Notes under the pieces: generated by a model | The model's input: only the letters and a program-made list of their open reading frames with translations | Told to the model about the DNA's origin: nothing | Database searches by the model: none | Program-made: the position numbers and the translations under genes | Assembly: GCA_048940645.1 (NCBI GenBank) | Contig: JBHLOI010000005.1 | Span: 52,578-116,577, forward strand | Length of the DNA: 64,000 bases | Origin: Promethearchaeota archaeon | GTDB taxonomy: Archaea; Asgardarchaeota; Lokiarchaeia; Sigyniarchaeales; SOKP01 | Direction: 5' to 3' | In this document: positions 1-64,000 of the stretch, one piece after another | Layout of the letters: each line of letters starts with the position of its first letter | Position numbering within the stretch: the first letter of the stretch is position 1

Positions 1-1623
1 TTAGTTGTAGTGGGCGTTATATTAGCAGCAAATGGTGCATTTGTGCTTCTCATAATTCCAAGAATATTAATTTCAGCAGACATGTCGTTAATAGCGGGGG
101 TTTTAATAGCTCTCTTGATTGTCTTTCTTATTGGAACTACGTTAGCGGGATTGGGATTAATGCCTTTAGTTTTAAGATTCTTCATTCAAGTATTTCGTCT
201 ATTTTCTAAGAAATTAGCTCCTGTTTATAGAATATTTATATTTCGTTATGCAAGACGAAATGCCACGACTACTATTACTTTCGCTTTTACATTTTCTTTT
301 GTCATTTTTACAGCAGCTGCAATTCAATTTCTTACTAGTCAAGTTGAAATAGGAGCAAATTTATCATATGGATCAGATTTAGTTATTGAAACTACAGGGT
401 GGGAAGAAGAAGAGGAATTAGACCAAGGAGGAGGCCCTTTTGGCATCCAATCTATTATTCAAGGTTCGAATAGTATTTATTATTCTCAAGATATTCCGAT
501 TCAGTCTCAGACAACTGAATATCCAATAAACCCTACAAGAATTCTTACCACTGATTTTGAAGAAGTTTTACTTGGTATTGAGGGTATTGAAAAAGTTTCA
601 AGTGTTATTGCAAGTCCCTCTCATCTTACTCAAGTATATTCAGAAGAGGATAAAGAATTCACAGTAGAAATAGGAGATTATATTGGGTTATTTACACAAG
701 AAGTTACTCTATTAGGGATCGATGAGGAATTCATATCTACAATAAATACTAATTATATTGAACTTACAAAGGGAGGGATTGACGATTCCTTTGATCAATT
801 ATTTGATATTAATAATGGGTATACTTGTATTATTTCAGAAAGCTTATCTGTAGATTTGGATTTAACAATAAATAATTTTATCAGTTTATTTATGCAAAAA
901 GGAGAAGAAAGTGAAATATATACCTTTCAAATAGTGGGTGTTGCTGCGAGTATGCCAGGATTTTCTGAATTTTTTGGTAGATCAAGTTCAACTGCCCGTA
1001 TGGGAGGAGTTATGGTTTCACATAGTAATTATCTCGATATTATGGATATACCTCCTATCCCTTATGTTGACAAAATTTTTATTAAATTAAGATCAAATGA
1101 CTTGAGAACATCACAGACAATAGAGGAATTAATAGAAGATAATTTTGAAAGAGATTATGATTTCGAGGTTACTAACCTTAAAAGAACCGTTATATTACAA
1201 ACATCATTTTTTTCAATATTAGATATATTTTTTACAATAACGCTTGATGCAACAATCATTATTTCCTTATTTGGCTTATTATCATCTTCATATTCCACTA
1301 TTATAGAAAGAAAAAAGGAAATAGGTATTATACGAACTTTAGGTTTAAAAGGAAAACAAATTAATCATTTGTTTACAATTGAAGCATTAATTATTATGCT
1401 AAGTAGCGGGACTGTGGGAGTCATTGTGGGCTGGGCAACAGGATTATTATTATCATCTTCGATAAATGTATTAAGTAATTTACCCAATAGTCCGATTTTC
1501 CCCTTTAACAATATGATAACTATATATTTAGTTTCAATTATCGCAACTTTGATTGGAATGAAAATTTTATTGAGGAAAGTTCGTAAGAAAAAGATTGTAG
1601 ATATTTACAGAGAAACTATGTAA
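1..1623 (+). CDS. FtsX/MacB-family (type VII ABC) permease, C-terminal half; 5' end lies outside the window
   Basis: Frame is open from base 1. TM helices, a large extracytoplasmic loop, the FtsX signature ERKKEIGIIRTLG and 3 C-terminal TMs. Paralogous to 10358-13333. Confidence 0.9.
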   Translation, partial: LVVVGVILAANGAFVLLIIPRILISADMSLIAGVLIALLIVFLIGTTLAGLGLMPLVLRFFIQVFRLFSKKLAPVYRIFIFRYARRNATTTITFAFTFSFVIFTAAAIQFLTSQVEIGANLSYGSDLVIETTGWEEEEELDQGGGPFGIQSIIQGSNSIYYSQDIPIQSQTTEYPINPTRILTTDFEEVLLGIEGIEKVSSVIASPSHLTQVYSEEDKEFTVEIGDYIGLFTQEVTLLGIDEEFISTINTNYIELTKGGIDDSFDQLFDINNGYTCIISESLSVDLDLTINNFISLFMQKGEESEIYTFQIVGVAASMPGFSEFFGRSSSTARMGGVMVSHSNYLDIMDIPPIPYVDKIFIKLRSNDLRTSQTIEELIEDNFERDYDFEVTNLKRTVILQTSFFSILDIFFTITLDATIIISLFGLLSSSYSTIIERKKEIGIIRTLGLKGKQINHLFTIEALIIMLSSGTVGVIVGWATGLLLSSSINVLSNLPNSPIFPFNNMITIYLVSIIATLIGMKILLRKVRKKKIVDIYRETM

Positions 1624-1641
1624 GAGGTAATGGACTGAAAG

Positions 1642-4600
1642 ATGTTCAAAAATATTAATAGAAAAGTATTAATTATCGGCATTTTAATTATGGTTTTTAA
1701 TCCAATTTTAATTGTAAACTTTTTAAATTTAAGTTCTAAAAAAACCGTTAATAATGTCTCAGAAGATAATGTATTAAAAGCAGCAGATATTGCTGGCACT
1801 GATTTATATGCTGAAAGAATTAATGCATTTGTTGCTGGTAATAAGTCAATAATTAAGCAGTCTCTTTTCACTAATGATACTAATATCTTACCCCATTTTG
1901 ATCTCCGAGATCCAGCCTTTTATCAATGCAATCTTTTATTTAGCGCATCAAATGGGATTACTCCAAATATTTTTCCAAGAGTTTTAAATGAAAATGGGTT
2001 TTCTTATCAATATGAAATGTGTTTTAATGGTTTTTCTGGATTTCTTTATTATGATGAGAAGCTCGATGAAGACGACGCAAAAATAAGAGCGAATAGAGCC
2101 CTTGAAATAATTAGAAGAAAATTTGCGATTGACTTAATTTTGATAAACGTTTCAGAACCAAATTTTTTCCCTTTCATAGGACATTATCCAGATTGGAAGA
2201 TTTTCTTACATGAATTAACAACTAATTTACCCATGGATGGTTATTGGAAAGCTTTAGATATTAACCGATTAACAAGTGAAGAATATTTAGTGAATCATCA
2301 TATCTCCTCTACGTTTTTTCTATTAAATTCATTAGACTTCTTTGAAAAAGATCTTTTTGAATCAATAAATCAAGTAGATTTCAATTTAGATTCATTAGAT
2401 TTATCATTTATCTATAGTTTAGAAATTGAGAATCTTTTTGAACAATTTACAAATATAGATTTTGAAACGATTTTTGGTAATCTCTCACAATTTATAGGAG
2501 ATAATCAAACCATTTCACAAGAAGATGTTGAAGAATTTAGTGAATTTTTCGATATTTTCTCATTGTCAAATAAGTCGCATTATACAAGTATAATGATACA
2601 ATATGAAGGTGTAGAAGAAGCTATTCAGAAGGTTAGTAATAATCAATATAGGTTTAATTTATGGAATGCTTTAAATTATAGTGGAGAACCATTGCGGCCA
2701 AGTGAGAAAATATTTATAGCATTAGCAGGAGCCTTTATGAGTGAAATAGATATTACCATATTATGTTCTGATATTATTGATACCACCCCCGAGTATTTTG
2801 ATTTATATGATTTTTTATTAGAACAAATAGAATTGATTTTATTTTATGCGGGGGTTGATTTTGATATTGATACTGTAAGAGACTATACTTTTGAATTGTT
2901 TTGGGTTGATAAAGGTGGAATAAAACAAAATTATATTAAACCTGTAAATTTAGATGATCCAACTGATTTTATTAACTTCTTGCCCATTTTAGGAGTTCAA
3001 GGTCTTCCAAGTATTCCAACTGGAATATTCGACCCAATCCAAGAATTTATTGTAACTTATCTTATCAATACTTCTGAACCCAATATAATGATTAGAAAAG
3101 AATTAGTAAATGAAAATGCTTCATTCGGAGTATATAAGGATTTTTCATTTAATATCACCGCTAAAAACATTGGAAACGAAACATGTTGGGGCGTTCCAAC
3201 GCAATTTCCCTTAGATCTTGATGATTTTTTAAGTATTATAATATTACCGTTAATAGCACTCGACATCCTTGATGTTGATGATTTTAAAGATGATCTTTGG
3301 CAGTCGGTAGAAGACCTATATCCAAATCAATATGATTCTTTAGAAGATTTTTTTAATTGTGAAGAAGATCCACGCATTTTCTATTTTGATACACTGGGTT
3401 TGGGATTAATTGATACATATTATCCAAATATAAACAATGTGTCAAATCTATGGCCTTATAATGAGAATGCTGATGCTGTGTTAGCTGATACCTTCACTAC
3501 TAATCAAATCTATAATATATTAGATCTAGAAGAATCACAAGAACTTTTTACAAATGAATATAGCATTTGGAATGCAGAAAATTGGAGATTAGAGCCTGGT
3601 GAAAAAATTTCCTATATTTATTCTAATTTTTCTATAGATGCTTATGATTCCTATACGGAGTTCTATAAATATAACTTCACCATTAAAGAGAGTATTCCTA
3701 AGCTCCCGGTTATCATTTCTGGATTTTCTATTATGGGTACCAATCCTTATATGGCATTGACTAACGATGAGGAAAGCTGGGTTATTGAAGCAGAAGAAAA
3801 GTATCTAGATCAATATGATTTAGAACTTGTTTTTCTCTTTCAGAATCATACTAATATAGATTTTACCAATAAATCTTTAGATAGCATTTCAATTAGTATA
3901 AATTACACAGGTCCCTTCGATGTAATAGAATTAGAAGTGTTTAATTACTCAGTTGAAGAATATCAAAATATTAACCCCTATTTAACATCTAGAGATAATA
4001 ATACGTCTACATTTTCCTTTACAAATGTAAATGGAGATTTAAATTGGATCTTTGACCCATATGCTCCAAATAATTATACGATTATTATTAGAATAAAAGG
4101 GACAGATTCAAATGTGTTTAATGTCTCTATTAATGATTTTAATATTCATTTTTTATATCGAGATATTAACGAATATAAAGGACAAAGTTCAAGAATAATA
4201 TACTCATCAACGTCAGGGAAGATTCAATATGTCAGAAGATCTAATTCTATTTCACTTAGCACTCATAATATGAGTTCTATCATAGCGTTTTCGCAATTAA
4301 GTAATTATAATTTAAGAGTAGGGGATTTGAATACATATACGTTACATTTTCAAAATATAGGTACCAATATTGCCCAAGCTGTAAATATTTCGATCTTAAT
4401 TCCAGGGATCATACAAGATAATAATAATTTTACTATCAAAGATAATTATTTAACCTATTTCTTACCTGAACTTGCCCCATTAGAAGAAAAAGAGATTAGT
4501 TTCACGTTCTATGTCCCTAATTCTGAGTCCATATTTTCCACTGTAATTATTTACAAGGATTCCCAATTAATTGCTAATCTTAATAATAGTGAGCTAAATG

Positions 4601-5601
4601 CAAAACCTAATGAAGTCTATTTATCTGCCTTAGTTGATTATTATGATTATTTTCCTTTTGTTCATGCTTTAGAGATTTATCTCAACTCCTCAAACTTGGC
4701 ACCCTCAATTGGAGGTTTATTTAATTTATCTCTAAACTTAAAAAATGTCGGGCCATCTAATTTTTCTATAGAGGAAATTAATTTTACTCTAGGGGATCAG
4801 TTTGGTGATCTTATTTATGCTAGTCCTAATCATTCTTTAAGTCTTAAAAATATTGAATTTAATAATATAAGAACTATCAATTTTACTTTAAAAAAGAATG
4901 ATTGGAAAGGTTATTATTATCCTTCTATTGCTTATCTTGATAATAAAGATAACAGAATCTTTCAAATTTTATCCTCAACTCCAATTGTTTTAGGTAATAT
5001 TTCATTCTTAATCTCTAAATCTGTGAGCCAAAATCAAATAGAAGTTGGAGAAATTATTACTGTAAACGTTACTATTGTAAATACAGGAACAATTTGCGTA
5101 AAAAATGTTACATTAAGTGATATAATTAGTTTTAATCAAATAGAGTTTACGCTTATTGAAGGGAATTTAATTAAAATGATTGAACAACTTGAAGCTAATG
5201 AAACTATCTCGATTTCATATAAAATTAAAGCAAAAACTCAATCACTAGTTACATTAAAACCAGCAAGTATAGAATATTATTTTTTGTCAAAATCTAAAGA
5301 AATTTCAAACCAAATTATGGTAAAAATTATAATTCCTACGAGAATTCAACTTTATTTTACTTTTATTCCCTCATTGGTTTCATTATTAATTTTGATATAC
5401 TTTATTTGGCGTACTCGTAAATATAGAACAAGGAAATATGAAATTCAAAGAAGTGAGATGGTGCTTTTTAAAAAAGGACCGCGAGAATCAATTCTGAAAA
5501 TCGAGAATACACTAAAAGAACAGTTAGCAAAACTAGACCAGGAAAAAAATAAGATTCCTAAGGTGACTGATAATACTACAAACAATGGAGGAGGTGAATA
5601 A
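1642..5601 (+). CDS. Giant secreted, membrane-anchored protein (1319 aa) with C-terminal Ig-like BatD/TRAP-beta-like domains
   Basis: N-terminal basic+hydrophobic signal, repeated N-x-G Ig-like strands (KNIG, QNIG, KNVG, VNTG), C-terminal TM and basic tail. SD GAGGT upstream. Confidence 0.75.
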   Translation: MFKNINRKVLIIGILIMVFNPILIVNFLNLSSKKTVNNVSEDNVLKAADIAGTDLYAERINAFVAGNKSIIKQSLFTNDTNILPHFDLRDPAFYQCNLLFSASNGITPNIFPRVLNENGFSYQYEMCFNGFSGFLYYDEKLDEDDAKIRANRALEIIRRKFAIDLILINVSEPNFFPFIGHYPDWKIFLHELTTNLPMDGYWKALDINRLTSEEYLVNHHISSTFFLLNSLDFFEKDLFESINQVDFNLDSLDLSFIYSLEIENLFEQFTNIDFETIFGNLSQFIGDNQTISQEDVEEFSEFFDIFSLSNKSHYTSIMIQYEGVEEAIQKVSNNQYRFNLWNALNYSGEPLRPSEKIFIALAGAFMSEIDITILCSDIIDTTPEYFDLYDFLLEQIELILFYAGVDFDIDTVRDYTFELFWVDKGGIKQNYIKPVNLDDPTDFINFLPILGVQGLPSIPTGIFDPIQEFIVTYLINTSEPNIMIRKELVNENASFGVYKDFSFNITAKNIGNETCWGVPTQFPLDLDDFLSIIILPLIALDILDVDDFKDDLWQSVEDLYPNQYDSLEDFFNCEEDPRIFYFDTLGLGLIDTYYPNINNVSNLWPYNENADAVLADTFTTNQIYNILDLEESQELFTNEYSIWNAENWRLEPGEKISYIYSNFSIDAYDSYTEFYKYNFTIKESIPKLPVIISGFSIMGTNPYMALTNDEESWVIEAEEKYLDQYDLELVFLFQNHTNIDFTNKSLDSISISINYTGPFDVIELEVFNYSVEEYQNINPYLTSRDNNTSTFSFTNVNGDLNWIFDPYAPNNYTIIIRIKGTDSNVFNVSINDFNIHFLYRDINEYKGQSSRIIYSSTSGKIQYVRRSNSISLSTHNMSSIIAFSQLSNYNLRVGDLNTYTLHFQNIGTNIAQAVNISILIPGIIQDNNNFTIKDNYLTYFLPELAPLEEKEISFTFYVPNSESIFSTVIIYKDSQLIANLNNSELNAKPNEVYLSALVDYYDYFPFVHALEIYLNSSNLAPSIGGLFNLSLNLKNVGPSNFSIEEINFTLGDQFGDLIYASPNHSLSLKNIEFNNIRTINFTLKKNDWKGYYYPSIAYLDNKDNRIFQILSSTPIVLGNISFLISKSVSQNQIEVGEIITVNVTIVNTGTICVKNVTLSDIISFNQIEFTLIEGNLIKMIEQLEANETISISYKIKAKTQSLVTLKPASIEYYFLSKSKEISNQIMVKIIIPTRIQLYFTFIPSLVSLLILIYFIWRTRKYRTRKYEIQRSEMVLFKKGPRESILKIENTLKEQLAKLDQEKNKIPKVTDNTTNNGGGE
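5587..5597 (+). promoter_or_regulatory. Strong Shine-Dalgarno GGAGGAGGTGA for the subtilase gene
   Basis: Anti-SD-complementary sequence inside the last codons (GGGE) of the upstream gene, 9 nt before the in-frame CTG at 5607. Confidence 0.7.
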
Positions 5602-5606
5602 AGACA

Positions 5607-8600
5607 CTGAGAAAAAAGCTAAATAGCGTTATTTTATTAATATTAATTATAGTTTCAAATTTAGGATTTTTAGTTTTATATCATAATCTATATTCTGCAT
5701 CTAATTCTTTCGATAATAGAGAAAAAAAATATGAAGTTCAAATTTCGGATATAAGTAATGAACATGTTATTGTTTTTTTCAACCAATCCTCCTACAATCC
5801 AAATGTGAAATTAAGGTTTGAGTATTATGGAGGAATAGTGAAACTTGAAAATGATTGGAATAATATATTTAGTTCAATATCTGGTTTTTCTGGTATCATA
5901 CCTATCGAGAACATTACTCTATTTAAAAATGAATTTCCTGATATAAATATTGAAATCGATGAAATAATTGAGACTCAAATGAATTATGCTAGTTTTCAAA
6001 CGGGAGCAAAAAATTCAACGTGGTACCTTAATGGTTATACTGGAAACACAGATTCCTCAATTGCTGTTTTAGATAGCGGCCTAAATTTGAATCATGTTTT
6101 TTTAAAAGATAAAGTTTCCGGTTGGCAGAGTTTTATTGAGGATAAATCAATTTTAGATGATTTTGGCCATGGGACATTAATATCATCCATTATTGCTGGT
6201 ACGGGTTCTGATTTGTATAATTCAGGTACTCCTTCCATAGTAAATCTCTATGGCAAATATTCCCATATAGATTTATTTGGATCTGATCCAAGTCCAAATA
6301 ATTTTACAATAAAGGCTTTCTCCTTTAATACATCTAAAATTAATTCAAAAATTATCTTAAATTCATCATGGAATTTATTAAAAGATGGGATTGACGGATT
6401 TTGGTTTGAATTATACTGTGATAATATTTTAGTAAATTCGTCTAGCAATGTTATTCCTACTCAAAGAAATTTAATAATTCATCAAGTTTCTGAAAGTGGT
6501 TTAGGTGTCTATGATCTTTATATTAAATACCATAAAACTAATAAATTTCCAATATTCTCTTTTAATTCGAGTACCTCATTTTTTCCAGAATTTTATGTAA
6601 TAAATAATAATCACTATACAGGTATTGCTAATAGTTCCCAAATTTTAGCGTATAAAATAGTTAATGAAACGGGTAAAGGTTATGTTTCTGATTTGATTTC
6701 TGCATTAGGAAGCATAATTCAAAATAGAAGTAAATACCATATAGTGAGTACGTGTTTAAGTATTGGGACTTATGGAGATAATTTTGGGGCTATTAATAAA
6801 GTAATAGATGATGTTATTGATAACGGGATTATGGTAATTATTGCTGCAGGAAATAGAGGTGTATTGGGTACACAATCCACCGTGAATAAGTTAGCTATAG
6901 CTAATGATGCTATAGTTGTAGGAGCTACCAATGATAATGACCAAATTACTTCCTATAGTGGAATAGGGCACCAGTTAGATATTGTTGCTCCTGGTGGTAG
7001 TAAATTAAGAAACCATAGGACGGTAATTAGCGCAGATTTTAAATCTAATTCAACAACCTCTGCATTTGGGACTTCTATATCTACAGCTATAGTTTCTGCT
7101 GCTACGAATGTTTTAATTGAAGCAATATGGGGCGATTGGACAGAATGGGAGGATCATGATCCTCAAGAAAGAGTAGGAATTATCAAATCAATTTTATTAA
7201 TGACAGCTTCTGAAACCAATCTCCAAAGAGAGAATGATCCTCTAACTAGTGTTGACGAAAGGCAGTATTCACCTGCAAGTTTTTCAGGATCGTTAAATAG
7301 TATAAAAGATGAACATGAAGGGTATGGTAGAATTAATCTTCAAGTAGCAATTGATGCTTTAACGAAATATTTAGACGTAAATACTTCAATTAGCGATTAT
7401 TTATATAGTTCAGAAGAAAATCCCCTCGCTAAACATGCTTTCGCAAGAAGAGTAGTTTTAAAGCCAAATAAACAATACCTTTTTAATATTACAAGTAAGG
7501 ACACAACAGGAGATTTTGATCTATTCTTATTTTCAAATGAATCTAAGGGGAATGGAGAGCCAATCATACTCCAAACCTCGGGAAATTGGTTAGATTTGCT
7601 CTACTTTACTCCTAAACAGAATCAAACAGAATGTATAATTGTTGTAAAAACTAATAATGGCTATGGTAATTTTACTTTGAAGATTTCAAACGTTAAAAAC
7701 AATTATGCGCCTCAATTAGAAATTCCTGAAATTTCATATTTTGATGATACCAAATCTAAAAATACTACAGTTATGGGATTTCAAGAGTATACAGGGAGTT
7801 ATCGTCCTAAGAATTATTCGATTGATAGTTATCGGTTCTATATAAACTATTTTGATAATGACTCAACTAATATCCCACCTCAAGAAGTATATGTATCGAT
7901 TATCGAACTCTCTATGAATTACTCATTATCTCAAGATAATGAGTCAGATAATAATTATATGGATGGAGCGTTGTTTATTAGCAACTATCTTAAATTGTCA
8001 GTCCCAATGATATACCATTATTTTTTTATTGCAAGCGATGGTTCGCATATAACAAGATACCCCGAAATCGGTGAAATTTCTATTCTCATAGAATATCCCT
8101 ACGACTCTGAAAAGTTTCCGAATTATCATAGTTTTAACACTGGTCTGGGAAATTGGACTTTTAATGGCACAGGATGGGGACTGTTAAAACAATATAATTC
8201 TGTTGATAATCGAGCGAATATTTATGAAAATAATTGGACTTCTTTGTATTTTGGAGCATCTCATAATTATCCTATGAATTATTCATATCAACCTTCCTTA
8301 ATTACAGAATCTTATCCAAATGGAACATTATTCAGTCCTCTATTTGATTTGACTCAATTAAACGAGAATCTTACGACACCTTTTGCTAAATTTGGATTGA
8401 GAACAAGTATTAATTTAGGAGATTTAATAATCTTAGAAATCGGCTTAAATTGGACAAATTGGATTACACTAAGGATATTTACTAATGAAGAAAGAGAGTG
8501 GTATATTGAAGAATTTAATTTAACCGAATATATTGGAAATTTTATTCAATTCAGATTCATTTCATTTTTGGATGATAATTTTGACCCTCTGAATTATAAG

Positions 8601-10328
8601 GGGTTAATGCTGGATTCTTTTGAACTAAGTAATTATTCAAATTTATATACCCCTCGCATCTTTTTTGATTTGAGCAAGGACATTTCCTCACTTAATGGTT
8701 CAAAATTCGAAAAGTTTGGTTTTTCTTGTGAATATTTTGATAGGGATAACAATTATCCGGATTTTGTATATATCGAAATGGATGGAGCTAATTATTCAAT
8801 GTATAACGTGTTTGGACATTGGAATATTAGCTTAAATATTAAATTTATCAGATCATTATTATTAGGCGAGATAAATAATCATACTTTTAGATTTCATGCA
8901 TCTGATGGCATATATATTAATTCTACTGAATGGTTCAATATTAATAACACCCTCTTTAATTTTATTAATCCCATACCTTATCAGTTTAATTTGAATTATA
9001 GCAATAAATTAATTGGATACCAATTTTCAAGCAAAGTTATGACAGATTATTATGTTGTAGGAACCCCAAATCCTAAAGAAAGTACTGCTTGGTTTAACGG
9101 AGATAATACATGGCATCCAATTAAACGATATCAACAAGATTATATTTATGGAGGTAGAGGAAATAGTTATAAAAGTATATATCAAGGATATGGACCAAAT
9201 TGGGATACAAAATTAATTACATATCCACTATATTTAAGAAGTGAATATAATTGTTATCTAAAATTTGATTATGAAATTGTTCTACAAGAAGACTTAGATA
9301 GGTGTATTATCTCCGTATCAATAGATTATGGAGAAAATTGGATTATATTAAAAGAATATTATTCTGATTTATCAGGGAATGAGTCTATAGATCTCTCAGA
9401 ATATACAGACGAAATAATTATGGTTATGTTTACCATAAACTCTGATGATGAGACGACAAGTCTAGGATATGGCTGGCTTTTATCAAACATATATATTGGT
9501 TATGATAAAACAACAGATTTTATAAATCCAAAAGTTTACATTATTAGCCCATTAAATCAAGAGACTGTAAGTTCAATTTATACCATAAGAGCAAATTTAT
9601 CGGATAATATTAACTTAGATAGCTCAAGGATTTATATCTATATAGATGGAGTACTTGTAGAAAGAAATTTATATAGTTTTGACAAGGACACAGGAATTTT
9701 AGAATATAAATGGGATACAACTTATTATTCTGATGGAAAACACGAAATAAGTGTAACTGCTTTTGATAAAGAGGGAAATAGAGAAGACGCAACTGTTAAT
9801 GTAATCGTGCGAAATGGATTTTTCAACTGGCGCACTTGGGGACCATGGGTAATGGTTTTTCTAGGTTTAATTATTATCGGTTTTATTACTTATAAAGTAG
9901 CTAAAAGGAAGATAAAGATTAGGAAGGAAAGAATTAAGAATTTAAGTATAGAAAAAATTAGATTTAAAGAAATAGAGACAGAGCAAAAAATAAAAAGAAT
10001 TGAGGCAATTAAATTAGAGGAAGAAAGGGGCAGACCTTTAACACTTTATTGTAAATATTGTAAATCATGGTTTAAATCAATTAAATTCGATTATATTTGT
10101 CCTATTTGTGAACATGATCAGATTTATGCTGCGTATAATTGCTTAAATTGTAATAAATGGTATTTTAAAGATGAACCTGCCGAGGATTATTATTGTAAAA
10201 ATAAAACTTGTAAAAATATAAGATTAGTTAGAAGAGAAGAAGAAGAGATAAAAGAAATTCTGGAAAATGATGGGATTATACTTCGGAAATTTGATCGAAA
10301 AAAAAGGAAATTCAGTATATTAGATTAA
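5607..10328 (+). CDS. Membrane-anchored S8 subtilase-family protease with PPC, jelly-roll and Ig domains and a cytoplasmic Cys8 Zn-finger tail; probable CTG start (track starts at 5805)
   Basis: Triad motifs AVLDSG, GHGT, GTSIS and oxyanion AAGN. Frame is open back to 5598 and encodes a signal peptide. TM at about 9840-9900, then CKYC/CPIC/CLNC/CKNKTC. Confidence 0.85.
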   Translation: MRKKLNSVILLILIIVSNLGFLVLYHNLYSASNSFDNREKKYEVQISDISNEHVIVFFNQSSYNPNVKLRFEYYGGIVKLENDWNNIFSSISGFSGIIPIENITLFKNEFPDINIEIDEIIETQMNYASFQTGAKNSTWYLNGYTGNTDSSIAVLDSGLNLNHVFLKDKVSGWQSFIEDKSILDDFGHGTLISSIIAGTGSDLYNSGTPSIVNLYGKYSHIDLFGSDPSPNNFTIKAFSFNTSKINSKIILNSSWNLLKDGIDGFWFELYCDNILVNSSSNVIPTQRNLIIHQVSESGLGVYDLYIKYHKTNKFPIFSFNSSTSFFPEFYVINNNHYTGIANSSQILAYKIVNETGKGYVSDLISALGSIIQNRSKYHIVSTCLSIGTYGDNFGAINKVIDDVIDNGIMVIIAAGNRGVLGTQSTVNKLAIANDAIVVGATNDNDQITSYSGIGHQLDIVAPGGSKLRNHRTVISADFKSNSTTSAFGTSISTAIVSAATNVLIEAIWGDWTEWEDHDPQERVGIIKSILLMTASETNLQRENDPLTSVDERQYSPASFSGSLNSIKDEHEGYGRINLQVAIDALTKYLDVNTSISDYLYSSEENPLAKHAFARRVVLKPNKQYLFNITSKDTTGDFDLFLFSNESKGNGEPIILQTSGNWLDLLYFTPKQNQTECIIVVKTNNGYGNFTLKISNVKNNYAPQLEIPEISYFDDTKSKNTTVMGFQEYTGSYRPKNYSIDSYRFYINYFDNDSTNIPPQEVYVSIIELSMNYSLSQDNESDNNYMDGALFISNYLKLSVPMIYHYFFIASDGSHITRYPEIGEISILIEYPYDSEKFPNYHSFNTGLGNWTFNGTGWGLLKQYNSVDNRANIYENNWTSLYFGASHNYPMNYSYQPSLITESYPNGTLFSPLFDLTQLNENLTTPFAKFGLRTSINLGDLIILEIGLNWTNWITLRIFTNEEREWYIEEFNLTEYIGNFIQFRFISFLDDNFDPLNYKGLMLDSFELSNYSNLYTPRIFFDLSKDISSLNGSKFEKFGFSCEYFDRDNNYPDFVYIEMDGANYSMYNVFGHWNISLNIKFIRSLLLGEINNHTFRFHASDGIYINSTEWFNINNTLFNFINPIPYQFNLNYSNKLIGYQFSSKVMTDYYVVGTPNPKESTAWFNGDNTWHPIKRYQQDYIYGGRGNSYKSIYQGYGPNWDTKLITYPLYLRSEYNCYLKFDYEIVLQEDLDRCIISVSIDYGENWIILKEYYSDLSGNESIDLSEYTDEIIMVMFTINSDDETTSLGYGWLLSNIYIGYDKTTDFINPKVYIISPLNQETVSSIYTIRANLSDNINLDSSRIYIYIDGVLVERNLYSFDKDTGILEYKWDTTYYSDGKHEISVTAFDKEGNREDATVNVIVRNGFFNWRTWGPWVMVFLGLIIIGFITYKVAKRKIKIRKERIKNLSIEKIRFKEIETEQKIKRIEAIKLEEERGRPLTLYCKYCKSWFKSIKFDYICPICEHDQIYAAYNCLNCNKWYFKDEPAEDYYCKNKTCKNIRLVRREEEEIKEILENDGIILRKFDRKKRKFSILD

Positions 10329-10357
10329 TAAGAATAATTAAAATATGAAGTGATAAA

Positions 10358-13333
10358 GTGGGATTAAAAAGAATCTTATATAAGATTAGAAATAAATTGA
10401 ATCTTCAATTCATAAAACATACTTGGCTTAATTTAAAGAGAGATCGGGCAAAAGCAATATTTGCTATATTAGGAATTATGATCTCAATCGTTTTATTAAC
10501 TGCAATTGGGATGGTAAATGATACAATGTCATATAATTATATGCAAATAATAACCAGTAGTACTGGGAATGCTGATATTATGATCTCAAAAAGGATAAAG
10601 ACAGATATTAGTTTTAATCCTTACTTCGATGAAGACATCATAAATAATGATTTACAAGACATTGAAGGGGTTGAAGAATTCTTCCCAAGGATAATGATGC
10701 TAGTCCGAGCATCTTCAAATAAGTCCTCTACAAATTCAACTTTAGAATTGTATGGCTTAGATTTTTTAAAAGAGGCTAGTAATGGTCATATGGGAGATTT
10801 ATTATTAGTTGATGAAAATGGACTTAAAACTGGAAGTCGTTATTTAAACGAACCTGCTAGTGGACAGTGTGTGATCTTATGGAGAGTTGCTGACTTAATG
10901 AATTTAACCATAGGTGATTTTATCCATCTAGAATATTTAGATGATATTAATTTAGAAGTTGTCGCGATATGTGAACAAGATTTAAAATTCACAGAATTGG
11001 AAAATTCATTGATATTAGTTAATCTACAACAGGCACAGTCTTTTCTTGTATCAGGAAATAAGGAAATCAACTTCATATATGGTACCTTAGAAAATCCCGA
11101 GAGGGTATACGATATACGAAATATTGATGAAACTAAGAGAAAATTAAGAGAAATTGGTACACGTATACAATCTAATTTAGATATAAATGAATTTAGTGTT
11201 TCACTGCCTAAACTTGAAGAAATTGGTGCTGAGGAGTTCATGCTAATTGCTATGACTGTTATTTTTTGGTTCATTACAATTATTGGAATGCTTATTACAG
11301 GGATATTAATAAACTCAATATTATCAACTTCAACTGAAGAAAGAGTTCGGGAATACGGAATTCTTCGAGTTGTTGGTGGTAAAAAAACTTTTCCTGTTAA
11401 AGTGGTCGTGTTTGAAGGTGCTTTAATCGGAACCATCGGTTCACTTTTAGGAATTATAATAGGATTGATATTTACCCCTCCAATAATTAATTTTTTATTC
11501 GTAGTGACTGGTTTTCCGTTGCAAAATGTAGAATATATTATTCAGCCTCAAACAATCTTTCTTGCATTCTCAATAGGAGCTGGAGGTGCCTTAGCTGTTT
11601 CAGTATTACCCGCTCTTAAAACTGCTAAAATGAATTTAATAAAATCAATTACCCCCTTTCATGCAAAGGAAGAAGGATGGGAAGTTAGGAAAGAAGGAAG
11701 TGTTAATGTCAAAAGCTTTCTTGTAGGAATCTCTATTGCCACAATCGGGATGGTAGTTTTTGTTCTTTTACCTACAATATTCGTTAGTGGTGAATTTATG
11801 TTAATTGCAGGATTATTTATCGGATTACTAGGCGCTATTCTAATTGGTTTTGTTTTTGCATCAGTTGGAATTGTTCCTCTAATACAACAAATATTCCTTG
11901 GACTTATTAAACCTACAATAAGAAAATATGCTAATATTATAAAAATTTCTTTAAAACGTAATAGAAGGCGTAATACAAGCACTATAGTCATGTTTGCAAT
12001 TAGTTTTTCATTTATCTTCTTTATAACTAGTGTAACTGAGATGGAGTCCGAAAATATGTCATTAAATTTAAGATTCCAATATGGTTCAGATCTAGTTTTG
12101 ATTAATCAAGGATTAGAAGGGGACCCCAATGCTGTTACCTCAGAAATGGCAGAAGAAATTAAGATTCTTCCGGGTGTAGATGATGTAGCAATAACGCTAT
12201 ATAATATGTTTGATATAACATCAGTTTTATCAGTAATCTATGATTTTAGTGAGGGAGGAATGTTTGATGAAGAATCACTTAACGAAGCTTTTCTAAATGT
12301 TTTTGAATTTTATACAGAACAATCAGAAAGGAAATATAAAACGAGGGCCTCAGATCTAATTGCTTTTGAAGAGTTTGAAATTGGCCTTATTGGAATAGAG
12401 GAAGATTTTATCGATTTGATAGACAAAAATCTTCTGATCTGGAATAGTCCGAGAAGTGGAAATGAATATTCTTTTAGCCAACTCTTTAATCATAATGATA
12501 CATGTATAATCTCAGGATCACTTGCCACAGTTCTTGGAATTAAAGATATTGGTGAAAAAATATTAATTTCTTTTTATGAGAATGAAACAGGGACTGAAAG
12601 AGGGGACCTGGTGAGAGATCCTTTAATTTTTACGGTTGCTGGAATTTCTGGTGGAATACCAGGATTCTGGAATATTAGAAGTTCTGTTTCAATGGCGGCA
12701 GGTAGCGGAATTATTGTTTCTTTGGAGAATTATATACGATTAATGGATATTGAAAATCCAGGAAGCCCAGATATGACAGTTGATAAAATTTTTATTAATC
12801 TAATAGATGATTCTGAAGAAAACATTGAAGAAACTAAAGAAGAGATTCAATCCACACATCAAGATAAAGATTTTTTTGTTGATGATGCTATCTCGAAAAT
12901 AATCTTCCTTAATGATATGTATGAGCGACAAAGTACATTAATGGAAATTATTAATTGGTTTGCTATTGCAATAGCCGTTTTTGGCCTAATTAGTTCTATG
13001 TATGCAGTAATGCTTGAAAGGAAATTTGAAATTGGTATTTTAAGGTCTGTTGGAATGAAAGTTAAAAATGTTAGGAAATTATTCCTAATAGAAAGTATGA
13101 TTTTAATGCTATCCAGCGGAACAATGGGGACAATAATTGGAACTTATTGTGCATATTTGTTAGAGACAAATATGGGTCTTATGACAGAGATGCCGATTGT
13201 TTTTGAGGTCCCTCTTGATGTTTTATTAAGAGTTTATTTCATCTCAATATTAGTAGGATTTATAGGTATGTATATAATATTAATACGGTTGAGTAGGCAA
13301 ACAATTATGGATATCTTTAGGCAAACATTTTAA
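10358..13333 (+). CDS. FtsX/MacB-family (type VII ABC) permease with duplicated architecture
   Basis: Two large extracytoplasmic domains and two FtsX motifs (ERVREYGILRVVG, ERKFEIGILRSVG). Confidence 0.9.
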   Translation: MGLKRILYKIRNKLNLQFIKHTWLNLKRDRAKAIFAILGIMISIVLLTAIGMVNDTMSYNYMQIITSSTGNADIMISKRIKTDISFNPYFDEDIINNDLQDIEGVEEFFPRIMMLVRASSNKSSTNSTLELYGLDFLKEASNGHMGDLLLVDENGLKTGSRYLNEPASGQCVILWRVADLMNLTIGDFIHLEYLDDINLEVVAICEQDLKFTELENSLILVNLQQAQSFLVSGNKEINFIYGTLENPERVYDIRNIDETKRKLREIGTRIQSNLDINEFSVSLPKLEEIGAEEFMLIAMTVIFWFITIIGMLITGILINSILSTSTEERVREYGILRVVGGKKTFPVKVVVFEGALIGTIGSLLGIIIGLIFTPPIINFLFVVTGFPLQNVEYIIQPQTIFLAFSIGAGGALAVSVLPALKTAKMNLIKSITPFHAKEEGWEVRKEGSVNVKSFLVGISIATIGMVVFVLLPTIFVSGEFMLIAGLFIGLLGAILIGFVFASVGIVPLIQQIFLGLIKPTIRKYANIIKISLKRNRRRNTSTIVMFAISFSFIFFITSVTEMESENMSLNLRFQYGSDLVLINQGLEGDPNAVTSEMAEEIKILPGVDDVAITLYNMFDITSVLSVIYDFSEGGMFDEESLNEAFLNVFEFYTEQSERKYKTRASDLIAFEEFEIGLIGIEEDFIDLIDKNLLIWNSPRSGNEYSFSQLFNHNDTCIISGSLATVLGIKDIGEKILISFYENETGTERGDLVRDPLIFTVAGISGGIPGFWNIRSSVSMAAGSGIIVSLENYIRLMDIENPGSPDMTVDKIFINLIDDSEENIEETKEEIQSTHQDKDFFVDDAISKIIFLNDMYERQSTLMEIINWFAIAIAVFGLISSMYAVMLERKFEIGILRSVGMKVKNVRKLFLIESMILMLSSGTMGTIIGTYCAYLLETNMGLMTEMPIVFEVPLDVLLRVYFISILVGFIGMYIILIRLSRQTIMDIFRQTF

Positions 13334-13926
13334 GATGTTTTTAAATTTTTCTTAAGGAATTGAATCATTTCTTTCCAAGCTTTCCCTCTATGGGAAATTT
13401 TATTCTTTTCTTCTATCGATAATTCTGCAAATGTCTTATTGGGAATATTATCGGGGATGAAAATAGGATCAAATCCAAACCCTCTGGAACCTTTTATTCT
13501 CTCTGATACTTTTCCCTCTACTCTTCCCTCAAAAAGAAAATCTTTATTTAAAGGCTCGAAAAATAAGGCAATAATCGCAATAAAATGAGCTTTAGACTGT
13601 TTAAAATTATTAATTAATCGTAAAATACCCTCATTTCCTATCGTTTTAAATACATAAGAGGAATACACGCCAGGAAATCCATTAAGAGGATCATCAATAA
13701 AAAATCCTGCATCTTCTATAAAGCAAGAGCAATTGACTTTTGACTTTGCACTATTTAATTTAAATAAAGCATTTTCTCTTAATGATTCTGTCTGCATCTC
13801 AATGGTTTTAAAATTTAGCTGTTTTAGTTGATAAGGGATTTTCTCATTTTCAAACAACTTTTTTATTTCATTAAATTTATATTTATTTGTTGTAATAAAA
13901 TAAATTACATCATCCTCTTTATTCAT
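13330..13926 (-). CDS. rdgB: Non-canonical purine NTP pyrophosphatase (HAM1/RdgB)
   Basis: TTNKYK, EDAG, GFPGVYS, GFGFDPIF and KNKISHRG motifs. Confidence 0.95.
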   Translation of the reverse strand: MNKEDDVIYFITTNKYKFNEIKKLFENEKIPYQLKQLNFKTIEMQTESLRENALFKLNSAKSKVNCSCFIEDAGFFIDDPLNGFPGVYSSYVFKTIGNEGILRLINNFKQSKAHFIAIIALFFEPLNKDFLFEGRVEGKVSERIKGSRGFGFDPIFIPDNIPNKTFAELSIEEKNKISHRGKAWKEMIQFLKKNLKTS

Positions 13927-14066
13927 AATTGCTATAATTCTCTAAGGTTTATTTATATATAGTTCTAATTTCCTCTACTATTAAATTGAAATTCCAAAAT
14001 TTTATTTTGGAGAGTTCATTTAAGTTTATATCTAATTTATGATCATCAGAATATTGCTGTGATATC

Positions 14067-14525
14067 ATGGCTCGAATGCATAGTAGAAAAAGAGGAAGAT
14101 CAGGTTCAAAACGACCGGCAAGATTGGAAAAGCCTGTTTGGGTGGAACTTAGCGGAGAAGAAGTAGAAAGTGAAGTGGTAAAATTAGCTAGAAAAGGTCT
14201 TTCTAAATCTAGAATAGGTACCACTCTTCGAGATTCTTATGGTGTTCCATTGGTAAAAGTCGTTACTGGTAAATCGATTAGCCAAATTCTTGAAGAAAAT
14301 GAAATTGAAGCACCATTACCTGAAGATTTATCAAATTTAGTTAAAAAAGCATTGAATATCAGAAAACATCTTGAAGCAAATCATAAAGATTTAGAAGCTA
14401 AAAAGGGTCTTAATAGAACTGAGTCAAAAGTATATAGACTCATCAAATACTACAAAAAGAAGGGAGATCTCGAACCAGATTTTAAATATGATCCAGAAAA
14501 AATAAGAACAATAGTGATGAGGTAA
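14067..14525 (+). CDS. rps15: 30S ribosomal protein uS15 (S13e type)
   Basis: MARMHSRKRGRSGSKRP N-terminus, LRDSYGVP, LPEDL, HKDLEAK. Confidence 0.97.
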   Translation: MARMHSRKRGRSGSKRPARLEKPVWVELSGEEVESEVVKLARKGLSKSRIGTTLRDSYGVPLVKVVTGKSISQILEENEIEAPLPEDLSNLVKKALNIRKHLEANHKDLEAKKGLNRTESKVYRLIKYYKKKGDLEPDFKYDPEKIRTIVMR

Positions 14526-14532
14526 TTTTACA

Positions 14533-15309
14533 ATGAGTCAGAAAGCTAGAAAAAGGAAACCTAAAACTAAAAAAATTTCTTTCAAAGATAAAAATTGGTT
14601 TACAGTAATAGCTCCAAAAAGTTTCAATTTTAGAGAGATTGGGGAAGTTATTGGATTCCAAAATAATATATTAGGAAGAACGGTTGAAATTTTATTATAT
14701 GATATCACCCAAGATTATACAGATATAAGTTTAAAGCTAAAATTTAAAATCGTAGATTTGAATCCAGAAGGAAATACATGTAATAGCATTTTTTGGGGAC
14801 ATCAGTATACAAATGATTATATACGGTCATTAATCGGGAGAGGAAGTTCAAAAGTTCAATTAATTCTAAATCTAACTACAAAGGATAATTGGACTTTCCG
14901 GCTTACCACCATTTGTACCACAATAAGAAGAGCAAGAAGTTCTCAGCAAGTAATTATTAGGAAAATCATCTCGGAAATTCTTAAAGAATTTGCTAAAAAT
15001 CTGAATCATGAGAAGTTCAGTAATGGAATTATTTATCATGAATTTGAAAATCAAATTACCAGAGTTGCTAAAACTATCTATCCCTTATCTAATTGTACGA
15101 TAGTTAAAAGTAAAATAATATCTATACCTGAAGGTGGGGAGGATAAAATATTTGTTCCTAAAGAAGAGGATTTTGAGATTGTTGAAGTCGAAGTAAAACG
15201 TACACGAAAAAGTGAGATAAGAAGAACTGAAAGGATTAACGTTAAAAAATACGCCCAAGCAAAAGCTTCTAAAGATTCTGAGAGTGACAATAAAGATACA
15301 GATGAGTGA
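14533..15309 (+). CDS. rps3ae: 30S ribosomal protein eS1 (S3Ae)
   Basis: KNWFTVIAP, GRTVE, DYIRSLI and IYPL motifs; lies next to rps15. Confidence 0.93.
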   Translation: MSQKARKRKPKTKKISFKDKNWFTVIAPKSFNFREIGEVIGFQNNILGRTVEILLYDITQDYTDISLKLKFKIVDLNPEGNTCNSIFWGHQYTNDYIRSLIGRGSSKVQLILNLTTKDNWTFRLTTICTTIRRARSSQQVIIRKIISEILKEFAKNLNHEKFSNGIIYHEFENQITRVAKTIYPLSNCTIVKSKIISIPEGGEDKIFVPKEEDFEIVEVEVKRTRKSEIRRTERINVKKYAQAKASKDSESDNKDTDE

Positions 15310-15463
15310 TAACACTTTTTTTAATAAAGAAAAACACTAACTTTTTTTAAAGAATTTTTTATTTAGAAGAGTTCTATATTTTGAGTTGCATTAATTTTAA
15401 AACATAAGTTAATAAAATGATTAATATTATTATTCAAAATAATTTTAATATAAGATTATTAAC

Positions 15464-17191
15464 ATGTCTAATGAAGAAGGCAACAGAGATAATCCTTATT
15501 CCTTTGATGATTATCAATATGTAAGAGATAATTTTAACTATTATCGAGATGATGAATTTTTTCAAGTTTTAGTCAGACATTATTGTCCTCCTGATGAATA
15601 TGAGATAATCAATCGTGACCTTTCTGCTTTATCAGATTATGTTTCGTATAAATGGAAAGATCTTGCTGATAAGTCGACTGAACTAGAAAATAGAATAAAA
15701 GTTACCAAAATTAAACATTATGATGCACATAATCATCGAATTGACAGAATCGAACGCTGTTGGGAAACAGAAACTTTAGAACGGGAAATATTTAGCCTTG
15801 GACTTTGGGATCCAAATAGAAATACACCATGGAGTAGATTCATTAAAATGTTTTTATTATATGAAAATGGAGAAGCTGGTGTGATGTGTCCAGTAGCTTG
15901 TACTCATGGTCTTATATGGCTTTTACAGAAATATGAAAATGAATTATCTCCTAAAGCTTTTGAAATACTCCATTATTTAAGAGATGGGAGAAATGGAGAA
16001 TATGCTAGAGGTTCTCAGTTTGTTAGCGAAATTCAGGGGGGAAGTGATGTACCGGCAAATCTTGTTGAAGCCGTATTTGAAAGAGAAGGAGGTCCGGATA
16101 ATATATCAAACGTATGGAGACTTTATGGTCAAAAATTCTTTTGTTCAGCAGTCCACACGGATTATGCACTTGTTACAGCCAAACCTAAGGATTCTCCTTC
16201 ATCAACCAGGGTAGCAGCATTTGTGGTACCAGCATGGCTTCCAAACAATAAGGAAAGAGAAATTAGAAATTCATATACAATAGATCGCCTAAAACCAAAA
16301 TTAGGAACTGCTGAACTACCAACGGCTGAAATCACCTACAATGGAGCGGTTGCCTATCCTATTGGTCCACTTGAGAAAGGTTTGGCTAATGTTGTTGGAA
16401 TAGTTCTTTCTTTATCTAGATTACATGTGGCATTTGGTATGGCAGCGGGAGCTTTAAGAATAGCTAGAGAAGCAATATTATATGCAAAATTTAGAACCGC
16501 TTTTGGTGTCCCAGTTGCTTCTTTCCCTATGATGATTAATCAAATTAATGAATTAGATCATTTTGCCAAGAGAACTGCTGTTGGAGCTTTTAAAGTATAT
16601 TCCGAATTTATTCACTTTAAAGAAGAGTTAATTAGTGGCATAAGGGATTTACAAAAAATTGAGGATCTTGAGGAACGAAAACGTAGATATAGATTACGTG
16701 AACTTATAATGCTTCAAAAAATAGTAGTAGCAGATGAATGCCCTAAAATGATAAGAATGGCAATATCTTTTTTTGGCGGTCATGGGGTAATGGAAGACTT
16801 TTTATGCTTCCCGAGGTTTGTGCGTGATGCTTTTGTGCAGGAATTATGGGAAGGACCACGTAATGTATTATTAACTCAAATACATAGAGACTTTCAGAGA
16901 GTAAGAGATTGGTATCCTCCTAAAGACTTTATTAGAGATTTACTACAGGGAGCTAATAATGATTTAATAGAAGAATATGCAAGTGAATTTTCAAGAATAA
17001 TATCTCATGAGAGCCTATTGAGAAATGATGAAGAAACATTAAAGATTTGTAAAGACTGGGAAATATTTTCAAATGAACTTTTTATCGCTTACCAAGAACA
17101 AGCACTTCGAGAATTAAATTACGAAGAAAAACCAATTAAATTCTCGAAATTATTACGTCAATTTAAAAAAAGAACGTCAATCACGGATTGA
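15464..17191 (+). CDS. Acyl-CoA dehydrogenase, AidB-like
   Basis: CPVACT, SEIQGGSD, GQKFFCS, LKPKLGT, RTAFG, GGHGVMED and WEGPRN. Confidence 0.9.
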   Translation: MSNEEGNRDNPYSFDDYQYVRDNFNYYRDDEFFQVLVRHYCPPDEYEIINRDLSALSDYVSYKWKDLADKSTELENRIKVTKIKHYDAHNHRIDRIERCWETETLEREIFSLGLWDPNRNTPWSRFIKMFLLYENGEAGVMCPVACTHGLIWLLQKYENELSPKAFEILHYLRDGRNGEYARGSQFVSEIQGGSDVPANLVEAVFEREGGPDNISNVWRLYGQKFFCSAVHTDYALVTAKPKDSPSSTRVAAFVVPAWLPNNKEREIRNSYTIDRLKPKLGTAELPTAEITYNGAVAYPIGPLEKGLANVVGIVLSLSRLHVAFGMAAGALRIAREAILYAKFRTAFGVPVASFPMMINQINELDHFAKRTAVGAFKVYSEFIHFKEELISGIRDLQKIEDLEERKRRYRLRELIMLQKIVVADECPKMIRMAISFFGGHGVMEDFLCFPRFVRDAFVQELWEGPRNVLLTQIHRDFQRVRDWYPPKDFIRDLLQGANNDLIEEYASEFSRIISHESLLRNDEETLKICKDWEIFSNELFIAYQEQALRELNYEEKPIKFSKLLRQFKKRTSITD

Positions 17192-17209
17192 AGATTTTTC
17201 TTTAAATTT

Positions 17210-18508
17210 CTAATTTGAGAAAGAATTTGGTTTTTTTATAATATTTCCATCAGAATCTTGATAATAAAGAGTATTTGGGGGAACATCTTCATTTACTAAT
17301 GTATGAGCTCCAATAACTGAGTTTTCCCCAATTATTTTTCCACACATTATACTAGCATTAATTCCTGTTTGAGAATTAGGGCCTATAATTGCTCCTAACT
17401 TTCTTTTCCCTGAGTCAATTAATTTTCCATTTATATTCATTTTTATATTGCAATTATCAAAACGTAAATTTGATAATTTTGCCCCAGCACCGAGATTTAC
17501 ATTCTCGCAAATAATACTATCTCCAATGTAATTGAAATGTGGAACCGCGGTATTTGAAAAAATAAGTGAGTTCTTCGTTTCAGACATTCCTATATGACAA
17601 TTATCTCCAATTGAAGTATAAGGGCGAATAAAAGCATTTGGACCAATTAAACAATTGTTACCAATATAACAAGGTCCTTGAATATATGTTCCGGACTTGA
17701 TAATAGTTGTTTCTCCTATATATACTTCTCCTAAAATAAATACATTTTTTTCAACTTTTCCTAAAATCTTTCCCTTTTGATTATCTAATATGTACTTGTT
17801 TACATCTAAAAGCTGCCACGGTAAGCCAATATCATTCCAATAGTAATTGTTTATGTTATAACCATAAATCCTTCCATCCATTTGATTAATTAGAATTTTC
17901 ATAGAATCAGTAAATTCATACTCTCCTCTGATTGACTTCTCAGTTTTCTCGATTGCTTTAAAAATATTAGATTTAAATAAATATATTCCACCATTAGCAA
18001 GATTACCTAAATTTAAATCGGGAGAAGGTTTTTCAGTAATTTTTTCTACAAATCCATTTGAATCAAGAGTTATTATTCCATAGTTTTGTGGATTATTTAC
18101 TTCAATCAAGGAGATTAATCCTTCGCATGGTGTTGTTTTAAATTTATGAATTAATTCTTTAAATATTTCTGAATCAACTAATAAATCACCATAGATAAGG
18201 AGGAAATCATCGTCCCTAACAAAATTCTTAGCATATCCAGTGGCATGAGCTGTTCCTAAATATTCTTCTTGAGTTAAATAATTGATTTTAATATCAAGAT
18301 TATCTTCATATCCCCCAAAATAGGTCTTAATCATTTCTTCCTTATATCCTACAACTAATAATAGCTCATCAATTCCCGCATCAATTAAACCTGAAATTGT
18401 GTAATCCATTAAGGGTTTTCCAGCTATGGGAATTAGTGGCTTTGGTCTAGTGGCTGTGATTGGCCTTAATCGTTTTCCTTTTCCAGCTGCTAGAATAACA
18501 GCTTTCAT
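17210..18508 (-). CDS. glmU: Bifunctional sugar-1-phosphate nucleotidyltransferase/acetyltransferase (archaeal GlmU)
   Basis: ILAAGKGKRLRP and PKPLIP; hexapeptide repeats; HFNYIGDS and NLRFD. Confidence 0.9.
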   Translation of the reverse strand: MKAVILAAGKGKRLRPITATRPKPLIPIAGKPLMDYTISGLIDAGIDELLLVVGYKEEMIKTYFGGYEDNLDIKINYLTQEEYLGTAHATGYAKNFVRDDDFLLIYGDLLVDSEIFKELIHKFKTTPCEGLISLIEVNNPQNYGIITLDSNGFVEKITEKPSPDLNLGNLANGGIYLFKSNIFKAIEKTEKSIRGEYEFTDSMKILINQMDGRIYGYNINNYYWNDIGLPWQLLDVNKYILDNQKGKILGKVEKNVFILGEVYIGETTIIKSGTYIQGPCYIGNNCLIGPNAFIRPYTSIGDNCHIGMSETKNSLIFSNTAVPHFNYIGDSIICENVNLGAGAKLSNLRFDNCNIKMNINGKLIDSGKRKLGAIIGPNSQTGINASIMCGKIIGENSVIGAHTLVNEDVPPNTLYYQDSDGNIIKKPNSFSN

Positions 18509-18539
18509 AAATATTTAGAAATGAGCATATTATTAGAAA

Positions 18540-19427
18540 TTATTGATCAAATTCTTTGATAATTTCATTTAAGTAAGTTTTCAAAGAACGATATGGTTTT
18601 AAATCACCTGAAAATTCTTGCTTCAATATCTCTTCTTGGGAAACTTTTTCTTCTAGTTGCTTAAATATCTCTTTAATTTTATTAAAATCACCCGAGGCTA
18701 CGAAATCAAGAGAGTAACCGTTGATATCTCCAAACAATATCAACTTTTTACTTGTGTTCTCTAATAAATCATCAAACTGAATTTCTTTGATATTCATCTG
18801 TGCTCGGATTTGAGTATTCATTGCTATTGTAGCTAATCTTGCTGATAAATTTGAACTAAATAATTCGATATTTTCATTATTAATCTCTCGCTTAAGGTCA
18901 TTTAATAGTGATGTATCATATAATTGAGAAATAATTGGTAATCCTTGGGCAGAAATTCCACAATAAATAATTTTATTCTCTATTTGGGTATAAACATATT
19001 TAATTTCCTCATCTTCTAGTGGGTAATGATATTTATCCCACAAATATCCAGTAATTAATCTAATAACCTTAGAAAATTCAGATTTTTTTGAATATTCACC
19101 AAATTTATTTAAATCATCATAATTGGCATTAACCTTTTCATAAAATTCTTTTAGTAGGTTATCTGCTTCTTCAGAATTTGATAAAAAATCACCTGTTATA
19201 CAATAAAAAAGATTTTGAAGATCTTCAGTAACAACATGCTCAATTATCATACGTTCTCTGCCAGATTTACCTTCAAAAAAGATATTTTTCAAACGCCAGC
19301 CATTGTTAGGATTTATACTACGAATTAATTTTTCTATAAATAATACTATTTCAAACATCAAAAATTTATTTTCATTTGAAAGATAGAGAATTTCGTCATC
19401 TAAAATAATAGCAAAACCAGTTATCAT
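18540..19427 (-). CDS. Tandem longin-like domain protein
   Basis: Two beta-beta-alpha-beta3-alpha units (MITGFAIILDDEILY...; IIYCGISAQGLPIISQ...). Start moved to the ATG at 19427. Confidence 0.55.
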   Translation of the reverse strand: MITGFAIILDDEILYLSNENKFLMFEIVLFIEKLIRSINPNNGWRLKNIFFEGKSGRERMIIEHVVTEDLQNLFYCITGDFLSNSEEADNLLKEFYEKVNANYDDLNKFGEYSKKSEFSKVIRLITGYLWDKYHYPLEDEEIKYVYTQIENKIIYCGISAQGLPIISQLYDTSLLNDLKREINNENIELFSSNLSARLATIAMNTQIRAQMNIKEIQFDDLLENTSKKLILFGDINGYSLDFVASGDFNKIKEIFKQLEEKVSQEEILKQEFSGDLKPYRSLKTYLNEIIKEFDQ

Positions 19428-19731
19428 GGGTAAAATCTTAAAGTAATAGTTTTTCAATTATGATCGTATATCTACATAAATTTAAAATTATTCAAAATTT
19501 TAATTTTTTATGATATTGAGATAACAAATGATCTCAATAGTAAATTTTAAATTTTTACGTAAATTTTTCTGAAAATTTGTAGAATATCTTATAATAAATA
19601 AGTTTTAATAATTCATAATATAGATATAAAATAATTCATCCACTTAGAGATGATCTAAGGAGATTTCTTAATAGAAATAAAGGTTTGCAGAATAAATAGT
19701 AATTAATCTGATGAAGTAGCTGATTTAGGTA

Positions 19732-20532
19732 ATGAAGATAATTAAATTAGAAGAAAAGAAAAAAATTCGAAGAGCTGCTGAATTATTGTATAATTCAAAA
19801 GAGGCAATTGTATTAACCGGAGCAGGGGTTTCAACAGAATCTGGAATTCCAGATTTCCGTGGAGATAGTGGCATTTGGGAAAAATATAAACCCGAAATTT
19901 ACGGAAACATCCAAGCATTTTTAAAGAATCCAGCAAAATTCTGGGAACTAGCTCAAGAAATCGCTCCAAACCTTTTTAAGGCAAAACCAAACCCGGGTCA
20001 TTATGCTTTAACAGAGTTAGAGAAAATGGATATTATTAAAGCAGTTATAACTCAAAATATTGATGAGCTTCACCAAAAAGCAGGTTCAATTATAGTATAT
20101 GAGGTCCACGGAAACATCAATCGATTTAATTGCTTAGGATGTAAATCTTCATATACGAAAGATCAAATTATGCGAAAGTTGAAAAAAGAAAAAAAAGGGG
20201 GTCCGCTATGCGATTTTTGTTCAGCGCCTTTAAAACCCTCAGTTGTGTTATTTGGAGAAGGTTTACCGAATTTTGAGATATATCAATCACGAGCATTAGC
20301 GCAGAAGGCGGATTTAATGTTAATTGCAGGATCATCATTAGAAGTAGCACCTATATGTGATTTACCTTTATACACTCTAAGAGATGGTGGCAAATTAATT
20401 ATAGTAAACGATCAACCAACACATTTAGATAAACGTGCTGAAGTTGTAATTCGTCATAAGACAGGAATAGTTTTACCTTTAATTGTTAAAGAAATCAAAA
20501 GTATGATACAAGAACAGGATGAGAACAATTAA
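19732..20532 (+). CDS. cobB: NAD-dependent protein deacylase (sirtuin)
   Basis: GAGVSTESGIPDFRG, TQNID, HG, two CxxC, GSSL. Confidence 0.95.
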   Translation: MKIIKLEEKKKIRRAAELLYNSKEAIVLTGAGVSTESGIPDFRGDSGIWEKYKPEIYGNIQAFLKNPAKFWELAQEIAPNLFKAKPNPGHYALTELEKMDIIKAVITQNIDELHQKAGSIIVYEVHGNINRFNCLGCKSSYTKDQIMRKLKKEKKGGPLCDFCSAPLKPSVVLFGEGLPNFEIYQSRALAQKADLMLIAGSSLEVAPICDLPLYTLRDGGKLIIVNDQPTHLDKRAEVVIRHKTGIVLPLIVKEIKSMIQEQDENN

Positions 20533-20567
20533 ATTTTTATATTTCTTAGAAAGTTTGGAATTTTTTG

Positions 20568-22151
20568 ATGAATGAAATTAGTGTAATTAAAAAAGATTGG
20601 AGAAAAATTGATTTATCTTTTGGTTTAGTATATCCAAATTATTATGAATTAGGAATTTCTTCATATACTATAAGGCTACTTTATTATCTTATTAATTCTA
20701 ATGAAAGGTATGTATGTGAAAGAATATTTCTTCCCAGAGGAATACGGTTTCCTGCCACAGTAAAACATAATTCTGATGATAGTATAAGAAGTATTGAAAA
20801 TAAAATAAATCCTATTGATTTTGATATATTAGGGTTTTCTATTCACTATGAAAATGATTTTAAAAATATTCTATGGATTATAGAAAAATCAGGTATCCCT
20901 CTTTATTCAAAAAAACGTAGAGAAATAATTTTAAAAGAAGGATTGAAATATCCCCTAATTATAGGAGGTGGTCACGTGATTACCTCAAATCCATTACTTC
21001 TTAATGATATTTTTGATCTATTTTTCATTGGAGATTGTGAACCCAATCTTAATCTCTTTTTAGCAACATTTTTGAAATTTAAAACTGGTAAAATTGAATT
21101 TCAAGAGCTCCTTCATCAATCAAGGTTAATAAATGGGATCTATATTCCAAGTTTAAAAAATGAAATAAAGAGAGCAATACTAGAAAATATCGATAAGTCT
21201 CCTATTCCTATTTTTCAATTAATTTCCAAGGCAAAAACTCATAAAAAAATTTTTGAAGAAAACTTTTTTATTGAAATCAATAGAGGATGCCCATTTCAAT
21301 GTAAATTCTGCATATCTTCTTTTCATAATTCTCCTTTTCGAAATAGAAGTTATGAAAACATTCAAGAGACAATTAAAGAAGCAACTGTAAAGACGCAATT
21401 TGACAAAATATCTCTTATTGGTTCATGTGTATCATCTCATCCTAAATTTTATGAAATTTGCGACTACATTGTGAAACAAGGCAAAAAACTAAGTATTCCC
21501 TCAATTAGAATAGATCATTTGACTCCAAAAATTATTAAAGTCCTTGAAAGAGCCAATATCAAATCAATAACTATAGCACCTGAAGCAGGTACTGAAACTT
21601 TACGATATTCTTTAGGGAAAAGAATTTCAAATGAGAAAATAATGGAAGTTTTGCAACAGATCAATGACTCTAAAATCAGAAATGTAAAATTATATTTTTT
21701 AATCGGATTACCTGATGAGAAAGACGAAGACATAGAGCAAATCATTAATCTATTAAATCAGATCTCTAATATTGGTTTTGAGACTAATTCATTAAAAGTT
21801 AATATTAACCCATTTGTACCCAAATTTAATACACCCTATGAAAACAAAATTAATTTTTATTTAAGTAGCAATCTGAAACTCTTAATTTCTAGGTTCCAAA
21901 TACTAGAAAAAGCATTAAAAAAAATGCCAGCGGTTAAATTAAAATTTCAAAATCCAAAAGAAATTGTTAAGAAAGCAAGAATGCAAACAATCCTTTCTTT
22001 AGGAGATGAGACAATATCTGAACTATTAATTAAATATTACATTCATGGAGGAAATCTTGGAGCCTTAAGAAGAGCAGAAAAAGAGCTAGGTATTTCTATA
22101 GATAATTATCTAATAAAGGTTCATTCAGGCTATAAACCCTGGAAGATTTAA
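20568..22151 (+). CDS. Radical SAM protein with N-terminal B12-binding-like region
   Basis: RGCPFQCKFC (CxxxCxxC), YPNYYELGIS, TIAPEAG, KLYFLIGLP. Confidence 0.85.
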   Translation: MNEISVIKKDWRKIDLSFGLVYPNYYELGISSYTIRLLYYLINSNERYVCERIFLPRGIRFPATVKHNSDDSIRSIENKINPIDFDILGFSIHYENDFKNILWIIEKSGIPLYSKKRREIILKEGLKYPLIIGGGHVITSNPLLLNDIFDLFFIGDCEPNLNLFLATFLKFKTGKIEFQELLHQSRLINGIYIPSLKNEIKRAILENIDKSPIPIFQLISKAKTHKKIFEENFFIEINRGCPFQCKFCISSFHNSPFRNRSYENIQETIKEATVKTQFDKISLIGSCVSSHPKFYEICDYIVKQGKKLSIPSIRIDHLTPKIIKVLERANIKSITIAPEAGTETLRYSLGKRISNEKIMEVLQQINDSKIRNVKLYFLIGLPDEKDEDIEQIINLLNQISNIGFETNSLKVNINPFVPKFNTPYENKINFYLSSNLKLLISRFQILEKALKKMPAVKLKFQNPKEIVKKARMQTILSLGDETISELLIKYYIHGGNLGALRRAEKELGISIDNYLIKVHSGYKPWKI

Positions 22152-22166
22152 AAAAAAATAAAAAAA

Positions 22167-22670
22167 TTATTCAATTTTTTCAAAAGCTTTTTTGGCGGCA
22201 CCACAAACCGGGCACTTATCAGGGGGGTCTCCTTCATGTGTGTAACCACATACGGAACATATATGCATCTTTTTAACTTCTAAATCTTTTCCCTCTTCAA
22301 CTAATTTCAATGCTTTTTCATATAATTTATGATGTATTTTTTCTACTTCATTAGCATAAGTAAAAGTTCTTTCAGCACTATTTATATCTTCTTCCTTTGC
22401 ATCTTCAATAAATTTTGGATACATTTGGGTGAATTCATAGAATTCTCCGCCAATCGCTTCCTTTAAATTTTCGATAGTTGATTTAATCCCTCCCAAAGCT
22501 CTTAAATGATTGTGAGCATGAATAGTTTCGGCAGCTGCGGCTGCTCTAAACAATAGCGCTACTCCAGGTAATCCATCCTGTTCTGCTTTTTTAGCAAAAG
22601 CTAAATACTTTCTATTAGCTTGAGATTCTCCGGCAAATGCTTCTTTTAAACCTTCTTCTGATTTTGTCAT
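22167..22670 (-). CDS. rbr: Rubrerythrin
   Basis: AFAGESQA, ExxH di-iron motifs, C-terminal CSVC...CPVC rubredoxin domain. Confidence 0.95.
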   Translation of the reverse strand: MTKSEEGLKEAFAGESQANRKYLAFAKKAEQDGLPGVALLFRAAAAAETIHAHNHLRALGGIKSTIENLKEAIGGEFYEFTQMYPKFIEDAKEEDINSAERTFTYANEVEKIHHKLYEKALKLVEEGKDLEVKKMHICSVCGYTHEGDPPDKCPVCGAAKKAFEKIE

Positions 22671-22818
22671 CTTTTATTTTATATCCTATTATAATATTAT
22701 TTTAAGTTTGGAGGGGATCTAATTTTAATTTCTTTTTTATAATTCATAAATTTATGAAAATTACTTAAAAATTTATTAATAGAAAAAGCTATCTTCTTAA
22801 AAAAATATTTAAAATGCC

Positions 22819-23625
22819 TTATTTTTCTAAATATTCTCTTATTTTATTAACAATTGTATATAAGTAGAATTCTGCTACACCAAATTTAGTTTTTGAATCA
22901 AAAATTAATATTATTAAATACTTTTCGTTAAAGTATTCTGAAAAGATAAGTTCATTGTCCTTAGAAGTATAAAACAATTTTAAAATAGAATTATTGCAAA
23001 TTTTAACCCTGAAGTCTACTTCCTTCAATATTTTTCTAAATAAAGTTTTATTCCTCGCAGATGAATAGAGAACCTTGCCCCCATTTGTTAAAAATATTAT
23101 ATCATTAAGTTGATCATCGGATTTAATACTTTTTAAATATTTTATTACGCTCTCTTCCTTTTCTAAGTCATATTCTTTAGTAGACATTTCTTTTATAGTT
23201 TCTTTCACAAGATAATCCAAATCATCATCATATATGTATTCTAAGTCTGTTTTTACGTGATTTTTTTTAACGTACTTAATAAATTTTACATGTAACTTTG
23301 AAATTATATTTTCAAGCATAATTAAATTTTCATCTGTATCGCATAGAATACCATAAATTAGGTTATTTTTTTCAAAAATAGTAAGTTTTACACCTCCTCC
23401 CATTTCTAACGCTTTTATTTTATCTCCTATCAACTCATTTGTAAAGGACATGAGAGCTGTAAAATAAGAGGATATCAACTGCTCTTGTTCTAATCTAAAT
23501 AAGTCAGTAAAACTTATTCCATAAATACAGATTCCTGACCTGTTGAAGATTAGTAAATTATGGATGCTTAATACTTCTGAAGATCTTTTAATTTTTGAAA
23601 GTAATGAGTTCTCCGGTATAGTCAT
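22819..23625 (-). CDS. Longin domain fused to a roadblock/LC7-like domain
   Basis: N-terminal LLIFNRSGICIY...LISSYFTALMSF (longin pattern); C-terminal IIFLTNGGKVLYSS...YLIILIF...FGVAEFYL (roadblock pattern). Confidence 0.65.
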   Translation of the reverse strand: MTIPENSLLSKIKRSSEVLSIHNLLIFNRSGICIYGISFTDLFRLEQEQLISSYFTALMSFTNELIGDKIKALEMGGGVKLTIFEKNNLIYGILCDTDENLIMLENIISKLHVKFIKYVKKNHVKTDLEYIYDDDLDYLVKETIKEMSTKEYDLEKEESVIKYLKSIKSDDQLNDIIFLTNGGKVLYSSARNKTLFRKILKEVDFRVKICNNSILKLFYTSKDNELIFSEYFNEKYLIILIFDSKTKFGVAEFYLYTIVNKIREYLEK

Positions 23626-23689
23626 ATCATTTTATTAAGATTAAAATATAAAAAGCACAAAGTTTTAAGAAAAAAGGTTTTAAGGAAAG

Positions 23690-25531
23690 TTATTTTTCAT
23701 TTGAATAATTATATGAAATAATTCCTTTTTTAAAACCAATTATTCCGTATAAATCTGCCAAAAGAGTGATTAAATGAGTAAGAATTAAGTATGAGAAAGG
23801 AAAGAAGATTATCCAGAGAAATAATCCTAAAAGTTTAGTGCTTAATATTTTTCTTTGTTTTTCAATTAATTTGGGTATTTTATAATAGATCATTTTTTTT
23901 TCAGATGATTTTTCACTTACAATTCCCTTTCTATTGAAACCCTGTTGATATTTACCACTTTTCATAAGAGAACGAAAGTCTCTAAATATCCAAATAAACC
24001 AACCATTAAAATATTGTTTTGAATTTATTGTTCTAATTGTATAATCAAGTAAATGAAGCTGTCTTTCTTCAGTAAATTTGGTTTGATTCTTCCAATCATC
24101 ATGAAATCCATATTTTGCTCCTGAGCCAAATTCTGTGAAAACCCAAGGTTTAGCAAAAAGGGGTGCAGTCATAATATCTAAAAAAAGACTTAACATTCTT
24201 TCATGCCCAAAATACCATCCAAAATATGAATTAATCGTGGCGACATCAGCATATCTTCTTGTCAAATCAGTTATCAACTTCCGTGAGACATATGTAATTA
24301 TTCGAGTGTCATCATAGTATCTAGCCAATATCATTAACCTTTTTATAAATCTAGAACATTCCCGTTTATGGATAGGAATTTCATTACCCACACTCCACCA
24401 AATAACAGATGGATGATTAATATCCCTTTTTATTAATTCGCGTAACATTCTAGCAGCTACTTTAAATACTTCATTACTTTTAAAATTGCAATTCCAATAG
24501 ACTGGAATTTCTTCAAGGATTAAAAGTCCAAACTTGTCGGCAATTTCTATCAAATCTTCATCATGTGGATAGTGAGCGCTTCTTAATGCATTAAATCCTA
24601 ATGACTTTATTGTTTTAACATCCTCTAATCTTTTTTTGTATGGAATTGTACGTCCAAATGGCATATATTCCTCATGGAGACTAACTCCTTTTAATTGAAT
24701 CTTTCTTTTATTTAATAAAATATTAGAACCTTTAACTTCAATATGTCTTATTCCAAAGTGATATTCATAGAGAATATCTTCTTTGAAATTTGTAGATGTA
24801 TCAATTATTTTGAGATAATATAAATTAGGATTATCTGGTGACCATAGTTTAGGATTATCCATCTTTAAAGTAATAGCCCCTACTCCGGAACCTTCGAAGA
24901 CCTCACCTTCATATAAGGTATTTGAATGATTTAAATCTAATATTTGCCATTTAAATGAAAGAGTACCAATTATTTTATAGCCAATTTTAACAGTACATAG
25001 ATTTAATGTATTTAATGTTGTTTTTATTACAATATCTTTTATTCGATTTTTATTTAATAATAATAAATCAATGTCACGATAAATTCCCCCCCAATTAAAC
25101 CAATCAAAAAAAATAGCTGGAATCCTCTCTTTTTCCCGAATATTATCAACCCTTACTACAAGTAAATTACCTTTCTGCGTAAGAGTTTCATTAATATTGA
25201 TATAAAATGGCGTGAAACCACCATCATGTTCACCTAAAAACTCTCCATTTAACCAAACCTGAGTTTTATAATTACTTCCTTTAAATCTAATCTGACATAT
25301 ATAAGTACTTATATTTAATGATTTATTGAGACTAAATTGATAGAAATGCCAAAATATCCCCTCAAAAACTCCGAAATTCTTTAAGAGATTAAAGCTTTTT
25401 GGAATCTTTATATTGATTAGAGTATTGTCATTATTATTGTAATTTTCGAGTAAATACCAGCCTTCTTCTATACCAATATCATCAAAATCAGGCTTACATT
25501 TCCAAGTTCCATTTAATGATACTAATTTCAT
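23690..25531 (-). CDS. GH2 glycoside hydrolase, probable beta-glucuronidase, with C-terminal hydrophobic anchor
   Basis: GGIYRD, RSAHYP, WSVGNE (acid/base), FTEFG (nucleophile), NSYFGWY and the NRKG glucuronidase signature. Confidence 0.85.
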   Translation of the reverse strand: MKLVSLNGTWKCKPDFDDIGIEEGWYLLENYNNNDNTLINIKIPKSFNLLKNFGVFEGIFWHFYQFSLNKSLNISTYICQIRFKGSNYKTQVWLNGEFLGEHDGGFTPFYININETLTQKGNLLVVRVDNIREKERIPAIFFDWFNWGGIYRDIDLLLLNKNRIKDIVIKTTLNTLNLCTVKIGYKIIGTLSFKWQILDLNHSNTLYEGEVFEGSGVGAITLKMDNPKLWSPDNPNLYYLKIIDTSTNFKEDILYEYHFGIRHIEVKGSNILLNKRKIQLKGVSLHEEYMPFGRTIPYKKRLEDVKTIKSLGFNALRSAHYPHDEDLIEIADKFGLLILEEIPVYWNCNFKSNEVFKVAARMLRELIKRDINHPSVIWWSVGNEIPIHKRECSRFIKRLMILARYYDDTRIITYVSRKLITDLTRRYADVATINSYFGWYFGHERMLSLFLDIMTAPLFAKPWVFTEFGSGAKYGFHDDWKNQTKFTEERQLHLLDYTIRTINSKQYFNGWFIWIFRDFRSLMKSGKYQQGFNRKGIVSEKSSEKKMIYYKIPKLIEKQRKILSTKLLGLFLWIIFFPFSYLILTHLITLLADLYGIIGFKKGIISYNYSNEK

Positions 25532-25855
25532 TCTTTATTTTCCAAATCAAATGAATTTGAATTAAGAATAATTGATTGAATTTAATAAATGCTAGAAGTT
25601 ATAATAATTAAACCCTTCAGCCAATTAGAATCTAATATCTCATTGTTTTTATATGTTTCCTCACATTCTATTTAGAATTTCTTAAAAATTTTAAAAGTAT
25701 CTTGTTTTAAAAGGGGTTTCAGTGAAATAGTTGTTTTTACGATTGATTAATTTGTCAAACTTTAAAATCTAAGGATAGACCGTGTAAGGATTCGTTTTTT
25801 CTAAAACAAGTTTAGACAGATAATATTAACCTTCTATGATGGTCTTTCAACTAAG

Positions 25856-25935
25856 TTTAAATATAAGCTAAGAGAATTATATTTTAAATACAAATTTATT
25901 TTAAAATAAGAATAAAAATTTTAATAAAAGGAGGA
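25856..25935 (+). promoter_or_regulatory. TATA box (TTTAAATA, 25856-25863) and SD (AGGAGGA, 25929-25935) of the histone gene
   Basis: Archaeal TATA consensus; SD lies 7 nt before the ATG at 25943. Confidence 0.5.
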
Positions 25936-25942
25936 ATAAAAA

Positions 25943-26140
25943 ATGGCTAAAAAACCAACAGTAGAAACCCTTTTCGTTAAGAGCAAGGTAAAAGAATATA
26001 TAAAATCTAAGAATTGTAACACGGCTAGCGAGGTTCTTGATGGAAACAAACTGAATTCAATTCTCATTGAGCTTTTAGAAAAAGCCGTGGCACGTGCGAA
26101 GGCAAATAACCGAAAAACGGTTCAGGAGAGGGATTTATAG
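25943..26140 (+). CDS. Short histone-fold protein with truncated alpha3 (Bd0055-like / face-to-face class)
   Basis: LFVKSKVKEYIK...NTASEVLD...KAVARAKANNRKTVQERDL; ends right after the RKTxxxRD motif. Confidence 0.85.
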   Translation: MAKKPTVETLFVKSKVKEYIKSKNCNTASEVLDGNKLNSILIELLEKAVARAKANNRKTVQERDL

Positions 26141-26309
26141 ACGAAAAAGGTTGACTAGATAGAAGATAAAAATTTCATATTTTTTTTAAAATTTATTTAC
26201 TTTACTATTTTTTCCCAATTTTATCTATTAATGATAAAGATTCAAAAAGAAACTTTTCAAAAAAATTATTAATCCATCACTGTATTTTCATTTAAATGAG
26301 TCTTTTTAT

Positions 26310-26434
26310 ACTCTATAAGTATTACACACACAATAATAGAATAAAAAATTCTCAAAAAATCGCCTTATCCTTTAAATCTACTCTTAATTAAGTAGAATTT
26401 TTTATTCTACTTTCTCTCCTTTTACTTATAGAGT
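26310..26434. repeat. Nested long inverted repeat with perfect 12 bp and 16 bp arms
   Basis: ACTCTATAAGTA 26310-26321 pairs with TACTTATAGAGT 26423-26434. TAGAATAAAAAATTCT 26337-26352 pairs with AGAATTTTTTATTCTA 26394-26409. Confidence 0.85.
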
Positions 26435-26475
26435 TTCCAATTACTTTATGATTTAGCTTACTATGAATAGTAATT

Positions 26476-27021
26476 TTATTTCAATTCTTTGTCAATTATG
26501 AAAAAGCCAACTGAGATTATACTTTTTAATCTTTGAAGATCATCCTTTAACCTTTTCACACGTTCATATGGTCCTGAAACTGCGATAATTTCTAAACATT
26601 TTTCAAACTCTAAATGAACATGTAATGTAGAGATGATAATATCATGAAAATGATGTTGTATGTCAGTTTTTAATATTTCATCTGTTTGTTGAATATTTGC
26701 ATAAATAGGTCTTGAACCATAATCATGGTTATGATAGGTATGCTCATGATCTATAACATGAGAATGATCATCTAAATCATCTTTTTCTTTTATATTTGCA
26801 TGATTTTCTTTATGCTCGAAATGCTTATGAGCCATTATTATAGAGATACAACCTACAACATTTCCAGAAGATATTGAAATGTTTTCTTCACTTATCATTA
26901 AAGCTTTCATTGCTTTCCTAATTGCATCTGATCTAGAGATATTAAGAGTCTTTCTAAATAACTCAAACTCGTTGTATAATTCTTTAGGAAGAGAAATTGT
27001 AAAACGTTTATATTCCTCCAT
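26476..27021 (-). CDS. nikR: Nickel-responsive regulator NikR with a His-rich insertion
   Basis: RHH domain (RFTISLP...SRSDAIR); Ni ligand motifs QHH, HVH and CLE. Confidence 0.9.
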   Translation of the reverse strand: MEEYKRFTISLPKELYNEFELFRKTLNISRSDAIRKAMKALMISEENISISSGNVVGCISIIMAHKHFEHKENHANIKEKDDLDDHSHVIDHEHTYHNHDYGSRPIYANIQQTDEILKTDIQHHFHDIIISTLHVHLEFEKCLEIIAVSGPYERVKRLKDDLQRLKSIISVGFFIIDKELK

Positions 27022-27168
27022 ATTTCACAAAATTTATTTTTTTTGTTGCTGAGACTTTATATTGAATTATTTTTACTTAAAAAAGATAATGGTTAGAATA
27101 TTCTCCTTTTCGAATCTTTACATGATATTATATAATCATTTTTATTGTAAAGCATGTTGTACATCTTC

Positions 27169-27903
27169 CTATTTAGCGATCAATATAGCAACAGGGACCG
27201 AGGCTTCACGCCATTGAGCAATTTTACCAGAATATTCTAAATCTAACTTTACCCGGCCATGATCTCCTAAAATTATCATTAAAGAATTAGGACGTAATTG
27301 TTTATAGTTTCCTAAAATCCATTTGTCAGTACGTAAAATTAGCTTCTCGATCAAATCCTCAGGGGTTCTTTGCTTTAAAGCTTTTTGCTGTTTATGTAAA
27401 TTTTCAAAATCTAAATAATGCATCCATGAAAAATCATAATTATTGATTGTCTTAGCGCTTTCAATCCACGTTGCCATATCAGTATCTTTAGCAACCGAAT
27501 ACGTACCACCATCATATCTGGCTAAATCTTTTTTCCTTCCAATGAAACATGATTTTTTTCCATTATTATTAAGAAATCGCAGTAGATGAAAGCCATTTGG
27601 TTCTTTTTCGAATCCACCATAGAGAATTTGATGTAGAACTCCTAAGGTATAAGGATTCTTAGTAGATAACAATAACATCATTTGTGATTGCCTTATCATG
27701 AATTCGGGTTTATGAAATGTAAGCTCAAACAAACCGAAATTGTCTATAAGAATTATAACGATTCTTTCAATACCTTGATATAACTCAGTAATAGAATCAA
27801 CTGGTTCTGGGATAGTACCAAAAGGAGGGTCAATACCCAATATTTTTATTAATGTGGCGGGCAATTGATTTAAATAACATTTGATAGTTTGGAGTTCACT
27901 CAT
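27169..27903 (-). CDS. Alkaline-phosphatase-superfamily protein, minimal and possibly degenerate
   Basis: VIILIDNFG and ILGDHG metal motifs; the middle motif is divergent (YLDFENLH). Confidence 0.6.
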   Translation of the reverse strand: MSELQTIKCYLNQLPATLIKILGIDPPFGTIPEPVDSITELYQGIERIVIILIDNFGLFELTFHKPEFMIRQSQMMLLLSTKNPYTLGVLHQILYGGFEKEPNGFHLLRFLNNNGKKSCFIGRKKDLARYDGGTYSVAKDTDMATWIESAKTINNYDFSWMHYLDFENLHKQQKALKQRTPEDLIEKLILRTDKWILGNYKQLRPNSLMIILGDHGRVKLDLEYSGKIAQWREASVPVAILIAK

Positions 27904-28064
27904 AACAGTGTCCTAAAATTATTAGTTTAATTTAACATTATTAGATAATAATACTTATATAATTATCATAAAAGAATTAGAATTTATTTTTTTAGTATTG
28001 ACAATTTATCCATTTAGCCAATTAAGAAAATATAATTAAATTTCATGAAAAAGTGAAACAATAA

Positions 28065-29354
28065 ATGAAATCATTATATATTGATGCCTCTAATTCTGGA
28101 ATTTCTGGGGATATGTTTTTAGCTTCACTCTTAGAATTAATACCCAACCCTAAGGACGTAATAGATGAACTTATTGAACTAAAAAATTATTTGAAGGGAG
28201 TTAAGAAACTGGAAATAGATCTAGTAAAAGTTAAGAGAACTGGGATAATGGTTAATCAACTTAAACTAAACATTGAAGAAAACAAACACCAAAGATCCTA
28301 TAAGAGTTTAAAAACTGCATTACAAACTTTTTTAAGTGAAAAAGAGTATTCAGAATCGGCAAAAAATTATGCTATTAACGTTTTAGAAACATTATTCCGA
28401 GCAGAAGCAGAAGTACATGATAGTTTAATAAAAAACATACATCTTCATGAATTAAGTTCTGTGGATACCTTGGTAGACATTTTAGGTGTTACAAAAACTT
28501 TAGATAAATTAGGATGTTTTGATAAGGATTTCAAAATATTTTGTGGTAAATTGCCTTTAGGAGCAGGAAAAGTTAAAACTGCTCATGGAATACTGGCAAT
28601 CCCCGCACCTGCCACTATAAAAATATTAGAAAAATCAGAACTGGTTGTTGCAAGTGGTCCTATTGAGAGCGAGTTAGTAACACCCACCGGAGCCGCCTTG
28701 CTTGTGAACCTAGAGCCCAATTACTTGATTTATCTCAATGAAATGATTCTTAAAAAAGTTGTATATAGTACTGGTGAGAAAGAGTTTAAAGATTTTCTAA
28801 ATATATTGCGAATTTTCTATGGTGAAAGTCCCTATCTTGAAAGCAAATCTCTTCACAGCCCTCTTCAGAAATACATTGAGGATATCACTACATTAGAGAC
28901 AGATGTGGATGATATATCTGGAGAACTTATAGGTAATTTTATTAAAACTTTAGAAACTAAACAAGTTCTTGATATTCAAGTTATACCAAGTATAACCAAA
29001 AAAAATAGGCCAAGCCATGTAATTAAAGTACTTTGCCGTCCTGAAAATAACTTTGAAATAATTGAAACTATAATAAGTGAACTAGGCACTCTTGGAGTAA
29101 GATTTAACACCATAAAAAGAGTTTGTATTGATAGAGAACTTATTACGACAAAAATTCAAATTAATGGAAATGAATATGATGTAAGATATAAAGTCTCTTA
29201 TTTCAAAACAGAAAAAGACAAAAAAGTAGTTAATATAAAACCTGAATATGAAGATTTAAAAAAAATAAGCATGTTAACTGGGCGTTCAGTCAAAGATATC
29301 CTTATTTATGCTCAAAGTAATCTAAAAAATTTATATAAAAATTTTAAAACATAG
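28065..29354 (+). CDS. larC: Nickel-pincer cofactor nickel insertase LarC
   Basis: SGISGDMFL, AEAEVH, HLHEL, AHG..PAPAT, ELVTPTG, ETDVDD, KKNRP, GTLGVR, KPEYED. Confidence 0.95.
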   Translation: MKSLYIDASNSGISGDMFLASLLELIPNPKDVIDELIELKNYLKGVKKLEIDLVKVKRTGIMVNQLKLNIEENKHQRSYKSLKTALQTFLSEKEYSESAKNYAINVLETLFRAEAEVHDSLIKNIHLHELSSVDTLVDILGVTKTLDKLGCFDKDFKIFCGKLPLGAGKVKTAHGILAIPAPATIKILEKSELVVASGPIESELVTPTGAALLVNLEPNYLIYLNEMILKKVVYSTGEKEFKDFLNILRIFYGESPYLESKSLHSPLQKYIEDITTLETDVDDISGELIGNFIKTLETKQVLDIQVIPSITKKNRPSHVIKVLCRPENNFEIIETIISELGTLGVRFNTIKRVCIDRELITTKIQINGNEYDVRYKVSYFKTEKDKKVVNIKPEYEDLKKISMLTGRSVKDILIYAQSNLKNLYKNFKT

Positions 29355-29431
29355 TTCAATAGAAAGTTTTATAAAAAAAAAATTAAAAAAAAGGAAAAAT
29401 TTTAGATATATCTTCGATATCTTATTTTCAT

Positions 29432-29965
29432 TTAGAATTTATCAATGTTGAATTTATGTAGCAAATACTCATCCTCTGTCATTTCTTTTAAGAAATCTTT
29501 TAATCGAGAAATTTCTTTTTTTACCTCTTTTTCTTTTCTCAGTTTCCCTAATTCGTGATATATGTCTGCAGCTTCTCTAAAAGTTTTAACACATTCATCA
29601 TAATTACTTGAAACCTCGAGATCCTCAGCTAAAAAGACTAAACTCTCTGCTATATCCATTTTTTTACCTAATTTCTTTTGAATCTTTAGAGATTGATAAG
29701 AATATTTTAAACCTAACGGATATTGTTTAAATTTTGTATATGTTCTTCCTAAAGCTCTAAGAACCATCGCTTCTTCGGTTTTAAGATTATTTTCTTGACA
29801 ATGTTTTAAAATTTTATTGAGAAAGTTAATTAACTCTTCCTTGTTAATTGCTTTCGTTCGTTCGATTTGATTTATTGCTTTTTCATAACTTTCTATTGTA
29901 TTGAGTATATCGCCACTCTCAAAAAATTCTTTTGACCTTTCAAAATCCTCAACGGTTGCGACCAT
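29432..29965 (-). CDS. TPR-like helical repeat protein
   Basis: TPR-like A/G spacing (EAMVLRALGRTY, IAESLVFLAED). Confidence 0.65.
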   Translation of the reverse strand: MVATVEDFERSKEFFESGDILNTIESYEKAINQIERTKAINKEELINFLNKILKHCQENNLKTEEAMVLRALGRTYTKFKQYPLGLKYSYQSLKIQKKLGKKMDIAESLVFLAEDLEVSSNYDECVKTFREAADIYHELGKLRKEKEVKKEISRLKDFLKEMTEDEYLLHKFNIDKF

Positions 29966-30366
29966 AGGTCTCAACTACTTAGTACACGATTTTTTTTCTG
30001 TAGAATTAAAATAGAATTAGTATCAATATTATCTATATTGATCTACATATTTATATTTTCCTATTCTTCGAAAATATGTGTTTTATATCTAAAAATGTTT
30101 CGGAACTATATTTTTACATAAAAAATGGGATATGAAGGTATGGCTCTTAAGAAAGTACGGTCTAATTTTTAATAAAATTACAGCTAGGCTTTAAGTAAAT
30201 TTGTTCAAATATTTGTTTATACAAAGTTTAAATTATGAAAATCTTTCATCAAAGAAAAATAATTTATAAATATTCTAATCATAACAATTACTACAATAAG
30301 GTACATAAATTTATTATAAGGCTTATACTCTTAAAAGATAGAATATAAAATTTCATTTAATGAATT

Positions 30367-31116
30367 ATGAACGAACCAAGAAATATATTTATACTACCTT
30401 TGGTCGCAGGAATTTTAGTAGTAATATCAGTTTTTACTCCAGCAACTTATATGACTTATAGTGGAATAAAAGATTTTCTCTGGTTATGGGGTTTCTATAT
30501 AATGGATGATCCTTTTGGGGGTTATCATATCAGAGGATTTATGGGTGAAATTATACATCCCTCATATATAATTTCAATTCTTATCTTAATATGTGGAATT
30601 GTGCTTATAATATATGCTATTAAACTTCGATTAGGACGAAAAGAATTCAGAAATATGAGAGATATCTCAATATTTACTACTATACTCATAATTGCTGGTG
30701 AAGTCTTATGGCTAATATTGATCCCTTTGTTCTTTCCAACGGAAGAATTTTTAGGACTTAGTGTACCGGGTGAAATATTATCATTTTGGAGATTTAATTA
30801 TATAGGAATCATGCCGTTACACTATATTGGTTTTGGAATTATTGGGGGGTTTATAGCGGCAGGATTGAGCTTCATTTGCATAGGTGTGGCCCATCATTAT
30901 TCAAAAGAAGAACTAATTAAAATCCCAGAAATAGCTAAAGTCCCAGAAAAAATTGAAGCCCCAGAAATGATACCCGAAATAGAAAAACCGATATTACCTC
31001 CAAAAGCTGTAGCTCCCATCACATCAGCTGAATTTAAGTATTGTCCAGAATGTGGGACAAAAGTTGAAGTTCCTAATGCGAATTTTTGCACAGAATGTGG
31101 ACACCAGTTTATTTAA
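30367..31116 (+). CDS. Four-TM membrane protein with a Pro/Glu linker and C-terminal zinc ribbon
   Basis: 4 hydrophobic segments; CPECG...FCTECG. Confidence 0.75.
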   Translation: MNEPRNIFILPLVAGILVVISVFTPATYMTYSGIKDFLWLWGFYIMDDPFGGYHIRGFMGEIIHPSYIISILILICGIVLIIYAIKLRLGRKEFRNMRDISIFTTILIIAGEVLWLILIPLFFPTEEFLGLSVPGEILSFWRFNYIGIMPLHYIGFGIIGGFIAAGLSFICIGVAHHYSKEELIKIPEIAKVPEKIEAPEMIPEIEKPILPPKAVAPITSAEFKYCPECGTKVEVPNANFCTECGHQFI

Positions 31117-31165
31117 AGCTATGATGATTTTAATATTAAAAAAAAAAGAAAATAGATAACTGGAG

Positions 31166-31807
31166 TTAGATTAAACCGAGTGGTAGAAAAATACATAAAG
31201 CAACTATTCCAATAGCATAAATTATCCCTACGAATTTTATCTTATCTTTTAATTCGCGTTTATCATATACATAGAACGCGCCAACAAAGAAATAGAAGTA
31301 CCCTATAAAGAAAATTGGCACCAAACCTATTCCATAAGTCCAATCCCACCATGGATATACCCAAATAAGGTAATTACCCAAGTTGAGGAAAATTTCTACG
31401 ATCAAGCAGAATAATGAAAAACCGATTGCCATTGCCCAACGATTTGGAATTCCAAACATTTTCTTATCCTTATCTTCTGGCAAAAACTTGGCAAATATAA
31501 TTCCAGCGATGGAAAACATGAATGCAATCTCAATATTCCACCCAATCAATATAATATAAGCGCTCGCACCAGGAGTAGCCCAAAATGCAGCATAATTTGT
31601 AAAGGCAAAAATCAGGGCATTCCAAATTTCATTTATCAAATCAAGACCTAGTATTGTTAATCCAGCAAATACCGTACTCCAATTTTTTGTTTCTCTTGCT
31701 TTTTTGATCTCAACTCCATAGATATATAATACAATCGCAAGTAGAGGGATGATATACCAACCATGATCGGGATTTAAAACTCGCAAATTTTCCGGGAGTG
31801 TGGTCAT
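31166..31807 (-). CDS. Multi-pass membrane protein of unknown function
   Basis: About 6 TM segments with intramembrane acidic residues (DLINEIWN, NIEI, VEIF). Confidence 0.7.
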   Translation of the reverse strand: MTTLPENLRVLNPDHGWYIIPLLAIVLYIYGVEIKKARETKNWSTVFAGLTILGLDLINEIWNALIFAFTNYAAFWATPGASAYIILIGWNIEIAFMFSIAGIIFAKFLPEDKDKKMFGIPNRWAMAIGFSLFCLIVEIFLNLGNYLIWVYPWWDWTYGIGLVPIFFIGYFYFFVGAFYVYDKRELKDKIKFVGIIYAIGIVALCIFLPLGLI

Positions 31808-31977
31808 TTATTTCAACCTTTTTCTATATATTTTTTAGTTTAGAATTTTTATTTAAGGAAGATTTCATTTTTGAAATATTTATAGTTTTTTTTTGATGCT
31901 AAATTCACATTGCTGTATAGCTAAGAGCTTTAATAAAATTTCATAAACAGATCTCTTCTGCCAATTAATGATAACAT

Positions 31978-32754
31978 TCAACTAGGTCTATTTGCTATTA
32001 ATGCAGCTGAGGCTCCTGCGCCAAATCCGTTATCTATATTGACAACTGTCAGCCCTGGTGAACAACTTTGGAGCATAGTTGTTAAAGCTCCAGTTCCTTT
32101 TTCACCTAATCCATATCCGCTGGATATGGGAACCCCGATAACAGGTACATCTACAAGAGCCGCAACAACCCCGGGTAAAGTCCCTTCCATTCCTGCACAC
32201 ACAATAATGACATGAACTCCTTTCTTTATCATTTCGCTGAGTGGAGAAAAAATTCGATGGATACCTGCAATTCCTAAATCATAGCTGGTGATTACAGAAC
32301 ACCCCATTGATTCCGCTATTACTTTTGCTTCTTCTGCAACTGGTATGTCTGAACTCCCAGCAGTTATAATCCCCACAACTCCTCCCTTTTTCTGAAATTC
32401 ATAATCCTTCTCCTTAATAATCATGATTTTTGCTAATTCATTAGTTTTTAAAACATAATTATCACTATTTTCAAATTCTTTCTTTAAGAATTGTTTTTGC
32501 TGTTCATTGAATCTTGATACAATAGTAAATCTATTAGTTTTTAAAAAACTGCTGGCTATCTCTGAAACCATTTGAGGGGTTTTATTTTCAGCATATACTA
32601 CTTCAACAACACCAGTACGAGTTTTTCTAAATATATCGAGTTTAGCTAAATCTCCAACTTCTTCAATGAGATTAGCTTTTAGGAACTTCTCTGCTTCTTC
32701 TACAGAGCATTTTTTCTCCAATAATTTTTTTAAAATTTCTCTAATATTATCCAT
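31978..32754 (-). CDS. larB: Nickel-pincer cofactor biosynthesis carboxylase LarB
   Basis: AKLDIFRKTRTG, TAGSSDIPVAEEA, AGMEGTLP, LQSCSPG, VNIDNGFGA. Confidence 0.95.
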   Translation of the reverse strand: MDNIREILKKLLEKKCSVEEAEKFLKANLIEEVGDLAKLDIFRKTRTGVVEVVYAENKTPQMVSEIASSFLKTNRFTIVSRFNEQQKQFLKKEFENSDNYVLKTNELAKIMIIKEKDYEFQKKGGVVGIITAGSSDIPVAEEAKVIAESMGCSVITSYDLGIAGIHRIFSPLSEMIKKGVHVIIVCAGMEGTLPGVVAALVDVPVIGVPISSGYGLGEKGTGALTTMLQSCSPGLTVVNIDNGFGAGASAALIANRPS

Positions 32755-32763
32755 AATACACAA

Positions 32764-35469
32764 CTAGTCAAAAGGTTTCAATCGTTTAATAATTAAATTA
32801 ATTATCGATTTTATTAATTTTACCAAAATGAATCCCAATATTCTTTTTATTCCTCCATAAAAATAGCCAGTTAATATTTTTAAAGAGTTGAAAAAGAAAC
32901 TTTGTAGTCCAAAATAGTCTTGAGTTAAGGAAATTTGACCAGCTAAAAGATCAGGTTTAAAAATATCACCATTTAGGTTAGGGGGTCTACCATATGATTT
33001 TACTTTTTTCCAATCCGAATCATCATAATCCAACATTTTCCAATCAGAATTATTTAATTCATCAGTTTTAGAGCATAACCAAGTCTGGTTGCTATAAATT
33101 TCTTGAATGCTATTATCATCTAATAGAATTTGTCCAAAAATATTTATTGCACCTTTAAACCCCTCATAGTTATACGCCTCAACAGTTATTATATTGGTTC
33201 CAACTTTAAGATACTCCGTTATATCGAAAACTTTAATTCGGTTATAAATTGGCAGAATTGATAAAGAGAAGCGACTAAAAAATTCTCCAATAAACTCAGA
33301 ATTTAAATAAACTTTCATATGATCACAAGCGGTTCCTTGCAGCACTGCTTTTTTAACTGAACCGTTTATTTGAAAGATTTTTCGGAAAAGCCGTGGCTGT
33401 GGGGGGCACAATTTTTCATTAGCCCATATCCATTCAGATTTTATATATGGATCTTCGAAAAAAATACCCTGCTTTAATTGACTTATTTTTTCATGATAAC
33501 AATTGATGATGAAATCAAACAATTTTAAATTAAAATCGAGGCAAGGGCGCTTTGCTGCTCTTAGCCATAATTTTTCATATTTAAGTTTTAAATAATTGAA
33601 TTTATCTTTAATATAATTTAAGTTTGAAATGATATTAGCAATCTCTTCTTTTGTAGAATTCCGTCTATTCAAAATTTTTGACGTATTTTCCGATATGTCT
33701 ATTTTTTCTTTAAGATATTTTGCTAATTCAGCACTATATCCAATATATTCATAATTTTCTTGTTCAAATCTTACAATGGGTTTGAGTTGAGAATGTATTT
33801 CCAGATATTTTTCTCCTATAAACCCGAGTAGCTTATAATTTTTACAAGAAGATCTATACTTTTTAGAGGGAAAGGGATGTTTAAATAGATAAGTATAAAA
33901 GAGTGACGGTAATAATATCCCAATTTTATAATATAATGATGTAGATTCACTTAATTGAGTAATCATATCATAAAAGATTTCTAAATGATCATTTTGAAAG
34001 CCATAAAAAAGAAACCCGTAATCTCGTTTAAACTGTTCATAATCAAAATTTGGGCAATTCCAGGATGCTGAACCAGTCAGTATTGCCCCAAATATCTCAT
34101 TTTCTCTGAATGAATAATAACGAAAATCCCCCCAAGTGCTCGTTAAGACTCCTAGACATCCATTACTTTTATGAGCATAGGCTGTGTTTATTAAAGTGAT
34201 TACATTTTTACTAGAATTTTTATTATCAGGAAAATGCCTTTGCCAATTGAGCATCGAGGGGCTAACTATTACTTTAAATCCCGCGTTTAATAATTTTTCT
34301 ACTTTAGAATATTTCTCTTTAGGTTTATAATCCCAAAACATAATGATAATATCCTTATTCAGATTTTGTAAAATCTCATCATGATTTGCTACGATATCAT
34401 GATAAATTATTACGTGTTTATTTCCACAATCTTTAGCAATCTTATAGATCCTTTCATATGTATTTAAATAAGCCTGACTTTTTCCTATTTGGCTTATTAG
34501 CTCTTTTGAACGATATTTTCCAAAGTCAAAACTTTCATCGCATCCAATATGGAAATATTTAGTTGTAAAGGCATTACTTAACTCTGATACAATGTCATTT
34601 AAAAATTCAAAAACCTTTTCATTATTAATATTAAAACATTGAGCTCCAGGATATTCTCCTAGATAATCATATTTCTTATGGCTTAGAATATTATCTACGT
34701 GACCTAAACATTCAAATATAGGCACAAATTCTATATATCTCTTTTTAGCAAAATTATCGATTTCTTGAATTTCTTCTTTTGTTAAAGCGCCTCGATTTCT
34801 ACCAATAACAGGATGTTCTGGATGTGAAAAGACATCTTCGATATATAAACAGTAGAAATTCATCTTGTAATGGCTAAGTATAGTTAGATATCTTTTTGCA
34901 AATTCAACGGTAATTGACTGTCCTCGAGAAATATCTTGCGCAACTCCCCTTATCTCTAAATCTGGTTTATCTCTTATTTTTATTTCTGGTAAAAAAATTT
35001 GATTAACATTTTCTATAGGTAGATCTAGTGAATTTAATTGTGTTAAGGAACCATTTTTTAATAATTGGATGAGAGTTTGAAGCCCATAAAATAACCCTCT
35101 TTCATGGATACTATAAATGACTATAAAATTTTTTTCAATTTCAAGATTATATCCTTCTTCGTTTTGAATATCAAGTAAGTTATCACTTAAAGGCTCATTT
35201 TGGATAGTATCCATAAAATTATCTGGTTCCGCAAAAGTTCTCTTCACTTTTATTCCAGTGAATAATTTTAATGATTCATTTAAATTATTTACGTAAAAAT
35301 CTGGGTTAATAACATTCAAAAATTGGATACAACATTGAGAATTAAAAACCAATCCTCTATTTCCATTAAATTTTGTAACTTCCTTTGGTGTGGGAAGTAA
35401 GATTGGATAATTAATTCCTAGTTTATTAATCACATCAAGCTTATTTATAACTAAAGCTTTTATCGGCAT
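32764..35469 (-). CDS. GH20 beta-N-acetylhexosaminidase with a C-terminal lectin-like domain
   Basis: EEGYNLEI, GLFYGLQTLIQL, DISRG, HIGCDE catalytic pair; C-terminal WIW...FRKIF domain resembling the rhamnosidase N-terminal/CBM67 fold. Confidence 0.88.
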   Translation of the reverse strand: MPIKALVINKLDVINKLGINYPILLPTPKEVTKFNGNRGLVFNSQCCIQFLNVINPDFYVNNLNESLKLFTGIKVKRTFAEPDNFMDTIQNEPLSDNLLDIQNEEGYNLEIEKNFIVIYSIHERGLFYGLQTLIQLLKNGSLTQLNSLDLPIENVNQIFLPEIKIRDKPDLEIRGVAQDISRGQSITVEFAKRYLTILSHYKMNFYCLYIEDVFSHPEHPVIGRNRGALTKEEIQEIDNFAKKRYIEFVPIFECLGHVDNILSHKKYDYLGEYPGAQCFNINNEKVFEFLNDIVSELSNAFTTKYFHIGCDESFDFGKYRSKELISQIGKSQAYLNTYERIYKIAKDCGNKHVIIYHDIVANHDEILQNLNKDIIIMFWDYKPKEKYSKVEKLLNAGFKVIVSPSMLNWQRHFPDNKNSSKNVITLINTAYAHKSNGCLGVLTSTWGDFRYYSFRENEIFGAILTGSASWNCPNFDYEQFKRDYGFLFYGFQNDHLEIFYDMITQLSESTSLYYKIGILLPSLFYTYLFKHPFPSKKYRSSCKNYKLLGFIGEKYLEIHSQLKPIVRFEQENYEYIGYSAELAKYLKEKIDISENTSKILNRRNSTKEEIANIISNLNYIKDKFNYLKLKYEKLWLRAAKRPCLDFNLKLFDFIINCYHEKISQLKQGIFFEDPYIKSEWIWANEKLCPPQPRLFRKIFQINGSVKKAVLQGTACDHMKVYLNSEFIGEFFSRFSLSILPIYNRIKVFDITEYLKVGTNIITVEAYNYEGFKGAINIFGQILLDDNSIQEIYSNQTWLCSKTDELNNSDWKMLDYDDSDWKKVKSYGRPPNLNGDIFKPDLLAGQISLTQDYFGLQSFFFNSLKILTGYFYGGIKRILGFILVKLIKSIINLIIKRLKPFD

Positions 35470-35608
35470 TTTCTCTTGAATTAATTTTTAATCTTGAATT
35501 TTTAACAATTATTCATAAAAAGTATTAACTTATCAAAACTTTTTTGATAATGAATATTATATTAATTTAAATTTTAATTAACAATCCAAAATAAAAGTGA
35601 TAATTGAA

Positions 35609-36832
35609 ATGAAGATAGATTATACTTCTTACAAGGATGTGGATTTAAAAGGAAAAAAAATATTAATGCGAGTTGATATAAACTCTAACATTGATGTAGA
35701 AAAGATGGAAATTAGAGATTCTCCTCGAATTCGCGCATTAGTTCCAGCATTAAATGAATATTTTAAAGACAGTGCGGTTATTATATTAGCTCATCAATCT
35801 CGACCTGGAAGTGAAGATTTCACTGATTTAGATATACATGCAAGAGAAATAGAAAAGTATCTTGGTCGTCCTGTAAAATTTGTTAAAGATATATTTGGAG
35901 AGCAGGCCATAGATGCAATAAAAAACTTAAAACCAGGAGAAGTTTTAGTACTCAATAATGTCAGGAAATTTGAAAATGAAATGAAAAATTATAAGAATTT
36001 CTCTGAAGCTGAAAATACAGAAATGATTAAGGTACTTTTTCCATTAGTAGACTATGTTATTGTAGATGCATTTGGTGCCGCTCATCGAGCACATGCCTCA
36101 ATCGTAGGCTGGCCAAAAATGCTTGCTGGACCTATTACTGATAAAGAACTAAATGCATTGAAAAAAATAATGGATGTGCCAGAGAAACCTATGGCTATGC
36201 TTATTGGTGGTGCAAAAGCAATTGATAAATTTAAAGCTATGAAATATAATTTCGATAATGAAAAATTAGATTATGCCCTTTGTTCTGGACTAACAGCAAT
36301 CTTGATTTTTGAAGCTCTTGGTAAAAATATGGGAGACCCAAATCATAATATTATTGCAGAAGATTTAGAAGAAAACAAAGATCTGATTAAAGATACTTAT
36401 GAAAGATATAAAGACAAGATTATACTACCTGAAGATTTAATAATTGATGATAATGGTTATAGAAAAGTTATTGGAATTGACGAGGCTGGCACCTATAATA
36501 CAACTACGGGAGATATTGGTCCAAAAACTTCAGAACTATTCAAGGACATAATAATGAAATGTAAAACTATTGTAGCTAATGGCCCACCAGGAATTTTTGA
36601 AAAAGAGGTGTTTAGAAAAGCCACTAATGAAATGGTTGAAGCAATGGTTAAGGCTACAAAAGAAAATGGAGCACTCACCATTATTGGGGGTGGTGAAATG
36701 GGTGCTGCAGCTGCTATGGCTGGCTTAGATGATGATGTTTCATTTATTTCCACAGCAGGAGGCGCAATGTTAGAAATTCTTTCAGGAAAGGATTTACCTA
36801 TGATTAGAGCTTTAAGAGAAAAGAAAATTTAA
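35609..36832 (+). CDS. pgk: Phosphoglycerate kinase
   Basis: RVDINS, AHQSRP, DAFGAAHR, GGAK, NGPPG, STAGGA. Confidence 0.97.
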   Translation: MKIDYTSYKDVDLKGKKILMRVDINSNIDVEKMEIRDSPRIRALVPALNEYFKDSAVIILAHQSRPGSEDFTDLDIHAREIEKYLGRPVKFVKDIFGEQAIDAIKNLKPGEVLVLNNVRKFENEMKNYKNFSEAENTEMIKVLFPLVDYVIVDAFGAAHRAHASIVGWPKMLAGPITDKELNALKKIMDVPEKPMAMLIGGAKAIDKFKAMKYNFDNEKLDYALCSGLTAILIFEALGKNMGDPNHNIIAEDLEENKDLIKDTYERYKDKIILPEDLIIDDNGYRKVIGIDEAGTYNTTTGDIGPKTSELFKDIIMKCKTIVANGPPGIFEKEVFRKATNEMVEAMVKATKENGALTIIGGGEMGAAAAMAGLDDDVSFISTAGGAMLEILSGKDLPMIRALREKKI

Positions 36833-37143
36833 TTTTCACTTTTTTATTTTTTTTGTATATTATTCGCTTCAATAATATGTTTTAACGGAAATATTGTAGT
36901 AAAAAAGTAATATGGTCTTTCTTCTTATAATAATAAAAATGATTTAATAATTATTCTTGTAGGATTCAATCCTCAATATTATAACTCTAATATATAATTA
37001 ACTTTTTTTTTAATTTTCTTTTATTTTGGAACGTGTTTTAACTAAAAATATCCAATATAATTTATATTCTTGAAAAAACAGTAATAAATAGAAATCTAAT
37101 TAAAAACCCTAATAACAAGTATTTAAAAAAGGTAGAACATACA

Positions 37144-37734
37144 ATGGCTATAAGTTTTTATTTTTACTGGGATTGGATATATTCTGTTTGGGGATGGCTC
37201 TTTTACATTCTACCCGTAGTAGCTTTTATCTTTTTGATTATAGGATGCTCAGATTTAAAAAAAGATGAAAGAAATTTTGAATCAGTGAATTTCTTAAATA
37301 TAATTGGGATTATTCTATTAGCTTGGAGCATTGTTTCTCAATTTTTACCCTCTATAATGTTTTCTTACTCAATGCCTGAGTATATAATAGGATTAACTTA
37401 TGTTGCATCACTGGCGGTATTAAATCATGCAATATATATAATTTTTGGAATTGCATTTATTATATTTGGGAGTAAAAATAAAGAACACTGGGGTAGCATA
37501 GGTTTATCAGCAGGAATTCTACTAATAACATCATGGGGCTTATCTCTTACTTATAACTTAGGTTTTGGAACTATTTTAATAATTCGATGGATAATACTGA
37601 TTCTTTCTCTTGTAGGAGCAATATTAATTCTTGTCTACACAATTTTACTAAAAAAAGTTTTCATGATCATTTTTGCTGCGTTTCTTTTGAGCCATGGGAT
37701 TCTCAATCTTTTAAACTTAGCTAATATAATTTAA
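37144..37734 (+). CDS. Multi-pass membrane protein of unknown function
   Basis: About 6 hydrophobic segments. Confidence 0.7.
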   Translation: MAISFYFYWDWIYSVWGWLFYILPVVAFIFLIIGCSDLKKDERNFESVNFLNIIGIILLAWSIVSQFLPSIMFSYSMPEYIIGLTYVASLAVLNHAIYIIFGIAFIIFGSKNKEHWGSIGLSAGILLITSWGLSLTYNLGFGTILIIRWIILILSLVGAILILVYTILLKKVFMIIFAAFLLSHGILNLLNLANII

Positions 37735-37800
37735 TCATAATTCTAAATTTTTTTTAATTTTATTGTTCCTAAGTCATAAATTTAGGGATTATTACTCTGC

Positions 37801-37971
37801 ATTAAGATCTACATTACTATAAATCTAAGGCATTCTCTTGTGGTAATTTAGACATTATATAAATTTCAAGGAAAAGGTTTTGGAGGAGAATTATTAAGAG
37901 CAATTATAGGAAAAGCTGAATTAGAAAAAAAACCTATATATTTAGAGACTCAAACAGAAAATAATAAATAA
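37801..37971 (+). pseudogene. GNAT acetyltransferase remnant
   Basis: Reads ...VVI*TLYKFQGKGFGGELLRAIIGKAELEKKPIYLETQTENNK*: acetyl-CoA motif A (QGKGFG) plus PIYLET, with in-frame TAG at 37849 and TAA at 37969 and no usable start. Confidence 0.75.
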
Positions 37972-38076
37972 ATATTTTACATTGTGGAACTTTTGGACTA
38001 ATAAAATATTTATTTTTTAATAAAATAAATTACATATTATTAATTTCAATAGTTATAGATTTAAAAATGAAAAAAA

Positions 38077-38150
38077 GGGCCCGTGGTCTAGCCTGGTATG
38101 ACGTCCGCTTGACGTGCGGAAGGTCGTGTGTTCAAATCACGCCGGGCCCA
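38077..38150 (+). tRNA. tRNA-Val(GAC)
   Basis: Acceptor GGGCCCG/CGGGCCC; anticodon arm TCCGC-TTGACGT-GCGGA; T-loop TTCAAAT; no intron; CCA not encoded. Confidence 0.97.
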
Positions 38151-38177
38151 TTATAAAAGAAAAGTCTTGAGAATGAT

Positions 38178-38657
38178 ATGCCAATAAGAGTACGCTGGAG
38201 AACGAAAGAATATATCCCATTTGCTTTTCTGACTTTTGGAGCCTGTGGGTTTTTTCAAATTTTATTCATTTTCATTGCACAATACTTATTAAGTGTTGGA
38301 AGTCATTATGTTGTTATTTTAATCCCGATTGGAGCTACTGTTGCTTTATATTTTGGAGCAACAATAGTATTTGAGGCATATGCGCAAATAGAAAGGAAAA
38401 AAAAGTTAAAAACACAATTTCAAAAATCAAAAAGCGATTTACCCATTCTTAAGAGATTTTTAAATTTTCCTATTGTAAAACCCTTACTTATCATGTTTAT
38501 TTTTTTTACAATCTTCTTCTTTATTTCTTATTATATTAGCATTATCTATTTAGATAATACGTTATCGTTTTTAGTGGCAGAAAACTTTTCCGCGTTAGTA
38601 TGTTTACTGATAGCAAATCTCATTGAAAAAAGATACGGAAAGATAAAAAGATATTAG
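38178..38657 (+). CDS. Four-TM membrane protein of unknown function
   Basis: Two TM pairs separated by a basic loop. Confidence 0.7.
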   Translation: MPIRVRWRTKEYIPFAFLTFGACGFFQILFIFIAQYLLSVGSHYVVILIPIGATVALYFGATIVFEAYAQIERKKKLKTQFQKSKSDLPILKRFLNFPIVKPLLIMFIFFTIFFFISYYISIIYLDNTLSFLVAENFSALVCLLIANLIEKRYGKIKRY

Positions 38658-38782
38658 TTTTTTAACCTTGGTTTTTATTCTAATATCTCCTAGTAAATTC
38701 ATCTCAAAATAGTTAATATTTATATAAATCAATATTCATAATCTAAATAGTAAAAAAATTAATTAAATAATCGATTCTGAAT

Positions 38783-39625
38783 ATGGCTAAACTTCAAATT
38801 CGTTGCCCTGCTTGTTCAAAAAATAATTTTATTGAAGTTTCTGATGATGAAGTTAAAAAAGCTTCGCGAGGTCTATTTACAGTAAACATCGAAGAGGGTA
38901 TTGTTTGTGAACATTCTTTTGTTGCTTATGTTGATAAAAATTTTGTTGTAAGAGATACGTTTAAAGCTGATTTTCAAATCGAACTCCCAAATGCTATTTC
39001 TGAAGAAATAACTGAAGTTGAGAAAGATTTTTCAGATTTGTTTGATCTCGATTTAATCAAGTTAAATTTAACAGCTTCATTACTAGGCTATGTATTAAGG
39101 GCAATGATATACAATAAGAAAATAGTGATAATATCTGATCAAACATACATGTTTAGTCAAATTTCAAATTTTATTGATTATGTATCACAAAACACATTTA
39201 ATATTGATCTCAGTGTAGTTACTGAAGAGGATTATAATATTAAGGCATTTGATGAACATTTTGCATTTAAAGGTCGGGAAGTGATTAATGATTTTAATAA
39301 TAAAATTCAATCCACCAAATTAAATGTGGAAAATACAATAATTCAGAGATTTCTAAGTGAATATGATCCATTAACCAGTTTAATTATCCTAAAAAATGAA
39401 ATACAAAAAGCTTTCGAGTTATCTAAAACCATAATAAATGTTATTACTAATCTAAAGAATAATGAAAAAATCTATTCCAAAAAGATGATAAGTGAATTGA
39501 AAAAAAAACATGATATTAAAATATCCATTCCTTATTTAGATTATTTGTATGAAATTGTTGAAAACTATTTTGAAATGGAAGTCCCTAGATCCTCAGATAT
39601 TTCAAATTTTCTTGGAACTTTATAA
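38783..39625 (+). CDS. Zn-ribbon protein with a possible DENN-like core and C-terminal HTH-like region
   Basis: CPAC...CEHSF N-terminus; AMIYNKKIVIISD segment. Confidence 0.55.
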   Translation: MAKLQIRCPACSKNNFIEVSDDEVKKASRGLFTVNIEEGIVCEHSFVAYVDKNFVVRDTFKADFQIELPNAISEEITEVEKDFSDLFDLDLIKLNLTASLLGYVLRAMIYNKKIVIISDQTYMFSQISNFIDYVSQNTFNIDLSVVTEEDYNIKAFDEHFAFKGREVINDFNNKIQSTKLNVENTIIQRFLSEYDPLTSLIILKNEIQKAFELSKTIINVITNLKNNEKIYSKKMISELKKKHDIKISIPYLDYLYEIVENYFEMEVPRSSDISNFLGTL

Positions 39626-39813
39626 ATTTAAGAAAATTTTAATTGAATAATCAATTAAAATTCATTTTAAAAAATTGATCGTGAAAGGTGGATTTCACGT
39701 TGATTTATATATACCATAACATCGCTGTAATAATATATTATACAAGCAAACAAAGGATTATATAGTCTTACAAAGTTTTTCCTTTTTACCTGATTGCATT
39801 ATTGTTTTTAAAA

Positions 39814-39884
39814 TGCGTCGTCCGGGATTCGAACCCGGGTCCCACGCGTGGCAGGCGTGAATTCTACCACTATACTAACGACGC
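39814..39884 (-). tRNA. tRNA-Gly(GCC)
   Basis: Reverse complement GCGTCGT...CACGC-CTGCCAC-GCGTG...CCGGGTTCGAATCCCGG-ACGACGCA. Confidence 0.97.
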
Positions 39885-39985
39885 TTTCCTATTAATAATT
39901 TTAGAAAAACAAATAGTATGTAATTTCTAATATATTTAAAAATTAAAATTTATTGATTTGCTAAAAGGAAAAAAAGTTATTTAAA

Positions 39986-40849
39986 TTAAACTCCCAATTC
40001 AAATGATATATCAACTGATTTCGTAATACCTAATTTTCTTGCAAACTTTCGAATATATTTAATCCTATGCTGTTTAATTATATCTGAGATTATTAAAGTT
40101 GGTATATATGGGATTATCATGAAAAAGGGAAATGGGATGAAGATTGCCATTAAAATAGGAAACAAATCTCCTATACCTGCAGTTTCTACAAGAAAAATTG
40201 TAATAAATTCAAAGTATGAGAATATTACAGATACACCAGCATATCCTTTTAAAAATTGTCCATACCATCTACCAACAGAACGTATTTCAGGAGGATTACT
40301 AGTTTTATTAAGATAATTTTTATTTGAATATAGGATACCAGAATCTTTTATAAACCACGTAGTTGAGAAGAGAATTGTTGCAATTATAAAAGTAAATACC
40401 AATAGTACTACAAAAGTTTTAGCATAATCATCTTGACTGTCAGGAGTGCCTCCTATTGAAAGACTAACGATACTAGGATTAAGTAAGAATAATGAAAAGT
40501 TAATTGCCATTAATGCTGAAAATAAACCTGAAGAAAAGAATTTAAATTTTTTAAATTCTGTTCTGTTGTAAATACCATATTCTGCTCTAGATTTAAAAAT
40601 CCTTTTATGAATATAGAGAAAAAGAGGTGAAAAGCCATAACCACCAATAAATAATCCTATTATCGAAGATAATGGCAATAACACTATAGCTATTAACGCT
40701 GTTTCAACTCCCATATCAGAAATTGGCAAAAATTTTGTTAAATCGTCTCCTTTTCCTGTTAATAAAGATAATGCGATAGAAATTCCAATCCAAAATAAGA
40801 CATATATAGTAAAATAAATTAAAGCTCTTTTATATTTAGTGATCCTCAT
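39986..40849 (-). CDS. Multi-pass membrane protein of unknown function
   Basis: About 6 TMs; WFIKDSGI and LKGYAG polar motifs. Confidence 0.7.
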   Translation of the reverse strand: MRITKYKRALIYFTIYVLFWIGISIALSLLTGKGDDLTKFLPISDMGVETALIAIVLLPLSSIIGLFIGGYGFSPLFLYIHKRIFKSRAEYGIYNRTEFKKFKFFSSGLFSALMAINFSLFLLNPSIVSLSIGGTPDSQDDYAKTFVVLLVFTFIIATILFSTTWFIKDSGILYSNKNYLNKTSNPPEIRSVGRWYGQFLKGYAGVSVIFSYFEFITIFLVETAGIGDLFPILMAIFIPFPFFMIIPYIPTLIISDIIKQHRIKYIRKFARKLGITKSVDISFELGV

Positions 40850-40946
40850 TTTAATTTCCTTATGAGATATTTTTATGCATTATATGTATAATGATAGTTA
40901 GACGTTTTAAATTAGTGTAAAAAGAAATTAGGTAAGTGGTAAAAAT

Positions 40947-41471
40947 TTATATCGTTTCTAATATTATTTGAGTGATTTTATCAAATATATAATCGACATT
41001 TTCCCCTGTTTTCGAAGAACATTCTATATATTCTGAGAATTTATTTTGTTCTGCGAAAATTCTGCCCTCATTTTCAAAAACTGATCTATTCTCCTGAAGG
41101 TCTAATTTGCTTGCTACTAAAATAGTGGATACTTTTTGATTATGTGTTTTATTTGCTTCATTAAAAACAGATAACCATTCTGTTAAATTCTTAAATGTAT
41201 TATATCGAGTAATATCATACATAAAGATTGTTCCCTGTGCGGCAAGAATAGCACTAGGCAATAAAAATCTAAACTTCTCTTCTCCAGCAAAATCCCAAAT
41301 GTGGAGTTTTATCAGTTTTCTACTCATTTCTAGCTTTTTTAAATAGAAATCCATGCCAAGAGTCGTTATATAAGTTTCTTTAAAAACACCAGAGAGATAA
41401 CGATGCGTTAATGTTGTTTTTCCAACACCACCATCGCCAATTATTACGATTTTAAACTTATATTCATCCAT
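40947..41471 (-). CDS. Rab-like small GTPase
   Basis: G1 GDGGVGKT, G2 TTLG, G3 WDFAGEE, G4 SKLD, G5 SSK; no C-terminal prenylation Cys. Confidence 0.93.
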   Translation of the reverse strand: MDEYKFKIVIIGDGGVGKTTLTHRYLSGVFKETYITTLGMDFYLKKLEMSRKLIKLHIWDFAGEEKFRFLLPSAILAAQGTIFMYDITRYNTFKNLTEWLSVFNEANKTHNQKVSTILVASKLDLQENRSVFENEGRIFAEQNKFSEYIECSSKTGENVDYIFDKITQIILETI

Positions 41472-41499
41472 TTCCTTTTAATCATCCATTTTAATGTTT

Positions 41500-42519
41500 T
41501 TAAAATTTAGTGAGTTCTGAAATAATTTGATGTAATTCGTGAGATTCGATAAATTTCTCTAATTCTTGAATGTTATTCGGAACTCCTGTTCGAACACCTA
41601 CTTCCATAGCCTCTAATGAAGACATTGCGGTTGCTAATTTAACCATTTTATCTAAAGAAATCCCAGATAATATAGAAACTAGCACTCCGCTTAAAAAAGC
41701 ATCTCCTGCCCCTGTTGTGTCTTTAACATCAACATTATAAACTCCACTTTTAATAACTTTCTTACCATCAGTCAATAAAGAACCTTTAGCTCCATCAGTA
41801 ATTGATACTAACTTTGGACCCATTTCAAAAATTTTTCTAAGACTATAATAGCTATCAGATTCATTTGTAAATTCTTGTGCTTCTTCAGCGTTCATTGATA
41901 CGAATTCTGAGTTTGATATCAATTTTTTTGCCCAGATTGGATTGTTTTTAATGATAGACATACTAGGTGCAGCAAAAACTCTTCCCCCATTCTCTTTTGT
42001 TAGTGAAATTGCTTTATCAATTGCTTGACATCCATTTTCAGAAGTTAAGGAACTCCAAGCAAAAGCTTTAATCCCTTCAAATAGTTCGTCTCTTATATCA
42101 GCTGGATTAAGTAGATTATTTGCTCCCTTAAATGCTAAAATACTTCTATCCTTTCCCCAATCAGTCTTCAATATTAACGAAAAGGCAGTATTATCTGCAT
42201 CTGTTCGCTTAATATTTGATGTATCAACCCCTCTCTTTTTTAAATCTTCTAAGCAAATCTGAGCAGAGAAATCATTTCCTAAAACGCCTATATAAGTTGA
42301 CTTTAATCCTAACATTGCACAATCTGCAGCAATATTAGCACCTGAACCTCCCGGAACAAATCGCATATTTTCTACATTCAATTTACGGCTATACTCAATT
42401 GCTGTATATTTTTTAACTATTTCCTTTTCGAATAATTCAAATCTGAGAATGTCTTTAACAGAGATTATACAATCAAGTGTGCAACTACCAATTGAAATTA
42501 AATCATAATTATTGGTCAT
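41500..42519 (-). CDS. PfkB/ribokinase-family carbohydrate kinase
   Basis: PGGSGAN, NAEE, DTTGAGDAF. Confidence 0.92.
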   Translation of the reverse strand: MTNNYDLISIGSCTLDCIISVKDILRFELFEKEIVKKYTAIEYSRKLNVENMRFVPGGSGANIAADCAMLGLKSTYIGVLGNDFSAQICLEDLKKRGVDTSNIKRTDADNTAFSLILKTDWGKDRSILAFKGANNLLNPADIRDELFEGIKAFAWSSLTSENGCQAIDKAISLTKENGGRVFAAPSMSIIKNNPIWAKKLISNSEFVSMNAEEAQEFTNESDSYYSLRKIFEMGPKLVSITDGAKGSLLTDGKKVIKSGVYNVDVKDTTGAGDAFLSGVLVSILSGISLDKMVKLATAMSSLEAMEVGVRTGVPNNIQELEKFIESHELHQIISELTKF

Positions 42520-42618
42520 AAATAACACGAAATATTAATAATTGAATTAAAGAATAAGTTAAAAATAGTATTTGATCTTAAATAATTTTACTTCAAAATG
42601 TATAAGAAAAAGTTTGTA

Positions 42619-43248
42619 TTAATCTTTTGATTTCAATTTTCGTAATTCATCTTCTAATTCTTTGACTTTTCCATCAGGTTCCGCCACAGATGGAAGTGCT
42701 CCACCAATTTCTGCTCCTATTTCTGCATCAATCTCGCCTAGTACTTCCTTAACATCGGTATCAGTGACTGCTGTATCGACCATAACCTCATTTATACCAT
42801 CAGTGGTGATTTCTTCAGTTACACTAAAGTCCTCTATATCTACTCCTATTTGTGTCATTAGTTCTGTGATTTGTGGAATAGATAATTGATTTTTTAATGC
42901 TCCCAAACTTTGTGCAATTCCATGCATAATATCAGCGACATCTTTTACTGCTGTTGCCTGTTCTAACTTAAATACCATGCCTTCAAGGTTTGTTCTAAAG
43001 TGGTCAATTGCACGCGCCTGTTTTTTTACTTGGAGATAATTTCTTGCATGAAATGCTGATCCATCCATATCACCTGCCTTTCGGAGATTTACAGCTTTAT
43101 CTCTTGCTAATTTAGCAGTCATTTCCATTTTTTTAGTCTGTCTCATTAATCGTTTATTGAAAACTTTCAATCTAATTGTTGCAGAACGAACTGTATCCTT
43201 TCTACGACCTCCAGACAACCAGTTCGATATATCTTTAAGAAAACCCAT
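42619..43248 (-). CDS. vps2: ESCRT-III subunit, Vps2/24/46-like
   Basis: N-terminal amphipathic helix MGFLKDISNWL, Snf7-type basic helical hairpin, acidic tail and MIM1-like ELEDELRKLK. Confidence 0.88.
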   Translation of the reverse strand: MGFLKDISNWLSGGRRKDTVRSATIRLKVFNKRLMRQTKKMEMTAKLARDKAVNLRKAGDMDGSAFHARNYLQVKKQARAIDHFRTNLEGMVFKLEQATAVKDVADIMHGIAQSLGALKNQLSIPQITELMTQIGVDIEDFSVTEEITTDGINEVMVDTAVTDTDVKEVLGEIDAEIGAEIGGALPSVAEPDGKVKELEDELRKLKSKD

Positions 43249-43519
43249 TTTGATTCAATCTCATTTTGACATTTCGTTATTTTATAATATATAAAAAAAT
43301 TCAAGATTATATAATTTTTTGTAGACCAATTATTGCGTCAAATGATTGAGAAGAAACTACAAATATAATAAGAACTATATAGAATCCATATTACTAAAAA
43401 GAAAATTTGAAATACCTTTTATTTAATATTTAATATAAGAAAAGATTGGTATTAGATCAATTTAAATAGCAATTGAAATATTATACATTAAAATAAGCTA
43501 AAAATAAGAGGTTATTATT

Positions 43520-44731
43520 ATCTCATCAGTAGACTCAAAATTATATAATTATGCCGTTCAAGAAGCACAAGATGCCGTAAAATATGATGAAGCAGGTAGA
43601 TATAGACAAGCTATTAACAAGTATCAACGAGCGGCTGAAATTCTTATTCAATTTGTCAAATATAATAAAAATCCTATGATGATAAGGAAATGCCAGGATC
43701 AAATTGAACAGTATGTTAATCGCGCCCTAGTTCTAAAAGCTCACTTAAGTGGTCCACGAGCACGAAGATCAGCTCCAGCAGTAAGTCCAAGTGAGCCAAA
43801 AGGAGAAGGAGGGGAGGAAAGTGCTGTTTCTTCCGAAGAACAAGAATTGATGGATTCCATTTCAGGTACAATTTTAACAGAATCACCAAATGTTAAATGG
43901 AAAGATATTGCTGGCTTGAAAGACTGTAAACAAGCTGTAAGAGAAGCTATAGTGCTACCAATTATGAAACCGCAATTATTTACTGGAGCTAGAAAACCTT
44001 GGTCGGGAATATTGCTATTTGGACCTCCAGGATGTGGAAAAACTTTACTAGCTAAGGCAGCAGCGACCGAGTGCAGAGCCACTTTTTTCAGTGTTTCATC
44101 AGCGGATTTATTAAGTAAGTGGTTAGGTGAGAGCGAGAAATTAATATCATCTCTGTTCAAATTAGCTCGAATAAAAGCACCAAGTTTAATTTTTATGGAT
44201 GAAATAGATTCTGTAGCCACAACAAGAGGAAGTGGACATGAAGGAGGGGGAGAGAGAAGGGTAAAAACTCAATTATTGCAAGAAATCCAAGGAGTAAAAT
44301 CAACTCACGACAAACCTTTACTTGTGCTCGGAGCTACAAATAGACCTTGGGATATAGATATTGCAATGTTAAGTAGGTTCGAAAAAAAGGTATATGTTCC
44401 CCTTCCAGATCAAGCAGCTAGGGCAGGAATTTTTAAGATTCATACCGCGGGTGTCAATTCTGCATTAAATGAGGAAGATTTTATTGAATTAGCTGTCCGT
44501 TCTGAAGGTTATTCAGGTCGAGACATTTCTAATGTGTGTCGAGAAGTAATAATGATTCCTGTTCGAGAATTAGATATGGGGGGATTGTTGGAAGATCCAG
44601 ATAAAGAAGTCGTTGTAAGAGATATAAATTTAAAAGATTTTCTAAAAACAATCAAAAAAGTAAAACCAATGACCACTGGGTCTGAATTAAAAAGATATCA
44701 AGATTGGGCTGCGGAATTCGGAGAATTTTAA
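43520..44731 (+). CDS. vps4: Vps4 AAA+ ATPase with N-terminal MIT domain; probable ATC start (track starts at 43676)
   Basis: The upstream frame encodes MIT helices (YAVQEAQDAVKYDEAGRYRQAINKYQRAAEIL). GPPGCGKT, SKWLGESEK, FMDEID, ATNRPW, EFG C-terminus. SD GAGGT at 43508-43512. Confidence 0.93.
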   Translation: MSSVDSKLYNYAVQEAQDAVKYDEAGRYRQAINKYQRAAEILIQFVKYNKNPMMIRKCQDQIEQYVNRALVLKAHLSGPRARRSAPAVSPSEPKGEGGEESAVSSEEQELMDSISGTILTESPNVKWKDIAGLKDCKQAVREAIVLPIMKPQLFTGARKPWSGILLFGPPGCGKTLLAKAAATECRATFFSVSSADLLSKWLGESEKLISSLFKLARIKAPSLIFMDEIDSVATTRGSGHEGGGERRVKTQLLQEIQGVKSTHDKPLLVLGATNRPWDIDIAMLSRFEKKVYVPLPDQAARAGIFKIHTAGVNSALNEEDFIELAVRSEGYSGRDISNVCREVIMIPVRELDMGGLLEDPDKEVVVRDINLKDFLKTIKKVKPMTTGSELKRYQDWAAEFGEF

Positions 44732-44753
44732 TTAAAAAATTGGTTGAATAAAA

Positions 44754-45641
44754 ATGGAACGCCAAAGAGAAAAATCAAAGGAAATCCCAAAAGAACCTAA
44801 AGAGAAAGAAGGAAAAGAATTAGACGATTTAAGGAAAGAATTAGCAAGATTAAAAGAACTTAAGAGACAAAAAGAGATTCAATTTGAGGAAAATGAAATA
44901 ATTGAGGAAGAGGGAGCACAGAATGAAAAAGCTATTACTGAAGATATTGAAACGCGCTTGGATAGAATTGAGGATTTTTTAACAAGTAAGCTTGGAGATA
45001 TAGATTCAAAAACATACAAACAACATTCTGAGCAAATAGAAAAAGAGCTTGAAGCAATTGAACAAGAGATAGTTGGTGAAAAGGGTGTTGTTGCTAAAGA
45101 AGTATCGACTTATGAATTATTACTAAACGATCATCCATGGCTTGAAGAAAAAAGATATGTATTCATGTTTTCGATTCCCAATAAAAAGACTAATCATACA
45201 GATTTTGAATCATGGAAAAGTGAATGGACAAAAGTTCTTTTTGATTATGCAAGATATGCTATACTTCATATTTTATATTTAAGAAAATTACAATCAGAAA
45301 AACCTTTTTCTAAGTTTGAAGATCGACATACTGCTTTAAAAATTATTGCTGAGGAGCTAGTTGAGAAAAATCAAGCAGATTGGTTATCCAAAAGTAAAGA
45401 AAAATTGAGAATATACTGGAAAACGCTTGATAACTGGGCAGAGGAAATTTATGAATGGGCAATGGAGATTTCACCCCTAGAACCAATTTTAATATTTGAA
45501 ATAAGAGAGTCTAACAAGGATTTTAGTAATCTTCCAAAAGAAGATTTAATTGAAATTTTCAAGATGCTTGAAAAAAATGAACGTGGAAGAATAATAAAAT
45601 CTGAAGATGGGCAAATTTCTTTTAAAATTAAAGTAGAATAA
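44754..45641 (+). CDS. vps25: ESCRT-II Vps25-like protein with N-terminal coiled-coil extension
   Basis: SWKSEWTKVLFDY and IYWKTLDNWAEEIYEW winged-helix motifs; follows vps4. Confidence 0.85.
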   Translation: MERQREKSKEIPKEPKEKEGKELDDLRKELARLKELKRQKEIQFEENEIIEEEGAQNEKAITEDIETRLDRIEDFLTSKLGDIDSKTYKQHSEQIEKELEAIEQEIVGEKGVVAKEVSTYELLLNDHPWLEEKRYVFMFSIPNKKTNHTDFESWKSEWTKVLFDYARYAILHILYLRKLQSEKPFSKFEDRHTALKIIAEELVEKNQADWLSKSKEKLRIYWKTLDNWAEEIYEWAMEISPLEPILIFEIRESNKDFSNLPKEDLIEIFKMLEKNERGRIIKSEDGQISFKIKVE

Positions 45642-45644
45642 ATT

Positions 45645-46361
45645 TTATATCGATGGAAAATACCATTGTTTACCTTTTAATAGGGATTCCCTAAATTTTG
45701 CTATTCCACTTTCCTCAAGTGATTTTAAGGCCTTTAAAGCTCTATCTTGAGGCCAGTTAAGATTAACACATACCTCTTCAAGAGATACAAAGCCATTTTT
45801 TTTAGCCACTTTAATAACTTTAGTTTGATCACTAGTATATTGAACTGGAAAGAATCTAATCATCATAGTACCAGAATCTAATTCCTGTAAATCATCAATT
45901 ACATTATTCTTCTTTAATATTCTTAAAGCTTTTTTGAGATCTTTTATCTCAACATTACTCTTTAATATTCCAGTATTTATAATATCAAAAACTTCTGAGA
46001 TTGGTATTATTCCCGCTCCAATTTCTTCTTTTTGCATAAGGACACGTTGATATGCCAACATACCTAACTTTTCATGGTCAATTTTAGAGAATCTCTTGAG
46101 TACATCATGCTCTGTGATTTGTTCTGTTATTATTTTTGAAGTAGGAATCTTGTATTGCTTCTGCAAATATTTTACTTCCTCCTTTAATTCTGGAGTCAGA
46201 GCTAATATTACTCCATGTTTTTTAGCTAGTTCTCTTAATCTTTCTTTTGTGAATTTCTCTGCAGCTGCTTTAGCCTGGATATCTTTCAACCTTAATTCTG
46301 CTGCCTTTTTCTTCATAGCCTCCTTTAGATCAATTTCATCTTCTATTTTTCGAATACCCAT
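45645..46361 (-). CDS. vps22: ESCRT-II Vps22/36-like (EAP30) protein
   Basis: MGIRKI N-terminus, tandem winged helices, GFVSL...LNWPQDRA...WYFPSI. Confidence 0.85.
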   Translation of the reverse strand: MGIRKIEDEIDLKEAMKKKAAELRLKDIQAKAAAEKFTKERLRELAKKHGVILALTPELKEEVKYLQKQYKIPTSKIITEQITEHDVLKRFSKIDHEKLGMLAYQRVLMQKEEIGAGIIPISEVFDIINTGILKSNVEIKDLKKALRILKKNNVIDDLQELDSGTMMIRFFPVQYTSDQTKVIKVAKKNGFVSLEEVCVNLNWPQDRALKALKSLEESGIAKFRESLLKGKQWYFPSI

Positions 46362-46439
46362 CTTTCTTAACACTATTTTTTAATATCTTATTTGATTAAT
46401 ATTAATAAATCTACTTATTTCTTTTCATTTAAATCAATA

Positions 46440-47021
46440 ATGAATGATTCAAAAAATTTTAGACCTATTAACAATTATGAAAAAAATATTATTACAAACT
46501 CTCTTTCTCAAATCTCACTTAGATTTATATCATTATTGGACGAAGAGCTTTATAATTTGTATATACAGTTAAAATCTCCAATTATTAAGGGTAGTCAACT
46601 TTCGATTTATTTAATTCAACCTAAGCAAAATAATTTAAAACAATTTATTCAATTGACTTCTCACATTTCTTCAATTGGACTTTATTTTGGCTTTATAAAG
46701 AAAGGATTTTTCTTTTTAAGTTTGGAAGGGGCTGAGTTTTTATATAGAAATAAGTACATTCTTGAAAAAAACCAAATAATTGTTAACATACAAGGTGAAA
46801 AATCAATCCTTTATGGAAATAATATCTTAAAAAAGATGTTATCAAATTTTTCGATTGAATTAAAAATGAATGATCTAGTAATAGTTTTAAATCATTTAAA
46901 AGAAATAATAGCAATTGGTATTATAAAAGTAGGTGGAAATGATTTCTATAATCTTGAATCCAATGATATAATCGCTTTAAATTTAATTGATAAGGGATAT
47001 TATTTACGAAAAAATCAATAA
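46440..47021 (+). CDS. NIP7-like ribosome biogenesis protein (PUA domain)
   Basis: FRPIN, SIGLYFG, LSLEG, EKSILYGNNI, DKGYYLR. Confidence 0.8.
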   Translation: MNDSKNFRPINNYEKNIITNSLSQISLRFISLLDEELYNLYIQLKSPIIKGSQLSIYLIQPKQNNLKQFIQLTSHISSIGLYFGFIKKGFFFLSLEGAEFLYRNKYILEKNQIIVNIQGEKSILYGNNILKKMLSNFSIELKMNDLVIVLNHLKEIIAIGIIKVGGNDFYNLESNDIIALNLIDKGYYLRKNQ

Positions 47022-47036
47022 GAAAAAAATGGAAAG

Positions 47037-50000
47037 TTACTTCTTTTTGGTCTTTTTATGGTAAATTATGATAACTGCTATAATAACCCCAATCATGATT
47101 GGTACTATTGATATAAGCGGATATGGAATTCCTGTAGGAATTTCTGTCTCAGGAAGTTCAGCAGGTTTTTGAATTACAGTATATTGAAAGGGAGTTACTG
47201 AGTAATTATATCGAATTGCATAATTACCTTGATTATCCCATGCTTGAATGTACCATAATACCGTTGTATTAAGGGTTTGATTTAACATCGTTCCTTGCCA
47301 TGTTCCAACTTGCCCAGATAGTTCTGAAAGATAGATAACGTCCCAAAATGATCCATTATCAATAGAATACCAAATAACAACGTCTTGTATTCCATTTTCT
47401 TCAAATATATCAACAGTTATAATAGGAAAATCCTCGTTTGTAGTATACCCATCATCATTTGAATCTTTATCAACTACAGGATAATCTATATCGGGAGGTC
47501 GATAATCATGGGTATTATGTTCATATGGAAAAGATGTTTCACAGTAACCTGAGGAGTTAAATATATAAGTACCAAATCGTTCATCGATACCCAGTTCTTG
47601 CGCAATAAAATCACCAGATTCGTCATCATAAATTTCATACTTTGCTTCATGGGCATTCCCTACTTCTGCGTAATTTTTAATACTCAACTCAAAAGTAGCA
47701 TTTGATGCTATATAAGGTAATCTCACTGTGACATTTGAACCAAAGGATAAGTCAAATGAGATTTTTCTGGTTATAGTTGCACCAACCTGATGGGTAGAAG
47801 TGTAGGGCGTACCTCCACTTTCCATAAACGTGCCAAGCCAACTTACGGGTATCAAGTTATTATAGATTGCATTTTGAGACTTCCATTCTGTTGAGGCATC
47901 AGTATCACCTGCAAATGTTTCAAAACTTCTAATAATTCCATAATATAGGAGAGGGTTCTCCCATTGAACAGTCCCATTTGAATAAGATTTTCTAGTAGCA
48001 TTAAATACCCATTGTAAAACCCAAGTTTCACCCCAATATCTATCTCCATATCCAGGACCAATATAATCTGGATCATCATTTACTTGACTTGATGTTAAAT
48101 TTGTAGTGTCTATTATTTCATATCGAAAATCGAAACCAGTTTCAGTGGTCATCTTATTTTCTAATAATAAAGAACCTCCCGTATCAGTACCACAATATCC
48201 ATAAAAGTATTCAAGTCCAAAATTTTCTCCTACTATAGTTATCGCCTCAAGACCAACCCCTATTGAAAGCACTGAGGTTTCAGAAAAGCTAGAATAGCTA
48301 TTATCACCATTAGGATCATGCAGAATCATATAGAGTTGTTGTCCTAAAAGTACGGTACTTTGATTTACTGTTTTTATTGCCTCGCCTGTCAATCTGACAA
48401 ATGTTAAGTGGAGTATATCTGTGTCAAAAACAATACTCTGATTTTTGCCGGTCAGAGTAGCGATTACACTACCATCTTCATAATCGCTGAGCACATCAAT
48501 ATTTATTGAAGTCTTATTCCATACATTATAAGTTCTTTGAAATGTTCCATAATCAAGTTCCAGTTCTGCGTCATCCATTTCAACCCAATCATATTCAAAA
48601 GAAAATGTGGTAGGATCGCCTAAAGGAAGGATTATACGTGTATTGTTTACAGGAGTTATCCATTCTATAAAAGGTTGTTCATAAGCTCTCCCTGAATCCT
48701 CTGAAGAATTTTCACTTGTTCCTGCAATGGTTGTAGCACTAACAACATAGTAATACCTAGTACCAATTATAGCTCCAGTATCGTTATATTGATTAGTTAT
48801 TGTTGTGGTTAAAAGAGTTTTCGGGCCTCCAAATTCCTCTCCCCGATATACATTATAATTAATAAGTGGTGGTCCATTTGTAACTACTGAATCCCAGGTT
48901 AATAAAATATGTGCAGCACCATTTTTTGCTCGAAAATTATTGGGTGGGTCTGGAGGATAGAGTGTTAATTTAATCATATTTGGCTGTATTTGATAATCAC
49001 TCCAAGAGCGCGTATCAAAATAATTAAATTTTTCAAATCTTAGTTTAATACTTTTTGTTCCATTAAAATAATTAGTTCCATTTACGAGGATTTCTTTTTT
49101 TATCAATTCTGTACTATCTATTGTCCCTAGTGAATCCCAGTCTAAATTAATGAAATTATATAGCTTAATTTCTAAACCGATTACAGTTTCATCCATTTGT
49201 GTATTTAAATCAAATTTTGAAACTTCATCGAGGGTATAATTTCCGTAGTTTAAAATATAATCAACTTGAATTTCATACTTATGATAGCTATAGTAGATGT
49301 GCGCAAAATCGAAATTTAACCATGCCCTACTCCCCATTTCTTCACTACAATTCATTGATAGTTGTAGATATTTAATATAACCTCCCTCTTTTACTCTATC
49401 AAATACAGGCCCTTGAGTAATATTCCACCATTGATAATAAATTCGTTTGGCGGTTGGGTATTGATCAATTACTTTAGATTGGTTTGATCCATCATCAGCA
49501 AAAGCCCAGATCCGTAAGTCTGTAGATTGATCTAAACCATCAGTCGAATCCGAATCGGGCCATACTTCATAAAGAAGAGAAATTCTATGTACATGTCTAG
49601 CTATAATATTATTAAAATCACTATATTCACCCCATTTCAATTTAATTATTCCGGGAAAATCACTTCCTCCATTTGCTCTAAGATAGATATATTTATAATC
49701 TTTCTTTTTATAAGTATCCGTGAAATTCCAATCACCACCATCAGTACTTCCAAAAGTCCCTGTATGTATAGGGATTGAAAGAGGAGAAACCTCATTTTCT
49801 AAAAAATTATAAGAATTGCTTATTGCAAAGTCTGTTGAATCAAAAGTTCCGTCCAATTCTCTTATATTATCCTCATTCCATAAAATTCCATCAGTTTGAT
49901 TCCCTTTTATAATATTTTTATCTGCATAAAGGAAATCAATTCCAGAAGTAGATGATTTAGGTATCTTGGTCTTAATATCAATTTTTTCTGAGTTATCATC

Positions 50001-50114
50001 ATTTCTTTCTGCTTTTTTAGAAGAAGGTATTGTTAATAAAAGAAGTCCACTTAAAATTAAAATAACTATAACAAAATGAAGCTTAAATTTGGATTTTACT
50101 TTCAATATATTCAT
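47037..50114 (-). CDS. Large cell-surface protein: signal peptide, FN3, ILHDP-type beta-rich domain, Ig-like domain and C-terminal TM anchor
   Basis: FN3 (LLTWD...YNVYR...YYYVVSA); C-terminal TM followed by KKTKKK. Confidence 0.8.
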   Translation of the reverse strand: MNILKVKSKFKLHFVIVILILSGLLLLTIPSSKKAERNDDNSEKIDIKTKIPKSSTSGIDFLYADKNIIKGNQTDGILWNEDNIRELDGTFDSTDFAISNSYNFLENEVSPLSIPIHTGTFGSTDGGDWNFTDTYKKKDYKYIYLRANGGSDFPGIIKLKWGEYSDFNNIIARHVHRISLLYEVWPDSDSTDGLDQSTDLRIWAFADDGSNQSKVIDQYPTAKRIYYQWWNITQGPVFDRVKEGGYIKYLQLSMNCSEEMGSRAWLNFDFAHIYYSYHKYEIQVDYILNYGNYTLDEVSKFDLNTQMDETVIGLEIKLYNFINLDWDSLGTIDSTELIKKEILVNGTNYFNGTKSIKLRFEKFNYFDTRSWSDYQIQPNMIKLTLYPPDPPNNFRAKNGAAHILLTWDSVVTNGPPLINYNVYRGEEFGGPKTLLTTTITNQYNDTGAIIGTRYYYVVSATTIAGTSENSSEDSGRAYEQPFIEWITPVNNTRIILPLGDPTTFSFEYDWVEMDDAELELDYGTFQRTYNVWNKTSINIDVLSDYEDGSVIATLTGKNQSIVFDTDILHLTFVRLTGEAIKTVNQSTVLLGQQLYMILHDPNGDNSYSSFSETSVLSIGVGLEAITIVGENFGLEYFYGYCGTDTGGSLLLENKMTTETGFDFRYEIIDTTNLTSSQVNDDPDYIGPGYGDRYWGETWVLQWVFNATRKSYSNGTVQWENPLLYYGIIRSFETFAGDTDASTEWKSQNAIYNNLIPVSWLGTFMESGGTPYTSTHQVGATITRKISFDLSFGSNVTVRLPYIASNATFELSIKNYAEVGNAHEAKYEIYDDESGDFIAQELGIDERFGTYIFNSSGYCETSFPYEHNTHDYRPPDIDYPVVDKDSNDDGYTTNEDFPIITVDIFEENGIQDVVIWYSIDNGSFWDVIYLSELSGQVGTWQGTMLNQTLNTTVLWYIQAWDNQGNYAIRYNYSVTPFQYTVIQKPAELPETEIPTGIPYPLISIVPIMIGVIIAVIIIYHKKTKKK

Positions 50115-50261
50115 ACACCCTAATTTTTTTATAATTAATAATTATGCATTATTATAATATAAAGTCTTAGCAATGCAATATTCATATGTTTTACAGCACA
50201 CTACTATTTTACTCGTTTGTGTGTAAATATTTATTTTTGTTCGCTCAAAATAGGATTAGAT

Positions 50262-51209
50262 CTAGAAATCTTTTTTTATTAAGCATAAATAAAAGCCAAT
50301 AGTATCATGTAAATGAGGATAAAGGCGTTGAGAAAATTTAATATCACTTCTTAAAGAATGGTCAAAAACCTCAGTAAGCCCATTAGTGCCATATTGAACA
50401 TCAATTCTATTAATAGAATAATCAGAAAAGTTTTGAAGCGCTTCATTAATAACAAATTCATTTTCTTCAGGTGCTATTGAGCATGTGCTATAGAGTAGTT
50501 TTCCTCCAGGATTTAGAGTTTTTAAACCAGCATTCAGCAACCTTTTTTGGATTGATGCCATTTTATTTATATCTTTCATTAACTTACTTTTTTTTCTACT
50601 TGGATCTTCTCTAATTAAACCTTCACCAGTGCAAGGAGCATCTAATAATACTTTATCTGCTTTAATTCTTAACTCTTGCAATTTTATAGCATCTAAATTC
50701 ACGATTATTGAATTTGAAATTCCCATCCTACGTATATTTAACTCTAAGGAGGGAATTCTATTTTTATTTTTTTCAATTAAAATTAAGGTTCCCTGATTTT
50801 CCATAATCTGAGCTAATTGGGTAGATTTACTCCCTGGAGCAGCACACATATCTATAACTAGGTCAGTTGGTTTAGGATCAAGTATTAAAGCAGGAAACAT
50901 GGATGCAATGTTTTGTAAATAATAATACCCTTGCAAATATTCATGAGTAGAACCTAGATTTAGTTTGGATTCTAAAACTTCAAATCCATAAGGAATATGC
51001 TCAATAGATCTTAATTTAAAGTCTTTACTTTCGAGTCTCTCTTTTAATCTACCAACTGTAATTTTTAGAGTATTTACTCTAATAGCGGGATTTAATGGTT
51101 TTTCATTTGCTTCTAAGAGTTTTTTTGTATTATTTTCCCCCAGAAATTGAATATATCTTTTAATCATATAAGGATGATATCCAAAATTTTGAGCAAGTTC
51201 ATTAATCAT
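50262..51209 (-). CDS. RsmB/NOP2-family RNA m5C methyltransferase
   Basis: RVNTLK, DMCAAPGSK, DAPCTG, YSTCSI..EENE. Confidence 0.95.
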   Translation of the reverse strand: MINELAQNFGYHPYMIKRYIQFLGENNTKKLLEANEKPLNPAIRVNTLKITVGRLKERLESKDFKLRSIEHIPYGFEVLESKLNLGSTHEYLQGYYYLQNIASMFPALILDPKPTDLVIDMCAAPGSKSTQLAQIMENQGTLILIEKNKNRIPSLELNIRRMGISNSIIVNLDAIKLQELRIKADKVLLDAPCTGEGLIREDPSRKKSKLMKDINKMASIQKRLLNAGLKTLNPGGKLLYSTCSIAPEENEFVINEALQNFSDYSINRIDVQYGTNGLTEVFDHSLRSDIKFSQRLYPHLHDTIGFYLCLIKKDF

Positions 51210-51313
51210 ATTTTCCTGTATGGATATAAAACTCTCAACTCAACAATTTTCTATTAATATTTAATAAAAAATAATGAATTATATTTGTTATTGCAATAGA
51301 GATAGATATAGTT

Positions 51314-51928
51314 ATGATAGAAGTTGAGATAAAAGTAGCAATTTCAAATCCAGACTCATTAAAAGAAAATTTAAAAAATTTGGATGGAAAATATGTAATA
51401 TCTTTAGAACATGAGGATACATATTTTAATATGCCAAAGAAATTAAGAAATTTTAGAAAAACTGATGAAGCCCTTCGATTAAGGAAATCTATTGAATTTA
51501 ATAAGAAGGATAAAGAGAATACGACGTTAATACGATCTTTTGTTACTTATAAAGGAAAAAAAATTGATCAAACTACCAAAACACGTGAAGAAATCGAAGT
51601 TGAAATAAAGAATTTAGAAAAAATGAAAAAATTATTTGAAAATTTAGGATTTAGGGAAATTTTTACAGTAAAAAAAGAACGAGAATTGTATGAATTCAAT
51701 TTTAAAAACGAAAAAGTTGATGTATTAATTGATTTTCTACCAATTCTAAATCAAAATTTCATGGAAGCAGAGGTAATAGTAGAATATAAAGAGGAAATAC
51801 GTTCCGTACGAGAAAAACTGTTTGAATTTCTAAAACAATTTGGAATATCCAAGACCGATTCAATTAGAGAATCATATTTAGAATTAATAATTAAAAAATT
51901 AAAATTAGAAGAGTTCAAAAGAATATAA
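51314..51928 (+). CDS. cyaB: CYTH-domain protein (CyaB-like)
   Basis: EVEIK (ExExK), DTYF, LRLR, TYKG, REEIE, KKER, SYLE. Confidence 0.9.
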   Translation: MIEVEIKVAISNPDSLKENLKNLDGKYVISLEHEDTYFNMPKKLRNFRKTDEALRLRKSIEFNKKDKENTTLIRSFVTYKGKKIDQTTKTREEIEVEIKNLEKMKKLFENLGFREIFTVKKERELYEFNFKNEKVDVLIDFLPILNQNFMEAEVIVEYKEEIRSVREKLFEFLKQFGISKTDSIRESYLELIIKKLKLEEFKRI

Positions 51929-51948
51929 TTTATTAGAAGAGATGGATG

Positions 51949-52137
51949 TCATTTTAAAAGTAATTGATCTAGTTTTTCTATTTTAGTATCTAACTCCTTC
52001 TTGACTAAACATAGATCAAAATTTCTAAAAATAATAATAGTAGAGTCATTCTGAATTGATTTTAGCTTTTTAGTAATTTTATGAACAAAATTTAAAAATT
52101 CATAATACTCTACATTATCATCCATTTTGACATCCAT
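51949..52137 (-). CDS. Small hypothetical protein
   Basis: Fills an intergenic gap; SD-like AAGGAG directly upstream. Confidence 0.35.
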   Translation of the reverse strand: MDVKMDDNVEYYEFLNFVHKITKKLKSIQNDSTIIIFRNFDLCLVKKELDTKIEKLDQLLLK

Positions 52138-52425
52138 CTCCTTACATAATTATATCTTAATTTAATAGAATTTATTCCTAATTTAAAGATCGTTGACTCA
52201 AAATAAAAATAAATTGGAGTCCAATCTTTTTTGATTTTATTCTTAAGAAAAAATAAAAAATTATTGAGTACAAATCCTTACTATTCTTGCGCTGAAATTC
52301 TCTCTCGTCTAAGGATGAAGTTTTAATTTGTTTCATATATACTACACAAAATAGTTTATTAAAAAAACCAACAATAAGAATAGTGAAAGATCAATAAAAA
52401 CTTAAAAAGTTTAAAAGATAAGTGA

Positions 52426-52719
52426 ATGAAAATGGAAGAGATAAAAAATAACGGTTTAAAGATTTACAAAGCAATATTTGAAGGAAAGAAACAAGTTGAA
52501 CTTGATGGTATTGAATACCCTATTAAAAAATTTTCAAGCGGAATTAAATACCTAGACCTTTTCGGTTATCGTTTCATAGAGCAAAATTGGAGGAAAAAGT
52601 CGGAATGGGGAAAAAAGGCACGAGAAGGTCATAAAATTATGTGGATTATAAAGGGAAGGCGTTATATTGCAAGAATTATGGATGGGGAATATAATGATTT
52701 ATTGAAAAAAGAAGATTGA
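52426..52719 (+). CDS. Small basic hypothetical protein
   Basis: 97 aa; FIEQN..KKSEW...AREGHKIMW motif. Confidence 0.7.
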   Translation: MKMEEIKNNGLKIYKAIFEGKKQVELDGIEYPIKKFSSGIKYLDLFGYRFIEQNWRKKSEWGKKAREGHKIMWIIKGRRYIARIMDGEYNDLLKKED

Positions 52720-52862
52720 AAACATGTAATGTGCTATTTCTTTAAGTTTAAAAAGTTCTAAATTATTAAATATTTGGTAGAAAAATTTTTTCTCTAAAAC
52801 CATTTTAATAATTTGATATTATTAACTTAATGTTTAAATCTATATAATGGAAAGGGGAGACG

Positions 52863-55271
52863 TTGAAACAATTCAAAATAGTTATTCTTGGAGACTATAA
52901 AGCAGGAAAGACGTCTTTAATTAATCGATTTGTTAAGCAAGAATTTTTCAATCTTCATATTCCTACAGTTGGTTTCAAATTTTTAAAGAAGACTACTCTC
53001 CTTGAAAATGACTTAAAGTATGAAGTTGTTTTTTGGGATACTGGGGGGTTAAGCAGTCAAAAAGTTTCAATGAGACAAAAAATATTCAAATTTACTGATG
53101 CTGTAATAATTGTAATCGATTCTCAAAGCAAAGATAAGAAGAATATTCTAAATCGATGGGAAAAATATGTTCGAGAAAATAATAATGATAATGTGCCAAT
53201 TTTTATTATTTTCACTAAGTTCGATCTAACATCATCTTATATAAACATAGAAGAAATGTTTGAAAAACAACTTCTAACTAATTCTGGTTTACAATATTTC
53301 TTAGTTTCCGCTAAAACAGATGAGAATGTTAAGGAAAGTTTTGCAAAGATAATAAATTTTATTGTAAGTTGTGATAAAAAAAGAAACTCCAATGCGATTA
53401 TCGAAAAAGTAAGTAGATATAAAAAGTATAATTTAGAACTTAAAGAAATTGAAGCTCTTGAAGAATTAGAGGAGTATTTAATTAAAAGTTTAGGAAATTT
53501 CGACTTTATTTATCCACATAATCTTAATAGTATTAAAAGGGAAGGCTTTCCAATTCTATTTAAAATTGATGAAGATTCATTTGGAATTAGTATAGAAAAT
53601 GGAAATGTATCTGGAATTGGGCTTTTCAATTGTAATTTAAATAATCTTCCAAATTCAAGTGTTAATTTCAAATTTTTAAAAAGATTAACTTTAAGATGTA
53701 ATCCTTTAAATAACGTTCCTGAAATAATTGCAAATTTAAAAAGTATTGAATATTTAGACTTAGCTCTTACTAATTTATCATTTTTCCCTAAAACAATTAA
53801 AAATCTAAACAATCTAAAAGAATTAAATTTAGCTAACAATCGATTAACTTCTTTACCTGATAGATTTGGAAATCTCCAATCATTAAATATTTTAAATTTA
53901 GAGAATAATCCAATTAAAAAGCTTCCTGATTCAATCTGCAATTTAAGATATTTAAGAGAATTATACTTAGAAGCACCGACTTTTTTCTTCAAGGGAAATT
54001 TGACTGAATTACCTAATAATCTCGGAAATCTCATATCACTTAAAATATTAGATTTAAGTTCCTGTGAATTAGTGCGCCTTCCAGAATCTATTGGCAACCT
54101 TGAAGGACTTAATACCTTAGATCTTTATAATAATAATTTAATTTCACTTCCTGATTCCATTGGTAAATTAAAGCAACTTGAAATTCTAAATCTAGAAACT
54201 AATAATTTGGAAACTGTACCTGATTCTATTGGACATTTAGTAAGTTTAAAACGTATATCCCTGAAAAATAACCCGCTGCGAAAGAAAGGTTCAGATAAGT
54301 TTAAAGCTTTAGCTTTAAAATCTACCGGTAGAAATTATGATAGGTTAATGGAGATTGCTGAGATCTGTAGATTGGAGGAATTTAAATTCAGAAGCATACA
54401 AAAAACGCCATTAAAGAAGAAATATAGATTTATAAAAGCTTTAAGCTATGCTGTTTCAGTCGCATTAATAGGATTTATTACTTTTTTAAATATCAATATT
54501 AACTCCCAAACATCTAACTTTATGATTTGGTTTCTGTTTGTTGGCGCTTTAATTATTAATCTCCTAATTGGAACATGTATTATTGCTACTTTATCTAGAT
54601 ACTTTAAAATTTCTGTAATGTTTTTTAAAAAACGGATTTATAAATATTTCGATATTTTTGTTATAATATATCTGATTTGGTCTTTAAGAGCTGTCGTTAA
54701 AATAACCTTATCTGTTGAACTTATTCCATCTATTAATTTTTTGTTTGAATTCACAATTCCAGAAACTTTTTTAAACTTTTTAACAATATTAGGTTATGAT
54801 TTAGATTTAACATTCTTAGAGAATATTGATTTGTTTTTTGGTCATTTTTATTTAAAAATCTTTAGTAGTGCCCTCGTATTCTGGGCTTTGTATAGAAATG
54901 GATTTGGACACATTAAGAGGACCGCATTTGAAGAAAAAAAAAATAGAAATATGTGGTCATTTCTTTTGATAGGTTTATTTGGAGCTTTTTCACTTGCTGT
55001 GATGAACTATAGCAATCTTAAGCCTTTCTTAAGTATAGGTTATGATATAGGAGTAATTTTTGGAGGATATTTATTTATTTGGGAAAAAAATCGTCCAAAA
55101 AAATCATACTTCCTCACATATATTCTTCTAATATTGGGTAGTATATCGCTAATTTGGGTTCTCTCATTATGGAATATGATTATTTCTGTTATTACAAGTA
55201 TTATTTTAATAATTCTATATTTTATTATAAGAAGAATTCAGAATAAGAAATTATCTTTATATCTCTACTAG
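52863..55271 (+). CDS. Rab-like GTPase - leucine-rich repeat - multi-pass membrane fusion protein
   Basis: G1 GDYKAGKT, G2 PTVG, G3 WDTGG, G4 TKFD, G5 SAK; about 10 LxxLxLxxNxLxxLP repeats; about 8 C-terminal TMs. TTG start with AAGGGGA upstream. Confidence 0.9.
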   Translation: MKQFKIVILGDYKAGKTSLINRFVKQEFFNLHIPTVGFKFLKKTTLLENDLKYEVVFWDTGGLSSQKVSMRQKIFKFTDAVIIVIDSQSKDKKNILNRWEKYVRENNNDNVPIFIIFTKFDLTSSYINIEEMFEKQLLTNSGLQYFLVSAKTDENVKESFAKIINFIVSCDKKRNSNAIIEKVSRYKKYNLELKEIEALEELEEYLIKSLGNFDFIYPHNLNSIKREGFPILFKIDEDSFGISIENGNVSGIGLFNCNLNNLPNSSVNFKFLKRLTLRCNPLNNVPEIIANLKSIEYLDLALTNLSFFPKTIKNLNNLKELNLANNRLTSLPDRFGNLQSLNILNLENNPIKKLPDSICNLRYLRELYLEAPTFFFKGNLTELPNNLGNLISLKILDLSSCELVRLPESIGNLEGLNTLDLYNNNLISLPDSIGKLKQLEILNLETNNLETVPDSIGHLVSLKRISLKNNPLRKKGSDKFKALALKSTGRNYDRLMEIAEICRLEEFKFRSIQKTPLKKKYRFIKALSYAVSVALIGFITFLNININSQTSNFMIWFLFVGALIINLLIGTCIIATLSRYFKISVMFFKKRIYKYFDIFVIIYLIWSLRAVVKITLSVELIPSINFLFEFTIPETFLNFLTILGYDLDLTFLENIDLFFGHFYLKIFSSALVFWALYRNGFGHIKRTAFEEKKNRNMWSFLLIGLFGAFSLAVMNYSNLKPFLSIGYDIGVIFGGYLFIWEKNRPKKSYFLTYILLILGSISLIWVLSLWNMIISVITSIILIILYFIIRRIQNKKLSLYLY

Positions 55272-55281
55272 CTAGAAAAAT

Positions 55282-56628
55282 CTAAAGCTTCAATGATTTT
55301 AATCCTCGTATTGATTCTGGTAAGTTTCTTATTGTATTTCCACTTAAATCAAAAACCTTAAGTCGCTTTAAATTGATTAAATTTTCGCTAATATGATTAA
55401 TTATCTGTTCATCTTCATGATTTTTTAGATAGAAATATTCCAGATTTTCTAAATTGCCTATAGAATTAGGTATTTCATTGATTTTATTATAGCTTAGATT
55501 TAAAGTTTTTAAAGCTATTAATTCTCCAATACAATCTGGGATACTCCGGATATTTTGATTCAACATACACAATTCTTCTAAAAATCTTAATTTACATATT
55601 TCTTTGGGAAAGATCCCTATACGGGATAATTCAGATGATAATTGTATGGCAATTACATTGCCACTTTGGTTTAGTTTATAATAAAATAATAGTGATGGCA
55701 TAAATGAAGTCTCTGATTCTAATTTGACAAAAGCTTGGCCTGTAAAAATCTCTAATAAGCCCAATACTGAAGCTTCCTCAAATTTAACTCCGTTTTTAAC
55801 ATATTTTTTAATATAGCCTTCTGTTGAAGAAATATATAATACCCACTTTGGAATTGATTCAATTTCGTTATTTTTTAAAGTAAGACTTTTAATTTGAGAG
55901 AGAGATCCGTACAAATCTGGTAAGTCTCCAATTTTGCACCTATTAATCTCTAAAAATTTTAATTTTGAAAGATTTTGAAGGGATTTTGGTACTTCTTCAA
56001 GATCATTTAAAATTAAACCTCTAATAAACCCTTCTCTTGCTGAAGTTATTCTCCCTAATCCCTTATAACCGATTTCTGTATTTTCTTTTATTAATGTTTT
56101 TCTCTCTTCTTCTTTAATTTCAAATTTTGATAAAAAATCTTTAAAATCCTTCGTAAATTTTTTATAATCATTGTAATCTAACTGTAAGATGAATTCAGAA
56201 TCATATTTATTTAAGTTATATATCTTGCTTAATCTTGTTAAAAGTTTTTCTTTAAACTTTTTAACTTCTGGATTTTGAGAGCGCTCTGTGAAATCTAAAC
56301 TTTTTTTGAAAAATAATATTGATTTTTCATTCTGAATTCGCCATTCTAAAGCATTTTGTGCTTCTTCTAAATTAGTATTAATAATAAATTTTGCAGCAGC
56401 AGTTCTTACTAAAGGAGATTCATCAGATATTAAACTCTTTTCAATAAGTTTGGAAATGTCAATATCTATTAATGAGAGTTGTTCAAGGACTTTAATTGCA
56501 TTTGCTCTTATTTCTTCGTTATCACTTTCATTTATAAGTGATTCAAGTAATTTTAAGGATTCTTCTTTACTAATTTCATTATTAAGAAATTTTTCATAAA
56601 TTTTTCCTGGATCTAAGCGATTAAGCAT
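55282..56628 (-). CDS. HEAT-repeat plus leucine-rich repeat protein
   Basis: N-terminal HEAT/PBS-like repeats (EEIRANAI, SDESPLVRTAAA) and two LRR blocks. Confidence 0.85.
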   Translation of the reverse strand: MLNRLDPGKIYEKFLNNEISKEESLKLLESLINESDNEEIRANAIKVLEQLSLIDIDISKLIEKSLISDESPLVRTAAAKFIINTNLEEAQNALEWRIQNEKSILFFKKSLDFTERSQNPEVKKFKEKLLTRLSKIYNLNKYDSEFILQLDYNDYKKFTKDFKDFLSKFEIKEEERKTLIKENTEIGYKGLGRITSAREGFIRGLILNDLEEVPKSLQNLSKLKFLEINRCKIGDLPDLYGSLSQIKSLTLKNNEIESIPKWVLYISSTEGYIKKYVKNGVKFEEASVLGLLEIFTGQAFVKLESETSFMPSLLFYYKLNQSGNVIAIQLSSELSRIGIFPKEICKLRFLEELCMLNQNIRSIPDCIGELIALKTLNLSYNKINEIPNSIGNLENLEYFYLKNHEDEQIINHISENLINLKRLKVFDLSGNTIRNLPESIRGLKSLKL

Positions 56629-56680
56629 AATTAAAATATTTGGAAATTAATTTATTCTAATAACATAAAATAAGGAATGT

Positions 56681-57817
56681 TTAGATTAGACTTTCATTAA
56701 CTTCTACGTGATGGCAATAAGTAATAGGTTCCCCTTCTTTTGCTATAAGTTTGATATTTCTTAAAACTTTAACATAAGAAGCTAAAATAACCAGATCCTC
56801 ATCTTTTCCTCCTATTTGAACGTAATCTTCAATAATACAATTATCGGAAATTATTGCATTTTGGATATTAACATTTTTAGAGATATAGGTATCATTATAT
56901 ACCAAAGATTCTTTTATTATTGAGCTTTCATCAATATAAACGTTATCCCCGATTATAGCATTAGGTCCTATCTTACACATACCTCGAATGACAACATTTT
57001 CTCCAATTGTACAAGGATGAATAATTTTTGTGTTTAGGGCAATATCAGCAGAATTATCAACTAAACTCTTTCTTTTTCCTTTTAAATTTTTCAAAATATC
57101 ATTCATTAATAAAATACTTCCTTGTAATAACTCATAAGGTTTACCAATATCTTTCCAAATACCCGTAATTGGAAAGTGATATATCTTTTTATCAACAAGA
57201 ACTTTAGGGAAAATATCCTTTTCAATAGAAGCCTTTTTATTTGGTTTAATATAAGAGAAAATATCTGGCTCTAAAATATATACACCCGCATTAACTGGCA
57301 TTGGAATAATTTTGCCATTTGGGGGTGAATATTCATCTTTTTCAAGAAATTTAAAGAGTTGATTAGTTCCGGGATCAGCTATAAGAACACCATATGGAGA
57401 TGGATCCTCTACGACTTTACTCGCAATTGTACCAATTCCGTTATATTTTTCATGAAAGTTAAGCATATCCTTGAAATTAAAATTTAAAATTACATCTCCA
57501 TTTAACATGAAAAAATTATCATTATCTAAGTAAGATTCTGCTAACTTTATTGCTCCCGCGGTCCCCATTGGATGCTTTTCATTTGTATAACTAATCTTAA
57601 TTCCTAATTTCTTACCATCTTTAAAGTAGTTTTTTACAATATCTGACATCACACTTACAGCCAGAACCACTTCTTTAACACCAGTAGCTTTCAATAATAA
57701 AATCTGCCTTTCAATAACGGGCTTGTTAACTACCGGTATTAAAGATTTTGGAATAATACATGTTAACGGTCTAAGCCTTGTACCAAATCCACCAGATAAG
57801 ATAATACCCTTTACCAT
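56681..57817 (-). CDS. NDP-sugar synthase (mannose-1-phosphate guanylyltransferase-like)
   Basis: GGFGTRLRPLT..PK, GTAGAI, NGD, NAGVY, WKDIG, hexapeptide tail. Confidence 0.9.
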   Translation of the reverse strand: MVKGIILSGGFGTRLRPLTCIIPKSLIPVVNKPVIERQILLLKATGVKEVVLAVSVMSDIVKNYFKDGKKLGIKISYTNEKHPMGTAGAIKLAESYLDNDNFFMLNGDVILNFNFKDMLNFHEKYNGIGTIASKVVEDPSPYGVLIADPGTNQLFKFLEKDEYSPPNGKIIPMPVNAGVYILEPDIFSYIKPNKKASIEKDIFPKVLVDKKIYHFPITGIWKDIGKPYELLQGSILLMNDILKNLKGKRKSLVDNSADIALNTKIIHPCTIGENVVIRGMCKIGPNAIIGDNVYIDESSIIKESLVYNDTYISKNVNIQNAIISDNCIIEDYVQIGGKDEDLVILASYVKVLRNIKLIAKEGEPITYCHHVEVNESLI

Positions 57818-57940
57818 TTTCTACTTAAAATTTAGCTTTAAATATATTACTTGGGCTAGATAAATTAATATTTTCTATTAAAAATTTAGCTTTAGATGTT
57901 TCTTAAAAAAAAGAGTTAAAATAGGTAATAAATCTTATAA

Positions 57941-59722
57941 TTATTTCTTATAGAGGGGATCAGCTTCTTGAAGTATTCTTCTCTGAACCTTTCCTAATAT
58001 ATTTTTTGGTATTACATCTACAAACTCTATGAATTTTGGAATTTTCCAATGGGTCATACTCTCCTTTGCCCATGCTAGCAAATCTTCTTCTGAAACCTCT
58101 CCTACATATTCTGGTTTTAGAGCAACCCATGCTTTAGCTATTTCCCCAACTTTTCCTTCAGGATCAGGTAATCCTGCTACCGCTGCTTCCGAAACACCTT
58201 CATGCTTCATGAGCATAGTTTCAATTTCAGTAGGAAATACTGAATGACCAGCAACTTTAATTAATTGTTTTTTACGATCCATTAATGTCACAGTTCCATC
58301 TTCACGCATATATCCAATATCACCTGTTCTTAACCAAATTCGTCCATCCCATTCTTGTAATGTCTCTTTAGTTTCTTCTGGTTGGTCTAAATATTCCTTC
58401 ATTACTTGTGGACCATTTATGCATAATTCACCTGTATGTTCTTCTCCATAATTAGAGCCTGGAAGTCCATTTGCTATAGGACCTTTTTCAAGGTTTGGAG
58501 CAGCAGCATCAAAAATTGCCCAGTCTGTACCCGGTAAAGGCATACCTATTGTTCCAATAGGACTTTCACCAAATAAGTTACCAGAGCTAACAACCGGACT
58601 AGCTTCAGACAAACCATACCCTTCTACAATTCTTCCTGCTGTCTTTCTTTCAAAAGCATCTCTTACTGGTGCATGCAAAGGACCCGCTCCAGATACATTT
58701 AATTTCATTTTACCCATTAAATGGGGGAATTTCTTTAAATGTGGGTAATCAGCAATTCTTTTGAATAAAATTTCTGCTCCAGCATAAGCAAGACCTTGAG
58801 GTGCAGGTAATTTATCAATCGTTTTAAGTAATTCTTCGGTAGAGGGAGGCCTTACAAAAAGCATCATCCACCCTCCTATTCCAATTGCTACATTCATTAC
58901 AGCCGTCATAGCAAATGAATGAAATAATGGCAAGACGCCAATATCTCCCATCCCAGGTTGTTCTCCTCCGAATATCTCAACAATTTGTTTAATATTTGAT
59001 ACTAGATTAAAGTGGGTTAAAACTGTTGCTTTAGGGATCCCTGTAGTTCCTCCTGTCATTATATAAGTTGCTGTATGAGTCGTCGGATCAAAACTTACTT
59101 GTGGTAAATTTGGCTCTGTATTTAGGAGATCCATGAATTTATATGATGGATTAAAATCAACTTTTCCAGAAGGAATTTTTCCCAACATCTTTCCCAAAAC
59201 TTTTTTGATTCCTGAAAGACCACTACATAAATCAATAACGTTAGTATATATTACCATTTCGACATTCGTTTTTTGAATGATAGGGGCAGCTAAATCACTA
59301 TAAAGCGAATCCAACACGATTAATACTTTAGCATTTGTTAATTCAAGATGGTGAAGTACTTCAAGTGCCTTATAAGTTGGATTTATACCCGTTGATATTA
59401 CTCCCAGTTTTGCACATGCATAAAAAGAAATAACATATTGAAAACAATTAGGTAATAAAAAGGCCACTGCATCTCCTTGCTTTATACCAAGATTATGTAG
59501 TGCAGTTGCAAAAGAATCAATATATTTTCCAATTTCGTCGTAGGTCATCCATGTATCGATGAACCATATAATATTAGAATCTGGATATTTTTTTCTTTGT
59601 TTTTCAAAAAAATCACCCAAACTAATTTCTTCGAATTCAGTATTAAATGGTACTCCTTCAGGCCACCACTTATGAAACCAGCTTTTATTTTCGTCAACAT
59701 GAAATTTTTCCATAATCATCAT
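57941..59722 (-). CDS. Long-chain fatty acid-CoA ligase (AMP-binding family)
   Basis: TGGTTGIPK, EGYGLSE, RTGDIG, DRKK, GKV. Confidence 0.92.
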   Translation of the reverse strand: MMIMEKFHVDENKSWFHKWWPEGVPFNTEFEEISLGDFFEKQRKKYPDSNIIWFIDTWMTYDEIGKYIDSFATALHNLGIKQGDAVAFLLPNCFQYVISFYACAKLGVISTGINPTYKALEVLHHLELTNAKVLIVLDSLYSDLAAPIIQKTNVEMVIYTNVIDLCSGLSGIKKVLGKMLGKIPSGKVDFNPSYKFMDLLNTEPNLPQVSFDPTTHTATYIMTGGTTGIPKATVLTHFNLVSNIKQIVEIFGGEQPGMGDIGVLPLFHSFAMTAVMNVAIGIGGWMMLFVRPPSTEELLKTIDKLPAPQGLAYAGAEILFKRIADYPHLKKFPHLMGKMKLNVSGAGPLHAPVRDAFERKTAGRIVEGYGLSEASPVVSSGNLFGESPIGTIGMPLPGTDWAIFDAAAPNLEKGPIANGLPGSNYGEEHTGELCINGPQVMKEYLDQPEETKETLQEWDGRIWLRTGDIGYMREDGTVTLMDRKKQLIKVAGHSVFPTEIETMLMKHEGVSEAAVAGLPDPEGKVGEIAKAWVALKPEYVGEVSEEDLLAWAKESMTHWKIPKFIEFVDVIPKNILGKVQRRILQEADPLYKK

Positions 59723-59840
59723 AATGATTCACTTAATTCTTAAAAAATTTATATGTATAAAATCAAATTTTAAATTTGAAATAATAAATTTAGTAGAATC
59801 AAATATAAAAAGTTTATATTATACTTTTTAAAATTGAAAG

Positions 59841-60953
59841 TTATATATCATCAGTAATTTTTTTTGTAAAGTAAAATATACCTGGTTCAATGCCTCTTTT
59901 TTCAGCCATTTTATAAAAAAGTAATTGTAGAATAATGATTTCCATTATTGGAGCTAAATAGTTATCAACAATGTTATGCCGATAAACAATCATTCTAGAA
60001 TTTTTATGAATTTTTTCGAGTTTACTATTAAAATTTTGATTTGTTATATGAAGAATCTTTTTACATTTCCATCTATTAATTAGATTATCTAGGAATTTAG
60101 TGTTTAATTGTAAATTCTTATTATCTGATGTAATCAAAATTATCGTGGTGTTATCATTAAGACATTCTATACCCCCGTGTCTAAACGTAGATATAGAATT
60201 TGCTTCAGAATAAACCTTTGCAATTTCTTTACAATTCAAAGCAGCTTGATGAGCAGTTACCATCGAAGAACCTCGTGATAATATCTCGATAAAATTCATG
60301 TCGTATCCAAAAGAATCTATTAAATCTTCCCAGATTTTATTTAAGCTAGCTTTATCATTCATTAAAGTATCCACTTCAGTGATTAACTGATCGATTTTTT
60401 CAAGTTCACTTTCATTTGTAAAAAATTCACCTATTATTGTTTTAGCCATCACGTAAAGCAATAATAAAGTGCAAACATAACTCTTTGATGTTACTGATAC
60501 TTCCTTGTCAAAATTCATTAAAATTTGTAATTCTGTCATGGATGCTAGATAACTATCAGGATCATTTGTAATACCAATTGTTAAAGGAGTATCATCAATT
60601 GAATTAATTCTTCTAAGCAATTCTCGAATTTCACCAGATTCACCCGATTGAGATATAATGATTATTCCCGTGTTTTTAAAAATATCTTTCCTTTTTTCTG
60701 GAAATAGATTAAATAGAAATTCTCCAGAATCTCTTATTTCCGTTGTTATTCCGTATTGATTTAATATATAATAGGGTAAGTATGTGCTAATATAACTAGA
60801 TCCCATTCCTGTGAAGATTAATTTATTTATTCCTCCTTTTTTAATGAAGTCCTTTACAATTAGAAATTGAGGTTTTCCATCGCTCATTATATAATTTAAA
60901 GTTTCTCTTAGGGCCAATGATTGAGATTTTATTTCCTCCAAAAACTCACTCAT
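59841..60953 (-). CDS. Double-SIS-domain sugar isomerase/deaminase (GlmS C-terminal-like)
   Basis: GMGSS, SQSGES, TN, SKSY, KE, FRHG. Confidence 0.85.
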   Translation of the reverse strand: MSEFLEEIKSQSLALRETLNYIMSDGKPQFLIVKDFIKKGGINKLIFTGMGSSYISTYLPYYILNQYGITTEIRDSGEFLFNLFPEKRKDIFKNTGIIIISQSGESGEIRELLRRINSIDDTPLTIGITNDPDSYLASMTELQILMNFDKEVSVTSKSYVCTLLLLYVMAKTIIGEFFTNESELEKIDQLITEVDTLMNDKASLNKIWEDLIDSFGYDMNFIEILSRGSSMVTAHQAALNCKEIAKVYSEANSISTFRHGGIECLNDNTTIILITSDNKNLQLNTKFLDNLINRWKCKKILHITNQNFNSKLEKIHKNSRMIVYRHNIVDNYLAPIMEIIILQLLFYKMAEKRGIEPGIFYFTKKITDDI

Positions 60954-61031
60954 AATTAATAATAAAAAAAAATATAAAATAAAATTAATTTAAAGAATTC
61001 AGAAAAGAAAATCTATTTAAGTGGAAAATTT

Positions 61032-61406
61032 ATGATTTGTAAACACGGCCTTGATGAGATAAATTGTCCAATTTGTCGAATTTCTACAAGCACAAGACCA
61101 CATAATGATTTAAATTTGGAAATGTTTAATATAAATCCGCTTAAAACAGAAAATCCTTCTTTTAAGAAACATACTACTAATAAAAAGAAATTAGAGCAAA
61201 ATATATTTCATATTCAAAATGCTTTAAAACCAAATTTCATTCATAAGTTCCCAGAAATTACTATGATACACCAAATACCTGATTTTGGAAATAAAATTTT
61301 TAGAAAACAACTCGAAAATATTGATATTACTAAATCTGACAAATTTGGAATTTCTAAAAAAATTTCTTTAACAAAACCAGAACTAGATTTAGAATCTGAA
61401 GATTAG
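61032..61406 (+). CDS. Hypothetical protein with N-terminal CxH...CxxC zinc-binding motif
   Basis: MICKHGLDEINCPICR. Confidence 0.65.
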   Translation: MICKHGLDEINCPICRISTSTRPHNDLNLEMFNINPLKTENPSFKKHTTNKKKLEQNIFHIQNALKPNFIHKFPEITMIHQIPDFGNKIFRKQLENIDITKSDKFGISKKISLTKPELDLESED

Positions 61407-61514
61407 TGTTCTACATATAATACTTCTTATTATTTATTTGAATATCAGATAGAGTTATATAAGTTTGAATTATAAATATTAATAATAATTTGAATTTGGA
61501 AAAAGTGATTATGT

Positions 61515-62162
61515 ATGGAAGCACAAATGGAAATTTTTTGGTTGGGTCATGCCGCTTTCAAGATTGTAATGTTTAGTGGTAGGATTATCTATTTAGACCC
61601 ATATAATATTAAAGAAGGTGAAGAAAAAGCAGATATAATTATATCATCCCATACCCATGGGGATCATTTCTCAACTACGGATATAAAGAAATTATGGGAA
61701 GATAATACAATCTTAATAGGTCCAATTAGTATTGCTAGTAGTTTAGCAGAATTTAATGGAAAGCCTTTACAATTTGGTGAAGAATTTGCCTATAAAGATT
61801 TTTCAATAGAACTATTTCCAGCATATACTATAAAAAAGAGAACACATCCAAAAAGTAATGCTTGGGCAGGAACAATAATCGAATCAGCGGGAAGAAGTGT
61901 ATACCATGCTGGTGATACTGAGCAGATTCCAGAAATGAAGGACTTAGCTAAAAGAAATATAACTGTCGCCTTACTCCCTTGCGGAGGGACATATACAATG
62001 GATATGGAAGAGGCTACAGATGCTGCAATGGATATACAACCTGAAATTGTTGTTCCAATGCATTCCTGGGGTGCTGATTTAAATAAGTTTAAAGAAATTA
62101 TGAATACTAAAGATCCTAATATAAAAGTAGAGATATTGGAAAATAAATCTCTTAAAATATGA
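61515..62162 (+). CDS. Metallo-beta-lactamase-fold hydrolase
   Basis: WLGHA, DPY, SHTHGDH, HAGDT, PMH. Confidence 0.92.
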   Translation: MEAQMEIFWLGHAAFKIVMFSGRIIYLDPYNIKEGEEKADIIISSHTHGDHFSTTDIKKLWEDNTILIGPISIASSLAEFNGKPLQFGEEFAYKDFSIELFPAYTIKKRTHPKSNAWAGTIIESAGRSVYHAGDTEQIPEMKDLAKRNITVALLPCGGTYTMDMEEATDAAMDIQPEIVVPMHSWGADLNKFKEIMNTKDPNIKVEILENKSLKI

Positions 62163-62354
62163 ATATAATCTAAAATATTAAATACCTTAAATTTTAAAGG
62201 TTTTTTTAATTTTTTATGTCAATATATACATAATATTATGATTAAAATGCTACTTTTCTTTTATTTTCTTTTAACATAAGAATTTAATATTAAATTTTTA
62301 CATAATACATGAAAAAGAATATATCTCAAATATAGATTTTAAAGATGATGAATT

Positions 62355-64000
62355 ATGGAAATCGACGATAGTCTAAGAAAAAATACAACTGTTGCATATA
62401 TCTCCATGGAAATCGGAATGGATAGTAATATACCTACATATTCTGGGGGTTTAGGTGTTTTATCAGGAGATACAGTAAGATCTGCAGCAGATCTAGAAAT
62501 TCCTATGGTAGCAGTTTGCCTTTGCTACAGTTCGGGTTACTTTTTTCAATTATTTGATGAAACTGGAGAACAAAAAGAAAAAGAAGTTGAATGGAATTTC
62601 TTCTATGAATTTGACAAGGTTGAAAAGCCAATTTGTATTAATATTGAAAATAAAAATGTTAAAGTTTCCGCGTGGTTATATAAAGTAATTGGGCAATCAG
62701 GCCATATCCTTCCGATTTATCTCCTTACTACTGATATAGATGGAAATGAGGACTGGATGAAAAAAATGACAGGATCACTATACGATTCTACTTCGAGATG
62801 GAATCGCATTGTACAAGAAATTATTCTTGGAATCGGAGGTGTACGCCTTTTAAATTCTTTGGGCTATAACAATATTAAGACTTATCATCTAAATGAAGGT
62901 CATGGATCATTCGCCACAATTGAATTATTCAATATGTTTAATGGTGATATTGAAAAAGTAAAGTCAAGTATTGCATTTACTACTCACACACCTGTTCCAG
63001 CTGGGCATGACAGATTTGATAAAAGTTTAGTAAATAAAGTATTCGAAAGTAGAATACCCAAAGAAATTCTAAAATTAGGTGAGGATAACGGACAATTAAA
63101 TATGACAAACTTAGGTATGAACCTTTCAAAATACAGAAATGGAGTCTCTAAAAAACATGCAGAAATCACCAAGAAAATGTTTCCGCAATATGAAATTGAT
63201 TATATTACAAATGGAATTCATTTACCATTTTGGGTTTCAAAACCAATTAGAAAACTCTTTGATAGAAAATGGCCAAATTGGACAGCAAATCCTATTGTAC
63301 TCCAAAATGCTATTGAATTGGATGATTTAGATCTTTTTGATGCACATATTGAAAATAAATTTGGACTTATTAGTTATCAGAAAGGACATAGCTGGAATTT
63401 ACTAGACGAGGAACTTATTACAATAGCATTCGCTAGAAGGTTCGCTACCTATAAGAGAGCAGTACTTATATTTCATGATATTGATCGGTTAGGTAAAATC
63501 TGTAAGGGAAATGTCCAATTTATTTTTGCAGGGAAAGCTCATCCAAAAGATCAAGCGGGTAAGGACTTTATAAAAAAAATTTATGAATCTGGAGAATATC
63601 TTTTTAATAATTATGGAGTTAAAGTGGTTTTAATGGAAAATTATAACATGGACTTATCTCATATGCTAGTTTCTGGATGTGATGTATGGCTTAATACTCC
63701 TGAAAGATATCGCGAAGCAAGTGGCACTAGTGGAATAAAAGCAGCTTTAAATGGAGTTTTAAATCTGAGTGTTCAAGATGGTTGGTGGTTAGAAGGGTAT
63801 AAAATGAATCCTATGGCGGGATGGAGTATTGGCCCAGATGATTCAAATCCAGAGGACCCAGGTGTATCAAATAATTGGGAAATTGATGCAAAAGCATTTT
63901 ATGACATCCTAGAGAATGAAATCATTCCAACTTATTTAAATCATGATGAGTGGTTATTCAGATGTAAAAATGCAATTTCGCTTGCTGCTTATTTTAACAC
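62355..64000 (+). CDS. glgP: Alpha-glucan (glycogen/starch) phosphorylase, truncated at the window end
   Basis: Absent from the ORF track because it has no stop in the window. SMEIG, YSGGLGVLSGD, HLNEGH, FTTHTPVPAGHD, ARRFATYKR, AGKAHP and EASGTSGIK (PLP Lys). Confidence 0.95.
   Translation, partial: MEIDDSLRKNTTVAYISMEIGMDSNIPTYSGGLGVLSGDTVRSAADLEIPMVAVCLCYSSGYFFQLFDETGEQKEKEVEWNFFYEFDKVEKPICINIENKNVKVSAWLYKVIGQSGHILPIYLLTTDIDGNEDWMKKMTGSLYDSTSRWNRIVQEIILGIGGVRLLNSLGYNNIKTYHLNEGHGSFATIELFNMFNGDIEKVKSSIAFTTHTPVPAGHDRFDKSLVNKVFESRIPKEILKLGEDNGQLNMTNLGMNLSKYRNGVSKKHAEITKKMFPQYEIDYITNGIHLPFWVSKPIRKLFDRKWPNWTANPIVLQNAIELDDLDLFDAHIENKFGLISYQKGHSWNLLDEELITIAFARRFATYKRAVLIFHDIDRLGKICKGNVQFIFAGKAHPKDQAGKDFIKKIYESGEYLFNNYGVKVVLMENYNMDLSHMLVSGCDVWLNTPERYREASGTSGIKAALNGVLNLSVQDGWWLEGYKMNPMAGWSIGPDDSNPEDPGVSNNWEIDAKAFYDILENEIIPTYLNHDEWLFRCKNAISLAAYFN

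Follow-up and report, generated by a model that had tools for sequence, protein, structure and literature searches.

The window, i.e. the whole 64,000-nt stretch of DNA analyzed here, belongs to a metagenome-assembled Promethearchaeota genome (3.8 Mb on 126 contigs) and carries a gene for the ESCRT-associated ATPase Vps4 within a cluster of other ESCRT genes. The features discussed below are the following, with positions counted from the first letter of the window.

42619..43248, minus strand: ESCRT-III (Snf7 family) gene, divergent from vps4, with an ATG start (Pfam PF03357, E=1.6e-17)
43461..43468, plus strand: putative archaeal TATA box (TTTAAATA), read from the sequence
43505-43507, plus strand: in-frame stop codon TAA closing the frame 5′ of vps4, kept in eight of the nine genomes that share the ATC (see below)
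43508..43512, plus strand: Shine-Dalgarno (SD) element GAGGT, 7 nt 5′ of the ATC; the same GAGGT and 7-nt spacer occur in 9/9 ATC genomes
43520..43522, plus strand: candidate start codon ATC of vps4, the most likely initiation codon by alignment to congeners and conservation
43520..44731, plus strand: vps4 coding sequence, 403 codons plus the stop codon at 44729-44731
43553..43738, plus strand: MIT domain, a three-helix bundle (Pfam PF04212, residues 16-77 of the stop-to-stop frame)
43676..43681, plus strand: first in-frame ATG ATG (Met53-Met54), by sequence reading
44754..45641, plus strand: ESCRT-II/Vps25-like gene with an ATG start (Pfam PF05871)
45645..46379, minus strand: EAP30 (Vps22/36-like) ESCRT-II gene (Pfam PF04157)

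Downstream of the TAA at 43505-43507 the frame reads GAG GTT ATT ATT ATC TCA TCA GTA GAC, with the ATC at 43520-43522, and remains uninterrupted over 407 codons (43508-44731). An earlier note on this DNA had claimed that no ATG, GTG or TTG occurs in this frame between the stop and position 43676, and that GAGGT (43508-43512) precedes the ATC by 7 nt; all of these coordinates hold. The ATG at 43676, followed by another at 43679, is the earliest in-frame ATG/GTG/TTG of the vps4 frame and hence the start remaining for a gene caller restricted to these three codons. In this AT-rich genome, 51 coding codons devoid of ATG, GTG and TTG are expected with a probability of ~0.17; since such a stretch is not rare, the case for a non-canonical start rests on the in-frame stop and the conserved domain.

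Pfam matching confirmed the gene as vps4, as the note had it. The MIT match (PF04212) reached E=1.9e-11 and 44.3 bits (cut-off 30), spanning model positions 4-65 of 66, and was accompanied by a single AAA cassette (PF00004, 135 bits) with the Walker A motif GPPGCGKT, by AAA_lid_3 (PF17862) and by Vps4_C, the C-terminal oligomerisation helix (PF09336, 32 bits; cut-off 21.3). MIT domain, AAA module with its lid, Vps4_C and the ESCRT-III/ESCRT-II neighbors together define a Vps4/CdvC-type AAA ATPase. The N-terminus can be aligned with the MIT domain of yeast Vps4 (PDB 4niq residues 11-80) and, over residues 12-81, the region aligns to the yeast/human Vps4 MIT structures PDB 4niq, 2v6x and 4u7y, supporting the earlier view that the N-terminal stretch is an MIT domain. 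In the alignment to solved MIT domains, the first Met (43676) maps to the helix 2-3 loop, and a start there would cost MIT helices 1 and 2, that is, the two of three helices that the note had counted as lost.

The Vps25-like gene begins 23 nt past the vps4 stop codon, and the same Snf7/ESCRT-II/EAP30 neighbors lie beside vps4 at two further loci (L132 and L133). Eukaryotic and Asgard Vps4 recognizes ESCRT-III through the latter's MIM1 and MIM2 motifs (PMC7240154); compared with the description given there, the translated C-terminus of the Snf7-family neighbor (...ELEDELRKLKSKD) resembles a MIM1 motif. The Vps4 of the window shares with them the domain order MIT-AAA-Vps4_C, the Walker A motif, the ESCRT neighbors and a MIM1-like tail nearby, and differs in the start codon only, the protein itself being ordinary.

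The genus comprises 42 species genomes, and the Vps4 N-terminus was recovered from 36 of them. At the codon aligned with 43520, these genomes carry ATG (10), TTG (15), GTG (2) or ATC (9), and in all 36 the protein continues with SS(V/F)(D/E)S(K/N)LY directly after that codon. In the outgroup, i.e. genomes from other families of the order, vps4 starts with ATG in six of six. ATC 43520 is therefore found precisely at the position of the orthologs' canonical start (ATG, TTG or GTG in 27 congeners, ATG in the six outgroup genomes). A maximum-likelihood tree of the Vps4 protein, computed without the start column, groups all nine ATC genomes as a single clade (SH-aLRT 99). This clade belongs to an unresolved group that also contains the main TTG clade and two lineages with ATG, and the vps4 start codon changes only four times on the whole tree. 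The simplest history would be a single ATG-to-ATC change in the ancestor of the nine-species clade that has been retained since. The alternative outcome raised by the note, with relatives all using ATG and ATC being a private mutation, is at odds with the presence of ATC in nine species.

Between the ATC and the first ATG (codons 2-52), pairwise dN/dS within the ATC clade amounts to ~0.03-0.25, and dS climbs to 1-2 or more, or to saturation when the two subclades are compared. Low dN/dS in the face of such high dS indicates that the MIT part of the gene is translated in the ATC clade.

The ATC is read in the nine species assemblies, in the JGI contig Ga0209427_10013050 and in the GenBank assemblies GCA_048938245.1 and GCA_016839765.1, which excludes the consensus error that the note had considered: the codon is genuine. 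A metagenome pattern scan with the conserved leader returned one contig. The position of the TAA reads TTA in one ATC-clade genome (G047) and in the JGI contig. Public annotation places the start variously. The protein deposited for this window (P0002) has 403 aa and begins MSSVDSK, corresponding to the ATC start, and the gene call of GCA_048938245.1 starts at the ATC as well. The NCBI entry of a close relative (P0003, 405 aa) was called from the ATT two codons upstream, giving a product that begins MIISSVDSK, and that of GCA_016839765.1 (P0004) from a TTG 7 codons 3′ of the ATC. Proteins starting at ATG 43676 or 43679 had no exact match in the public collection. One ortholog is thus recorded with three different starts (the ATC, the upstream ATT, and the downstream TTG that costs the first 7 residues). 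A caller limited to ATG would drop MIT helices 1 and 2, and Vps4 could consequently be mis-scored as truncated or MIT-less when the domain architecture of Asgard ESCRT proteins is surveyed.

The SD element carries information on which codon initiates. Among the genus genomes tabulated, GAGGT with a 7-nt spacer is confined to the ATC clade; 25 of the 26 others carry AGGT, and most of these have a spacer of 8 nt. Over 1295 unambiguous canonical starts of this genome, AGGT/GGTG peaks at 8-10 nt from the start (counted from the T of GGT). The corresponding distance is 8 for ATC 43520, 5 for ATT 43517 and 2 for ATT 43514, and no SD occurs within 35 nt upstream of ATG 43676. By one base each, the SD of the ATC clade is longer and lies nearer to the start. 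This fits compensation for the weaker codon, albeit as a single evolutionary event, too few for statistics. Conservation points to the same codon: ATC 43520 is invariant in the nine species and, next to the two ATT codons, the sole ATH codon kept in all nine. For comparison, 24 internal Ile columns are kept in all nine species, yet the codon is unchanged in just 6 of them, and ATC, though present in 10 internal Ile columns, is kept by all nine species in none of them.

Initiation at ATT 43514 or 43517, which the note had listed as alternatives, would agree with ATT being the commonest near-cognate start in this genome and with the call underlying the 405-aa NCBI protein. Against it, 43514 reads TTT or TTA in three species of the ATC clade and 43517 reads ACT in one, both SD distances fall outside the 8-10 peak, and relatives with a canonical start begin precisely at the ATC-aligned codon; we regard this as very improbable. 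Even less credible is that only an MIT-less Vps4 is made from ATG 43676 while the 5′ stretch decays, or that an ATG was turned into ATC by faulty assembly. This would gain from 43676 being the earliest in-frame ATG, and from the truncation of a close relative's gene (the TTG call above) by a caller restricted to ATG, GTG and TTG. It is contradicted by the strong purifying selection on the 51 upstream codons through saturating synonymous divergence, by an MIT domain scoring above the Pfam cut-off, by the recurrence of the ATC across nine species, the JGI metagenome contig and both GenBank assemblies, and by the fact that an MIT query matched once only in this genome. Homology, conservation and SD spacing together favor the ATC, in line with the note's choice of 43520 over the two ATT codons, and Vps4 translation almost certainly begins at ATC 43520, not at an ATG, as judged from these comparisons.

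Is the vps4 start an isolated case? Every ORF of 150 or more codons in the genome was searched for coding-like sequence ahead of its first canonical start, and the 104 ORFs with at least 20 such codons were tested. A correctly spaced SD pointed to ATT in 12 of them, to ATA, ATC and ACG in 4 each, to CTG and AAG in 1 each, and to all other codons in 5. ATH codons were strongly enriched behind the SD (odds ratio 10.9, p=6e-10; background of the same codons inside genes, 1.3-1.6%), with SD lengths at the near-cognate sites of 4-7 nt, mostly 5-7 nt. At least 25 genes besides vps4 thus have an ATT, ATA, ATC, ACG or CTG start behind a strong SD, in a genome in which ATG makes up 67% of all starts. 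Two such loci, and that of aIF1, are as follows.

Contig C80, 14907-15863 (L068:108-1064): FolE2/MptA GTP cyclohydrolase, ATC behind GGTGAT
Contig C120, 731-1504 (L064:132-905): GPN-loop GTPase, ATT directly after TAG, behind GGAGGT
Contig C43, L063:1450-1800, minus strand: aIF1/SUI1, with the zinc knuckle (CPICSFPKELCIC) lying 5′ of the first canonical start, a GTG

In the GPN-loop GTPase (ATT) and FolE2/MptA (ATC), the Pfam domain starts no more than 6 residues after the near-cognate codon; HisB (ACG) and a hexapeptide-repeat protein (ATA) are consistent with this arrangement. FolE2 starts with ATC in 13 and with ATT in 14 of the 27 genus genomes in which the gene was found, and with ATG in none. 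The first canonical start of the GPN-loop GTPase lies 63 codons in and would forfeit the P-loop; congeners mostly have ATT or ATA there, with ATG and TTG occurring once each. FolE2/MptA, the GPN GTPase and HisB share with vps4 the in-frame stop, an SD 5-7 nt long, and, after a 6-8-nt spacer, a near-cognate codon that is followed at once by the conserved domain. They differ in history, in that FolE2 has ATH in every genus member examined, whereas vps4 went from ATG to ATC on one branch inside the genus, along with an SD change. In aIF1, an in-frame TGA lies just above the zinc knuckle, leaving ATT and AAG as candidate starts; the start-codon proofreading factor may itself have a weak start. Judged by these parallels, the vps4 ATC is one case of a genome-wide habit, and not a control device special to Vps4.

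Three further candidates were rejected. One in the window, the ATA at 11538 (minus strand), lies antisense to a permease ORF of 994 codons on the plus strand and is merely its shadow. The other two were top hits of the genome screen. In mevalonate kinase (contig C114, 13425-14315, minus strand) the stop cuts the conserved motif GEHAVVYG, and in PurA (adenylosuccinate synthetase; contig C54, 14735-16021, plus strand) it cuts the P-loop; these two frames look frameshifted, interrupted by an in-frame stop or misassembled, and not like cases of an alternative start.

AGGT/GGTG occurs at the right distance in only ~8% of unambiguous canonical starts, i.e. SD-led genes are a minority in this genome. 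By rough extrapolation, near-cognate starts may account for about one fifth of the SD-led genes.

The best explanation, to which we assign a probability of roughly 85%, is that vps4 starts at AUC 43520 behind GAGGU as an instance of a genus-wide tolerance of near-cognate codons. The leader GAGGU would pair with the 3′ end of the 16S rRNA, setting the P site 7 nt downstream; from established knowledge, this SD/anti-SD duplex would position the 30S subunit. The ordinary initiator Met-tRNA (anticodon CAU) would then be accepted on AUC with two of three bases paired and the third mismatched, to yield a full-length MIT-AAA Vps4 beginning Met-Ser-Ser-Val-Asp, as in relatives. We infer Met as the first residue, as well as the reduced initiation rate and the transcript start. 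The ATC would have arisen once from ATG and been kept with the SD one base longer and one base closer, in a genus that would tolerate ATT, ATA, ATC, ACG and CTG starts behind a strong SD. As five or six different single-mismatch codons are in use, a special initiator tRNA is unlikely and relaxed proofreading the better account. In archaea, aIF1 is the known proofreader; it is reported to destabilize initiation complexes on a non-AUG mRNA (PMC6237735), a point against the explanation. In E. coli, AUC initiation yields N-terminal Met at 1-2% of the AUG output (bioRxiv 10.1101/063800).

The anti-SD sequence and the initiator tRNA are assumed to be of standard type. Neither 16S rRNA (RF01959) nor, with ARAGORN, an initiator tRNA was found in this genome or in five genomes of the ATC clade. 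For this genome, ARAGORN reported 17 tRNAs without and 13 with intron search, among them one elongator-like tRNA-Met(CAT) and one tRNA-Ile(GAT). Detection of tRNAs is otherwise poor here (13-17 genes), probably owing to introns. The same program predicted a tRNA-SeC(TCA), which hints at selenocysteine use.

The note had gone further and proposed that weak AUC/AUU initiation sets the dosage of Vps4 or allows isoforms with and without the MIT domain. Spelled out, the ATC would be an adaptive throttle specific to Vps4: weak, aIF1-sensitive initiation would hold the ATPase sub-stoichiometric to ESCRT-III polymers, maybe with a minor MIT-less isoform made from Met53. This is compatible with the ATC as the start, with the ATC never having been swapped for ATT or ATA in the nine species, and with the low rate of AUC initiation in E. 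coli; moreover, the ESCRT-III, Vps25-like and EAP30 genes of the cluster all start with ATG here. A non-ATG vps4 start in 26 of 36 genus genomes, set against 67% ATG genome-wide, points the same way, but these genomes reflect just four changes on the tree, so the 26/36 are not independent evidence. The strengthening of the SD in the ATC clade suggests compensation and not throttling. The isoform finds no support, given the lack of an SD ahead of Met53/54 and the replacement of Met53 by Ile in three ATC-clade species. The same start architecture recurs in at least 25 unrelated genes, and as a Vps4-specific dosage or isoform device the proposal is not supported in the form in which it was put. 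We consider a dedicated throttle doubtful; some tuning of Vps4 dosage by the ATC start is possible.

Near-cognate starts are known from bacteria. In E. coli, infC and pcnB start with AUU behind an SD, and translation table 11 lists rare starts including ATT, ATC, ATA and CTG. Like vps4, infC and pcnB combine a conserved single-mismatch start behind an SD with a normal initiator tRNA and have no canonical alternative. They differ from it in the codon (AUU as opposed to AUC), in the host, which for vps4 is an archaeon with the eukaryote-type factors aIF1, aIF1A and aIF2, and in number, with two confirmed cases only in E. coli and dozens of genes in this genome. An autoregulated start of the infC type would require the product, or a factor under its control, to act back on start-codon discrimination, and Vps4 has no known role in translation.

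For archaea, the literature searched names AUG, GUG and UUG only as start codons (PMC7531240), which weighs against initiation at AUC, and a ribosome-profiling study in Haloferax put near-cognate sites aside (PMC7261190). In an Asgard archaeon of the Kariarchaeaceae, ATT has been put forward as the likely rare start of the tubulin gene AtubA (Sci Adv 2026, PMC13394414). As in vps4, reading from a rare ATH codon preceded by a plausible ribosome-binding site recovers the fold there, in another class (Heimdallarchaeia), another gene and with another codon; the AtubA start was given in a methods section for a single sequence, without comparative or selection evidence. The ATC of vps4 is hence a new and well-supported addition to the known near-cognate starts. 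It offers a clean, datable ATG-to-ATC change that was fixed and then kept while nine species diverged, in a lineage with eukaryote-type initiation factors, and together with the genome-wide pattern it provides a concrete substrate for testing the strictness of archaeal start-codon selection.

Going beyond the reading of vps4 as one case of genus-wide tolerance, it is conceivable, if rather unlikely, that the genus runs eukaryote-like initiation at lowered stringency, possibly set by an aIF1 without a canonical start, and that the ATC and SD change of vps4 represent a selected re-tuning relative to ESCRT-III. If stringency were indeed lowered, SD-led genes would be free to drift among ATG, TTG, GTG and ATH; if vps4 had been re-tuned, translation-level control of ESCRT stoichiometry would become testable in the closest relatives of eukaryotes.

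Upstream of the gene, the putative TATA box at 43461..43468 predicts a transcript start near 43490 and, consequently, a leader of ~29 nt. This box sits within a block that is almost identical across 9/9 ATC-clade genomes. Indeed, the vps4 promoter and leader at 43395-43519 (~125 nt) have hardly changed across nine species, in contrast to their saturated synonymous sites, which suggests a constraint exceeding that of the TATA box and SD. The spacer between vps4 and the divergent ESCRT-III gene contains a second block, of ~45 nt (43300-43345; GATTATATAATTTTTTGTAGACCAAT and its flanks). This block is near-identical in the ATC clade and its ATG sister clade, kept far better than synonymous sites, and is probably the ESCRT-III promoter or the site of a shared regulator.

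What the first reader, a model, noticed from the sequence alone, without database searches (positions are those of the whole stretch)
52863..55271. Rab-like GTPase-LRR-8TM fusion with a natural GTP-locked-type active site
Seen: one 802-aa ORF joins a complete G1-G5 small GTPase (about 52863-53370), about 10 LRRs (about 53600-54275) and about 8 TM helices (about 54430-55230). Switch II reads WDTGGL (53034-53051) instead of WDTAGQ. The P-loop GDYKAGKT puts Tyr and Lys at the Ras 12/13 positions. Established: Gln-to-Leu here is the classic hydrolysis-dead change (Ras Q61L, Rab5 Q79L), and bulky residues at 12/13 impair GAP action. Roco proteins run LRR-ROC-COR and LRRC8 runs TM-LRR, so neither matches this order. 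Inference: a membrane-embedded nucleotide-gated sensor, channel or immune-type receptor that replaces Rab prenylation with a polytopic anchor.
Basis: partly seen in the sequence, partly recalled or inferred. Interest (0 to 1): 0.8.

Follow-up and report, generated by a model that had tools for sequence, protein, structure and literature searches.

The report
Membrane-built Rab-like GTPase-LRR protein
This Asgard archaeal gene really does encode one protein that joins a Rab-like GTP switch lacking its catalytic glutamine, a ten-repeat leucine-rich arm and a conserved eight-helix membrane module with no fold match found; the family is real but narrow in range and unstudied, and "GTP-locked" is only one of several readings.

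Summary
Window 52863-55271(+) is one 802-aa ORF with a TTG start and a GGGGAG ribosome-binding site. It has a G domain with all G1-G5 motifs (P-loop GDYKAGKT, switch II WDTGGL), ten 23-residue LRRs and eight TM helices. K+R counts are 26 inside and 0 outside, so both ends are cytoplasmic.

It is not a chimera. About 40 full-length homologues from independent Asgard assemblies share the architecture. Leu or Phe at the Ras-Q61 position occurs in 26 of 26 aligned members. In this genome it is the only Ras-like domain with Leu there.

New here:
- The LRR+TM8 pair is the older core. It also occurs without a GTPase, with LRRs on either or both sides, or as adjacent genes. The G domain appears to have been added once.
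- Most relatives carry an extra N-terminal roadblock-like domain that this short form lacks.
- The TM domain has no Pfam, PDB-sequence or fold match. Its most conserved part includes an acidic outer loop.
- The family was found in 23 of 400 genomes of the phylum, all in one GTDB family.

"GTP-locked" is not established. Hydrophobic-substituted GTPases such as FeoB hydrolyse GTP by other means, and the P-loop Tyr-Lys resembles the GBP Tyr-Arg P-loop.

The scan has found this family before on other DNA, and those reports agree with mine.

The parts
52848..52862 (+). Ribosome-binding site region (GGAAAGGGGAG) just upstream of the TTG start; an AT-rich TTTAAA/TATATAA stretch lies about 20-35 nt upstream
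   Evidence: Read directly from the sequence. Function as an RBS or promoter is inferred, not tested.
52863..55271 (+). Whole gene, 802 codons plus stop: G domain, linker, LRR, juxtamembrane helices, 8-TM domain
   Evidence: About 40 full-length homologues. Single copy in the genome.
52866..53372 (+). Ras-superfamily, Rab-like G domain (res 2-170)
   Evidence: Pfam Ras 85.3 bits, Roc 70.7, Arf 60.9. Best solved relatives are Rab3A, Rab6 and Rab5, E about 1e-18 to 1e-19.
52890..52913 (+). P-loop GDYKAGKT, with Tyr and Lys at Ras positions 12 and 13
   Evidence: In 26 homologues, position 12 is Tyr in 17 and position 13 is Lys in 19 and Arg in 2.
53034..53051 (+). Switch II WDTGGL, with Leu63 at the Ras Gln61 position
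   Evidence: Leu in 18 and Phe in 8 of 26 homologues. It is the only Ras-like domain with Leu here among those with a readable switch II in this genome.
53214..53225 (+). G4 motif TKFD (guanine specificity)
   Evidence: [T/S/N]KxD, with Lys and Asp invariant.
53307..53315 (+). G5 motif SAK
53373..53600 (+). Helical linker plus the cap-like segment preceding LRR1 (res 171-246), the least conserved part
   Evidence: Mean pairwise identity 0.37. Alignment.
53601..54287 (+). Ten leucine-rich repeats (res 247-475) of about 23 residues with an LxxLxLxxNxLxxLP core; predicted cytoplasmic
   Evidence: Pfam LRR_14 E 7.7e-31 and LRR_8 E 3.6e-24. Repeat register.
54288..54407 (+). Two conserved juxtamembrane helices (res 476-515) with a KFKALA..G..Y.R motif
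   Evidence: AF2 helices with pLDDT 88-91. Invariant F480, A482, K486, G489 and R494.
54408..55265 (+). Eight-helix membrane domain (res 516-801), N-in and C-in, with no fold match found
   Evidence: AF2 pLDDT 81, pTM 0.72. K+R 26 inside, 0 outside. No Pfam, PDB or Atlas match.
54711..54839 (+). Acidic outer loop with short helices (res 617-659); 7 Asp/Glu and no Lys/Arg; carries conserved E619, P622, N625, N654 and D656. With TM4 and TM5 it forms the most conserved core.

Best explanation
The gene encodes a membrane-integral, nucleotide-regulated LRR protein of an Asgard archaeon.

Shown: all three modules lie in one conserved chain. The G domain and the LRR arm face the cytoplasm. The chain crosses the membrane eight times and ends inside.

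Shown: the LRR+TM8 pair is the conserved core of a small, Asgard-restricted family. A Rab-like G domain of the Asgard roadblock-GTPase lineage was added once, and this window carries a short form that lacks the roadblock domain.

Inferred mechanism: the G domain still binds GTP/GDP and Mg2+, because G1, the G2 Thr, G3, G4 and G5 are intact. Its nucleotide state then sets the conformation or partner binding of the adjacent LRR arm and, through the conserved juxtamembrane helices, of the TM8 module.

Inferred: because the catalytic Gln is replaced by Leu or Phe throughout the family, hydrolysis is either very slow or uses a non-Gln route. Candidate elements are the near-conserved Lys/Arg at P-loop position 13, the conserved Gln66 three residues downstream, a partner, or self-association. 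It would be a slow switch or timer rather than a simply dead one.

Inferred: the TM8 module is more than an anchor. Its conservation and its acidic outer loop suggest that it senses or conducts something at the membrane.
For: - Architecture and conservation.
- Topology: (K+R 26 inside, 0 outside). LRR-TM-LRR variants need both ends on one side.
- Core module: TM8 occurs as LRR-TM, LRR-TM-LRR, TM-LRR and TM-alone forms. In L043 it is a separate gene 66 nt after a 146-aa LRR gene.
- Single addition of the G domain: all G-bearing members form one clade (SH-aLRT 99) nested among G-less ones on a midpoint-rooted quick tree.
- Domain conservation: TM 0.58 and LRR 0.56 against G 0.44 mean pairwise identity. 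The core spanning the outer loop, TM4 and TM5 is the most conserved.
- G motifs: all are intact, with L/F at the Gln position in 26/26, basic residue at position 13 in 21/26 and Gln66 in 22/26.
- Paralogues in the same genome with a readable switch II: 47 have Gln, 11 have Glu, and only this one has Leu.
- The nearest paralogues carry an N-terminal region with weak roadblock-fold (MAPKK1_Int) matches before the G domain, and have GDFKVGKT or GDYAVGKT with DIGGQ.
- The N-terminal extension of the long forms aligns to Robl_LC7: hhalign probability 71%, E 3.8e-5, 91 columns, plus weak collinear PDB roadblock hits.
- HAS-GTPases hydrolyse GTP without Gln.
- The GBP P-loop GLYRTGKS with DTEG is a precedent for Tyr plus a basic residue in the P-loop.
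Against: - No biochemical data exist for any member, so nucleotide binding, hydrolysis and coupling are all inferred.
- Position 13 is Lys rather than Arg and is not invariant (Q, N and E also occur). Position 12 varies.
- No fold or family match gives the TM8 domain a function, and no internal repeat typical of transporters was found.
- Gene neighbourhoods are not conserved across the family, so no partner is indicated.
- The distribution is patchy even within the genus (4 of 41 other genomes). This fits an accessory rather than a core cellular role.
- The tree is a quick, midpoint-rooted one with long outgroup branches.
Confidence: 0.55

Rival explanations
1. One reading: the G domain is constitutively GTP-bound ('locked on') because Leu63 abolishes hydrolysis and Tyr12/Lys13 block GAP action. 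The protein would be a permanently active, nucleotide-loaded membrane scaffold or a GTP-level sensor.
For: L/F is fixed at the Gln position. The top two PDB sequence hits are Rab3A and Rab6B chains that read WDTAGL at this position, while a Rab3A chain with WDTAGQ ranks third, so the local sequence is the same. Naturally GTPase-deficient Ras-like proteins such as Rnd and RhoH are known (recalled, not checked here).
Against: Hydrophobic substitution is the rule in HAS-GTPases, which do hydrolyse. All nucleotide-binding and Mg2+-binding motifs and the switch regions remain under selection. Most family members carry an N-terminal roadblock-like domain, a fold known from GTPase regulators, which suggests cycling. 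Tyr/Phe12 and Lys13 also occur in paralogues that keep Gln.
Confidence: 0.22
2. A G-domain-gated transporter or channel. TM8 would be a permease or pore for a cation, given the acidic outer loop, with activity controlled by the cytoplasmic GTPase as in FeoB and LRRs acting as a cytoplasmic regulatory arm as in LRRC8.
For: The TM domain is highly conserved and carries polar or charged residues within or beside the helices, including N566, D597, R609, E619, N654, D656 and H661. FeoB is a precedent for a HAS-type G domain fused to a polytopic permease. TM-LRR variants have the LRRC8 order.
Confidence: 0.15
3. Anchor only. TM8 merely tethers a Rab-like switch and its LRR effector arm to the membrane, substituting for the lipid anchors that Asgard GTPases lack.
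For: The protein has no C-terminal Cys motif and ends with a TM helix and a short basic tail. The G domain and LRR are cytoplasmic.
Against: One or two helices would suffice as an anchor. Here eight helices are better conserved than the G domain (0.58 against 0.44), and the central core spanning the outer loop, TM4 and TM5 is the best-conserved part. The TM8-LRR module also exists without any GTPase.
Confidence: 0.06
4. An innate-immunity or defence receptor of the NTPase-LRR kind, with the membrane domain as effector (for example, membrane disruption on activation).
For: The NTPase-plus-LRR logic recalls NLR and STAND sensors. The distribution is patchy within a genus. One G-less relative lies beside helicase and NERD genes.
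Against: PADLOC gives no match. The NTPase is a small Ras-like G domain, not a STAND ATPase. There is one copy per genome. Synteny with housekeeping genes is stable in close relatives. No mobile-element genes were seen among the eight neighbouring genes scanned.
Confidence: 0.05
5. Assembly chimera or mis-joined ORF.
For: The source is a fragmented MAG of 126 contigs. Public contigs laid on the gene are fragmentary.
Against: About 40 full-length homologues on independent contigs from NCBI, JGI, ENA and Logan show the same domain order. Composition is uniform. An independent study's contigs match the LRR-to-TM region exactly (records 21-24).
Confidence: 0.01

Closest known systems
Asgard roadblock-GTPase fusion proteins (RB-GTPase architectures described for MK-D1 by Tran et al. 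2024, PMC10933270)
   Same: The nearest paralogues in this genome carry an N-terminal region with weak roadblock-fold matches before the G domain, and have similar P-loops (GDFKVGKT, GDYAVGKT). Most family members carry a probable roadblock domain before the G domain.
   Different: The window protein lacks the roadblock domain. No described RB-GTPase carries LRRs and a polytopic membrane domain, and that paper mentions neither. The paralogues keep Gln.
FeoB (prokaryotic Fe2+ transporter: G domain fused to a polytopic membrane domain; HAS-GTPase)
   Same: [quoted passage not shown]
   Different: The FeoB G domain belongs to the K+-activated TEES class with P-loop and switch I Asn residues; ours is Rab-like with Lys at position 13. 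FeoB has no LRRs. Neither FeoB_N nor FeoB_C matches. The TM folds were not matched.
Roco proteins (LRR-Roc-COR, e.g. LRRK2 and bacterial Roco)
   Same: A Ras-like G domain and LRRs lie in one chain. Pfam Roc scores 70.7 bits.
   Different: The order is reversed (G before LRR). No COR domain is detected, although COR families are detected in other hits of the same search. Ours is membrane-integral.
LRRC8/SWELL1 volume-regulated anion channel subunits (TM-LRR)
   Same: A polytopic membrane domain is fused to a cytoplasmic LRR solenoid. Some G-less relatives have the TM-LRR order.
   Different: LRRC8 has four pannexin-like helices at the N-terminus and no GTPase. Ours has eight helices at the C-terminus. 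No fold match was seen.
Guanylate-binding proteins (GBP1/2), dimerisation-activated large GTPases
   Same: The P-loop GLYRTGKS has Tyr and a basic residue at the same two positions as GDYKAGKT, and G3 is DTEG. From memory, the next residue is Leu.
   Different: GBPs have a large dynamin-like G domain with an RD-type G4. Ours has a canonical TKFD G4 and a small Rab-like fold. This is a mechanistic analogy only, not homology beyond the P-loop NTPase level.

Membership tests
Ras superfamily small GTPase | All five G motifs (G1 GxxxxGK[ST], G2 Thr, G3 DxxG, G4 [NT]KxD, G5 SAK) | tested here: met
   GDYKAGKT, T35, DTGG, TKFD and SAK, conserved in 26 homologues.
Ras superfamily small GTPase | Profile match above the curated threshold | tested here: met
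   Pfam Ras 85.3 bits against 21.6; NCBIfam small_GTP 69.8 against 42.5.
Rab family proper | Catalytic Gln in WDTAGQ | tested here: not met
   The motif is WDTGGL, and the position is Leu or Phe in 26/26.
Rab family proper | C-terminal Cys prenylation motif | tested here: not met
   The G domain is followed by LRRs and TM helices. The chain ends ...KKLSLYLY with no Cys motif.
Rab family proper | Rab-specific switch II/interswitch motifs (e.g. YYRGA) | tested here: not met
   In the alignment to Rab3A, KIFKFTDA stands opposite AYYRGAMG.
Roco | COR domain directly after Roc | tested here: not met
   No COR family appears among the Pfam hits of P0001. PF16095 and PF25497 are recorded for other hits of the same search.
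Roco | LRRs N-terminal to the G domain | tested here: not met
   LRRs at residues 247-475 follow the G domain at 2-170.
HAS-GTPases (functional class) | [quoted passage not shown] | tested here: met
   Leu63; L in 18 and F in 8 of 26. Class definition.
HAS-GTPases (functional class) | GTP hydrolysis by an alternative water-aligning element | not testable with these tools
   Needs biochemistry. Candidates K13 and Q66 are only inferred from conservation.
FeoB | FeoB_N G domain and FeoB_C/Gate membrane domain | tested here: not met
   Neither PF02421 nor a FeoB_C match for P0001, and none for 64 TM domains.
LRRC8/pannexin-like | N-terminal four-helix pannexin-like pore domain followed by LRRs | tested here: inconclusive
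   The domain order is opposite and there are eight helices. No LRRC8 chain is listed in the fold searches, but absence from those lists does not exclude it.
Asgard roadblock-GTPase fusions | Roadblock/LC7 domain fused N-terminal to the G domain | tested here: not met
   The window ORF starts 4 residues before strand beta-1. The upstream 97-aa ORF is unrelated to the extension. Long homologues probably meet the feature.
Known anti-phage defence families (PADLOC) | Match to a defence-system protein model | tested here: not met
   No PADLOC family at E <= 0.001 for the protein or its two neighbours.

The most novel reading that the evidence does not exclude
TM8-LRR proteins are an undescribed, Asgard-specific class of transmembrane receptor. 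The conserved acidic outer loop of the eight-helix domain would sense an external or membrane cue. In this lineage the receptor has captured its own Rab-like G protein, with or without a roadblock regulator, in the same chain. That would make a one-polypeptide receptor and G-protein switch with a non-Gln, self-association-dependent GTPase mechanism, in archaea related to the eukaryotic ancestor.
Probability: 0.15. Interest if true: 0.85.

Novelty: new variant of a known kind. Interest (0 to 1): 0.55.

Why it matters
Asgard archaea encode dozens of Ras-like GTPases; this genome yielded 85 G-domain profile matches. How any of them reach or act on membranes is an open question, because they lack eukaryote-type lipid anchors. 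This family hard-wires one such switch into the membrane next to a protein-binding LRR arm, so it offers a direct and assayable case.

It also defines a membrane domain with no family or fold assignment. That domain always travels with LRRs, and its conserved acidic outer face suggests sensing or conduction.

The importance is limited because the family is confined to one GTDB family of Asgard archaea and is patchy there. No partner or substrate is indicated, and nothing links it to eukaryotic machinery.

Tried and rejected
- TM-domain homodimer (complex prediction, two copies of A4): no verdict, score 0.00. This is not evidence either way.
- RNA evidence: no RNA holder is listed among public runs.
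- Contigs of four DNA runs laid on 52400-55700 are short and fragmentary. They do not span the whole gene, and the G/LRR junction is covered only by a diverged relative. The chimera test therefore rests on the homologues.
- First AF2 model from 26 sequences was too poor to use (pLDDT 59). It was superseded by the 64-sequence model.
- Fold and family searches of the TM domain gave nothing usable:
  - Foldseek PDB, best E 0.81.
  - ESM Atlas by shape, TM-scores 0.29 or below.
  - Atlas by features, no usable hit.
  - Pfam on 64 members, only scattered chance hits.
  - PDB by profile, none.
The fold is therefore 'unmatched', not proven new.
- Internal duplication in TM8: none by hhalign.
- The upstream 97-aa ORF as a split-off roadblock domain: no similarity and no Pfam match.
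- A search for free-standing close relatives of the G domain returned one weak hit (34% identity). The word index limits this search.
- PADLOC: no hits.
- Literature searches for this architecture found no description.
Full report
**The observation**

Window 52863-55271(+) is a single open frame of 802 codons. It begins at TTG. GGGGAG lies 6 nt upstream, and the nearest upstream ATG is out of frame. Close homologues begin at the same residue.

Pfam places a Ras/Roc/Arf-type G domain at residues 5-166 and LRR families at about 250-475. Nothing matches residues 500-802.

All five G motifs are present: GDYKAGKT, T35, DTGG, TKFD and SAK.

I count ten LRRs of about 23 residues between residues 247 and 475. 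I also count eight hydrophobic helices between residues 524 and 790.

**It is not an artefact**

A word-indexed search of 5.8 billion proteins found about 40 homologues that cover 95-100% of the length at 45-84% identity. They come from NCBI, JGI, ENA and Logan assemblies. Where named, they are labelled Promethearchaeota, Lokiarchaeota, Hodarchaeota or Hermodarchaeota, and annotated only as 'GTP-binding protein'.

The gene is single-copy in its 3.83-Mb, 126-contig, 89.6%-complete MAG. That MAG derives from sediment metagenomes.

Public contigs laid on the gene are too fragmentary to span it. However, an independent study's contigs match 53541-54686 exactly, across the LRR-to-TM transition.

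**The G domain**

By sequence, its nearest solved relatives are Rab3A, Rab6 and Rab5 (E about 1e-18 to 1e-19). The top two hits are Rab3A and Rab6B chains that read WDTAGL at the switch II position, while a Rab3A chain with WDTAGQ ranks third.

It is not a Rab proper. It lacks the catalytic Gln, the YYRGA-type switch II motif and any C-terminal Cys motif.

Counts in 26 aligned homologues:
- Ras-Q61 position: Leu in 18, Phe in 8.
- P-loop position 12: Tyr in 17.
- P-loop position 13: Lys in 19, Arg in 2.
- Gln three residues downstream (Gln66): 22.

I scanned six-frame ORFs of the whole genome with a G-domain profile and found 85 matches. Among those with a readable switch II, 47 have Gln and 11 have Glu (a WDF[AG]GE group). 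Only this protein has Leu, apart from two with Ile (LDTPGI, IDLRGI), which I take to be Era/Obg-type. The substitution is therefore derived, specific and fixed.

The nearest paralogues in the genome are 33-35% identical. They carry N-terminal regions with weak roadblock-fold (MAPKK1_Int) matches. Their P-loops are GDFKVGKT or GDYAVGKT, with DIGGQ in switch II. The aromatic-plus-Lys P-loop therefore predates the loss of Gln.

**Is it 'GTP-locked'?**

That is one possible reading, but the inference from Ras Q61L does not hold on its own.

Hydrophobic substitution of the catalytic Gln defines the HAS-GTPases. FeoB belongs to this class, and it is itself a polytopic membrane protein with an N-terminal G domain. 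FeoB still hydrolyses GTP through backbone-aligned water and a K+ ion bound by a P-loop Asn.

GBPs carry GLYRTGKS and DTEG. Their Tyr47 and Arg48 rearrange on dimerisation. That Arg48 acts as the in-cis finger is my recollection of Ghosh et al. 2006 and was not checked here.

Tyr12 and Lys13 in this family occupy those same two P-loop positions. I therefore treat 'slow or alternatively catalysed switch' as more likely than 'dead', but only biochemistry can decide.

**The membrane domain**

With 64 aligned sequences, AlphaFold2 gives pLDDT 81 and pTM 0.72. The model has two juxtamembrane helices followed by eight TM helices, with short helices in the loop between TM3 and TM4.

Lys+Arg counts are 26 on the predicted inner side and 0 on the outer side. 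This gives an N-in, C-in topology with the G domain and LRRs in the cytoplasm.

The 43-residue outer loop (residues 617-659) has 7 acidic and no basic residues. It carries conserved E619, P622, N625, N654 and D656. Together with TM4 and TM5 it is the most conserved stretch.

Mean pairwise identity by region is: TM region 0.58, LRRs 0.56, G domain 0.44 and linker 0.37.

No family or fold could be assigned:
- Pfam: none.
- PDB by profile: none.
- Foldseek: best E 0.81.
- VIA-align wide: only hairpin matches.
- ESM Atlas: TM-scores 0.29 or below.
- Internal repeat: none.

I could not refold sub-domains, so the fold is unmatched rather than proven new.

**The family and its history**

An exhaustive HMM search of 1.84 billion representatives found only 32 clusters with this TM domain.

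Outside the G-bearing proteins, the domain occurs as LRR-TM, LRR-TM-LRR, TM-LRR and TM alone. One TM-alone gene follows a 146-aa LRR gene by 66 nt. LRR+TM8 is therefore the constant pair.

On a quick, midpoint-rooted tree of the TM domain, all G-bearing proteins form one clade (SH-aLRT 99) nested among G-less ones. This suggests a single capture of the G domain.

Most G-bearing members are about 945-965 aa and carry an extra N-terminal domain of about 150 aa. That domain aligns to Robl_LC7 (hhalign probability 71%, E 3.8e-5, 91 columns) and gives weak collinear hits to dynein roadblock chains.

Short forms like this one are interleaved with long ones on the tree, which implies repeated loss of that domain.

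In 400 genomes of the phylum, the domain is present in 23. All 23 are in one GTDB family (22 of 134 others), and only 4 of 41 other genomes of the same genus have it.

**Gene context**

Close relatives share the local order: rRNA methyltransferase, CYTH, an unknown 95-97-aa ORF, this gene, a convergent LRR protein, and a nucleotidyltransferase. An ESCRT cluster lies a few kb upstream.

More distant members sit elsewhere. Some are next to tandem small GTPases and Robl_LC7 genes, and others are in unrelated surroundings.

No partner is indicated, and PADLOC finds no defence family.

**Verdict**

This is a real, conserved, lineage-restricted Asgard protein. It places a Rab-like G domain and an LRR arm on a conserved eight-helix membrane module of unknown function.

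The 'GTP-locked' and 'anchor' interpretations are only partly supported.

I found no description of this architecture in the literature I could search.

The scan has met the family before on other genomes: long forms in e1-5499045 and e1-5590581, and short forms in e1-5528403 and e1-5528416. Those conclusions agree with mine.

I rate it a new variant of a known kind, namely multidomain Asgard small GTPases with FeoB-like G-to-membrane coupling. Interest is moderate.

Noticed in passing
window 52426-52719 (+): A 97-aa ORF directly upstream has no Pfam or PADLOC match. A 95-aa ORF occupies the same position in two relatives at 61-64% identity (L002 7598-7885, L005 7564-7851). It is unrelated to the roadblock-like extension of the long forms.
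   Followed up: partly
window 55282-56628 (-): A convergent 448-aa HEAT-plus-LRR protein ends 10 nt after the stop of the GTPase-LRR-TM gene. A 446-aa LRR protein occupies the same position in relatives (L002, L005, L006). It is a possible but untested partner.
   Followed up: partly
window about 40959-41459 (-) (G000:C60:93536-94036): A free-standing 176-aa small GTPase has the P-loop GDGGVGKT and switch II WDFAGE, with Glu at the catalytic Gln position. Eleven paralogues in this genome and tandem arrays in other Asgard loci (L004, L010) share this WDF[AG]GE signature.
   Followed up: partly
G000:C15 (L012 1024-1998 +) and G000:C114 (L013 151-2001 +): These are the nearest paralogues of the G domain. 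One has an N-terminal region with a weak roadblock-fold match before the G domain (324 aa); the other has two G domains with such a region between them (616 aa). Their P-loops are GDFKVGKT and GDYAVGKT, and both keep Gln.
   Followed up: partly
L043 5494-5934 and 6001-7185 (+): In one metagenomic relative, the TM8 domain is a separate 394-aa gene that follows a 146-aa LRR gene by 66 nt. This is a split version of the LRR-TM8 pair.
   Followed up: no
window 47037-50114 (-): A 1025-aa ORF with no Pfam match at E <= 0.001. Another first-reader note covers part of it.
   Followed up: no
whole genome G000: A G-domain profile gives 85 matches among six-frame ORFs of a 3.8-Mb genome. Many lie in multidomain ORFs of 300-880 aa.
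   Followed up: partly
window 53510-54097 (-): A 195-aa antisense ORF lies inside the LRR-coding region. I take it to be spurious, but did not examine it.
   Followed up: no
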